A program made the position numbers and the translations under genes. The notes below the pieces were generated by a model, which saw only the letters and a program-made list of their open reading frames with translations, made no database searches and was not told the DNA's origin. Positions 1 through 42,670 of a stretch of 42,670 nucleotides of DNA are shown here, piece after piece. Numbering within the stretch: the first letter of the stretch is position 1; the number at the start of each line of letters is the position of its first letter. The DNA comes from Oligoflexales bacterium (lineage in GTDB: Bacteria > Bdellovibrionota_B > Oligoflexia > Oligoflexales > RGVZ01), in assembly GCA_044236265.1 (NCBI GenBank), contig JBIIGV010000010.1:1-42670 (forward strand). The letters run 5' to 3'.

Positions 1-717
1 TACCTTCGGTGAGAAGGAATAAATCCATCCCGTGGCCAAACGCCCTGCAAAACTTTGAATGCTGACATCTGCATTGAGCGCGATCTTATTACGCGTTTGA
101 ATTGCTGCCGCGTCATTACCGCATGGAGGTTCTTTGCGTGCCTCATTAATGCTGCATACGCGCAAGGGCGCAGCCGTCTCGCCTTTGATGCCAACAGAGC
201 GAAATCCTGCCGCCCAGGTTGTATACCAAGCGCCCCCTAAAGGGTGCCAAGCCAAACCTGTGTACACATGAGGACCCCAGGTTACCTTGAACTTGATATC
301 AAAGGCTGGATAAGCGACCGCCAATGTTTTAGAGCGATCGGAGGTAATGACGTCACTGGGCATCGATACATTCACATCGATTGGCATTGGTCCACTTAGG
401 CCGAGAAAAAAAGCAAGTTTAGATGATGTGCTGTAGCGATACTCGAGACGCATAAGCTCAGGGGTAGCCCCCCAAACTCCGATGACGTGCCGGCGAATTT
501 TTTTGCGGCGCTCGTCCTCTGGCTCTGGTTCAAAGTCGGCCTCATCTATGATCGGCTTTCCTTGTTTGGATTTTCGACGGTAGTAAAAGTCTTTTTTTGC
601 CTGTCCGCCCGCTTTCCAGCTGGGCGGCAGCTCGTCTTCGCCGAGGGCGGCAGAAGGCGCCGTCAGCGCGACAGCAGCAAGTGTGATCACTGGAATTATT
701 TTCCAATCAAAAGCCAT
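1..717 (-). CDS. Secreted hypothetical protein, possibly an outer-membrane protein (runs off the window start)
   Basis: Manually translated frame from the ATG at 717, open to position 1: MAFDWKIIPVITLAAVALTAPSAALGEDE... It has a signal peptide and alternating aromatic/hydrophobic strands. It is absent from the ORF track because no stop lies in the window. Confidence 0.75.
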   Translation of the reverse strand, partial: MAFDWKIIPVITLAAVALTAPSAALGEDELPPSWKAGGQAKKDFYYRRKSKQGKPIIDEADFEPEPEDERRKKIRRHVIGVWGATPELMRLEYRYSTSSKLAFFLGLSGPMPIDVNVSMPSDVITSDRSKTLAVAYPAFDIKFKVTWGPHVYTGLAWHPLGGAWYTTWAAGFRSVGIKGETAAPLRVCSINEARKEPPCGNDAAAIQTRNKIALNADVSIQSFAGRLATGWIYSFSPKV

Positions 718-814
718 CAAATTCCAATTCAGTGATGTGTGTCGTAAAATAAAATGACGCGTCTTGCTTTATTTTACCTGAGGTTGTCTTCGATGTCGTT
801 GTTTGGGGTGTGAG

Positions 815-1042
815 ATGGATAAAAATCAACAACCGGCAGGTGGCGATGAGCGCAAGACGTTGCACGACTTAGCAAACGCCCTGACCATTGCGCAGGGCAA
901 ACTGGCGCTTCTTGTTCGGCAGGTGCAGCAATCATCAGAGCCTATTAGTCAAAGCGAAATGGTTCAAAAGCTTGATCAGATTTTAAGCACCATGAACCGA
1001 ATGGCAGATCTCATCCACGTGCGGCGCGAGACTTTAAAATAA
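815..1042 (+). CDS. Small stand-alone HisKA/DHp-like protein
   Basis: 75 aa from the ATG at 815. H-box-like LHDLANALTIAQGKL followed by a second amphipathic helix; no ATPase domain. Confidence 0.65.
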   Translation: MDKNQQPAGGDERKTLHDLANALTIAQGKLALLVRQVQQSSEPISQSEMVQKLDQILSTMNRMADLIHVRRETLK

Positions 1043-1214
1043 GCCTTAAGACGCCATCTCAGGCGCTTTTCTACCAATGCGATCTTCCGGTTGCTTATCC
1101 CTCGTTGCGATGTTTAAATCTTCGTTGGTATTGCTTAAAAAATATACAAAATAGAGACCCAAGCAGGGGCGGATACGCCTGAGGTTTTGGGCTCGTCTTC
1201 AATCGGGAAGAGTC

Positions 1215-2150
1215 ATGTCGGTATCGTCGTCACAGGATCAAGCTACAGCCAGGCTGAAAGAGCGATTGCAACGAATGGTTGGGGATCATGCAGGCAGCGC
1301 TAATCCACGACGATCTGACGCCTGTGCATTAAAGTCAAAGTGTCAGAAGTGCTGGAATCATAGCGGCGTGGTCCTGGAAGCGAAGGCTTCGACTGTCCAT
1401 GCTCAGCTTTGTGACTGTGTGAAGTCTTGTGGTCTTTGTGCTGGAAGCTGTATGGCACCAAAGGATGGCGCTGTTACGGATTGTGCGCAGCCGAGTCCTA
1501 GGCGTGTGATTGCGATTATAAATGAAGCTCGAATTCCTGCGCGCTACATCGATGCCGATATATCTAAATTTGAAGGATTTTCGGCTAACGAGCGCAGTCA
1601 GAAAACAACGTTGATGAATTGGTTTAAGTCGTTGGTTCCTGGAAAAAGCTCCGGACTACTCCTTAGTGGGCCAGTGGGATTGGGTAAGAGTTGGCTGCTA
1701 TCCGCGATGGCTAAGCATTTAGCCTTTCAGGGCATCAGTGTTCGCTATGCGGATTTTTTTCAACTGGTTCATGAACTCCGCGATGCCTACGCTAACGATC
1801 TCGCAGATAAGTCGAGTTTAAAACCTCTACAGAATGTTGACGTCTTGATTATTGATGAGCTTGGCAAAGGACGTAATACGGAATGGGAGCTCAGCGTCGC
1901 CGATAGTTTAATAAGCGAGCGATACAATGGGAACAAGTGTGTCATTGCCGCCACGAATTACCCGCTTAAAGGCGGCGATCAAGCCAACCGTCAAATTGAT
2001 TATCTGCGGGCCGATCATTCTGCTACCAACCAGATGAACGCACAAACATTTGAGCCCCTGAGCCAGCGTATTGGTTCGCGCATGTTCTCGCGTCTCTATG
2101 AAAACTGTTTATGCTTAGAGATCAGTGGTTCTGATCGCAGGCGTCGTTAA
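1215..2150 (+). CDS. DnaC/IstB-like AAA+ ATPase with Cys-rich N-terminus
   Basis: Walker A GPVGLGKS, Walker B LIIDELG, RY...ATNY, C-terminal RMFSRLYE...GSDRR, and several N-terminal CxxC motifs. Confidence 0.85.
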   Translation: MSVSSSQDQATARLKERLQRMVGDHAGSANPRRSDACALKSKCQKCWNHSGVVLEAKASTVHAQLCDCVKSCGLCAGSCMAPKDGAVTDCAQPSPRRVIAIINEARIPARYIDADISKFEGFSANERSQKTTLMNWFKSLVPGKSSGLLLSGPVGLGKSWLLSAMAKHLAFQGISVRYADFFQLVHELRDAYANDLADKSSLKPLQNVDVLIIDELGKGRNTEWELSVADSLISERYNGNKCVIAATNYPLKGGDQANRQIDYLRADHSATNQMNAQTFEPLSQRIGSRMFSRLYENCLCLEISGSDRRRR

Positions 2151-2153
2151 TCC

Positions 2154-3038
2154 ATGAATAGTCAACCGTCGTCGGCATGCCGCATTGGCTTCCTGAACCG
2201 CTGGAGCCCAGAGAGTCATCTCTGGGGAGTGAGGCTGGACGGCGGGACACTCCAGATCGACCGCAAAGCATTCTCGTGCTGTGGCGGTGATGGTCTACTA
2301 GTTGAGTCGACAAGCGAAAGAATCGCGTCTTTTTGTGGACTGACGAGACGATGGAACTTGTTGGATTTTGTTGTGCGCCAGGCCTCGCTCTCCCCCGAGA
2401 AGGTCCAGGATTTTTGGCGTGTTGTTTTGCTTCAGGGCGATCGCATGGAAAAATCTGTTTGCGACCACGAAATGCGTTCGCTCGTTGGAGAGCATCTCGA
2501 TCAATGGCTTAGCGCTGACAAAGGAAAACCTTTTTCATGGCTGTCGCCTGGCTTAGGCGCCAGTGGGATCAAACCACATCTGATGTCGATTACGGCAGCC
2601 GTACTTTCATGGCACTACGAGAAAGCAGTTTTAATGGCTAAGCCTGGGGTGGCGCCATTACCCGTGAATCTTTGGCAGGACATGCTAAAGAGGCATCCGC
2701 AGTCCAAAGCGATGATGCTGATTGAGCTGCCGTCGGATCTTTGGAACGCGTCTAAACTGGAGCCGTTGGAGGCCGCGATCGCGTTTGCCTATGAGCGCTG
2801 CTTGCCAACTTGGTTATATATCAATCAGCCTGAAGAGTCGCCCTCGCCAACCTCAGATAGCCAGGGAGATGTCCGAAAATCGCGCGGTTTTCGGCAGGCA
2901 GTCGCATCGCGGCTTGATCTAATCAAACATAAGAGTCCTCTTGAATGGCTTTCTGCTCAGGCACGTAGCCGTTTGACGGAGATTTGTCAGCTGCCGACAG
3001 CCCCTAAAGATGCGCCTGGTATTCCAGAGTTTATTTAG
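2154..3038 (+). CDS. Hypothetical protein, probably co-transcribed with the DnaC-like gene
   Basis: 294-aa ORF starting 3 nt after the upstream stop; no motif recognised. Confidence 0.7.
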   Translation: MNSQPSSACRIGFLNRWSPESHLWGVRLDGGTLQIDRKAFSCCGGDGLLVESTSERIASFCGLTRRWNLLDFVVRQASLSPEKVQDFWRVVLLQGDRMEKSVCDHEMRSLVGEHLDQWLSADKGKPFSWLSPGLGASGIKPHLMSITAAVLSWHYEKAVLMAKPGVAPLPVNLWQDMLKRHPQSKAMMLIELPSDLWNASKLEPLEAAIAFAYERCLPTWLYINQPEESPSPTSDSQGDVRKSRGFRQAVASRLDLIKHKSPLEWLSAQARSRLTEICQLPTAPKDAPGIPEFI

Positions 3039-3124
3039 CCAAGTTATCAAAACACCAACACGCTTATCTTAACCCTAAGTCTGTAGAGACTTTGCGCGGG
3101 TGGCCCTTCGATTAGTAGCTGTAC

Positions 3125-3150
3125 TAAAGAGGACTTACCCAGTGCCGATA
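3125..3150 (+). promoter_or_regulatory. sigma28 (FliA)-type promoter
   Basis: TAAA-N15-GCCGATA, 37 nt upstream of the ATG at 3188. Confidence 0.6.
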
Positions 3151-3187
3151 CCTGTTTGCGGTTGCAAACAATTATCGGAGGCTAACC

Positions 3188-3979
3188 ATGCGTCGTAATC
3201 ACCTTTTAAACTGCATGATGATCACAGCACTATCGACCATCGCTCAGATTTCGTTGGCGGCTGACACCGATCCGATCGGGAAAAAAATTGACAATGCGCA
3301 GATCATGGAGCGCGTAGCGCTTATTGGCGTGATCGCCGGTGGATCTGATGCCAGCGGTGTGGCGGTGATAAAAGACACCAAAACAGGTCGTACCTATGCC
3401 ATCAAAACCGGAGACAATCTTCCCGGTGTGGGTCACATTAAACTCAGTAGCGTCAGACGTGAGTTGGCAGTCTTTAACGTTGATGGCCAGGACTATTCGG
3501 TAAGACTCAGTGTTGGTGGTTACGCGCAAACAGCTGATGATGACGAGGACCTTGAGGCCGATTTAAATGAAGAGCATGAGGGACCAGGACTTTTCGAAAA
3601 ATGGCATGGCTCAGGGATCGCCGATCTGGACATTGGACAAGATGACGAAGCAAACGGCATCGCCGAGAAAATGGTCAATACACGCAGAGATGAATCTGAG
3701 GTGAAGACTAAGCGTTCAGCGAAGGGGAACACGCCAACAGATAAAAATCCGAACCACACTGAAATAGTGGTTGAGACGAACGATCAGGCGCGGGCAGAGG
3801 AAGCAAATGCTCTGCGTACGGACAAAGATGGACCCGTCCACGAGTTCTTGGACGAATTGACGACTGCAAAGAGCCAGGACAGCAAATTAAAGAACAAAAT
3901 AAACGCCGCTAATGCCACCAAAAAACAAATAAAAGCCGAAAACGTCAATGTGGACGTTCGTAATGAAGCGGCAGAATAA
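3188..3979 (+). CDS. Secreted protein with GspC-HR/PilP-like N-terminal domain and charged low-complexity tail
   Basis: Signal peptide (..SLA-AD), RBS GGAGG. LIGVIAGG..GVAVIKD..TYAIKTGDNLPG..KLSSVRRE..VF resembles the GspC-HR/PilP beta-sandwich pattern. Confidence 0.65.
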   Translation: MRRNHLLNCMMITALSTIAQISLAADTDPIGKKIDNAQIMERVALIGVIAGGSDASGVAVIKDTKTGRTYAIKTGDNLPGVGHIKLSSVRRELAVFNVDGQDYSVRLSVGGYAQTADDDEDLEADLNEEHEGPGLFEKWHGSGIADLDIGQDDEANGIAEKMVNTRRDESEVKTKRSAKGNTPTDKNPNHTEIVVETNDQARAEEANALRTDKDGPVHEFLDELTTAKSQDSKLKNKINAANATKKQIKAENVNVDVRNEAAE

Positions 3980-5435
3980 GTCCGGCAGAGTAGGTTTGAG
4001 CCTGACTGACAACGACTTGGTGCTGACCGATTTTGATCGACGGTAATTTGATTTCAAAGAGGCTCCGCGCACTTGCGGGGCTTTTTTGTATCAAGTCACT
4101 AACTTGCTCAGCTAGATGAGGAAGGCCGGAAGGGGCGTAATCATCGGCCAAAAGCCCCGAGTTGGCAATAACGCCTCCGTCAGTAAACTCTACAGCGATA
4201 AGAGACCCTTTGAGCAAGCGATTACTATTTGAAGTTAGTTGAAAGACCACTTTCGCATTCAGGCGCAGTTTAGCAATAACCGCCGTTGGTGAGTTCACAG
4301 TGACCGTAAGGTTTTGAACATCCAAGTTTGCTAACTCAGGTGAAAGTTCGTCACCACTCCATTTGTAGGATTCAGCGCCGAGGATGTGCACTTCAAGAGG
4401 ATCATCAGCAGACATGACGCTGTGCAGATTTGGAAATAATGGGACCCACATATCGTGGCTGAGTGCACGGCCAAGCATGCCGTGGTTGCCACGCAGTCGT
4501 GCGCGGATAATGCCCTTTGACTGAGCTTCCGCTAACATAGCATCCAGCGTTTGCCAGGAGACTCCAAAAAAACTCAAATGGCTTGGCCACTCATTGTTGC
4601 TGCTAAAGCTGGAAACTTGGTCCGGATCAATCGTGAGCGACGTCGCAAAGGAGCACACAAACCTGTCCGCATTTATGTCAAGGCGACTGGGATGGACGCT
4701 GACTTGTGCGTTGAAAGACGGGACGTCCTGGCCCTCAAACGGGAGTGTGACGTTGAGAGAGAGCATGGGGCTAAGTTCTGCCGTTCGTTCACTGAGACCC
4801 TTGGCCAGCGCCTGTGATAAGGCTGATGAAATGGTTTCCTTGTAGCCTTCAATCAAGCTTGGGAGCGTCCATCTAACGAGCCAATTTAATCCAAAAAGCA
4901 CATTGCAAGTTTCTGGATATTGAACGTCAAAGTTGTTGTCGTTGAGATCAAAGGTTGCTTCTGACACGGAAAGTGCTAGCTGTCCGTCAGCGGTCACAGT
5001 TGGATGTACAATGACGGTTACCGGTATGTCAGATGAAGGGCTTGAAACAGGGATGTTCGTACAAAGGCTGGTTCCCGACTTATTCATTTCCAAACGACGG
5101 ATGAGCCCATCAAAGCCGCCTAATAACAATTTAAAGCGAATGCCACCTTGCAACAGGTTGGATTCGGTGATGCGTGTCTTGAAAGCATAGCGAATACCGC
5201 GCGCTGTAATCGTACCAAAAGCGTAAGGGCTACTGAGAGGCCCTGGTGACTCGCCCGCAAGAGGCTCTGCATCTAACGCGTCCTGAACGGCGCGCTCAAT
5301 GGTGGATAAATCTCCCCTCGTGAACTGAACCAGAAGGTTTTCTGACGCTTCTGTCGCCCAAAGAGTTTGGGAGCACAGAGCCATCAAGATCATCGAAATA
5401 ATAGTAAGTATCGTCTTACTCATGACTTGCGTCAT
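3945..5435 (-). CDS. Secreted protein, possible BPI/LBP/CETP (TULIP)-like lipid-binding fold
   Basis: 496-aa ORF with a signal peptide (start may be 5423). The BPI-like resemblance is by eye only. Confidence 0.6.
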   Translation of the reverse strand: MTQVMSKTILTIISMILMALCSQTLWATEASENLLVQFTRGDLSTIERAVQDALDAEPLAGESPGPLSSPYAFGTITARGIRYAFKTRITESNLLQGGIRFKLLLGGFDGLIRRLEMNKSGTSLCTNIPVSSPSSDIPVTVIVHPTVTADGQLALSVSEATFDLNDNNFDVQYPETCNVLFGLNWLVRWTLPSLIEGYKETISSALSQALAKGLSERTAELSPMLSLNVTLPFEGQDVPSFNAQVSVHPSRLDINADRFVCSFATSLTIDPDQVSSFSSNNEWPSHLSFFGVSWQTLDAMLAEAQSKGIIRARLRGNHGMLGRALSHDMWVPLFPNLHSVMSADDPLEVHILGAESYKWSGDELSPELANLDVQNLTVTVNSPTAVIAKLRLNAKVVFQLTSNSNRLLKGSLIAVEFTDGGVIANSGLLADDYAPSGLPHLAEQVSDLIQKSPASARSLFEIKLPSIKIGQHQVVVSQAQTYSAGLILPLHYERPH

Positions 5436-5898
5436 ACCATCCGTCGGCGTTTCGTCTTTCGTGAATCAACGCCCATGCCGCCCCGCAAAAGAGCTTTCCA
5501 ATACTATTGAGCTCAGCGTCATCCATCGGCCCTTCGGCCTTTACGACAATATTCAATTGATCACAGCCTTGAGCCAACTGCTTAAGATTTTCAAAATCAG
5601 ACCGCGCCTGAGCTAAGGTGTCAAAGAATACAACCTTATATGAGCGATCTCTCTTTTGTGGCGCGACTGCAAGCTCGCCCGCAGGTCGACTTAGTTGGCG
5701 TTTTGGCTGGGTGATGCTCGTAATGCTGGCTTTGCCATGGGCGGGCTTATCTTGCCGCATGCGTTGCGCATCGGCGCCCTGGGGTGGTCGTTGACCATGA
5801 TTGTTCTGTTGGCGTTGATCGGGTCTTGCCTGACCCTGATCTTGCCGTCCGTCACCGCGGTTGTGGTTTCTATGTCGTCCTCGTCCTCTGCGCGCCAT
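5416..5898 (-). CDS. Hypothetical protein with Arg/Gln-rich disordered N-terminus
   Basis: 160-aa ORF 20 nt downstream of glyQS with RBS AAGGAAGG; compact C-terminal domain ending AAWALIHERRNADGWY. Confidence 0.75.
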   Translation of the reverse strand: MARRGRGRHRNHNRGDGRQDQGQARPDQRQQNNHGQRPPQGADAQRMRQDKPAHGKASITSITQPKRQLSRPAGELAVAPQKRDRSYKVVFFDTLAQARSDFENLKQLAQGCDQLNIVVKAEGPMDDAELNSIGKLFCGAAWALIHERRNADGWYDASHE

Positions 5899-5918
5899 CT
5901 CTATAAAACCTTCCTTGG

Positions 5919-7451
5919 TTAACAGCCTGTTTGTTCTGAATTCAGCCGCGTCTGTATCACAGCGAGGACGTCATCAATTTTGATTCTTTGCTGGGTGGCC
6001 GTGTCTCGGTCACGTATGGTCACTGTGTTGTCACTCAGTGACTGCATGTCGACTGTCAGACAGTAGGGCGTTCCAATCTCGTCATGCCGCGCATAGCGCT
6101 TTCCGATAGATTGCTGTTCATCATAGCTGACATTAAGACCCGCCCGACGGAGGATTTTCACGATTTCGCGCCCCTTTTCCGGGAGCCCGTCTTTTTTCAC
6201 CAGAGGTAGGATCGCTGCCTTGAAGGGTGCAAATTTTGGATGAAGCTTGAGTACAACGCGAGACTTATCATTGCCCTCGTGGTCGACGCCTTTTTCCTCG
6301 TGGTAGGCATCCAGAAGGAAGCACAGAACGCTCCGAGTCAAGCCCGCTGCAGGCTCTATCACGTAAGGTGTATACCTCCAACCAGGTTTGCCGGTCTGGG
6401 GATCTGGTTTGTTTTGATCGAAATAACTAAGTTTAACGCCGGTCGCTTCGGCATGCTTACCCAAGTCGTAATCGGTGCGGGATGCAATGCCCTCGAGCTC
6501 GCCCCATCCCCAAGGGTAGAGATATTCGACGTCGTAACATTCATCGCTGTAATGCGCTAACTCATCATCGGCGTGTGCGCGTAAACGAAACTTATCGCCG
6601 CTGTTGGCATAGCGCTTGTACCAGGCCATGCGTTCACCACACCAATATTTCATCCATTCGCCCTGTGTGCCCGGCTCACAGAAAAACTCCATCTCCATCT
6701 GTTCAAACTCGCAGGAGCGGAAAATGAAATGCTCAACAACAATTTCATTGCGAAAGCTTTTGCCGACCTGAGCAATACCAAAAGGCACCTTCATGGACAT
6801 GGATTGTTGCACATTAAGAAACTGAACAAACATCGCCTGGGCGGTTTCGGGGCGAAGATAGACGGCAGATCTAGCACCCACTTCATCGACCGCAGCGCGC
6901 TTTTCTTCGGAGGACATCTCAGGTTTGACGGCTGCGAGCATGTCACCCGTTGGGTCTACGGGGCCAAGACTTGTGCGGAACATCAGGTTAAATTGCCGCT
7001 CAGAGCTAAGGTTGGGGCAGGAGCAGACTGGGCAGACATAGCCCTTTTCCGAGACCGCGCCTTTTTGCTTTTCACCGGAGGTTTTGCCCCCCTTGTGAAA
7101 CGTGATCTCTGCTCCCGGAGCATGCTTTGGCGCTTTGTCAGCACGAAAACGTTCGCGGCAGTTTAAGCAGTCCACTAGCGGATCAGAAAATCCGGACAAA
7201 TGCCCAGAGGTCTGCCAAACCTTTGGGTGCATCATGATGCTGGCATCGATACCAACCACATCTTCGCGCTCATAAACCATGGAGCGCCACCATTCGTTAG
7301 CAATGTTTCGTTTGAGCTCCACGCCCAGGGGGCCGTAGTCGTAGCAGCTACGAAGGCCACCGTAGATCTCCGAGCTTTGAAAGATAAAACCACGTCGCTT
7401 GCAGAGAGAGACGATTTTGGCCATGGTGTCTTGGGAGGTTTCGTGAGACAT
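5919..7451 (-). CDS. glyQS: Glycine--tRNA ligase, alpha2 (homodimeric) type
   Basis: SLCKRRGFIFQSSEIYGG, YDYGPLG, YLRPETAQ, GKSFRNEI, FEQME, ELEGIASRTDYDL, YVIEPAAG and anticodon domain SIGKRYARHDEIGTPY. Confidence 0.97.
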   Translation of the reverse strand: MSHETSQDTMAKIVSLCKRRGFIFQSSEIYGGLRSCYDYGPLGVELKRNIANEWWRSMVYEREDVVGIDASIMMHPKVWQTSGHLSGFSDPLVDCLNCRERFRADKAPKHAPGAEITFHKGGKTSGEKQKGAVSEKGYVCPVCSCPNLSSERQFNLMFRTSLGPVDPTGDMLAAVKPEMSSEEKRAAVDEVGARSAVYLRPETAQAMFVQFLNVQQSMSMKVPFGIAQVGKSFRNEIVVEHFIFRSCEFEQMEMEFFCEPGTQGEWMKYWCGERMAWYKRYANSGDKFRLRAHADDELAHYSDECYDVEYLYPWGWGELEGIASRTDYDLGKHAEATGVKLSYFDQNKPDPQTGKPGWRYTPYVIEPAAGLTRSVLCFLLDAYHEEKGVDHEGNDKSRVVLKLHPKFAPFKAAILPLVKKDGLPEKGREIVKILRRAGLNVSYDEQQSIGKRYARHDEIGTPYCLTVDMQSLSDNTVTIRDRDTATQQRIKIDDVLAVIQTRLNSEQTGC

Positions 7452-7652
7452 GCGCTAAAGTCCATGAGTCTAAAAAGTAATCAAATCCCTTTTTATTACA
7501 ACCATTTGAGGTGGAGGGGGAAACTCATCTTATACAGCTTCTTGCAGATGGAAACAATAAAAGGTGAACGGCGCTTTTTGGTCACGGCCACAGGGGCTAT
7601 CCGATGACTCCTTTGATCGGCGATCTAAATATTGGGCAAGTCTCTGTTTATC

Positions 7653-7681
7653 TTGAGTTTTGCGTGAGCTCACTATAGGAT
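7653..7681 (+). promoter_or_regulatory. Putative sigma70 promoter of ahcY
   Basis: TTGAGT-N17-TAGGAT, about 75 nt upstream of the ahcY start. Confidence 0.35.
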
Positions 7682-7756
7682 GGGATCAGCTCGGCACATG
7701 ACTGCAGCGGCGATCCCATATGGTGGGGATCGATCAATATTTGGGAGTTCCTCAAC

Positions 7757-9109
7757 ATGAGTAAGCGCATTGCATCCGCAAAGAAAACGAATGGAAAATC
7801 CAGCGCAGGAAAAAGTGCTTTTTCCGACTACAAGGTTAAAGACATTGGTCTTGCCGAATGGGGACGCAAAGAAATTGAAATCGCTGAAACTGAAATGCCA
7901 GGTCTTATGGCATTGCGTAAAGAGTACGGCAGCAAAAAACCTCTAAAAGGCGCGCGCATTGCTGGCTGTCTCCACATGACCATTCAAACTGCAGTGCTGA
8001 TTGAGACTTTGATTGAGCTGGGTGCGGAAGTGCGCTGGTCTAGCTGTAATATTTACTCCACTCAAGACCACGCTGCAGCTGCGATTGCCGCTGCGGGAAT
8101 TCCCGTGTTTGCCTGGAAGGGCGAAACATTGAAGGAATATGACTGGTGCATCGAGCAGACACTGATGTTTGGTGACAAGCCTCTTAATATGATTCTCGAT
8201 GACGGCGGAGACCTGACGATTCTTGCTCATGAGAAATATCCTCAGCTGCTAAAGCACATCAAAGGCATCTCGGAAGAGACCACAACCGGCGTGCACCGTC
8301 TGTATCAGATGATGGAAAAAGGCAAACTCAAGGTTCCAGCCATTAACGTTAACGACTCGGTCACGAAGTCGAAATTCGATAACCTTTACGGTTGCCGTGA
8401 ATCCTTGGCTGATGGCTTGAAGCGCGCCACAGACGTCATGGTTGCCGGCAAGGTTGTTGTCGTCGCTGGTTACGGTGATGTGGGCAAAGGATCTGCACAG
8501 TCAATGCGCGGTTTGGGCGCGCGCGTGTTGATCACTGAAATTGATCCAATCTGCGCATTGCAGGCTGCGATGGAAGGCTATGAAGTTGTGACAATGGAAG
8601 ATGCAGCGCCGCTTGCTGATATTTTTGTAACGGCGACAGGTTGTGACAACGTCATTTCCGAGAAGCATTTCAAACAAATGAAAGACAATGCCATCGTTTG
8701 TAACATTGGCCACTTCGACAGTGAAGTTGACGTCGCTTGGCTTGAGAAAAATTGCCGCGACGAAATCAACATCAAACCTCAAGTTGACCGTTTCGTGATG
8801 TCGAATGGACGCTCCATTATCTTGTTGGCGCGCGGCCGACTGATGAACTTAGGTTGCGCGAATGGTCATCCAAGCTTTGTGATGTCCAACAGCTTCACCA
8901 ACCAGACGATGGCTCAGATTGAGCTCTGGTGTAATCCAGGCAAGTACAAGGTCGGCGTTTATACACTACCTAAGAAACTTGATGAGAAGGTTGCAGCACT
9001 CCATCTGGATAAGCTTGGCGTTAAGCTGACAAAGCTAACAAAGAAGCAGGCTGATTACCTTGGGATCCCAGTTGATGGCCCATTCAAGCCAGACCACTAC
9101 CGTTATTAA
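7757..9109 (+). CDS. ahcY: Adenosylhomocysteinase (SAH hydrolase)
   Basis: [89 protein letters not shown]. Confidence 0.98.
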
Positions 9110-9125
9110 TCGTATTTAGCATTTT

Positions 9126-9186
9126 CCAAAATCGCAGCATCGCGGCGGCTCAAAAGCCTAAGTGGTGCTGCGATTTGGTTTTCTTG
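9126..9186 (+). terminator. Intrinsic terminator after ahcY
   Basis: AAATCGCAGCATC/GGTGCTGCGATTT stem followed by a T-rich tract. Confidence 0.6.
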
Positions 9187-9277
9187 GCTCATGCGCTGGA
9201 TTCCTGCCGTAAGGATCTGGTATGCTAGTGGTAACCCATTGAAAATTGTCCATGATTTATCACTCCTAAAAAACACC

Positions 9278-9303
9278 TTAAGTTTTTAGGGTTTTGGCCG
9301 ATA
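9278..9303 (+). promoter_or_regulatory. sigma28-type promoter
   Basis: TTAAG-N15-CCGATA upstream of the ORF at 9340. Confidence 0.5.
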
Positions 9304-9339
9304 AGACCATACATTCGTTAGGGTGGAGGTAAGCGCCTT

Positions 9340-9624
9340 ATGAAAGAGCAAAAACCGTCCAATGATTCTAGAAAACGCCATAACGAGCAGTTGATTCGCC
9401 GGATGAAGTCCGGAGAGCCTCTGTGGAGTTATGACAGCAAGGCAAGCTGGTTTCCACCGCGCCCCATGATTGAAAAAGATCCCGAGGCCATCAAGCGTCT
9501 CTACAACAACGCTCCTGCTGGAGAAACATCTCAGTATCAGGATGCGACTGTGCGTCACATTGAAGGTCGTCTGAAAGTTCTTCCAGGAATGAAGGACCAA
9601 AAGAAAACGGAAAAAACTGGCTAA
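9340..9624 (+). CDS. Small hypothetical protein
   Basis: 94-aa ORF with a strong RBS (GGAGGT); its stop abuts the convergent gene. Confidence 0.65.
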   Translation: MKEQKPSNDSRKRHNEQLIRRMKSGEPLWSYDSKASWFPPRPMIEKDPEAIKRLYNNAPAGETSQYQDATVRHIEGRLKVLPGMKDQKKTEKTG

Positions 9625-9625
9625 A

Positions 9626-10531
9626 CTATAGAATCCAGTAAAACGCAAAATCAGCGGCTGGCAACCAACCAGCCGCTTTTATTGTCTCGCCATCAAGATC
9701 ACGTCCGCTAAAAATCGCGTATTGGGGGCCTCCTCCGATGCGCAGGTGAAAGCCATCTGCAGTCCACTCTTGTGCCAGCGTCATTCGAATGGAGAATGTT
9801 TCAAGGGCCTCGAGTTTAGTCCTCTCAAAGCGAGTGCTCAGCAAAATCTTGTCAAGATCGTTGCGCTCCCATTCTGCGCTGATTTGGAAGCGATCTTCTG
9901 TAAATCCAGCCAAAGATTGGGTCTGCATGGTTCTGTTGGCGAAAGAATGGCTGTCGCCCGACTCTCCAGAGCCATATTTTGCTTCCCGAAGTTTATTTTT
10001 GCCATAGTCACTGAGGACGGCCTCGCTATTGCCAAACGCGGATGCCCAAAAGCTATGAATCATCAAACGGGGTGAAATGCGATTGCTCCAGGATACCGAA
10101 GGGCGCGTAATGTTAGCGCTGAGTTTGGAAAATCTTTGACTCGTATCTCCAAGCCAGATGTTTTTTCTCGAGACACTGACGTGCTTGATGCCAATAGCCC
10201 AATCATCTTCTCCAAATCTTGGGAGTTGCCATTTTACCTGTACGGTTCTCGCGCCAAGGGCTAGGGCCGCCGGATCTGCGCCGACCATCAGCCCGTATCC
10301 CACGCCGGCCTCGATTACTGAGCCAATAGCAAAACGACCCTGATTCAGAACAGATGCCGTCCATTCATCTGGTAGCCCTTGCTTTAAATCCTGATCTTGA
10401 GGTTTCAGCAGTGGCATTTGAACCGGTGCTAACGTTTGTGTGGAACTGTCCTCGGCTCGCGCAGACTGAGCAACCAGCAATAGAAAAAAAATTTGCCCGA
10501 TGATCCTGCAAATGCTTCCGGGTACGGACAT
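9626..10531 (-). CDS. Secreted, likely outer-membrane beta-barrel protein
   Basis: Signal peptide ending SARA-E from the ATG at 10531 (the ORF extends to 10609); amphipathic strands and aromatic C-terminus DFAFYWIL. Confidence 0.7.
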   Translation of the reverse strand: MSVPGSICRIIGQIFFLLLVAQSARAEDSSTQTLAPVQMPLLKPQDQDLKQGLPDEWTASVLNQGRFAIGSVIEAGVGYGLMVGADPAALALGARTVQVKWQLPRFGEDDWAIGIKHVSVSRKNIWLGDTSQRFSKLSANITRPSVSWSNRISPRLMIHSFWASAFGNSEAVLSDYGKNKLREAKYGSGESGDSHSFANRTMQTQSLAGFTEDRFQISAEWERNDLDKILLSTRFERTKLEALETFSIRMTLAQEWTADGFHLRIGGGPQYAIFSGRDLDGETIKAAGWLPAADFAFYWIL

Positions 10532-10758
10532 AATCGCCAAGAAGTCTTTAAGTTCTTTTGGAGTCATTTTTATCTTTTGCATCATCTTGTTCTTCATTTG
10601 TGGTGTCATTGCGCTGAAATAACCGGCTGTAACTATCTAAAAGTAGTGGAATTTTAGCATATATTTAAAAAAAGCCTCAAGTTTTCTTCAGTTTCCGAGA
10701 TGAAATGCCGAAAAGCTCGATGATTAGTGGGGGCAGGCCCACATTTAGAGGAGTCGTT

Positions 10759-10965
10759 ATGAAAAAGTTTACCCTAATTGTTAGCCTTATGGCTGCCACA
10801 TTGCTTGCGCAGGGTTGCGTGTCGACCAAAGGTAGAAAAGTAACAAAAAACAAACTAAAAATTCCCAAACAGACCCACAGCTATGCTCTGATGGAAGATG
10901 AATCGCTGTCTGACCCCGAAGTGGTTCGTCGTGGCAATAAAGTTCGTGGCACGAACGAATACTAA
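10759..10965 (+). CDS. Small lipoprotein
   Basis: RBS GAGGAG; MKKFTLIVSLMAATLLAQG-C lipobox; preceded by sigma28-like TCAGT-N15-CCGAAA (10688-10713). Confidence 0.7.
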   Translation: MKKFTLIVSLMAATLLAQGCVSTKGRKVTKNKLKIPKQTHSYALMEDESLSDPEVVRRGNKVRGTNEY

Positions 10966-11087
10966 GTCCATCGGCGGAAAGGTCGTTGCTTATTGACAGT
11001 TTAACTCCTTAAAAAAACTTAGCCTTAAATCAGTTTCTATTCACTTCATTGGCTTTTTTCCGATCGGGATCCTCGGGGGGAAGGCCA

Positions 11088-11710
11088 ATGAAGATTTTTT
11101 GCAATCTACCCATCCTATGGTTTTCAGGTGGTGCTGTTGATTCCGACCAAGACAGTCGCATCAAGCCGAAAAGCACAAATTCCTCGACAACTGATTCGAG
11201 TGTCGACAGTCGCTCCGACGGTTCAGCGAGCGATCGTGACTTTGTCGCGCGGGATATGGGAGATGTTTTACAACTTGCGCCGAGCTCAAGCACCTCTCCA
11301 TCAAGTGAAAATAAAAGTGTGGGTCAAACTAACCCAGCTATCATTGCGTGGCCAACAATCAACTGGAAAAGAAGTTTGCCCATAGGAAGTTGTGATGACA
11401 GCGGACTCCTGATGGCAGATTGATTCATTTTGCAGGCATTGAAGCCCTGGTTGGGCAAGCCTTACCGAATATCTGGCACGGGTGGCAACGGGGTGCTTGG
11501 TTTGTGGCGCGATCGGCAGACGCCAAATTTAAGTTATATCACATTGCTCCAGATGGTGACGAAGGTGCGATGGTGGCTGTTCGGACCATGATTCAGTTGC
11601 CATTCCCCTCAGAACCATTCGCCATCTATGCGGGCGGATTTGACGCCACTCATGTGGAAAACGTCAATCATAATACCGCGTGGCTTTATCGCGGCGAATT
11701 TGCAAAATAA
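11088..11710 (+). pseudogene. Probable frameshifted hypothetical gene (two overlapping ORFs)
   Basis: A Ser-rich ORF ending at 11423 overlaps a second ORF (11420-11710) that has only a TTG start and no RBS; they read like one gene split near 11420. Confidence 0.35.
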
Positions 11711-11824
11711 GTTTTTTAGCGATCCGCACTTTCAGACAACGACTTCCCAGGTTCGTCCTGTATGAAGCTAGCAGTCTATGTTTAACGCATGGACCTGCGA
11801 GTTTAAATCATACAGGAGTCTTCA

Positions 11825-13141
11825 ATGAAAACATGTTTAACAAAATGGAAGCGCGTTGTGTACGTTGTGATTTCCTTGTCCTTGATTGGCTGTGACTCGT
11901 CACCGGCATCAAGGTCTAAACGTCTTGTGGCAAACGATGAATTTGCACAGGTTAGAGATCTTACCCATGATGACTTTGCAAGAAAGGCGATTGCTGCGCA
12001 AACAGAAATCGAGTCAGGACGCGCGCCTGGCGCTTGCACGGCGCTGCTTTTATCAGAGGGCAAAGATGTCTACGTTCAAGAATCGGTGACAGCCGATGAT
12101 TCCCATGTTCTGGATGCTGTGTGTTCACTCGACGACATGCAGATGGCAAATCTATTGAAGGAGTCACGTCATTCCAACCGAACCTCGAATCACAACATGA
12201 GCCTTCTTGCCGACACATTGACTCAGCACGGCAAGATCAAAGGCGATCTTCGCTACAATGATTCGAATATCAATGAGTACTCAGATGATTTTGCAAAACA
12301 GGATGCTTTGATCATCAGAAAAGTTTACTGCTCTGAACGTAGCGCGGAGTCTTTTAAGGCGACGGCAAGCGAGTCGTTTAAGAGTATTGTCTCTCCACTG
12401 ACTTTGGAAAAGTTTAATACGTGCGTTCGGGCAAAATCCTACGGCCTGTACTGTGATGCATCCGTGTCTGGAGATAAGGTTATGATGACCGTCAAGTGGG
12501 AGCCAATGGATCTAGTGCGGGATATATTGCCTGCAGTTGCCCTTGATTGGGGTGCTGCTAGCAATTTTCAAGCAACAGCGGAGTTACCAAAAGTGCTCGG
12601 CATCGGCAGTGGTTACACGGTGTCGTTCACCAAGCATGACTCTCAGTCTGGTAACGTCGTCGGAGTCAGCGCCCATGACCGAGGTCGTAATTTCAACTTT
12701 TCCTGTCGCCTTGACCTCGAAAAAAGAAAGCCTTTTACGCCATGGGTTAAAACGAGACGGCCTGAGTGCGGCGTAGAACTTGCAAAATCAGGTGAGGGTA
12801 TTGAGTGTGGGGCGAAAAGCTATAAGAGATTACGCAGTGCGGTTTGCGGCGTTGAGTCGTTTAAGGTGGCGCGCAGTCGGGCTTGTGGCGTGGAACGCTA
12901 TAAGTCACGTCATGACTGCGATCTATGCGGCCAGTCAAATTTGTTTGGCGGGTGTAACAAATGTGCGCACGTGTCATTTGGCGTGGACGAATACCGCGAG
13001 TGCAGTGACCAAAGCCATGGCGTCGCTTTGTATTCAGAGTGTGAACATCCAACACATGGACCAGAGACCTTTTACTCATGCCGCCACGTCAACTTTGGCG
13101 TTGAGCTGTACCGCGAGTGTGAGGACACCAGCGAGCGTTAG
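11825..13141 (+). CDS. Lipoprotein with C-terminal 13-aa Cys-rich repeats
   Basis: RBS AGGAG; lipobox LIG-C; repeats of the form (C/F/H)GVExYxxC near the C-terminus. Confidence 0.8.
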   Translation: MKTCLTKWKRVVYVVISLSLIGCDSSPASRSKRLVANDEFAQVRDLTHDDFARKAIAAQTEIESGRAPGACTALLLSEGKDVYVQESVTADDSHVLDAVCSLDDMQMANLLKESRHSNRTSNHNMSLLADTLTQHGKIKGDLRYNDSNINEYSDDFAKQDALIIRKVYCSERSAESFKATASESFKSIVSPLTLEKFNTCVRAKSYGLYCDASVSGDKVMMTVKWEPMDLVRDILPAVALDWGAASNFQATAELPKVLGIGSGYTVSFTKHDSQSGNVVGVSAHDRGRNFNFSCRLDLEKRKPFTPWVKTRRPECGVELAKSGEGIECGAKSYKRLRSAVCGVESFKVARSRACGVERYKSRHDCDLCGQSNLFGGCNKCAHVSFGVDEYRECSDQSHGVALYSECEHPTHGPETFYSCRHVNFGVELYRECEDTSER

Positions 13142-13144
13142 GTT

Positions 13145-14410
13145 TCAACCAATGTGGGTCATGCCGCCGAGATAGGGCTGCAGGCACTTAGGGATGGCGA
13201 CTCGGCCATCCTTTTGCTGATGGACCTCAAGAAGCGAAATTAAAACGCGAGGGCTGGCGATCGCTGTGTTGTTTAACGTGTGACAGACCTTGACCTGCCC
13301 GTCCTTGCCTTTGTAACGCAGCTTTAAGCGTCTAGCCTGGAATTCGTGGAAGGTGGAACAGGAGTGTGTTTCGCCGTAGTTACCGCGAGACGGCATCCAG
13401 GTCTCAATGTCGTGCTTTCTGACCTGACCTTGTCCGAGGTCTCCCGTGCAAACATAAACGACGCGGTAAGGAAGGCCGAAGTCCTGCAAACACTCCTCAG
13501 CGTTGGTCAAAAGCTCGTTGTGATAGCTCTCCGAGATGGCCTCGTCGGCCTGACCGATGATGACTTGCTCGATTTTTTGGAACTGGTGAACGCGGTAGAG
13601 GCCAGAGGTGTCCTTGCCGTAAGTTCCGGCTTCACGCCGGAAACATCCACTCCATGCCATCATTTTTACGGGTAGTTTTTCTTCGGGAAGGATTTCTCCA
13701 GCGTAAAAACTTGTGAGTGGAACTTCCGCTGTGCCGACAAGTGCCATCTCATCTTTTTCAACGTAGTAGGCTTGTTCGCGTCCAGTTGGAAAATACCCGG
13801 TTCCCACCATGCAGTCTTCCCGGACTAATACCGGGATGCTCATGGGCTGGTAGCCTTTTTTGATGAGTTTGTCATAAACGTATCGCAGCACCGCTTGCTC
13901 AAGCTGCGCACCGAGTCCGGTTAGGACATAGCTTCGTGAACCTGCGATCCGCACGCCGCGCTCGAAGTCAACGAGACCGTGCTTTTGGCCAATAGTAACG
14001 TGGTCCAGAGGTTTGAAATCAAATTGTGGTGGCGTGCCCCACTTCTTCAGCTCAACGTTCTCGGAGTCGTCTTTGCCGATCGGAACATCCGCACGCGCTG
14101 GCTGGGGAACAAGTAACATCATGGCATCAAACTCAGCTTTTTTCAGGTTCAGCTCAGCCTCAATGGTTTCCATTTTTGACTTTATGGCCTGGACTTCTGT
14201 CTTCATGGCGTCGCGTTGGTCTGGGCTTGCTTTGCCAATTTCTTTTGAGAGGCGGTTACGGGAGCTTTGTAGTTCTTCCCATTGTGTTTGCAGTGGGCGC
14301 ACCGTGCCGTCAAGTTTGAGTAGGGCGTCAATATCGATATTGTTGCGCTTATCGCGCGCTCCCTTTTTAACAAGGTCAGCATTGTCTCGGATATATTTGA
14401 TGTCCAGCAT
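13145..14410 (-). CDS. serS: Serine--tRNA ligase
   Basis: MLDIKYIRDN, GTAEVPL, CFRREAGTYGKDTSGLYRVHQFQKIEQ, ETHSCS, HTLNNTAIASPR. Confidence 0.98.
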   Translation of the reverse strand: MLDIKYIRDNADLVKKGARDKRNNIDIDALLKLDGTVRPLQTQWEELQSSRNRLSKEIGKASPDQRDAMKTEVQAIKSKMETIEAELNLKKAEFDAMMLLVPQPARADVPIGKDDSENVELKKWGTPPQFDFKPLDHVTIGQKHGLVDFERGVRIAGSRSYVLTGLGAQLEQAVLRYVYDKLIKKGYQPMSIPVLVREDCMVGTGYFPTGREQAYYVEKDEMALVGTAEVPLTSFYAGEILPEEKLPVKMMAWSGCFRREAGTYGKDTSGLYRVHQFQKIEQVIIGQADEAISESYHNELLTNAEECLQDFGLPYRVVYVCTGDLGQGQVRKHDIETWMPSRGNYGETHSCSTFHEFQARRLKLRYKGKDGQVKVCHTLNNTAIASPRVLISLLEVHQQKDGRVAIPKCLQPYLGGMTHIG

Positions 14411-14502
14411 GGCGTAGGGTTCCCAAAAGAGTAAGACGGTGCGTTCAGTAGTCGATGATTGTAATAAAATCGCAGGTTTGGCGCAATCCCTTCAAAGTTG
14501 CA

Positions 14503-14573
14503 AATTTGGGGACACACGACCAAACCCAAATCAAACCGTAGGCAATTCGGGTTTGGTCGTGTGTCCCCAAATT
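14503..14573. repeat. Perfect 25-bp inverted repeat (REP/MITE-like hairpin)
   Basis: AATTTGGGGACACACGACCAAACCC (14503-14527) and its exact reverse complement (14549-14573), with a 21-nt spacer. Confidence 0.9.
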
Positions 14574-14651
14574 ATTAATAAAATAGGGTTTATTTTAATT
14601 GATTTTAAAGGTGGGGTTTGATAACTAGCGCCCCATAGGCGGAGACCTTTT

Positions 14652-15761
14652 TTGATGATCGCGAGCACCACAGAAAACGTGTTTACGAAACGCTTGGGCT
14701 TACCTTATGCGCCCGTGATTCTCGCGCCTTTGGCGGGCGTGTCGGATCATCCGTTTCGCAGGGCCTGTGCACGACATGGTGCTGATCTTACTTACGTTGA
14801 AATGATCTCAGCGACGGCGATGGTTTACGAAAGTCGTCGCACGTTTGACATGCTTAAACGCCACGAGGAGGAAAAGATCCTTGGCGTTCAAATTACCGGG
14901 AAGTCAGCAGAGGAAGTGGGCCAGGCTGTGGCCATGCTCGACAAAATGCCGTTTGATACGATCGATATCAACATGGGCTGTCCCGTCAATAAGGTTGTCA
15001 AATCCGGTTGTGGCAGTGGAATTTTGAAGGATCCAAAGCGCGTTTACGAAACGACGAAAGCTGCCCGGGCTGCAACCTCCAAGCCTTTATCTGTCAAAAT
15101 TCGCCTGGGCTGGGACCGCAATACGGTGACCTGGCCGGAAGTACTCGATGCCGCAGAGCAAGGTGGAGCTGAGTGGATTACGATCCACGGGCGCCTGCGC
15201 AGTGACGATTACGGCGTTGCCGTTAACCTTGACGCTATGGCTGCCCTTAAGCAACGCGCCAAGATCCCCGTGATTGGAAATGGCAATGTTTTCTCTCGCG
15301 ACGACGCACTTTATATGCGCGAACGAACGGGCGTCGACGGCGTCATGGTGAGTCGCGGCGCCTTAGGAAACCCTTGGGTATTTCATGACATCAAGCATGG
15401 CAAAACCGATGTCAGCGTTGATCAGTGGGAACAGCTCGTACTGGATCACCTTGCCTGGCAACAGAGTGAGTACGGAGACACCGGCTCAGGGGCTGTTTGC
15501 ATGCGCAAGCACCTTCTTTGGTACGCCAAAGGATGGCCAGCGGCAAAAAAGCTTCGAGAATCTATAAGCCACACAGCTCGTATTTCAGATTGCGCAGACT
15601 TGGTCCGCGAGTACGCCGCGGAGCTGCGAACAGCGGGCATTGAAATTAGATCGACCGTTTGGCCTATGGATCTGGAGAATCGCTTTCAGTGGGATCCGAA
15701 ATATGATATGGACCGCCAACTTGACCGAGGCGTTGGGGATGATGGCCTACAAGGAGTTTAG
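14652..15761 (+). CDS. dusB: tRNA-dihydrouridine synthase, DusB type
   Basis: LAPLAGVSDHPFR, IDINMGCPVNKV, SVKIRLGWD, TIHGR, IPVIGNGNV, GVMVSRGALGNPW, MRKHLLWY. Confidence 0.93.
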   Translation: MMIASTTENVFTKRLGLPYAPVILAPLAGVSDHPFRRACARHGADLTYVEMISATAMVYESRRTFDMLKRHEEEKILGVQITGKSAEEVGQAVAMLDKMPFDTIDINMGCPVNKVVKSGCGSGILKDPKRVYETTKAARAATSKPLSVKIRLGWDRNTVTWPEVLDAAEQGGAEWITIHGRLRSDDYGVAVNLDAMAALKQRAKIPVIGNGNVFSRDDALYMRERTGVDGVMVSRGALGNPWVFHDIKHGKTDVSVDQWEQLVLDHLAWQQSEYGDTGSGAVCMRKHLLWYAKGWPAAKKLRESISHTARISDCADLVREYAAELRTAGIEIRSTVWPMDLENRFQWDPKYDMDRQLDRGVGDDGLQGV

Positions 15762-15921
15762 AGTTGTTACCAGTTGTGCCAATTCGTCGTTTTATTTGTG
15801 CTGATGTTCTTTGTATGTGTTGAAAAGGTTCGCTTGATTCTTGTAATTAAAGAGGGATTCTAACCTGCTTTTGATGAAGACAAAGCAGGGTGGTCATAAA
15901 ACGAATATGGGAGGGTTGAAA

Positions 15922-16857
15922 ATGAGAAAGGGTTTACTTGCAGGGCTAGGGTTTATGTTTCTTGCCACCGGCGCGATGGCAGAGGACGTCAAAAGCACAA
16001 AGAAAGCTGCGATTTTGACTCCGCTCGAAAATATGTACGGGCGCGTTGAAGCTCGTCACACAAGCTTAGAATGGCTTGATGCAGACAAGAATTCTGCAAA
16101 TCAGGTGACTGGTTACAGTCTTCACCCGCGCCTCGGAACGAAGATGTTTAACAACCGCCTTGATACTTATGTTGAAACGCCTCTTTCCAGTTCAGCCCGC
16201 TCCAGCAACTTTAGCCAAAAGCAAAGCGTCTGGGTCTCCACATTCAACGCCTTCGAATCCGAGCACTTCACAGTGATCCCATACCATGAAAGTAAACTGG
16301 CGCACGAAAACAACCCATTCAGCACAATCGTTGCATTGAATTTGGACGCTTTCACAAGCCTAAAGTCCTCTATCGGTGAGTTTACAGTTCATGGTGGTCT
16401 TGAGCCAAGGTTCAACACCGGAACCCGTGAAACGATGACCAGTCGCGTTAATCGCGATCCTGGCAAGACTTATTCTCTGGTAACTAAGAAAGACGATGGT
16501 TCTGCTGAAGTCAAACAACAAGAGCCAGACTCGACGCTTGAATACATCGCCGGCGTTGCATACGTCCCATCATTCGCACCAAAGTTCCGCTTGTCGACAG
16601 ACACCTATTTCGATCGCGTGTATCATCCAGTTTATAATGCGGTATCGGACGAAAAGGGCGAGCGCCTTGAGAAGTCTGGCTATGCTTTGGAAGACTCAAC
16701 AATGACAGACGTCATATTGAGCTACCAGGCAGATTCATTGACTACGATTCAAAACCGTACTCTGGTCTTCCACGAAGGTCTTTATGCAGCTAACTACAAA
16801 GGTAAAGCTACACCAAGAATCCAGAATCGCTTGTCTCTGATCTACAAGTTGTTCTAA
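15922..16857 (+). CDS. Outer-membrane beta-barrel protein
   Basis: Signal peptide (GAMA-E), RBS GGAGG, alternating strands and C-terminal LSLIYKLF beta-signal. Confidence 0.75.
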   Translation: MRKGLLAGLGFMFLATGAMAEDVKSTKKAAILTPLENMYGRVEARHTSLEWLDADKNSANQVTGYSLHPRLGTKMFNNRLDTYVETPLSSSARSSNFSQKQSVWVSTFNAFESEHFTVIPYHESKLAHENNPFSTIVALNLDAFTSLKSSIGEFTVHGGLEPRFNTGTRETMTSRVNRDPGKTYSLVTKKDDGSAEVKQQEPDSTLEYIAGVAYVPSFAPKFRLSTDTYFDRVYHPVYNAVSDEKGERLEKSGYALEDSTMTDVILSYQADSLTTIQNRTLVFHEGLYAANYKGKATPRIQNRLSLIYKLF

Positions 16858-16890
16858 GAGTGATCTGAGACCAGAATTCCCGTATTCAAT

Positions 16891-16941
16891 AAAAGCACCT
16901 CTGCCTACACTTATAATGTACCGCAGGGGTGTTTTGTTTTT
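16891..16941 (+). terminator. Intrinsic terminator
   Basis: AAAAGCACCTCTGC/GCAGGGGTGTTTT stem followed by a T tract. Confidence 0.6.
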
Positions 16942-17183
16942 ATTTCCGTAGCAACAAGCATGCTTTCTTCATCAATCGTTTTGTTCGTTGAACTTACATG
17001 TAAATTGAAACACCCTAATAGCTTTGAAGTAATCTAGATTTTTTATGTTTTATTGTCCGAAAGCTAATGGGAGCAACGGGGCAAATCGATTCGTCTTAGG
17101 GTATAATATGGCTTAGATCGTGCCATTGATTCATCATGTTACAATGGTTGAGCCTAGGTAAATTTTATCGGTGAGGATGCCAC

Positions 17184-17804
17184 ATGAAATGCGCACCTGT
17201 TTTATTTCTAGTTTCAACGGCTCTAGTGGCTGGATGTAAGTCTCGCGGAAATATGTCTCCAACCACGCCCGAAGCCGTCGCTGTGAAGCCAGATGAGACG
17301 GCGCTAACCACTGCGACTCCGTCCATTCCTGGCCAAGCGCAGCCTGCCGCAAGCGTTGATGCTTCAACTACGGCAAACGCCGCAGATCCTCAAACCGAGA
17401 CACCGTCAAAAGCTGGCGATGCAGCGGCATCAGACGACAACGCAGTGCCCCCCGCTGGAAGCCCAGTGGCCGGAATTGAAATTTGGCAAGATGGCGCTAT
17501 CGTCACCACCGTCTCAACGGGCAAGATGATTCAGTTCAGACCCACATCATGGACACGCGACACAAGTGCTACATCAGGCTGTGACGTCAATCGCGGTATT
17601 TTGCAGGCATCATGGACGATTGGGTCGCGCGCTGCTGCTGACATTCAGCGATTCGCAGGTCAAGAGTGTCGACTCTTCGATTATGCCGGGACATTCACCA
17701 AAGCTGGTAACGTCACTGTTCAGCTAGACGTTGTTTCCGCTGATGGTGAGCAAGCTCATGCGGAAATGGTGATATCTGTTGTTGGCGCTTCGACAGCAGA
17801 ATAA
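17184..17804 (+). CDS. Lipoprotein with Ala/Pro/Thr linker and C-terminal Ig/PKD-like domain
   Basis: RBS GAGG; lipobox LVAG-C; FTKAGNVTVQLDVVSADG resembles the PKD-type terminal strands. Confidence 0.75.
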   Translation: MKCAPVLFLVSTALVAGCKSRGNMSPTTPEAVAVKPDETALTTATPSIPGQAQPAASVDASTTANAADPQTETPSKAGDAAASDDNAVPPAGSPVAGIEIWQDGAIVTTVSTGKMIQFRPTSWTRDTSATSGCDVNRGILQASWTIGSRAAADIQRFAGQECRLFDYAGTFTKAGNVTVQLDVVSADGEQAHAEMVISVVGASTAE

Positions 17805-17819
17805 TTTCCCCGTTCAGAC

Positions 17820-20800
17820 TTAGCAAATGTCGACCATATGGGCGTGGCTTGTGAAAACAATGACGCCACGCGCTTTCGTGTTTCCCATGGCTTTTGATGC
17901 GATGAAGCAGTACTGCTCAACCTGATGGGAGTAGCCTAATTTGTCGCAAAGACTTCTTAATTTCTGATCTTCAATGCCCTGAGACCTTAAAGCCAAAGTT
18001 TTAAAATCGACCACTGTGATTGATTGGTCGGTATGAATCAAAATCAAGTCGGCCTTGGCGTTAACCAGATTATCTCCAGAAATTCCTGCCATGGGTGCCT
18101 CACAGATCATCTTTTCAACTGACTTTGTAAGGTGTTTCCAAGTCTCCGAGTTGATGAGATTTCGGACCTCTTTCTTTGCAAGCTTTAAAAAATCTGCAAA
18201 GCTGATTTCAGAATCCTTAAAAGCCCCATCTAGAACTAATCGCTCTAGCCTCGTATCAGACCATTCTGAATTGAGGCAATGATTTTCAATCAGTTTATGT
18301 ACCAACGTTCCGTAAACTTTCCCTAACTCTGGGGAAAACAACTGCTCACCCAATACCTCACTAAGAGTCGATTCCCCATGGGACGCTTGTTTGGTTTCCT
18401 TTGTGCCGTGAGCCGACGGCGATAGAATTAGCAGAGGCGGTCGACCAGATGGTTGTAACAGTGGTTGTTTGACGGTGGTCAACTTAGCCTCTTGTGTTTG
18501 GCTGGACGATCTCTCAATGACGGCCTCACCGCGCACACGCAACGTTCCACCAGAGAGGGTTAAACGCGTAGTGACATCGCTGAGTGTCTGTGCCGCTAAG
18601 CCCACCTTGTCATAGTAGGATTCTGGAATTGGTTTTTTGGATGGAGCTCCGGTTAAGACCAGGTGGCTCGAGGCACGCGTGAGGGCAACGTAGAGTAGGC
18701 GCGCTTTTTCCTCTCGCGATTCGATTTCGTTAAGCGTGAGCAGGTCTTCAATCTCTTTTGACCCGCGCGGTCTGGTCTTTTCCGTTCCGATATACCATAA
18801 GCCTGGTCGTCCGGGGCGACCATCCCGAATCCATCCAGTCTCAGGCTTATGCCAATCGCTGGCCAAGTCTGAAACGACGACACAGGGAAATTCAAGACCT
18901 TTACTTTTGTGAATAGTCATTAGTGATACGGCATTAGCCGCTAATGTGGCATTTCCCGTCTCATCCTCTTCTGCAGCATCGTCCATGGCTAAGCTTAAAG
19001 ATTGAGCGTCCAAGGCGTTATCGGCGGACTCAGAACGAACCATATCAAACCACTTTAAAATGTTGGCGCGCGCTAGTGAACCCTCAACTGCGCCGAAAGC
19101 CTGCTCATAGCGATCCAAGATTCGATGTTCTGATAAAAGATGACCAACAATGGAGGACATCCTTTCACGTTCATGGGCCTTGCGAAGCCCCATCAGGAGC
19201 GCGTATGTTTTTGGCTGAAGGCTCTGGAGTCGATCCATTAACCCCTCAGCATCTGGCGTTAGAAGTTCCATGAGCGCCTGATCAGAAAGACCGCAGATGG
19301 GCGAGCGCAGAAGCGAACATAAAGCCAAGGTGTCCGCAGACCAAGTTAGCCATGTCACAAGAGCTCTGAGATCAGCTATTTCAGGTCGCTCAAAAAAACC
19401 TTGCTTCTCTTCCTTCTGGCAAGGGATAGATCTCGCGCGCAGTGCATCTTCGAGCATGTGGGCATGGGTTTTCTTGGGGTAGAGAATGACGAAGTCTGAG
19501 AAATTTGGTGTTCTCCAAAGCTTGGCCTTATCGTCAAAGACTTTTAACCCCATCTGCCCCGAGGTTGCTTCGTGAATGTGATCAGCAATTTGTTGCGCCT
19601 GCTGTTCATAAGCAGCTTCGGTGGTCTCCGGCTTTTCGGTGTTGGTTTCTAGAGGGTAAATGCAGACACTGCCATAGACGCCAAGTCCATGAGATGAGGT
19701 TCGACGGATTTTAGCAGGGAGGTGCTGCGGGAAATCCTTGATCAATGTTTTATCCTCAAACACCGCGTTAACCATTTCTAGGACCAGTCCAGAGCTCCTG
19801 TAGCTTTCACTCATTTGAATCGCGGTGGCGCCAAGGGGTGTTAAACCATCCTTAGCTGCATCCATAAGCGACGGATCAGCCTCACGAAAGCGGTAAATAG
19901 ACTGTTTTTTATCACCAACAATGAACACACTGTTCGGCGGTGTCGCAGCGTCCTCCTGACCACCGGCCAACAGATCCTTTGCCAAACGCTCGAAGATCAT
20001 CCACTGCAATTGGCTCGTGTCCTGAAATTCATCCAGCATCAGGTGTTTTGTGTGCCCCCAGGCCATAGCTCTCGCGCCGACGCTGTCATGATCCGTAGCC
20101 ATGAGGCTGACACCTTTAGCTGCGTCAGAGAATGTGCCGCGGGATTCATCCACTTTAAGGCGATGTAGTGCGCGCTCTTTCGCATGGTAAAGACTCCACA
20201 GCAGGCGCGCAGAGTTATTGAGATCGGCTAGCATCGTCGACGCATTCCAGGCTTTCAACAGTCCAGATAATTCTTGGTAGGAGGGATTATCCTTGGCAGC
20301 CGCAGATCTAAAGGTTGTCCCACTGAGGCTGTCTTTTTTGGCAGTCACGATCTGACTGCCAATCAATCCACTCATATCGCAGCGGCCAAGATGCTCGAGG
20401 GCCTGCTGCCTTTTATCCGCGTTTGTGACAAGGTTTATCACGGTGCGAAATAGCTCTTTTTGAGCTGTGATGAACTGTTCGTCAGTCTGCACGTCCTGCG
20501 TCACAGCGTAATAGCGCGCTGGATCCTGGCCCGACGTCAAGGACACGGACCATAAAAACGTATCACAATTCATGATCGGTGCGATGGCCCGACGGAGCTG
20601 TTTGATGTTGCCACCTGGGGCATGCATGGCGATAGACTGCATCAGTTGACGATTCTCGTCATGATCGTCAGTCATCGCCAAGACTGAGTTCCAAGCCTTC
20701 TGTTCAAGTCGGTCTTCGGCCAATCCGGATAAAAGCTCCCATGGAGATTCAAGCGACATCGCAGTTCGATCGTCAGTGATCCGAAGAGCTGTTTCCAGAG

Positions 20801-21206
20801 GAAATTGTTGGACCCACTGCATAAAAAGCGAATCAATCGTTGTGATTTTTAAGGATTGCGTATTTTCAAGGATCAGCTTTGCAGCGCTTGCAGCACTACG
20901 GATGCTCCCTCTGGATATTGGAGATAAGGCCTGCCATTGTTTAATTGAGTCAACAAAACCTGAAAATTCAGGGTGGCTCTCGCCAAGGCGCACGGCGTCA
21001 CGAATAATGCGTTCACGCATCTCAGCCGCCGCCTTGCGGGTAAAAGTCACGGTCAGGATGGATGACGGATCTGCACCGGCTACAACAAGGGCTAGGAAGC
21101 GTCGACTCAGCTGCCAGGTTTTGCCGCTGCCTGCTGAGGCTTCAACAATATAACTTGCCCACGGATTATAGGGGCTTTGATTTTGAGGCGGTTGCTCGCG
21201 GCTCAT
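17820..21206 (-). CDS. addA: AddA (UvrD-family helicase plus PD-(D/E)XK nuclease)
   Basis: ASAGSGKT, TFTRKAAAEMRERI, LDEFQDTS, VGDKKQSIYRFREAD, MTIHKSKGLEF, LLYVALTRA and C-terminal ADL..VVDFKT; overlaps the addB stop by 4 nt. Confidence 0.92.
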   Translation of the reverse strand: MSREQPPQNQSPYNPWASYIVEASAGSGKTWQLSRRFLALVVAGADPSSILTVTFTRKAAAEMRERIIRDAVRLGESHPEFSGFVDSIKQWQALSPISRGSIRSAASAAKLILENTQSLKITTIDSLFMQWVQQFPLETALRITDDRTAMSLESPWELLSGLAEDRLEQKAWNSVLAMTDDHDENRQLMQSIAMHAPGGNIKQLRRAIAPIMNCDTFLWSVSLTSGQDPARYYAVTQDVQTDEQFITAQKELFRTVINLVTNADKRQQALEHLGRCDMSGLIGSQIVTAKKDSLSGTTFRSAAAKDNPSYQELSGLLKAWNASTMLADLNNSARLLWSLYHAKERALHRLKVDESRGTFSDAAKGVSLMATDHDSVGARAMAWGHTKHLMLDEFQDTSQLQWMIFERLAKDLLAGGQEDAATPPNSVFIVGDKKQSIYRFREADPSLMDAAKDGLTPLGATAIQMSESYRSSGLVLEMVNAVFEDKTLIKDFPQHLPAKIRRTSSHGLGVYGSVCIYPLETNTEKPETTEAAYEQQAQQIADHIHEATSGQMGLKVFDDKAKLWRTPNFSDFVILYPKKTHAHMLEDALRARSIPCQKEEKQGFFERPEIADLRALVTWLTWSADTLALCSLLRSPICGLSDQALMELLTPDAEGLMDRLQSLQPKTYALLMGLRKAHERERMSSIVGHLLSEHRILDRYEQAFGAVEGSLARANILKWFDMVRSESADNALDAQSLSLAMDDAAEEDETGNATLAANAVSLMTIHKSKGLEFPCVVVSDLASDWHKPETGWIRDGRPGRPGLWYIGTEKTRPRGSKEIEDLLTLNEIESREEKARLLYVALTRASSHLVLTGAPSKKPIPESYYDKVGLAAQTLSDVTTRLTLSGGTLRVRGEAVIERSSSQTQEAKLTTVKQPLLQPSGRPPLLILSPSAHGTKETKQASHGESTLSEVLGEQLFSPELGKVYGTLVHKLIENHCLNSEWSDTRLERLVLDGAFKDSEISFADFLKLAKKEVRNLINSETWKHLTKSVEKMICEAPMAGISGDNLVNAKADLILIHTDQSITVVDFKTLALRSQGIEDQKLRSLCDKLGYSHQVEQYCFIASKAMGNTKARGVIVFTSHAHMVDIC

Positions 21207-24200
21207 GGTGACACCTCGAAGTCGCTTTCTTTGGCATCGTCTGCTACATCAACCAAAGATTCCAGCACAGTGTCTTGCCTCGCAATTCTTTCACGGTAGC
21301 GCGGGTCATCGCGTCGGCAAACGCCTGCAAAAGAGCACGTCGAGCAATCGGATGGATCGGCGACGAACGTCTGTGTCGACTTAATCTCGCGCAGTCGGGA
21401 CGCCCAGCGTCTCTCCACAGCAGCAAAGGCGTCGACAAGCGAGGCTGGTTTATTTCGTTTACTGAGTAATCCCTTGCTTATGAGATCGTTTTTAGCCGTC
21501 TCACCGATAGCAACAAAGGTAGGTTTACCTTCCGTTAAATTTAAATACCCGGCGGTCATGACATCAATCGCAGGCTGGACGGATGATGTAGAGCCTCCAA
21601 GTCCAGTCATTGACAGTGCCTTTGCATAAAGCGGCAATTGGGGCTCAAGCCCTTCGGCAACCATGCGGGTTTTTGGCACAGTCGAGGTCTTGTAGTCTAT
21701 GATCAGCGGACCCGCTTCAGGACTTCGATGAAGCACATCGATACTGCCGTGCAGTTCAATCTCCATATCATCAATCATCAGTGCGAGCTTATTTGATTTT
21801 CCAAATTCGACCTCTGTTGTGACAAGGTTTGGATCCCAGCCTTTCTCGAACAATACCTGCCAATAGTTGGCGATCGTTTGCCAACCGCTTCCATTCATGT
21901 GCTGGAATTGTGCGGTTCTGGATAAATCTTCTGGAGTGATGGAGCGTGCAATGGCATCCAAACGTTCGTGGGCCCAAGCTCCAAAGGCGGAGGCTAATTT
22001 TGGATGATGGCGCCATTGCAATCTTGGCTCCAGATCTGGGGGATCCTCTTTTGCAAAGAATAATTCCAAAACTTTATGGAGCAAGTTACCAGTGCTCAGA
22101 TGGCTGCGATCTTGCGGTAGTTCGATGGACTCAAGGCGGCGGCAATGAAGCAAATATCGATAGGGACACCAGATCAGATGGCGCAGCCTCGATGCCGACA
22201 TCGAGCTGATTAGGTGCCCCGCATCCTGAACCTTTCCTTCGCAATCCGTGTTAGTCGAGGGCGTTAAAATATCGAATAGGGGCTCCTGCTCCTTGTTACA
22301 TAGGATCGATGCCGCCTTTTCCCCGGGATCTATGATCCGTGGTTCGATTTTGCTCGCAAGCATTTCAATCCATCGAGAGCGAATTAAAGGCTTTTCTGCG
22401 TCCCATTGAGCGTAGGTCAATTCAACCGCCTCTAAGCGACTGGTCAGCAAGTGGAATGTTGTGTCTTCCAGTGATTCAAGATCTTTCCAAGCAGGAAGCC
22501 CCATGGCCCGTCGCATTTGATTGTCGATGAGGCTATCGCGGGGAAGACCCTGCGGAAAGCTTCCTTCAGTACAACCCAGAATAAAAACGGCAGAAAATGG
22601 TATGTAGCGAGCCTCCGTCAGACCGATAACTTGCAGCCCACTGAGGGGCTCTCCCTTGTCCCGCATGCTTTCCTGACTAGCCATGCGGTAAACGTTGGCT
22701 AAAAATTTAGACCAGTCCGCTGACGTGTATTGACGAATGACGTCCAACTGGACCACCTGTTTGACGGCTTTGTCAAAGGTTTCAGACCAAGGTTCCTCTT
22801 GGGTTGAGCTATCGCCAGTGGATAACGCTTTCATCAGGCTAGCGACCGTATTTAAAAGGCGCTGACTCGCAGCCTCGATATCCGAATCTGGTGATCGGAA
22901 GCACCAATGAACGGCCTCTTTGATGTAATTTGCCGAAGCCGCATCGATGCGACGTTCGAAATGGCGGATGATGTCATCACCAAAGCGACCAAACGCAGGA
23001 AGATTCTTTAGCTCACGTTGAAATGTGGAGTCATCGAATCCCGTCGGAGCATTAAAAAGACTCTTGGTGATAGGGCTCAAAATATATTGTGCAAATCCAT
23101 GAATTTCGTTACCGCGACCTAAACTTGTCACAAGACGAAACCACCGACCAACTTGGCTTTGGGACCATGAGGTAGCCAATGGCATGTTGATCGGTACATT
23201 TAACGACGAACTCAAGGCGCTTAAAGCAGGCCCGTACGTCTCTTCGTCGGGAACGATCACTGCGATATCATGGGCGGGCATGCCTTCATCAATAAGGCGC
23301 TGGACAGACTTTAAAACATAAGTCACCTCGTGGGTGATATCCGTGCAGCCTGTAATCTTACGCACGCCTTTGGCCCAGGAGGCTTGCGACTCAGACGAGG
23401 CTTTTAGTCCAATGCTTTGGCGTAAATCGGCCAAAGGTGACGTCAGGGAGGTTGGTGTCGGCTCATCTAACCAGACGGATACCGGGTCAAGGGCTGCTAG
23501 AGATCTGAGACATTTGCTTTCTACTGGAGGTAAAGACGTCAATCCGGCAATCAAGATTTTTCCGGGCGGTAAACTAGCAAGTTTTCTATCAGGCGCCGCT
23601 TCCACCCAATTGTAGACGGCTTGGCTGCGCGAGGTCTCTTTGGTTGTCCACTGAAATTTCGATAGCGTCTGCTTGTAGTCTTCAAGCGCATTGAAAACGT
23701 CGTCGACGCGTTGTTTAAGTTGTTCGTAGGCTTCGCCTTGGCGGCGCCAATCATCTGCCAAGTATTGTTTCAGCCGTTCTTTAGCGGCGTGCTCATCGCC
23801 ACTGCGAGCAAGCTCGGAAGCGAGGTGGACCAATTCGTGAGCGTGCCGGGTGTTTGTGTGGAGTGGGCGCGGGGATTGACTGGCGCGCTGCGTAAGAACA
23901 TGCTCCATGATCAGTTCACACTGAGAACTAACCATAACCAAGCTTTCTTTATGATGCTCAACAATGATTTCAGACAAAAATCGATCCCAAGTCCAGAGAC
24001 GAGGAAGAAACGCAGTTCCATGATCAAGGAGAGCAAGCTCACGGCTGAGATAAAGACATAGCCGTTGCGTTGGCAAGACTAGATTGACATCGGCGCGCAA
24101 TGGGCCGGGCGGGAGTGCTTTTGATAACTCCGCAATTAAGCATGTTCCAGATGGCAGGGATCGATGTCCATTCAACATAGATGGCAGTATGCCTAAAACA

Positions 24201-24217
24201 AATCGCCAATTCCTCAA
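21203..24217 (-). CDS. addB: AddB (inactive helicase plus Fe-S-stapled PD-(D/E)XK nuclease)
   Basis: LVLPTQR, SASRL..LIWCPYRY, GSIDVL..IIDYKTS, PQLPLYA, CSTCSFAGVC; lies upstream of addA. Start uncertain (24217 TTG or 24178 ATG). Confidence 0.88.
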   Translation of the reverse strand: MRNWRFVLGILPSMLNGHRSLPSGTCLIAELSKALPPGPLRADVNLVLPTQRLCLYLSRELALLDHGTAFLPRLWTWDRFLSEIIVEHHKESLVMVSSQCELIMEHVLTQRASQSPRPLHTNTRHAHELVHLASELARSGDEHAAKERLKQYLADDWRRQGEAYEQLKQRVDDVFNALEDYKQTLSKFQWTTKETSRSQAVYNWVEAAPDRKLASLPPGKILIAGLTSLPPVESKCLRSLAALDPVSVWLDEPTPTSLTSPLADLRQSIGLKASSESQASWAKGVRKITGCTDITHEVTYVLKSVQRLIDEGMPAHDIAVIVPDEETYGPALSALSSSLNVPINMPLATSWSQSQVGRWFRLVTSLGRGNEIHGFAQYILSPITKSLFNAPTGFDDSTFQRELKNLPAFGRFGDDIIRHFERRIDAASANYIKEAVHWCFRSPDSDIEAASQRLLNTVASLMKALSTGDSSTQEEPWSETFDKAVKQVVQLDVIRQYTSADWSKFLANVYRMASQESMRDKGEPLSGLQVIGLTEARYIPFSAVFILGCTEGSFPQGLPRDSLIDNQMRRAMGLPAWKDLESLEDTTFHLLTSRLEAVELTYAQWDAEKPLIRSRWIEMLASKIEPRIIDPGEKAASILCNKEQEPLFDILTPSTNTDCEGKVQDAGHLISSMSASRLRHLIWCPYRYLLHCRRLESIELPQDRSHLSTGNLLHKVLELFFAKEDPPDLEPRLQWRHHPKLASAFGAWAHERLDAIARSITPEDLSRTAQFQHMNGSGWQTIANYWQVLFEKGWDPNLVTTEVEFGKSNKLALMIDDMEIELHGSIDVLHRSPEAGPLIIDYKTSTVPKTRMVAEGLEPQLPLYAKALSMTGLGGSTSSVQPAIDVMTAGYLNLTEGKPTFVAIGETAKNDLISKGLLSKRNKPASLVDAFAAVERRWASRLREIKSTQTFVADPSDCSTCSFAGVCRRDDPRYRERIARQDTVLESLVDVADDAKESDFEVSP

Positions 24218-24285
24218 AAAACACGCCGGGGAGCTGATTTAATTGCCGCCCAATAACCCATTAAAGCTGGCATGTTATAAGACCG

Positions 24286-24456
24286 TGTCAGACCCTGGCG
24301 ACAGAGTCCGAAGACTCGGATGTGTTGTGCGTGAGAGGTTCTAGAGGCCCCCTCCCAAAATAAACTCTCAGGTCGCAACACTGTAAATAGTAAAGGCAGG
24401 GGTAAGCCGGTTCGTTAGCCCCCTTCAGGACTGGTTTATCCCTGCCGACCTAATTT
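24286..24456 (+). ncRNA. Candidate structured non-coding RNA, family unassigned
   Basis: Three stem-loops in an ORF-free spacer, with an extended -10-like TGTTATAAG at 24273-24281. Strand is inferred from that element and from G-U pairs in the stems. Confidence 0.4.
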
Positions 24457-24479
24457 TCCGGTCACTAATTGGATTGGAG

Positions 24480-25328
24480 TTACTTTTTGGAGAGACTTGG
24501 CATGTGCCATTTGTTGAGGATGAGCCACGATAGGTAACTAATGTCTATGGGCTTCATCGCAATCTCTTGTCGCTCCTGATTCATATATTTTTTGAAGACT
24601 GGTATCAGACTTGGTTTTGAGGTCGTAAGAATAAGATGGAACTTTGCCTTTACAGCAACAGGAATCAGATTGTGAATATCTTTATCAGCGTAGCCATCCA
24701 TATCGAGGATCAACGTAAACTTCTCCGCGTTATGATCGCTGGCGAACTGATGCAGATCAGTCACCTCCTTTGTGTCAAAGCCAAGCTTATTAAATAACGC
24801 AACGTAACTATTTGTGAAGCTGCGCGTACTTGTGAGTACGCCAACCGTTGGCTTTGATGTCGTTTTGGCGGGAGCTTGCGCCTGCTTTCTGTCTTTATCT
24901 TCCAACATATAAAATCGCGCGACATCGGTGATGCTGATAATACCCACAAGGTTGTCTCTCTTGGCCTCCTTCGCAGAAAGCACGGGGAAATGGCGAATGC
25001 GCTGCTCCAGGTGTAGCTTCACGATTTGTTCGCGGAAATCCTCGAGCTGCACAAATGCGACGGGTCTAGTCATGATCGTTGAAACCGTTCTTGTGAGCTT
25101 GTCCCCCATATCGAGTAGGGTAAATTTGCGGACGATGTCGCGCTCGGTAATTATTCCGACAATTTGGCCGTTGGGCTCCTCTACAAGGACGCTCGAGATA
25201 TTGTTTTTAATCATTTCCAGGACCACATCCTGTATGAGCGCATCCTGGTTTACGAACACCACATTGCTATTAATGAGCTTTTGACCGGTTTTTTGCGTGG
25301 ATTCTTTAGATGGTTGTGGCTCACTCAT
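24480..25328 (-). CDS. Tandem CBS-domain protein with degenerate receiver-like C-terminal domain
   Basis: CBS motifs GIITERDIVRK, IMTRPV, IRHFPV, LVGIISITDV; C-terminal LILDMD ... IAMKPID. Confidence 0.85.
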   Translation of the reverse strand: MSEPQPSKESTQKTGQKLINSNVVFVNQDALIQDVVLEMIKNNISSVLVEEPNGQIVGIITERDIVRKFTLLDMGDKLTRTVSTIMTRPVAFVQLEDFREQIVKLHLEQRIRHFPVLSAKEAKRDNLVGIISITDVARFYMLEDKDRKQAQAPAKTTSKPTVGVLTSTRSFTNSYVALFNKLGFDTKEVTDLHQFASDHNAEKFTLILDMDGYADKDIHNLIPVAVKAKFHLILTTSKPSLIPVFKKYMNQERQEIAMKPIDISYLSWLILNKWHMPSLSKK

Positions 25329-25347
25329 TGATTTATTTCCTGAAAAT

Positions 25348-26976
25348 TTAATTTTTTCGTAACCGCATGCGTCGCATCGCGATCATTTTACCGTCAGCTG
25401 CATATGCTGAAACCCGCCAGATATCGTTCTCTGCGATCGCAATGTCCTCAGCAGAGACGAAAAAGGCGCGACCAGATTTTTGCGTAGCTAGTGCTGTATC
25501 AGTCATCATGCTTTGACAGCCCATTTCCGTACCAGAGACGATTTTGCAAAACTCAACACTGGCCGCCGTCTCGCTAACCGAGGCGACTAGCCTGTCGCCT
25601 CCATTGCTTCCTGTTAATGCAGCCAACCGGATATCGCCCGACGTTGCTTGTTGAGCAGCCCACTCCGTAGCAGAGTCACTAACAGCTGCCGTGTAGCCCG
25701 CCTCGTGGCTTAGAAACGCAAGTGCAAGTTTTGTAAAGCGCGCGGCCAGTGTGAAGTTCAGACGGCCAACGAGGTCTTCAATGGTGTGTAAGGCTCGGTT
25801 ATAGTCGGTCGGGTTTTCGAAGGCAAAAGCGGCATGGTATCCCTGATTGGTCCATGATTTATGATCTGATGTTCCAGGCGACAGTGCGCCACTCTTCCAG
25901 GTGCCTCCAAGATACAGGGAGATCAAATCTTTTAGGTGGCGAACCAGTACAGGGCTGGTATCAGTTGTAATAATATGAATTGTTTCGTCATTAAGGATAG
26001 ATGAGTAGCCGATCATATCCAGTTGCAGCATCGAAACAATGGTAGAGCCCGCATTTTTGCGCTTACCTGCAATATCAGCGCTACCAATGAGTCCGACCTC
26101 CTCGGCTGCGTAGGCATGAAGCTCGACATTTCTTTTAAACAGCATGTTCTTAGCTTTTATCACGCGCAAAATCTCTGTAAGAGCAGCAACACCTGAGGCA
26201 TCGTCATCAGCCCCTGGTGCCTGACTTTGGTCGCTGCGATTGATCGAATCCAAATGCGCGCCCAGGACAACGGTTTCTGTTGAGGCCGTCGAGGCCGGAA
26301 TTTTAATGATTACGCTTTTTTGACTGGTATCGGTGTGTGACTCTTGTGTGACGGAAGCGCCGGACGGAAGCAAAGCCTGCCAACTCGCATAGATCGCATC
26401 AGAGGGTATATTTGGGGATGTATCGGCATGATAGCGTGTGGACTGGTTTTGAAGCGTCAACGTCGTGGCTTTGATGTTCTCACTTGAGACATCACTCAGA
26501 ATGCTAGTGATGGAGCTTGACTTAACACTTGTCGGAACGAGAGGGGAGGCAGCATTTCCGAGAGTCATGGTCGCCAAATTTGTTTGCGGATCTAAGATCT
26601 CGAGCGCACCACAGGCACCGATGTCTTCATGCGCCAGCGCAGCTAAGTCATCACGTTCTGCGGAGGAATTGACAGTGAGTATAGCTCGACCAACGCGGGT
26701 TTGCGGGGACGAAAAATAGGCAAAGGTGCGCGGGTCATGCAGAAGAGATCTAGAATAATCTGAGCCAGGAGAGAAACTAACCATAACCAGTTTAGAACTT
26801 TTATTTATAAAAATGTTTTTAGCGCTTTCCTGAAAAAGAAAAGTTCTTCCAGTACTAGACCAAGATCCCAAAACCGGAGAAAAACGAAGCACTCCGTCGT
26901 CGGGGACGCCGCTTATTGTCAAACAAGATAAAACGAGGACAATGTAGCCAACTGAACTTGGGAAAAGACGTTTCAA
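25348..26976 (-). CDS. Secreted M28-family (leucyl) aminopeptidase
   Basis: GAHLDS, PGADDDASG, YAAEEVGLIGS, QLDM, SDH and HT zinc-ligand motifs; hydrophobic N-terminus. Confidence 0.9.
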   Translation of the reverse strand: MKRLFPSSVGYIVLVLSCLTISGVPDDGVLRFSPVLGSWSSTGRTFLFQESAKNIFINKSSKLVMVSFSPGSDYSRSLLHDPRTFAYFSSPQTRVGRAILTVNSSAERDDLAALAHEDIGACGALEILDPQTNLATMTLGNAASPLVPTSVKSSSITSILSDVSSENIKATTLTLQNQSTRYHADTSPNIPSDAIYASWQALLPSGASVTQESHTDTSQKSVIIKIPASTASTETVVLGAHLDSINRSDQSQAPGADDDASGVAALTEILRVIKAKNMLFKRNVELHAYAAEEVGLIGSADIAGKRKNAGSTIVSMLQLDMIGYSSILNDETIHIITTDTSPVLVRHLKDLISLYLGGTWKSGALSPGTSDHKSWTNQGYHAAFAFENPTDYNRALHTIEDLVGRLNFTLAARFTKLALAFLSHEAGYTAAVSDSATEWAAQQATSGDIRLAALTGSNGGDRLVASVSETAASVEFCKIVSGTEMGCQSMMTDTALATQKSGRAFFVSAEDIAIAENDIWRVSAYAADGKMIAMRRMRLRKN

Positions 26977-27260
26977 GGTTGTTCAAACCTCCAACTGCCT
27001 TTTTCATAGTCAGACTGACCATCCCAGTCTGACGGAACAAATGACGAATAATCAGGTCCACTTGTGCGTTTGGACGAACCGCATCTAAGCAACATCACAG
27101 ATGCTGCGAGCGCAGTTCCAAGCATAAATAAATAGATTCGTCGGTGTCGCATGACCGAAATTGTAACAAATCTCCTTCATTTGGACAAAATTCTGCATTT
27201 AATCTATAGTTTTTATTCGGTTTTGCTTTCTTAACACCATGAATCAGGAGCCTCGACGCC

Positions 27261-29126
27261 GTGAGTGATTGGAACTCTGAAGATACCCGTAGTCTTCCTC
27301 CCGAAAGACAAAATTTTCTTGTGCGTTGGTCGAGCCGACTATTCGCATGGTTGCGCAATGCTCTGGCCATATTTGGTCTGGTTGCTGTGGTGATCCCTTT
27401 GATCATCGTGTGGAGCTTCTTCCGCATGACTGATGCACAAAAACCAGCGAAGACAGCCATCAAAGACACTGGCAAACCAGCAACACTGTGGCTGGCTCTC
27501 AATGCTCCGATCATGGAACACGAGCCAAGGTTTGGTGAATCGTTTTTCCGCGAAATTTTCGGTCGTGAAGAAGGGATTTATCTACCGACCATTAGGTCAG
27601 CGCTTCGCAAAGCCGCTGCTGACAAGGGTATCAAGGATGTTCAGGTCGCCTTAGATGGTGTCTCAGGCAGTGCTGCGGACCTCGAAGAATTGCGTCAAAT
27701 GATCTTGGACTTCAAGGCTAGCGGTAAGCCAACCCATAGCTGGGTCGCCCATCTCGACAATGCAGCATTGATGATTGCAAGTGCGACCGACAAGATCAGT
27801 CTTAATCCCGTGGCTGAAGTTTCACTTCCAGGCCCAGCGTTTCCAATGACCTATTTTGGCGATGCCTTGCGGAGGCTAGGTGTTGAGATGCAGGTCGTAC
27901 GCACTGGTAAGTTCAAAAGTGCTTTTGAGCCTTTTATTGCAAACGAACCAAGCCCCGAAAGCCGTGAAGCATTGTTATCTGTGGAGGGTAGTCTTCGCGA
28001 TCACCTGGTCAAGAACGTGGCCCAGGGACGTAAGAAACAAGATAGCGAAGTCTTTCTCTGGTTTAAAGAAAGCTTTTTCACTCCGGCAAAAGCTAAAGAA
28101 ATGGGAATAGTCGATGACCTTGCGTACATGCCGACAATCGACCTAAAAGACCCGCAAAATGTTCTTGCTGAGGACTATGATGCTGACGAATCGATTACCG
28201 CCAAGCTCAGCAAAGGTTATAGCCTAAAACCTGATGAGGGACTGGGATTCATCGAGGCCGTAGGTCAGATCGTCTCCGCTGCTGACGGAGAAAGCGCCAT
28301 TACCCCTGACGACATGGAGCAAGAAATAAACTGGGCGCTAAATGACGATAACGTCAAAGCCGTGATTCTAAGAATATCGAGCCCGGGTGGAAGTGCCTCA
28401 GTCGCAGACTTCATATGGGACCGCGTAAAAACACTAAATGAGAAAAAACCGGTTGTTGTGAGTATGGGTTCGGTAGCGGCATCAGGTGGCTACTATATCG
28501 CAGCGGGTGCAAACAGGATCTTTGCTGATCCGTCAACCATCACAGGATCTATTGGCGTCATTGGCATGCTACCAAGTTTAGACGGCATGAAAGACAAATG
28601 GGGCGTGAGCTTCCACACGATCACACAGTCAAATCGTGGTGCCGTTCTTGGCATGAAAAAGATGACTTCATCTGACCAATCCTATCTCCAAGCTACAGTG
28701 GAAGATGTATATCGCACCTTCAAATCCCGGGTAGCCGATGGTCGTAAGATGTCCATGGAAAAAGTCGAATCTTTAGCTCAAGGCCGCATTTACACGGGTG
28801 CGCAGGCTAAAGACATTGGCCTCGTTGATGAACTGGGCGGATTAAAGGAAGCATTTCAATACGCAAAAAAGGTAGCAGGCCTGGATGAAAACCGCCTGTA
28901 CCCGATTCATCGTTTTCAACCGGAGGAGTTCTCCCTTAGTGACTGCTTTACAAGTTTGAGCAAGATTCGCAAATGCTTCCGCCGTCACGGTAGTCTCATG
29001 AGGACAAATATCACGGAAAGTTTGCTTGATGATGAAACTCGTGACGTACTTAAGTTACAGCGCGTCGCAAAAGCAGCCAAAGAGTCTCGTGTTATGGCTA
29101 TCATGCCGGTCACTCCGAAGCTTTAA
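27261..29126 (+). CDS. sppA: Signal peptide peptidase SppA (long, two-domain S49 form)
   Basis: N-terminal TM helix; RTGKFKSAFEPF, LRISSPGGS, VVSMGSVAASGGYYIA, TITGSIGV, AQGRIYTGAQA..GLVDELGG. Confidence 0.93.
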   Translation: MSDWNSEDTRSLPPERQNFLVRWSSRLFAWLRNALAIFGLVAVVIPLIIVWSFFRMTDAQKPAKTAIKDTGKPATLWLALNAPIMEHEPRFGESFFREIFGREEGIYLPTIRSALRKAAADKGIKDVQVALDGVSGSAADLEELRQMILDFKASGKPTHSWVAHLDNAALMIASATDKISLNPVAEVSLPGPAFPMTYFGDALRRLGVEMQVVRTGKFKSAFEPFIANEPSPESREALLSVEGSLRDHLVKNVAQGRKKQDSEVFLWFKESFFTPAKAKEMGIVDDLAYMPTIDLKDPQNVLAEDYDADESITAKLSKGYSLKPDEGLGFIEAVGQIVSAADGESAITPDDMEQEINWALNDDNVKAVILRISSPGGSASVADFIWDRVKTLNEKKPVVVSMGSVAASGGYYIAAGANRIFADPSTITGSIGVIGMLPSLDGMKDKWGVSFHTITQSNRGAVLGMKKMTSSDQSYLQATVEDVYRTFKSRVADGRKMSMEKVESLAQGRIYTGAQAKDIGLVDELGGLKEAFQYAKKVAGLDENRLYPIHRFQPEEFSLSDCFTSLSKIRKCFRRHGSLMRTNITESLLDDETRDVLKLQRVAKAAKESRVMAIMPVTPKL

Positions 29127-29293
29127 TTTCATATTGCATGTCGGGGGGCACTCTTTCGGCGGGCGTTCGGAGTATAAGCCAACCGCAAAGTTGGTAACTG
29201 CCGTACAGTCAAGGCGCCAGGTAAAGGGCTTCCCGCAGTGCCTGGCCGGACTTGGTGCTATCCAGCTAGTTGCGTTTGGTAAGGTGTCAGGTA

Positions 29294-31414
29294 CTATCTC
29301 ACACAGACATACGCGTTGGTCGTATTCTTTGTGGCGTAAGCATTCACACCGCAAGTGATGGATGTGTTGTACGTATAGCCAGTCGCTAAACCAACTCCCC
29401 AACCATTGCCACTACTTGCACTGTTTGATGAACCGGTCCAATACCATGAGTTAAGGGATGCCTGCGTAATCCAGTTGATAGAAACTGCAGAGCGAATCCC
29501 ATGAATATAGGCCTCCATAAGCTCTTTCTGCGTCGGTAATCTCCAGCCCGTGACGCCATTATGATCTAGATTTTGACAATTAGCCCAAGCCGCATCCCAA
29601 GCAGCGGTTGATTGGCTTTTACTCCACCAAAGTCCCGTGATTTTATCTTGCATCGTGCACCGAGCAGAATCTGTAGCACAATTAGAAGGTGCGCCACCTG
29701 AAGTTGTCGTTACGTCTTTCCATACGTTGGCGTCACCTGCTGTCGACTCAATGCCGCCACAGTCCGTATCGCTTCCCCATGCAGATACTACACTTGATGG
29801 CAAACCTGATGTGTTATTATTGTAGTCATCAATCGTGTCCCATATATCGGCTGTAGTTCCCGTTGTAACTGCAGCTTGACCAATACTCAAAATAGATCCA
29901 TCGTAATTGAATCGGGCGGAATTGACACGATTGCGGCAGGTTGGCTTAAGCTTACCCGCTACTCCATTGATGGTTTTCCCAATGCGGACATCCCAAGGAT
30001 CTGGCACGACAGGCTGAGTTACTGATCCAGATTCTCCAAAAATATCCACGCCGTCGCGTATATTTGCACCAATGATGTCACTATCACCAGCCCCCGTATA
30101 GCGAACACCGTCCGCCCCGAAATATTCAAATGTTGCAGATGACTTGATCTGAGCATTGAAATTCGCAGAGGTTAAATCTGTTCCGCTAGATCCCGCGAGT
30201 AAATAGTTAGCGCTCGGGAATGCGCCCAAAGTGCCAGCTAAGGTCACACCTGCTTTAATATTGCCGGGTGAAAGGTTACTGAGATCTGCCGACTTGTATG
30301 TCGCTGTAGTTACACATCCTGTTAACCCGTTGTTTGAACAATCTGCCGGTTTTAAAGTGGCTAACCCAACTACGCCTAGAATCGTAGTACCGCCGACGAT
30401 AGTTGCGCCAGCGGGGGAGTTAGAAGTACCAGAGTAGTAGCCAGCTCCAGGAAATGAAACCGTCAAATCCCAAGAACCCCTGTTGGTCAGCGAGGGTGTT
30501 TGCAAAGCCCCTGTTTCTCCATAGGCGCCTGATTCAGAAAGTACATTACTAGCCAATGGGAGCGTAAGGGTACCTGAATTACTGGTTCCATTCGCTCCAT
30601 AGGTGGTACCAGTTAATACTTTCGCTGACGGCGGCAATGTTAAATTACCGACAACACCAGCCACGGTTGAACCGCTTAAAATTTTGGTCGAATCAAAATT
30701 TGACATCTTTGCAGCTTTGAAAGTCGTTCCATCAACAACACATGATCCGGCCCCATCGGTGGAGCAGCTCACAGGACTTGGGACGACTGATCCAGGAACC
30801 CCTGCGATAGTGACCCCAGACTTTATGTGGCCGGGCACTAAATTCGCGGTAGATACTGGTTTGTAGCCCGCGCCATCCACAATGCAATTAGAATCCGCTT
30901 CAGATAGACAGGCTTGGGCCAGCGCCCCACCGCAATTTTTTGTCCCACTCTGTTTCTCTCCGTTGATATCTATGTAGGATCTGGAGTTACAAATATCAGA
31001 GGCTTCACCAGTCCATAACGGAAGGTCATTATCTGTTTGATTTGCGATAAGATTGAGGGTTCCTATCTCTGTTGACACACCTTGTATAATTTTGACTGAG
31101 CGAACCCCCAAGCCAGCGCCTTCTGGCATAATGAAAGATGCGGTGCTGCGGCTCAGGATAGATAAAGGCACATCTTTGAAAGACCCATCTGCAAGTGCAA
31201 CTCTGGCTTTAAAGCTTTTTGAAACAATAAAATTTCGCCCGGTGATCGTCACAATATCTTCGGGCTTTGCAACAAGAGGGCTGAATGCAGTCACCGAACT
31301 CAAAAAAGATCCTCCGGCAGTCTGTACGTCAAGTTTACTCGTAACGAACCCGCAGGCCTGCAGGAGGTACGCCACACAGAGCAACGCATATTGTTTTTGA
31401 ACCATTGCGCGCAA
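29294..31414 (-). CDS. Fibre-like lipoprotein: IPT/TIG-like N-terminus, internal repeats, C-terminal DUF1566 (Lcl_C) domain
   Basis: Lipobox LLQA-C; VTITGRNF; repeated (N/K)I(K/R)xG(V)T(I/L)xGVxG; DKITGLWW...WDAAWANCQNL..GWRLPTQKEL...WYWTGS...YVCVR. Confidence 0.85.
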   Translation of the reverse strand: MRAMVQKQYALLCVAYLLQACGFVTSKLDVQTAGGSFLSSVTAFSPLVAKPEDIVTITGRNFIVSKSFKARVALADGSFKDVPLSILSRSTASFIMPEGAGLGVRSVKIIQGVSTEIGTLNLIANQTDNDLPLWTGEASDICNSRSYIDINGEKQSGTKNCGGALAQACLSEADSNCIVDGAGYKPVSTANLVPGHIKSGVTIAGVPGSVVPSPVSCSTDGAGSCVVDGTTFKAAKMSNFDSTKILSGSTVAGVVGNLTLPPSAKVLTGTTYGANGTSNSGTLTLPLASNVLSESGAYGETGALQTPSLTNRGSWDLTVSFPGAGYYSGTSNSPAGATIVGGTTILGVVGLATLKPADCSNNGLTGCVTTATYKSADLSNLSPGNIKAGVTLAGTLGAFPSANYLLAGSSGTDLTSANFNAQIKSSATFEYFGADGVRYTGAGDSDIIGANIRDGVDIFGESGSVTQPVVPDPWDVRIGKTINGVAGKLKPTCRNRVNSARFNYDGSILSIGQAAVTTGTTADIWDTIDDYNNNTSGLPSSVVSAWGSDTDCGGIESTAGDANVWKDVTTTSGGAPSNCATDSARCTMQDKITGLWWSKSQSTAAWDAAWANCQNLDHNGVTGWRLPTQKELMEAYIHGIRSAVSINWITQASLNSWYWTGSSNSASSGNGWGVGLATGYTYNTSITCGVNAYATKNTTNAYVCVR

Positions 31415-31441
31415 ATGAAAACTCCCGAGATTTATGTTGGA

Positions 31442-31467
31442 TTTCGGCTAAATCTCGATTTTCTTTA
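31442..31467 (-). promoter_or_regulatory. sigma28-type promoter of the DUF1566 gene
   Basis: Minus-strand TAAAG-N15-CCGAAA, 27 nt upstream of the start. Confidence 0.55.
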
Positions 31468-31728
31468 GATTTTAATAAGGCTTGAACTTAGAGAATCTTA
31501 GATTAGATTAAGTCAACATTTACAGTTGTTTATCGAATAAATTTAGTCCCCTCCGATTTCGGATGGCCTATTTATTGGAAGATATGACGCGCCGAGCTAC
31601 ATGAAACGTCAAACGCTCAACAGCGCTAAAATTTGAGATATCCGAGGACATCAAACATGCTTAAATAATTTGTTCTGTACTCATCTCAGAGTACGCTATG
31701 AAAAAAACACAGGCGCGACACCCATGAC

Positions 31729-32484
31729 TTATCGCTTACCCTGGCTTTGCTCACTCAGGATTTGCTCGATTTGCAGACCAGTCAGGGTTTTTAAACCTCT
31801 GATGAGCATCCAAACCGCAACCATCATGACGATCATACTTGGCAACACGATGACCGGGTAACTCAGGGCTGTCATGCGCCCGAGCTCGGCATTGAATTCT
31901 GGCGTTCCCGCTGGTGACTTCAAGATCCAAATAGCTAGAACAAAGTTCAAAATTGCGGAAATCACAAACGAGATGGCTAACACCAGTGTTGTCTTGAACA
32001 TTAACTTGGAAAAGCCATCGCGCGTCCCCTGAGCATCCAAAGCGGCCTCGACTCGCGGGATATTAATCACGCGGTCATTGTATAAAATAAGTTTCACCAG
32101 AGGTTTTGACGTTTTCATCGATCCAAGAGTCACGAGGGCAATGATCCCGGGAATTGAGGCTTCTTTAGCCGCAAACCAAACACCGTCCACCTGCAAAAGA
32201 CCAAGGCCTCCGGTCAATAAAATGCTCACAAATCCAAGGATCGAAATGAAATTGTGGTGTCTGGTGGTGAAAAACTCCCAAGCACCGTAAATCACAGGCA
32301 AACTTAACGCGATCAGCATCGCCACCACTGGCCCAAGCTTATCTGGAGATGAAAATTTGTTCAAAATGACAGCAGGAAACACAATATTCACCACGAGGTT
32401 CAAGATGGCATTTGGGTTTTTATGCTGAACCTGACCCTCGACAGGACGTCCTGTCTGGTTTGCGGCTGAATTTGGTGTGGACAT
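31729..32484 (-). CDS. VC0807-family membrane protein
   Basis: NIVFPAVILNKFS..LG, NFISILGFVSILLTGGLGL, AAKEASIPG, FNAELGRMTALSYPVI; six or seven hydrophobic segments. Start taken at ATG 32484. Confidence 0.85.
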   Translation of the reverse strand: MSTPNSAANQTGRPVEGQVQHKNPNAILNLVVNIVFPAVILNKFSSPDKLGPVVAMLIALSLPVIYGAWEFFTTRHHNFISILGFVSILLTGGLGLLQVDGVWFAAKEASIPGIIALVTLGSMKTSKPLVKLILYNDRVINIPRVEAALDAQGTRDGFSKLMFKTTLVLAISFVISAILNFVLAIWILKSPAGTPEFNAELGRMTALSYPVIVLPSMIVMMVAVWMLIRGLKTLTGLQIEQILSEQSQGKR

Positions 32485-32573
32485 GCGTGGCTCCATCGGT
32501 TTGAATGACGATTCTATGCCAGTTCGGCATAAAACATCAACCCGTCGAAACTGAAATGACAGGAGTACGACCC

Positions 32574-32768
32574 ATGGCAACTAAAGCTGCAAAAAAAGTC
32601 AAAGAAGCATTCAAAGTCGTTAAGAAGCGTAATGGACGTTGGTCCGTTAAGGGCAGCAACGGCAAGTTTATCAACGGCGAAGAAAAGGTCAAAATCCTTG
32701 TCGGCAAGGGTTTGGTCAAAGTTCTTAAGAAGAAAGAGGGCGCAGCCCCAGCTCCAGCCGCCGAGTAA
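32574..32768 (+). CDS. Small basic hypothetical protein
   Basis: RBS AGGAG; 64-aa Lys-rich ORF (KKRNGRWSVK..INGEEKVKIL..GL); followed by a strong hairpin. Confidence 0.75.
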   Translation: MATKAAKKVKEAFKVVKKRNGRWSVKGSNGKFINGEEKVKILVGKGLVKVLKKKEGAAPAPAAE

Positions 32769-32781
32769 ATTAAGCTTCACC

Positions 32782-32814
32782 GGGGAGTGCGGGCCTCAAG
32801 TGCCTGCACTCCCT
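32782..32814 (+). terminator. GC-rich hairpin (terminator or mRNA stabiliser)
   Basis: GGGGAGTGCGGGC/GCCTGCACTCCCT stem; weak T tract. Confidence 0.45.
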
Positions 32815-32833
32815 GACTAATGTTTGCTGGTCC

Positions 32834-35350
32834 ATGTCAAAATCCCTCATCATTGCTGAAAAACCTTCGGTCGCTCGCGACATCGTCGCCGCCTTGGGTG
32901 GATTTTCCACCATGGGTCAAACTCCTCAGGGAGTTACCGTTTGGGAATCTCAAGACTACGTCTGCTGTCACGCCCTCGGGCATCTGGTCGAGCTCTATGA
33001 GCCCGAGGATTATAACGCCACATACAAATCATGGCGTCTTGCTGATCTACCCATTGTGCCCGACTCCTTTCTTTTAAAACCCAAAGCAGAGACCGCACAG
33101 CTACTGCGCGTCATCAAGCAGCAACTCAATCGACCTGACATCACCGAAATCATCAACGCATGTGATGCGGCGCGGGAAGGTGAGTTGATATTTCGTGAAA
33201 TTATCCAAAACAGCCTTTGTAACAAACCGCAAACACGGGTGTGGCTACAGAGTTTGACTGCAGAATCCATACGCGGCGCATTTGCCGCAAGAAAATCGGC
33301 TCACGAGTTTAGTGGGCTTGCTAATGCAGCCCATGGGCGCTCTCAGGCTGACTGGCTTATGGGCATGAACTTATCGCGAGCTGCCACCCTAAAGCTCGCA
33401 CGGGCCAGCGACGGTGGAGTTTGGAGCATCGGCCGTGTGCAAACGCCGACCTTGGCGATGCTAGCAGAGCGCGAGTTTGCGATTTTGACTCATGATCCGA
33501 GGCCATTTGAATCGGTCACAGCGTCCTTCGTGGCACCAGACCATGAATACGAAGGTAAGTGGATTGCCTCTGAGTTGAAGGGTGCTGAAAACATGGCTCA
33601 TGAGCGCGGGCGCATTTTTTCCCCTGAGCTCTCCCGCAATCTGATGGCAAAATTAACACCAGGCATCGCAGCGCACGCAACCGAGACGCGTAAATCACGT
33701 GAGATGAAAGCACCGCCACTTTTTTCTTTAACGGCCTTACAGCGTCATATGTCGAATCGCTATCAGTGGACTGCAAAACAAACTTTGGATGTAGCGCAGA
33801 AGTGTTACGAGACACATAAAGTCATCACATATCCACGTACCGAATCTGACGCCTTGCCCGAGGATTACCGGGACAAAGTGCGCACAATTTTTGAAAAACT
33901 AAAATCAATTTCAGCATACAAAGAACTTGCTGAAAGACTTGTTACAAGTCCGTGGAATAATGAAAGCTCAGTTTTTGATGACAAAGCTGTAAGTGATCAC
34001 TTTGCCATCATACCGACTGGAAATTTTCCGGCGTCATTACCCAGCCAAGAGGGTTTATTGTTTGATGCCATCATTCGTCGCTTGCTTGCATCACTCATGC
34101 CACCAGCCATCATTGATCAGGTGGAGCGGCGCACGATCGCTGCCGGAGAGACCTTTCTCACTGGTCCTGAGGAGTTCGTCCGAGTTCCAGGCTGGCAAGA
34201 GGCAACGACAGATACAAATGCGCGTCGCAAGAAAGATTTGACTTTAAAACCACTGGTAGGTGATGCACCCATCAAACTGCTTAAAACAAAATTGAGCAAA
34301 GACGAAACCAAGCCGCCCCCTCGTCTCGGTGAGGCGCAGCTACTAACGTTGATGGAGCATGCAGGTCGGCATGTAAGTGATCCAGAAATGGCGCGCGTCT
34401 TGCGCGAAACCGGTGGACTCGGCACCGCTGCCACCCGCGCTGAGATTATCGAAAATTTGAAAAGCAAAGATTATGTTTACGACAACTTGCAGCCTACGAC
34501 CAAGGGACTGCATCTCATTCGCTTTCTAAAACTCGCGCGTGCTGAGCATCTAACATCACCGCAATTAACAGCTGAGCTTGAACAGCATTTGCGTATGGTG
34601 GAAGAGGCCTCGCGCACAAGAGATTCTTTTATTCAGGAAACCGCACGCTCAGTCGACACCTCTCTGAAGGCTATCACAGCATTTGATCTTGAAAAAAGTT
34701 TTGATCATGCGCCGTCGCTTGGAAACTGTCCTCGCTGCCGTGCCACAGTGCACGAGCGGATGTGGAATTATACTTGCGCTAGCAATCGTGGTACGGACGG
34801 TGGCTGCGGCTGGACTTTACCCAAGGACTGTGATGGTCGTTGGCTTGATCCTCAGTCTGTGAGCCGCCTACTCGGTGCAAATGCTGACGGCATCACCCTC
34901 GGTGGATTTCCTGTAGCCGGCAAATCATCACCTGGGCCTAAAAGAGTGTTAAAGATTAATGACGGTAGTCTGGAAATTCTCGATGAATCTGGACGTGAGC
35001 TTAACGGAAACTTTCACACTTCGGAATCCAAATCTTCCACGCGTCGCCGTGTGACATGGGGGTCGTGTCCGATTCACAAGGCCGATGGATGTCTTATTGT
35101 TGAGACAAAAAATGCGTTCATGTGTGAAACGAAGCTACGTCACCTGAAAGAGGGACGCCCCGAGGCACCTGGATTTCAACTACCAAAAGCCATCTGCGAA
35201 CAGCGGCTGAAATTCGAAGACATCAATTCATTCATCACCACCGGACGCACACGATTGATCGAAGGCTTCAAATCTCGCGGCGGGAAAGTATTTGATGCAC
35301 GGGTCGTCCGTAACCCTGCTGGATCTTGGACCTTTGAGTTCAAAAGCTAA
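32834..35350 (+). CDS. topB: DNA topoisomerase III (type IA) with C-terminal repeats
   Basis: IIAEKPSVARDI, GHL, NACDAAREGELIF, GMNLSRA, GRVQTPTL, ITYPRT (catalytic Tyr), DHFAIIPT, GLGTAATRAEIIE, C-terminal GFKSRGGKVFDA. Confidence 0.93.
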   Translation: MSKSLIIAEKPSVARDIVAALGGFSTMGQTPQGVTVWESQDYVCCHALGHLVELYEPEDYNATYKSWRLADLPIVPDSFLLKPKAETAQLLRVIKQQLNRPDITEIINACDAAREGELIFREIIQNSLCNKPQTRVWLQSLTAESIRGAFAARKSAHEFSGLANAAHGRSQADWLMGMNLSRAATLKLARASDGGVWSIGRVQTPTLAMLAEREFAILTHDPRPFESVTASFVAPDHEYEGKWIASELKGAENMAHERGRIFSPELSRNLMAKLTPGIAAHATETRKSREMKAPPLFSLTALQRHMSNRYQWTAKQTLDVAQKCYETHKVITYPRTESDALPEDYRDKVRTIFEKLKSISAYKELAERLVTSPWNNESSVFDDKAVSDHFAIIPTGNFPASLPSQEGLLFDAIIRRLLASLMPPAIIDQVERRTIAAGETFLTGPEEFVRVPGWQEATTDTNARRKKDLTLKPLVGDAPIKLLKTKLSKDETKPPPRLGEAQLLTLMEHAGRHVSDPEMARVLRETGGLGTAATRAEIIENLKSKDYVYDNLQPTTKGLHLIRFLKLARAEHLTSPQLTAELEQHLRMVEEASRTRDSFIQETARSVDTSLKAITAFDLEKSFDHAPSLGNCPRCRATVHERMWNYTCASNRGTDGGCGWTLPKDCDGRWLDPQSVSRLLGANADGITLGGFPVAGKSSPGPKRVLKINDGSLEILDESGRELNGNFHTSESKSSTRRRVTWGSCPIHKADGCLIVETKNAFMCETKLRHLKEGRPEAPGFQLPKAICEQRLKFEDINSFITTGRTRLIEGFKSRGGKVFDARVVRNPAGSWTFEFKS

Positions 35351-35393
35351 CGATTAGAATCGTGGTTCGGAACTTCAAATCTGACAACCAGAT

Positions 35394-35438
35394 TCAACCT
35401 AGAGCCGTATCCAAAATCATCATCACAATAAAACCGAT
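35394..35438 (-). pseudogene. Orphan 3' tail of a ZIP transporter gene
   Basis: Encodes IGFIVMMILDTALG*. The intact gene ends VGFIMMMILDTALG* (40724-40768); 25 nt are identical (35401-35425 = 40731-40755). Confidence 0.85.
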
Positions 35439-35567
35439 TACTCACCGATGAACGCAAATTTTGGACTATCGCCGGTTCTACCTAAAGTGCCTTGCAAAGG
35501 AAAAAAAGATCGTCAGGCTGAAAAAGTTTACAAGGCTTGGCAGTCATTTCAGCTGTGGCACAGGTAA
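35439..35567 (+). pseudogene. trmFO: Orphan 3' tail of a trmFO (gid)-like gene
   Basis: Encodes YSPMNANFGLSPVLPKVPCKGKKDRQAEKVYKAWQSFQLWHR*, matching the TrmFO C-terminal motif PMNxNFGLxP...KKxR. Confidence 0.7.
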
Positions 35568-35718
35568 CATCAGGTGCCTGCCTGAGCTAGACTCGTCCCC
35601 ACCGCGTAAGGGCACTGGATGTAGCGATCCAGAATAGCCAAACATCTGAAATTGCAATTTTTTTTCAGGCATGGGACAATGCCACTGTATTTAGTCGAAA
35701 TTCCGCGGAGCTGCCCCG

Positions 35719-36858
35719 ATGTACCCGAGATTTATTCAAATACCTGAAATTATTAAAACAAAGAGCCTTTTTCTAGTTGGGCCTCGAATGACAGGGAAAA
35801 GCACTCTTTTGAGGGAGGCATTACCTAAGGCTTTATATCTTGACCTTTTGGACGCTGACCTTTTCAGGCGCCTCAGCGCACGACCTGACTACCTTCGCGA
35901 ATTAGTTAAGGATCAGCAAAAAATCGTCGTCATTGACGAAGTACAAAAACTTCCCGAGATTTTGGATGAAGTGCAAAGACTCATTGATTCAAACAGGGAG
36001 TTGCGATTTGCGTTAACCGGAAGTAGCGCTAGAAAGCTAAAACGCGGAGCAGCGAACCTGCTAGGCGGGAGAGCCCTTTTCTTAAATCTTCATCCACTCG
36101 TTAGTGCGGAGCTTGGCCATGGCTCGCGAATTCTAGACCGTCTTAATCGTGGAAGTCTTCCCGCACTGATTGATAGTGAATATTACGAAAGAGAACTTAG
36201 CGCATACGTTGGTGTTTATTTACGTGAAGAAATTCAGGCAGAAGGTTTAACACGATCGATTGGAAATTTCGGTCGCGTTCTAGAAACAGCTGCCCTATGT
36301 AACGGACAACAGGTGAATTTCACACAAATTGGAAATGATGCGCAGGTTCCGCCAAGAACCGTTTCTGATTACTTTCAATTGTTTGAGGACACACTCATTG
36401 GATCCGTCTTGCCGTCATTTAGGGGAACAAAGTCTCGAAAGGCAGTAGCCACGCCAAAATTTTATTTTTTTGACACGGGCGTGGCCCGTGTATTAAGCCG
36501 CACGGGACAAATCCAATTGGGTTCGAAAGCATTTGGCGACGCCCTCGAACACTTGATTTTTCTCGAGCTTAAGGCTTACGTTGACTATACATTTTCGAAC
36601 GCAAGACTCTCTTACTGGCGAAGCGAGTCTCAGCTCGAGGTCGATTTTGTCATCGATGACAAAATCGCGATTGAGGTAAAAGGCACTAACACCGTCACCA
36701 CTTCTCACCTCAAAGGTTTGAAAGCACTAGGTGAGGATTTTCCTCACATGGAGAAATTCCTGGTGGCTATGGAACCCCAACCGCGCAACATTGATGGAAT
36801 TACCATTATTCATGTTGATGCTTTTCTAAAAAAACTTTGGAATGGGGAAATATTTTAG
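35719..36858 (+). CDS. AAA_14/DUF4143 ATPase with C-terminal nuclease-like motif
   Basis: GPRMTGKST, IDEVQK, LTGSSARKL, PKFYFFDTG, YWR...EVDFV...IEVK. Confidence 0.9.
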   Translation: MYPRFIQIPEIIKTKSLFLVGPRMTGKSTLLREALPKALYLDLLDADLFRRLSARPDYLRELVKDQQKIVVIDEVQKLPEILDEVQRLIDSNRELRFALTGSSARKLKRGAANLLGGRALFLNLHPLVSAELGHGSRILDRLNRGSLPALIDSEYYERELSAYVGVYLREEIQAEGLTRSIGNFGRVLETAALCNGQQVNFTQIGNDAQVPPRTVSDYFQLFEDTLIGSVLPSFRGTKSRKAVATPKFYFFDTGVARVLSRTGQIQLGSKAFGDALEHLIFLELKAYVDYTFSNARLSYWRSESQLEVDFVIDDKIAIEVKGTNTVTTSHLKGLKALGEDFPHMEKFLVAMEPQPRNIDGITIIHVDAFLKKLWNGEIF

Positions 36859-36941
36859 GAGCGGAATCGCAAATAGGCGCAAGATTCTGGTTGGAGACGC
36901 ATTTTATTTGTCACATAAGGAATTAATATGCGGAAATACCT

Positions 36942-37787
36942 ATGATGCCGAAGAAAAATAGATTCATTTTAGTGATCACCGATTCGCTTGGTGTAAATCG
37001 CGCTTTCATTACTTGCGACTTGAGGCACATCACCCTTGAAGACGCAATTCTTCTCGTTGAAAATGGCACCTTGGGTGGCTACCGCCTGATCAAGAAAAGA
37101 GATCGCATTTTTCTACGGAGCAAGGTCGATTCATCTTCGACCAACAACCTAGAAGAAATTTCTATATCTGCAAGAAAACTTTCACAAAAGATTAAGGAAC
37201 CAAATACAAGCCCAAAAGTGTCTTTGTACGCGGTCACGTATGGGAAATATTTGGAGCTGAAGAGCGATCGATCCGATCTAATCTATCTTGACGGGATTGC
37301 AAGAATTGCAAAAAGTACCGTTATCAATCGACTACGTCCATTAAAGGAAGAAATTATTTCCGCAGCCAATAAGCAAAACATTGAGCCCATGGTCCTTACT
37401 GGAATTTTAATCGACGAAATCGCCAGGATGGGCCCAGATGACTTGCTGGACATAATTGGTAAAATTGGACTACGTGACACAACCGTCGGACTTGCTCAGA
37501 TCAAAATGTCTACTGCAAGAGATCTTATTAAGAAAAATTATTTATTATTCGATAAAAATATATCTAACGAAAAACTATTCGATCTTCTAAACAATGATGT
37601 AATTGCAATCCAATTTGCTGCGGCCTATTTGAGTTTTATTTATAAATACAGAGCAATGAAAAACAGGGGTACCACGCCTCCAGAGATTTGCTCGAGCTAC
37701 TCTTCTGGTTTAGCGGCCTCAATTAGTTCGAGAGGACGTCAAATAGCCGATGACTTAGCCAGAATCGCAAGCGAGGTTTTGAAGTGA
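36942..37787 (+). CDS. DUF3892-like N-terminus plus lysozyme/transglycosylase-like C-terminus
   Basis: AILLVENG...FLRSKVDSSSTNNLEEI; IISAANKQNIEPMVLTGILIDE...TVGLAQIK...IQFAAAYL; visibly AT-rich. Confidence 0.65.
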   Translation: MMPKKNRFILVITDSLGVNRAFITCDLRHITLEDAILLVENGTLGGYRLIKKRDRIFLRSKVDSSSTNNLEEISISARKLSQKIKEPNTSPKVSLYAVTYGKYLELKSDRSDLIYLDGIARIAKSTVINRLRPLKEEIISAANKQNIEPMVLTGILIDEIARMGPDDLLDIIGKIGLRDTTVGLAQIKMSTARDLIKKNYLLFDKNISNEKLFDLLNNDVIAIQFAAAYLSFIYKYRAMKNRGTTPPEICSSYSSGLAASISSRGRQIADDLARIASEVLK

Positions 37788-38320
37788 GCAAATATTCAAA
37801 AGCATTTACGATTTCATTTTTATCACTTTGCGCATCTTTGCTCGTGGTTGGATTTAAGGCAATTGCCAGGCACCAGGAGGTTAACAGGTTTTTTCGCGAA
37901 ACCGATGACCTGGAATGGGCTCACCAGTATTTGGATAAGGTTATTAATTTTTGCGATGCACCCTGGGAACCTTCACAAGAACAAATCGACTCAAATAGCC
38001 ATATTTTCAAATCTCCTAGCGGCAATCTACATATTAGAAAATACGTTAACGCGTCATTTGAACAATCATTTGAATTGCTCGGGTCACAAAGTAACAGGCT
38101 GTTGCTTGATTTTACTTTTAATTGGGACCCCAAAGGGGCAAGTATTTCTATCAATGACTTCAAATGGGCCAAGGCTGAGCGCTTTTTAATCTTTCGAAAA
38201 CCCATTACGATGGACGACGACTGGGGCACATCAAAAATTTATATTTATAATATTACCAGTGGTGACCTAATATATTTGGGTGACTCTGAATTTTATGATT
38301 GCACAACACGCTCGTGGTAG
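37784..38320 (+). CDS. Membrane-anchored/secreted hypothetical protein, translationally coupled to the upstream gene
   Basis: GTGA start/stop overlap; N-terminal hydrophobic helix; AT-rich. Confidence 0.7.
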   Translation: MSKYSKAFTISFLSLCASLLVVGFKAIARHQEVNRFFRETDDLEWAHQYLDKVINFCDAPWEPSQEQIDSNSHIFKSPSGNLHIRKYVNASFEQSFELLGSQSNRLLLDFTFNWDPKGASISINDFKWAKAERFLIFRKPITMDDDWGTSKIYIYNITSGDLIYLGDSEFYDCTTRSW

Positions 38321-38365
38321 ACTCACCGCCATTTGATTACATGAAATCTGCCTGTCATATCAGCG

Positions 38366-38625
38366 TTACCGAACGATAGCGCAGGAGCATATACCCCAGT
38401 GCTGGCCGCGGTAATAAAGACCGGCTTTTGACGTCCCTTCCTAAGTCATGCCGATTTTTTTCATGACTTTGGCAAAATATTTTCTACCTTAGATCGACCT
38501 TGAATTCGCTTAGAACCAAACGTCTTAAAACAGTATTCCAAAACCTTGGTGCAAGCTGCTGCGGCTATGCCTTTGTTCCAGTGCTTTTCATCAAAATCGC
38601 AAGCCAGCTCCATGCTGTCAATATC
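38366..38625 (-). pseudogene. 3' half of a RimJ/RimL-type GNAT acetyltransferase gene, decayed
   Basis: ELACDFDEKHWNKGIAAAACTKVLEYCF..RIQG..EN, then a frameshift near 38470 to KVMKKIGMT*EGT..YYRGQHW..AIVR*; 5' half missing. Confidence 0.7.
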
Positions 38626-38681
38626 CTCAAGGACACTTGCCACACATGATGCATCGACATAGCTCTTCTTTGGAAATAAAA

Positions 38682-38897
38682 CTACGTCACCTGAAAGAGG
38701 GACGCCCCGAGGCGCCAGGATTCTAGTTACCAAAATCTATTTGTGAAAAGCAGCTAAAATTCGAAGACATCAATTCATTCATCACTACCGGTCGCACACG
38801 ATTAATCGAAGGCTTCAAATCTCGCGGCGGGAAAATATTTGATGCACGGGTCGTCCGTAACCCTGCTGGATCTTGGACCTTTGAGTTCAAAAGCTGA
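38682..38897 (+). repeat. Diverged direct copy of the topB 3' end (35135-35350)
   Basis: Ungapped 216-nt alignment with 18 mismatches by hand count, mostly silent; nonsense TAG at 38724-38726; ends exactly at the stop codon. Confidence 0.95.
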
Positions 38898-38992
38898 TTT
38901 TGAACCGACTATAACCCTTTAAATTTATTGTTATTTTAAAATTCTGTGAAAGCTTGACCTTAAACTTCCGACACGAAAATGGGGGGGCAGTC

Positions 38993-40702
38993 ATGGCTAA
39001 CATCAGATACGTTAACAGGATAATCTCGCTTTGCTTTGTCGCTTCACTGGTAGCGTCTTGTGGTTCTAAATCAAAGCAATCAGCAAACAATCAAAGCATA
39101 CAAACCGCCCAGAAGCCCTCATTCTCACTAGCTCCAGGTGAGTACTTAGAAAACCAAAGACTTGAGCTAAAAAGTAATTTACCGGCCGCTCAAATCTTTT
39201 TTACTACTGATGGCTCTGAGCCTTCCGCTCAATCAAACGTTTACTCCGAGCCGTTAGAACTGAGTGGCGGCACCACAGTTAAAATGTTCGCCCGTGCCCA
39301 AGGTCTGAATGACTCTGAGGTTGTAACAGGGACGTTCAATGTGAGGTCGATGCTTAAAAATATGCGGTTATTTTTACCGACTCACTATAACCATTCAGTC
39401 GCACAAGCGTCTGACGGCACAGTTTATTTCCCTGAGTATGGAAAAAAACGCTTAATGCGACAAAGCCCATCAGGCGTCCTTGAGGCTATTTATACAGAGC
39501 AAGGAGGGATGCTTACGGTATTTGTGGACCCACAAGACAGACTCTATGTCAGTCTCGATATGGGAGACACGAAAGACGCAAACGGCCGTTTCATCGGTTC
39601 CGTTGTTCGGGTTGATAATGGAGCAAATGGGACCAAAGTTCTAACTCCGGTGATAAAGTTTGTAAGGCGGCCAAGGCAAATGGCTTGGGACGGTGTTAAG
39701 CTCTATGTCCAATTGGAAGCCGAGCGGATGATTATTTCTTGTGATGTTGATCAAGGCGCCTGCGAGTACCCTGACACCGTCGCAACGCAAACTAATGCCA
39801 AAAAAGCGATCATCGAGGTGGATAACCGCTCCGTTGTTCCACCCCCTAATGGGATGACCTTTCGTAACGGAACATTCTACTGGGCGGAGTACGGCATTTT
39901 CCAACAGCGAGCTGACGGCTCCAAGTGGGTCGAAATGGGACGAATTCGCAGCAAATCACCAGGTCAACCAGCTGTCACTCTCAAAGACGGTTTAGGACGC
40001 ACACGTGGAGTTGGTTTTGACACTGCTGGTAATCTTTACTTTACCACTGAAGCAAATGAGAAAGATCAAGGAAACACCGGCACACTGGCGCGTCTTTTGC
40101 CAGACTCTACTGGAAAAATATCAGCCAACAGTAAATACGAGCTTCTACTCGACAAAGTTGATTATCCTCAATTCATCAAAGTTCTCCACAATGGCGAGGT
40201 TTTGGTGCCTCTGGCGCGTGAGAACTGGATGGGGCTTTACGACCCTAAACTGAAAATGGAAAAACAGGCCGTATCAGAATCCTTTATCGAGATGTATGCC
40301 CAGAATCTTACAGTTACATCTGGAGACTCTGCAGCAAAACTACTGTCCTTTAATTTCCCGGAGTTTGGTAAGAAGTTCGACTACTTAATCAACACCCAAG
40401 ATCCCGGATTGAAAACCGGATGGCTCAAGATAAACATCAAGGGTTTAAATCTCCCGGAGGACTTATTCAAAAAGTACGTAAACTATCCTCCATTTCCATC
40501 GCCACTCATTCCTGGGCCTGGTTTTTATAGAATTCCAAGTGCGACCTGTGAATTTGACGCAAAGCCTTGCAGCATGCGCGGCATCGTTTACAGGACACAA
40601 GTGCTTTGGCGATGGCCGATGTTTTACCCGAACGGCGTGGAGACTCCGGCCGATGGGTTCAGTGAGGATCCAGATCACTTTTTATTTAACTTCAACTTGT
40701 GA
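38993..40702 (+). CDS. Lipoprotein with chitobiase-C/Fn3-associated domain and beta-propeller
   Basis: Lipobox LVAS-C; PSFSLAPGEY...IFFTTDGSEP...YSEPL..TTVKMFA; propeller blades DGTVYF, DRLYVS, GTFYWAE, GVGFDTAGNLYF. Confidence 0.82.
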   Translation: MANIRYVNRIISLCFVASLVASCGSKSKQSANNQSIQTAQKPSFSLAPGEYLENQRLELKSNLPAAQIFFTTDGSEPSAQSNVYSEPLELSGGTTVKMFARAQGLNDSEVVTGTFNVRSMLKNMRLFLPTHYNHSVAQASDGTVYFPEYGKKRLMRQSPSGVLEAIYTEQGGMLTVFVDPQDRLYVSLDMGDTKDANGRFIGSVVRVDNGANGTKVLTPVIKFVRRPRQMAWDGVKLYVQLEAERMIISCDVDQGACEYPDTVATQTNAKKAIIEVDNRSVVPPPNGMTFRNGTFYWAEYGIFQQRADGSKWVEMGRIRSKSPGQPAVTLKDGLGRTRGVGFDTAGNLYFTTEANEKDQGNTGTLARLLPDSTGKISANSKYELLLDKVDYPQFIKVLHNGEVLVPLARENWMGLYDPKLKMEKQAVSESFIEMYAQNLTVTSGDSAAKLLSFNFPEFGKKFDYLINTQDPGLKTGWLKINIKGLNLPEDLFKKYVNYPPFPSPLIPGPGFYRIPSATCEFDAKPCSMRGIVYRTQVLWRWPMFYPNGVETPADGFSEDPDHFLFNFNL

Positions 40703-40723
40703 CTTGGTTCCCCTGGGTTGAAA

Positions 40724-41647
40724 TTATCCCAGAGCCGTATCCAAAATCATCATCATGATAAATCCCACCATCAAGCCGATGGTGGCGAATGTTTGATGGC
40801 CATTGCGATGTGTCTCTGGAATAACCTCATGAGATACCACAAAAATCATGGCACCAGCAGAAATGCCCATAGCCATGGGGTAAGCAAACGGAAGACCACC
40901 CGCTAAAAACACACCGAGCAATGCCCCAAGCGGTTCAAGAGCTCCCGTCATTGCCGCAATCAAAACGGCCTTCCAAGCCTGTTTCACAACACCGCGCAGC
41001 GCAAGGGCGACAGCAAGTCCTTCTGGAACATCTTGAATAGCAATCGCGGTACTGACTGGCAAACCAACAGCCATGTCCCCTTTTGAAAAACTGACACCAA
41101 AAGCCATGCCCTCGGGCAGATTGTGTAATGCAATTGCAAATACAAAAAGCATCATGCCACCGTATGCTTGATGCCCTGGTCCAAAACTTCCGGCGTTCTG
41201 ATGATTGTGCGGCGTAAAAGCTTCAAGGCCAAGCATCAGAAAAACACCGATGATCATCCCTGCGACCACCAGCAAACTACCATAGACCTTCGAGCTATAA
41301 ATCAGAGTACCAGCATCCATACCGGGTATGATCAACGAAAACGAACTAGCTGCCAGCATCATTCCAGCAGCAAAGCCGAGCATACTGTCTTCAACCTTGG
41401 CGGGAACCGCTCGAATGAATAGGGCAGGGAGGGCACCGATGGCTGTAGCTGCAAACCCACCCCACCCACCCCCAAAACCCAAACGCACCGGGGTTTTAAA
41501 TACATAAGTCGGCATTCCGGCCAGATTCTGTGACAGAATCACAGTGACGGTTACCAAAGCGGCAAATAGACCAAGACTCATCCATGGTCGCCTGAGAGCG
41601 TGATGGAATGCTTCTTTGATCCATTTTTGGGACTCAACACGATTCAT
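40724..41647 (-). CDS. ZIP-family (GufA/ZupT-like) metal transporter
   Basis: LGFAAGMMLAASSFSLI, His loop PHNH, IALHNLPEGMA, AIAIQDVPEG, GAMIFVVSHEVIPE. Confidence 0.93.
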   Translation of the reverse strand: MNRVESQKWIKEAFHHALRRPWMSLGLFAALVTVTVILSQNLAGMPTYVFKTPVRLGFGGGWGGFAATAIGALPALFIRAVPAKVEDSMLGFAAGMMLAASSFSLIIPGMDAGTLIYSSKVYGSLLVVAGMIIGVFLMLGLEAFTPHNHQNAGSFGPGHQAYGGMMLFVFAIALHNLPEGMAFGVSFSKGDMAVGLPVSTAIAIQDVPEGLAVALALRGVVKQAWKAVLIAAMTGALEPLGALLGVFLAGGLPFAYPMAMGISAGAMIFVVSHEVIPETHRNGHQTFATIGLMVGFIMMMILDTALG

Positions 41648-41886
41648 AAGTTTTTGCGCCAGATCAAATCCATATCTTTAATGTTAAACGATTTAATCCT
41701 TTGGGGACACTCGACGGTGTTCTAATTCGGCTAAAACCTGGCCATGGGACCGCAGCGGGTTTTATTTTAATATGCTGATAATATTACGTAAATTTAGCTA
41801 GGGCCAAGGCCTAGAAAACAAGCTGAATGCCTCTCTAAAGTCACACCGAAAAACGACCGAACCTCGATTATATATAGGGGGTTAGG

Positions 41887-42670
41887 GTGAAGCCCTGGAT
41901 ACTTTCAATCCGGATGTCACTTACGGTGGCGTTGCTACTTGCGATGACCATGTCCTGTGGTGTTCCCTCAACCTCAGTTGAAGTCAAAATGACAGCTGGT
42001 GCTGGCGTCGCAAATTGTGACTCGACGGGAAAGTGCGTCAAAGACCCAAAAGGTCTTGTCGTCTACAACACCGATCTCATCACCCAAAACAAGATCATGA
42101 AGCGTCCACAGAATGAGACGTTTCTGACGCGCATGATAAATCTTGTTGATGAACCCAAGCTTCTTGTCACTTCGGAAAAAATTCAAGATCTAATACGTGG
42201 AGTTGCACTTGTCGGTGAGTTTGAGCCGTGTGAGTCCCCCAATGCGATCGAGGGAGCAAACCCAACGGCAGGTCAACTACGGTCTCTAAATCAAGGCAGA
42301 TATCGAGCTTGCGTGGCCTACGTAGGCGAGGGGATGATCAAGAAAGCTTACTCACTTGATGCGATTGACGTGGATACGACACCGCCTGAGGTAACCAAAG
42401 GGCTAAATGCTTCAAATGAAACACCAAATTCAGCGCAATTTTTGTGGTCAAAGGCGGGAGATAATCTAACGCTTGAGGGGGAGATCACTTACAAGGTCTT
42501 TACGTCCAAAACACATAATCTAGACTCGCTGGAAGCCGTTCAATCATTCGGAAATCAGGCACCGGGAAGAATAGTCGGTGGAAATTCATTTACAATCAAC
42601 TATTTGACATCTAGCTCCTTGTATTATGCAGCCGTCGTTGCCACGGATGAGGCCGGCAATGCGTCCCTTG
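41887..42670 (+). CDS. Lipoprotein with fibronectin type III domain (runs off the window end)
   Basis: Manually translated frame open from GTG 41887 to the end: ...LLLAMTMS-CG..., DTTPPEV...WSKAGDN...YKVF...YYAAVVATDEAGNAS. Confidence 0.78.
   Translation, partial: MKPWILSIRMSLTVALLLAMTMSCGVPSTSVEVKMTAGAGVANCDSTGKCVKDPKGLVVYNTDLITQNKIMKRPQNETFLTRMINLVDEPKLLVTSEKIQDLIRGVALVGEFEPCESPNAIEGANPTAGQLRSLNQGRYRACVAYVGEGMIKKAYSLDAIDVDTTPPEVTKGLNASNETPNSAQFLWSKAGDNLTLEGEITYKVFTSKTHNLDSLEAVQSFGNQAPGRIVGGNSFTINYLTSSSLYYAAVVATDEAGNASL

What the first reader, a model, noticed from the sequence alone, without database searches (positions are those of the whole stretch)
35135..40768. Integrase-free cargo slot bounded by back-to-back orphan 3' tails of four genes
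Seen in sequence, the order is topB> , <ZIP tail | trmFO-like tail> , cargo 1 (ATPase, lysozyme-like gene, partner) , <GNAT tail | topB tail> , cargo 2 (propeller lipoprotein) , <intact ZIP. Every remnant is a 3' end that keeps its stop codon and lacks its 5' part. Each cargo block is therefore framed by a pair of convergent gene ends. No integrase, transposase or tRNA att site lies in the window. Inference: accessory modules travel together with the tails of the convergent genes that flanked them and re-enter by recombination in those tails, so the resident core genes stay intact. This would be a gene-tail-guided cassette shuffling route, possibly fed by natural transformation or by a recombinase acting in trans.
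Basis: partly seen in the sequence, partly recalled or inferred. Interest (0 to 1): 0.82.

Follow-up and report, generated by a model that had tools for sequence, protein, structure and literature searches.

The report
Cargo inserted between duplicated gene ends
A lake bacterium carries foreign genes wedged between two different copies of the spot where two genes end tail to tail, and the leftover gene ends record where the cargo came from; it looks like the scar of ordinary recombination accidents of a known kind rather than a dedicated shuffling machine.

Summary
The four orphan 3' ends are real: topB 91%, ZIP 89%, trmFO 76% and GNAT 68% identical to intact genes in this genome. A missed 62-bp IS91-type fragment sits between two of them. 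All four diverged mainly at synonymous sites, so they were working alleles elsewhere. An independent run bridges the left joint. The same layout recurs at two more sites in this genome, in congener G004 and, with the same lysozyme-like pair, in another family (G027). GNAT and trmFO are direct convergent neighbours in congener G008, which points to the origin of cargo 1. Against a dedicated shuffling route: no shared motif or palindrome at 14-16 breakpoints, joints of 2-4 nt microhomology, topB/ZIP/GNAT not core, and a related strain losing the tails by plain deletion; no tail-to-tail joint in 4 runs. Best reading (0.6): insertion with long target duplication by one homologous crossover plus an illegitimate join, probably via natural transformation, stacked over time. 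It works like the restriction-gene insertions of Furuta 2010 but lacks R-M genes. This scan noted the layout before in other genomes. New variant of a known kind; interest 0.38.

The parts
32834..35350 (+). Intact topoisomerase III (topB-like); its last 225 nt are the left copy of the duplicated junction
   Evidence: Pfam Topoisom_bac, Toprim, Toprim_Crpt; NCBIfam best match DNA topoisomerase III, below the curated cut-offs
35351..35393 (.). 43-nt spacer of the cargo-free topB><ZIP allele; no clear likeness to the flanks of cargo 2
35394..35435 (-). Orphan ZIP 3' end (13 codons plus TGA), another allele than the intact gene
   Evidence: 89% over 38 nt; 4 synonymous and 1 non-synonymous change; longest perfect match 25 nt
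35436..35567 (+). Orphan trmFO 3' end from an unsampled related species; joint 1 at 35435/35436
   Evidence: 76% nt to C196 and 70-78% to congeners; 20.5 synonymous vs 13.5 non-synonymous changes; joint bridged in run X8
35719..36858 (+). AAA_14 + DUF4143 ATPase (COG1373; PADLOC candidate family PDC-S01); multi-copy, mobile family
   Evidence: 1-50 matches per genome in 20 of 21 family genomes, 84% orthologue in a tRNA-Asp island of G001
36930..37787 (+). Lysozyme-fold (SLT/Tse3-like muramidase) gene, probably an antibacterial enzyme (inferred)
   Evidence: Pfam SLT E=0.0019, below cut-off; atlas structure rows with Tse3_cat and SLT, TM 0.5-0.65; 10 of 94 order genomes, 0 of 12 congeners
37784..38320 (+). 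Partner gene, probably its immunity protein (inferred from linkage)
   Evidence: directly downstream in 10 of 10 other loci examined
38366..38614 (-). Orphan 3' end of a two-domain GNAT acetyltransferase, with a frameshift and an internal TAG
   Evidence: 68% nt to C167; synonymous excess in both parts
38613..38676 (-).
   Evidence: 90% to C186:6524-6585, 82% to C201:2564-2620; C201 Y2_Tnp; intact relative in G002 with Zn_Tnp_IS91 and Y2_Tnp
38673..38897 (+). Orphan topB 3' end (74 codons plus TGA, internal TAG); start of the right copy of the junction
   Evidence: 91% over 223 nt; 13.5 synonymous vs 6.5 non-synonymous changes, dN/dS 0.13, binomial p=1.5e-5; 60-nt perfect match
38954..40702 (+). 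Cargo 2: lipoprotein with a CHB_HEX_C/Fn3 domain and a probable NHL/SGL-type propeller
   Evidence: Pfam; atlas leads under 0.9; found in 1 of 94 order genomes, this one
40724..41647 (-). Intact ZIP zinc transporter; its last 42 nt close the right copy of the junction
   Evidence: Pfam Zip; neighbour of topB in G012

Best explanation
[quoted passage not shown] Shown: two alleles of the topB><ZIP junction stand in tandem (left empty, right filled with cargo 2), and a 3.2-kb block (35436-38672) taken from a trmFO><GNAT-type slot of another species lies between them. Inferred: incoming DNA, most likely from natural transformation, recombined homologously through one flanking gene and was joined at its other end by a 2-4-nt microhomology (homology-facilitated illegitimate recombination), or it entered as an end-joined circle by one crossover. 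Either way the intact gene takes the donor's end and its own end is left as an orphan beside the donor's broken end, which gives back-to-back tails. At least two such rounds are needed, because the foreign block has its own joints. Tails prevail because accessory genes collect at convergent junctions, where both genes stay whole and the leftovers have no promoter. The tails then decay or are deleted; the 60-nt perfect topB match could still allow loss of cargo 1.
For: Tails diverged as working genes, not by decay after a local duplication. No shared motif at 14 native and 16 orphan breakpoints (5 to 32 of 40 random sets scored as high in the six tests) and no palindromy above the null. Overlaps of 2 nt and 4 nt at the two right joints and an inferred 3-4 nt at the left joint. 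Same layout A><B-tail | insert | A-tail><B at C145 and C195/C39 of this genome, at G004:C12, whose insert carries a topB tail, and at mraY><clpA of G027 with the same muramidase pair. Empty single-copy GST><transporter allele in G012 for the C145 site. Orphan pieces genome-wide: 12 tails to 1-2 heads, p=0.002-0.006; 5 of 7 local duplications at convergent junctions against 455 of 2515 gene pairs, p=0.003 (hand-filtered, see full report). ComEC and DprA present, Ku not found. Precedents: PMC2853133, PMC5361080.
Against: The trmFO...GNAT block has no homologous anchor at this locus, so its arrival needs a second illegitimate join or prior capture on another element. The same cargo families sit at tRNA-type sites elsewhere (G001, G023, G031), which shows that integrase routes carry them too. 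PMC5361080 calls this kind of recombination several orders of magnitude rarer than plain homologous recombination. A 400-kb sample of G001 held no junction duplication. Microhomologies are read from relatives, not the true parents. No single-copy empty topB><ZIP allele was found.
Confidence: 0.6

Rival explanations
1. Relics of integrase-driven islands. A tyrosine or large serine recombinase, since lost or acting in trans, put an island into gene 3' ends; imprecise excision at earlier sites captured the trmFO, GNAT and topB tails.
For: The 84% ATPase orthologue and a deleted copy of this GNAT lie between a tRNA-Asp and a 42-bp copy of its 3' end in G001. The muramidase pair lies at tRNA-type sites in G023 and G031, the latter near a Xer-like gene. 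G000 holds a 580-aa protein with a resolvase domain (C86), a small resolvase (C21) and one Xer-like recombinase (C69). C189 has a tail plus tRNA duplication.
Against: No common core, motif or inverted arms. Duplicated stretches range from about 40 to 530 bp. The topB and ZIP repeats overlap instead of nesting, and the topB tail lies in its native position relative to ZIP, which an island would reproduce only by coincidence.
Confidence: 0.2
2. One reading: tails are reusable anchors. Cargo excises as circles between tail copies and re-enters, also at other slots, so the tails guide shuffling.
For: Recurrent layout across the order. A 60-nt perfect topB match and a 25-nt ZIP match could support crossover. 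In run X15 the topB 3' stretch differs at 39 of 772 sites while the start of cargo 1 differs at 1 of 311, which fits allele exchange beside the cargo. The H47 island excises between imperfect 148-bp repeats without its own recombinase.
Against: trmFO and GNAT tails match the resident genes over only 8-10 nt perfectly. No tail-to-tail joint in 4 of 20 holding runs; the strain in X15 deleted 35408-35578 and 37511-40131, cutting through tails and both cargo blocks. An orphan trmFO tail occurs in 1 of 21 family genomes. The tails carry stops and a frameshift.
Confidence: 0.11
3. Capture by a rolling-circle or other HUH transposase (IS91/ISCR-like, or the REP-associated transposase), which picks up flanking DNA and ends inside the next gene.
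For: IS91-type fragments lie beside tails in the window and at C39; the gene next to the IS91 remnant on C201 has an orphan tail at C108. A RAYT-like gene and hairpin repeat families exist; two other tails start next to such hairpins.
Against: The window fragment is from the middle of the transposase gene, not an end of the element. No hairpin repeat of these families lies in 32000-42670. The G000 copy is broken. One-ended capture does not by itself duplicate the target junction.
Confidence: 0.06
4. Assembly chimera of two strains in a metagenome-assembled genome.
For: MAG of 234 contigs. The window differs from three runs at 14 sites within 41463-41506, so it may hold local errors. The joints at 38613 and 38673 are not bridged by a listed piece.
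Against: Joint 1 is bridged without a difference in another study, the orphan topB allele is joined to cargo 2 in a second, and a diverged strain keeps topB, cargo 1 and ZIP linked. Six runs of six studies hold half or more of the sampled words; one may be the source. Copies at 68-91% with stops are not assembler repeats.
Confidence: 0.03

Closest known systems
Insertion with long target duplication (restriction-modification genes; Furuta, Abe and Kobayashi 2010, PMC2853133; passages and section 15 read, supplements not read)
   Same: Small insert without a mobility gene between long, variable, imperfect direct repeats (46-423 bp there); repeats often span a start or stop codon and leave the target gene intact; many cases in naturally competent species.
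   Different: No R or M gene here (the ATPase has a PD-(D/E)XK-type DUF4143 domain of unknown role). The copies are alleles that diverged under selection. One copy is split by a second cargo. The insert carries tails from another slot and species.
Displaced 3' ends by homology-facilitated illegitimate recombination in T6SS and Rhs arrays (Kirchberger et al. 2017, PMC5361080; passages read)
   Same: The conserved 5' part of a gene acts as anchor, the new module enters, the old 3' end is pushed downstream; repeated rounds stack remnants.
   Different: There the displaced parts include immunity genes kept for use within one toxin locus; here they are silent ends of housekeeping-type genes from several loci.
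Integrase-free hotspots and minimal mobile elements (Oliveira et al. 2017, PMC5635113; Bentley et al. 2007, PMC1797815; passages read)
   Same: Alternative cargo at one syntenic slot, no mobility gene, exchange through the flanking genes; the trmFO-tpi and topB-ZIP slots behave so.
   Different: Double crossover in the flanks leaves no duplicated tails and does not move cargo between slots; the flanks here are mostly accessory.
H47 genomic island of E. coli (PMC3191183, PMC5426353; passages read)
   Same: Long imperfect direct repeats, no recombinase gene, excision possible at stretches of identity.
   Different: Excision was detected there by PCR; nothing like it was seen here. The passages read do not describe its repeats as gene tails.
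Integrase islands that target gene 3' ends and supply a replacement end (tRNA, icd, dusA types; recalled, not from a call)
   Same: An intact gene plus a displaced 3' fragment at the far side of the cargo.
   Different: No integrase, no fixed core, both convergent tails duplicated, repeats overlapping.

Membership tests
Insertion with long target duplication (Furuta 2010 criteria) | Insert holds both R and M gene homologues | tested here: not met
   Cargo is an AAA_14/DUF4143 ATPase, a muramidase-like gene and a partner; no methylase domain
Insertion with long target duplication (Furuta 2010 criteria) | Insert under 20 kb | tested here: met
   35436-38672, 3237 bp
Insertion with long target duplication (Furuta 2010 criteria) | Target duplication over 30 bp | tested here: met
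   223 bp (topB) plus 38-42 bp (ZIP)
Insertion with long target duplication (Furuta 2010 criteria) | No other mobile element in the insert | tested here: met
   No intact mobility gene; only a 62-bp transposase fragment
Insertion with long target duplication (Furuta 2010 criteria) | Single-copy empty site in another genome | tested here: inconclusive
   Not found for topB><ZIP (G012 has other cargo; 4 runs); found for the sister site GST><transporter in G012
Homology-facilitated illegitimate recombination | One homologous anchor and one joint with short microhomology | tested here: inconclusive
   Layout fits; overlaps of 2-4 nt inferred from relatives, true parents unknown
Homology-facilitated illegitimate recombination | DNA uptake machinery in the host | tested here: met
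   ComEC and DprA over the cut-off; also found in 10 of 14 control genomes, so weak evidence
Homology-facilitated illegitimate recombination | Event seen in transformation, RecA-dependent | not testable with these tools
   No culture or assay available here
Integrase-driven island in a gene 3' end | Integrase in or beside the element | tested here: not met
   None among the window proteins scanned; recombinases lie on other contigs
Integrase-driven island in a gene 3' end | Shared att core or inverted binding arms at the crossover | tested here: not met
   Motif and palindrome scores within the null
Minimal mobile element / double-crossover hotspot | Alternative cargo between the same flanking genes | tested here: met
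   G012 topB-ZIP; trmFO-tpi across congeners
Minimal mobile element / double-crossover hotspot | Flanks are conserved core genes and are not duplicated | tested here: not met
   topB 5 of 12, ZIP 5 of 12 congeners; both ends duplicated
H47-type recombinase-free island | Excision to a circle between the repeats | tested here: inconclusive
   No such joint in contigs of 4 runs; contigs drop rare variants
IS91/ISCR rolling-circle capture | Element end (oriIS or terIS) at the cargo border | tested here: not met
   The fragment maps inside the transposase gene, not to the element end shared by C186 and C201

The most novel reading that the evidence does not exclude
In this order, tail-to-tail junctions act as a recombinase-free address system: cargo leaves as circles that carry the ends of several genes, so one circle can dock by host recombination at any slot whose tail it bears, and each passage adds another address. 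That would be a general route by which new genes first enter, and hop between, hotspots that lack mobile elements.
Probability: 0.12. Interest if true: 0.75.

Novelty: new variant of a known kind. Interest (0 to 1): 0.38.

Why it matters
Double crossover in flanking genes explains how cargo is swapped at integrase-free hotspots (PMC5635113), but not how a gene first enters a slot or moves to another. Orphan tails are a readable record of those rare entries: here they trace a cargo block to a trmFO><GNAT junction of another species. The 12-to-1 excess of tails over heads in one genome, and the recurrence across the order, suggest a simple screen that could measure this route in any pangenome. 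It also extends 'insertion with long target duplication' beyond restriction genes to a candidate defence ATPase and an enzyme-immunity pair.

Tried and rejected
Shared att motif or palindromes at the breakpoints: none. Integron reading: the ~75-bp hairpins elsewhere in the genome first looked like attC sites, but they fold as long near-perfect stems that pair beyond the would-be core, the only tyrosine recombinase found is Xer-like, and none lies in this region. Local duplication followed by decay: rejected by the synonymous excess, although later allele replacement of the intact copy could give the same signal for topB and ZIP. Metagenome scans: no relative of the topB C-terminus, only three 36-39% ZIPs. 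Genome-contig scan: one congener locus already held. Viral scan with the muramidase: none. Rfam: 0 matches in 9 sources. Promoter scan: 10 sites against 8.6 expected; terminator-like sites 14 against 6.8, not interpreted. G004 self-search for the source of its second cargo end: nothing significant. 400 kb of G001: no junction duplication. Uncovered stretches in run X15 and X19 are not read as absence. The scan's notes held no look-alike of this DNA. No fold or complex prediction was run, because the claim does not rest on one.
Full report
Observation. The window is the whole contig C121 of a 3.25-Mb genome in 234 contigs; earlier notes call the organism a freshwater Oligoflexales bacterium (not tested here). 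A blastn of 32001-42670 against the genome found the four tails and one more piece. topB 35126-35348 recurs at 38673-38895 (91%). The ZIP end 40728-40765 recurs at 35398-35435 (89%). 35436-35549 matches the end of trmFO on C196 (76%). 38424-38614 matches the end of a two-domain GNAT on C167 (68%). 38613-38674 matches the inside of an IS91-family transposase gene (90% to C186). Identities of the intact genes come from Pfam and NCBIfam. Each tail ends at a stop in the native place; the topB tail has an internal TAG and the GNAT tail a TAG and a frameshift.

Not an artefact. Twenty runs of 20 studies hold part of 34600-41700, six of them half or more; one may be the source. I laid 4 of the 20. 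Run X8 bridges the topB end, ZIP tail and trmFO tail without a difference. Run X2 links the orphan topB allele to cargo 2. The joints at 38613 and 38673 are not bridged in the pieces shown; 63 pieces were not shown. Run X15 holds a diverged strain with the same order but two deletions, 35408-35578 and 37511-40131, with 1 and 2 nt of overlap. They remove most of the tails and cut both cargo blocks. No joint from tail to tail appeared in any of the four runs; contigs drop rare variants.

Origin of the tails. All four differ from the intact genes mainly at synonymous sites (topB 13.5 vs 6.5, p=1.5e-5; ZIP 4 vs 1; trmFO 20.5 vs 13.5; GNAT 23.8 vs 22.2 and 20.5 vs 19.5, p under 1e-4). They evolved as working genes before they were orphaned. 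The trmFO tail is 70-78% identical to every congener fetched, so its donor is unsampled. In G008 the GNAT orthologue and trmFO end 13 bp apart, tail to tail. The trmFO-tpi junction holds different genes in G000, G001, G002, G003, G005, G006 and G008 and is empty in G011 and G012. So cargo 1 with its two tails is best read as a piece of that slot. A genome with the block intact between trmFO and GNAT was not found. For topB and ZIP the same signal could also arise if the intact copies were replaced later by other alleles.

Relatives. Full topB of this type was found in 5 of 12 congeners, this ZIP in 5 of 12, both together and convergent only in G012, which has another AAA_14/DUF4143 ATPase (23% identical) between them and no tail repeats. 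A close GNAT orthologue occurs in 2 of 12; trmFO in 12 of 12. These genomes are 66-95% complete. The ATPase family has 1-50 matches per genome in 20 of 21 family genomes and matches the PADLOC candidate family PDC-S01. Its 84% orthologue in G001 lies with a deleted GNAT between a tRNA-Asp and a 42-bp copy of the tRNA end. The muramidase-like gene occurs in 10 of 94 order genomes and is followed by the partner in 10 of 10 other loci; G052 and G057 have ATPase, muramidase and partner in a row. Cargo 2 was found only here.

Recurrence of the layout. G004:C12 reads W> <phr tail | cargo> <topB tail | W tail> <phr; no full topB of this type was found in that 95% complete genome. In this genome C145 reads GST> <transporter tail | cargo | GST tail> <transporter tail (contig end), and C195/C39 reads transporter> <GST tail | photolyase | transporter tail> <GST tail, IS91 fragment. 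G012 has the single empty GST><transporter junction. In another family, G027 reads mraY> | muramidase pair | BrnA-type pair | mraY tail (98 bp, 95%)> <clpA. G007 shows a like nesting around a related ATPase. A genome-wide tblastn screen gave 20 rows; 17 were not flagged as transposases: 15 tails, 1 head, 1 internal. I dropped three tail rows (two hits to a repeat-domain protein, one at the same place as the internal row). Of the 12 left, one is a piece of the C86 recombinase gene and one is weak (55%). A second head duplication shows at DNA level on C143. 12 to 1 gives p=0.002 and 12 to 2 p=0.006. Among local duplications I classed 7 as gene-end events after leaving out paralogue pairs, hairpin repeats, transposase ends, a tRNA pair, a 53-bp intergenic repeat and a contig-end repeat; 5 are at convergent junctions, against 455 of 2515 adjacent pairs (p=0.003). 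These counts are hand-filtered and the sites are not fully independent. A 400-kb sample of G001 had none.

Joints. Breakpoints of 14 intact genes and 16 orphan ends share no motif and are no more palindromic than random gene positions. Overlaps are 2 nt (GNAT/IS), 4 nt (IS/topB) and an inferred 3-4 nt (ZIP/trmFO). Perfect matches with the resident genes are 60, 25, 8 and 10 nt for topB, ZIP, trmFO and GNAT. The genome has ComEC and DprA, no Ku match, one Xer-like recombinase, two resolvase-domain genes, a broken IS91 transposase and a RAYT-like gene; it is 89% complete.

Mechanism. Shown: tandem alleles of one convergent junction with foreign DNA between them. Inferred: one homologous crossover in a flanking gene plus a microhomology join, or one crossover of an end-joined circle. 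One such event yields an intact gene, its displaced tail and the donor's broken end back to back. The foreign block needs at least one earlier event, which may have been on an integrase island. I give this 0.6, lost or trans-acting recombinase 0.2, an active tail-guided route 0.11, HUH capture 0.06, chimera 0.03.

Comparison. The closest class is insertion with long target duplication (PMC2853133; passages and section 15): small inserts without mobility genes, repeats of 46-423 bp that often span start or stop codons and leave the gene intact. Its R-M criterion is not met, so this works like that class but is not filed in it. Displaced 3' ends are described for T6SS and Rhs arrays (PMC5361080, passages). 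Integrase-free hotspots and minimal mobile elements (PMC5635113, PMC1797815, passages) cover cargo exchange but not tails. The H47 island (PMC3191183, PMC5426353, passages) shows excision between imperfect repeats without a recombinase. DUF4143 is listed as a PD-(D/E)XK family of unknown function (PMC3424549, one passage). Nine searches listed no paper on stacked tails from several loci at convergent junctions; the library lacks most subscription papers and no supplement was read. This scan noted the duplicated-junction layout before in other genomes; those notes are unchecked and gave me the two paper leads.

Verdict. A sound observation, a partly right reading, and a new variant of a known kind. 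The value lies in the provenance record and in a testable genome-wide bias. Interest 0.38.

Noticed in passing
window 41463-41506: Inside the ZIP gene the window differs from three independent runs at the same 14 sites; the other runs' version resembles the G012 protein more. Either a local assembly error or a short foreign patch; not an inversion.
   Followed up: partly
G000 C145:39581-39661, C108:5467-5545, C143:37615-37700, C207:1788-1863, C67:802/2555/4125, C64:9948, C199:6318: A family of about 75-bp near-perfect hairpins (REPIN- or MITE-like), three of them spaced 1.6-1.8 kb apart on C67; two lie just before duplicated tails. No Rfam match.
   Followed up: partly
window 14503-14576 and C88:3962-4808: A second hairpin family, with one copy in the window, matches the flank of a RAYT-like Y1 transposase gene.
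   Followed up: no
window 35719-36858 and relatives: The AAA_14/DUF4143 (COG1373, PDC-S01) family ranges from 1 to 50 matches per genome within one bacterial family, often between direct repeats; it behaves like a mobile or selfish gene.
   Followed up: partly
window 36930-38320: The muramidase-like gene and its partner are linked in every locus seen, and the enzyme gene is broken in several (G022, G030, G031, G052, G057) while the partner ORF stays open, as expected of an enzyme-immunity pair.
   Followed up: partly
L055 (G000:C186):6186-6677: A shrunken IS91 derivative made of the element end, an internal piece and an inverted copy of the end; its internal piece stops within 3 nt of the window fragment's breakpoint.
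   Followed up: partly
L123 (G001:C10):5380-7856: A 2.4-kb tRNA-Asp island without an integrase ORF; the GNAT in it has lost residues 107-260 and its stop codon abuts the duplicated tRNA end.
   Followed up: yes
window 36642-36667: A perfect 26-bp palindrome inside the ATPase gene.
   Followed up: no
G000 C178:19222-19347 and C181:2592-2800: Orphan pieces of the 3' part of the 580-aa serine-recombinase gene of C86.
   Followed up: no
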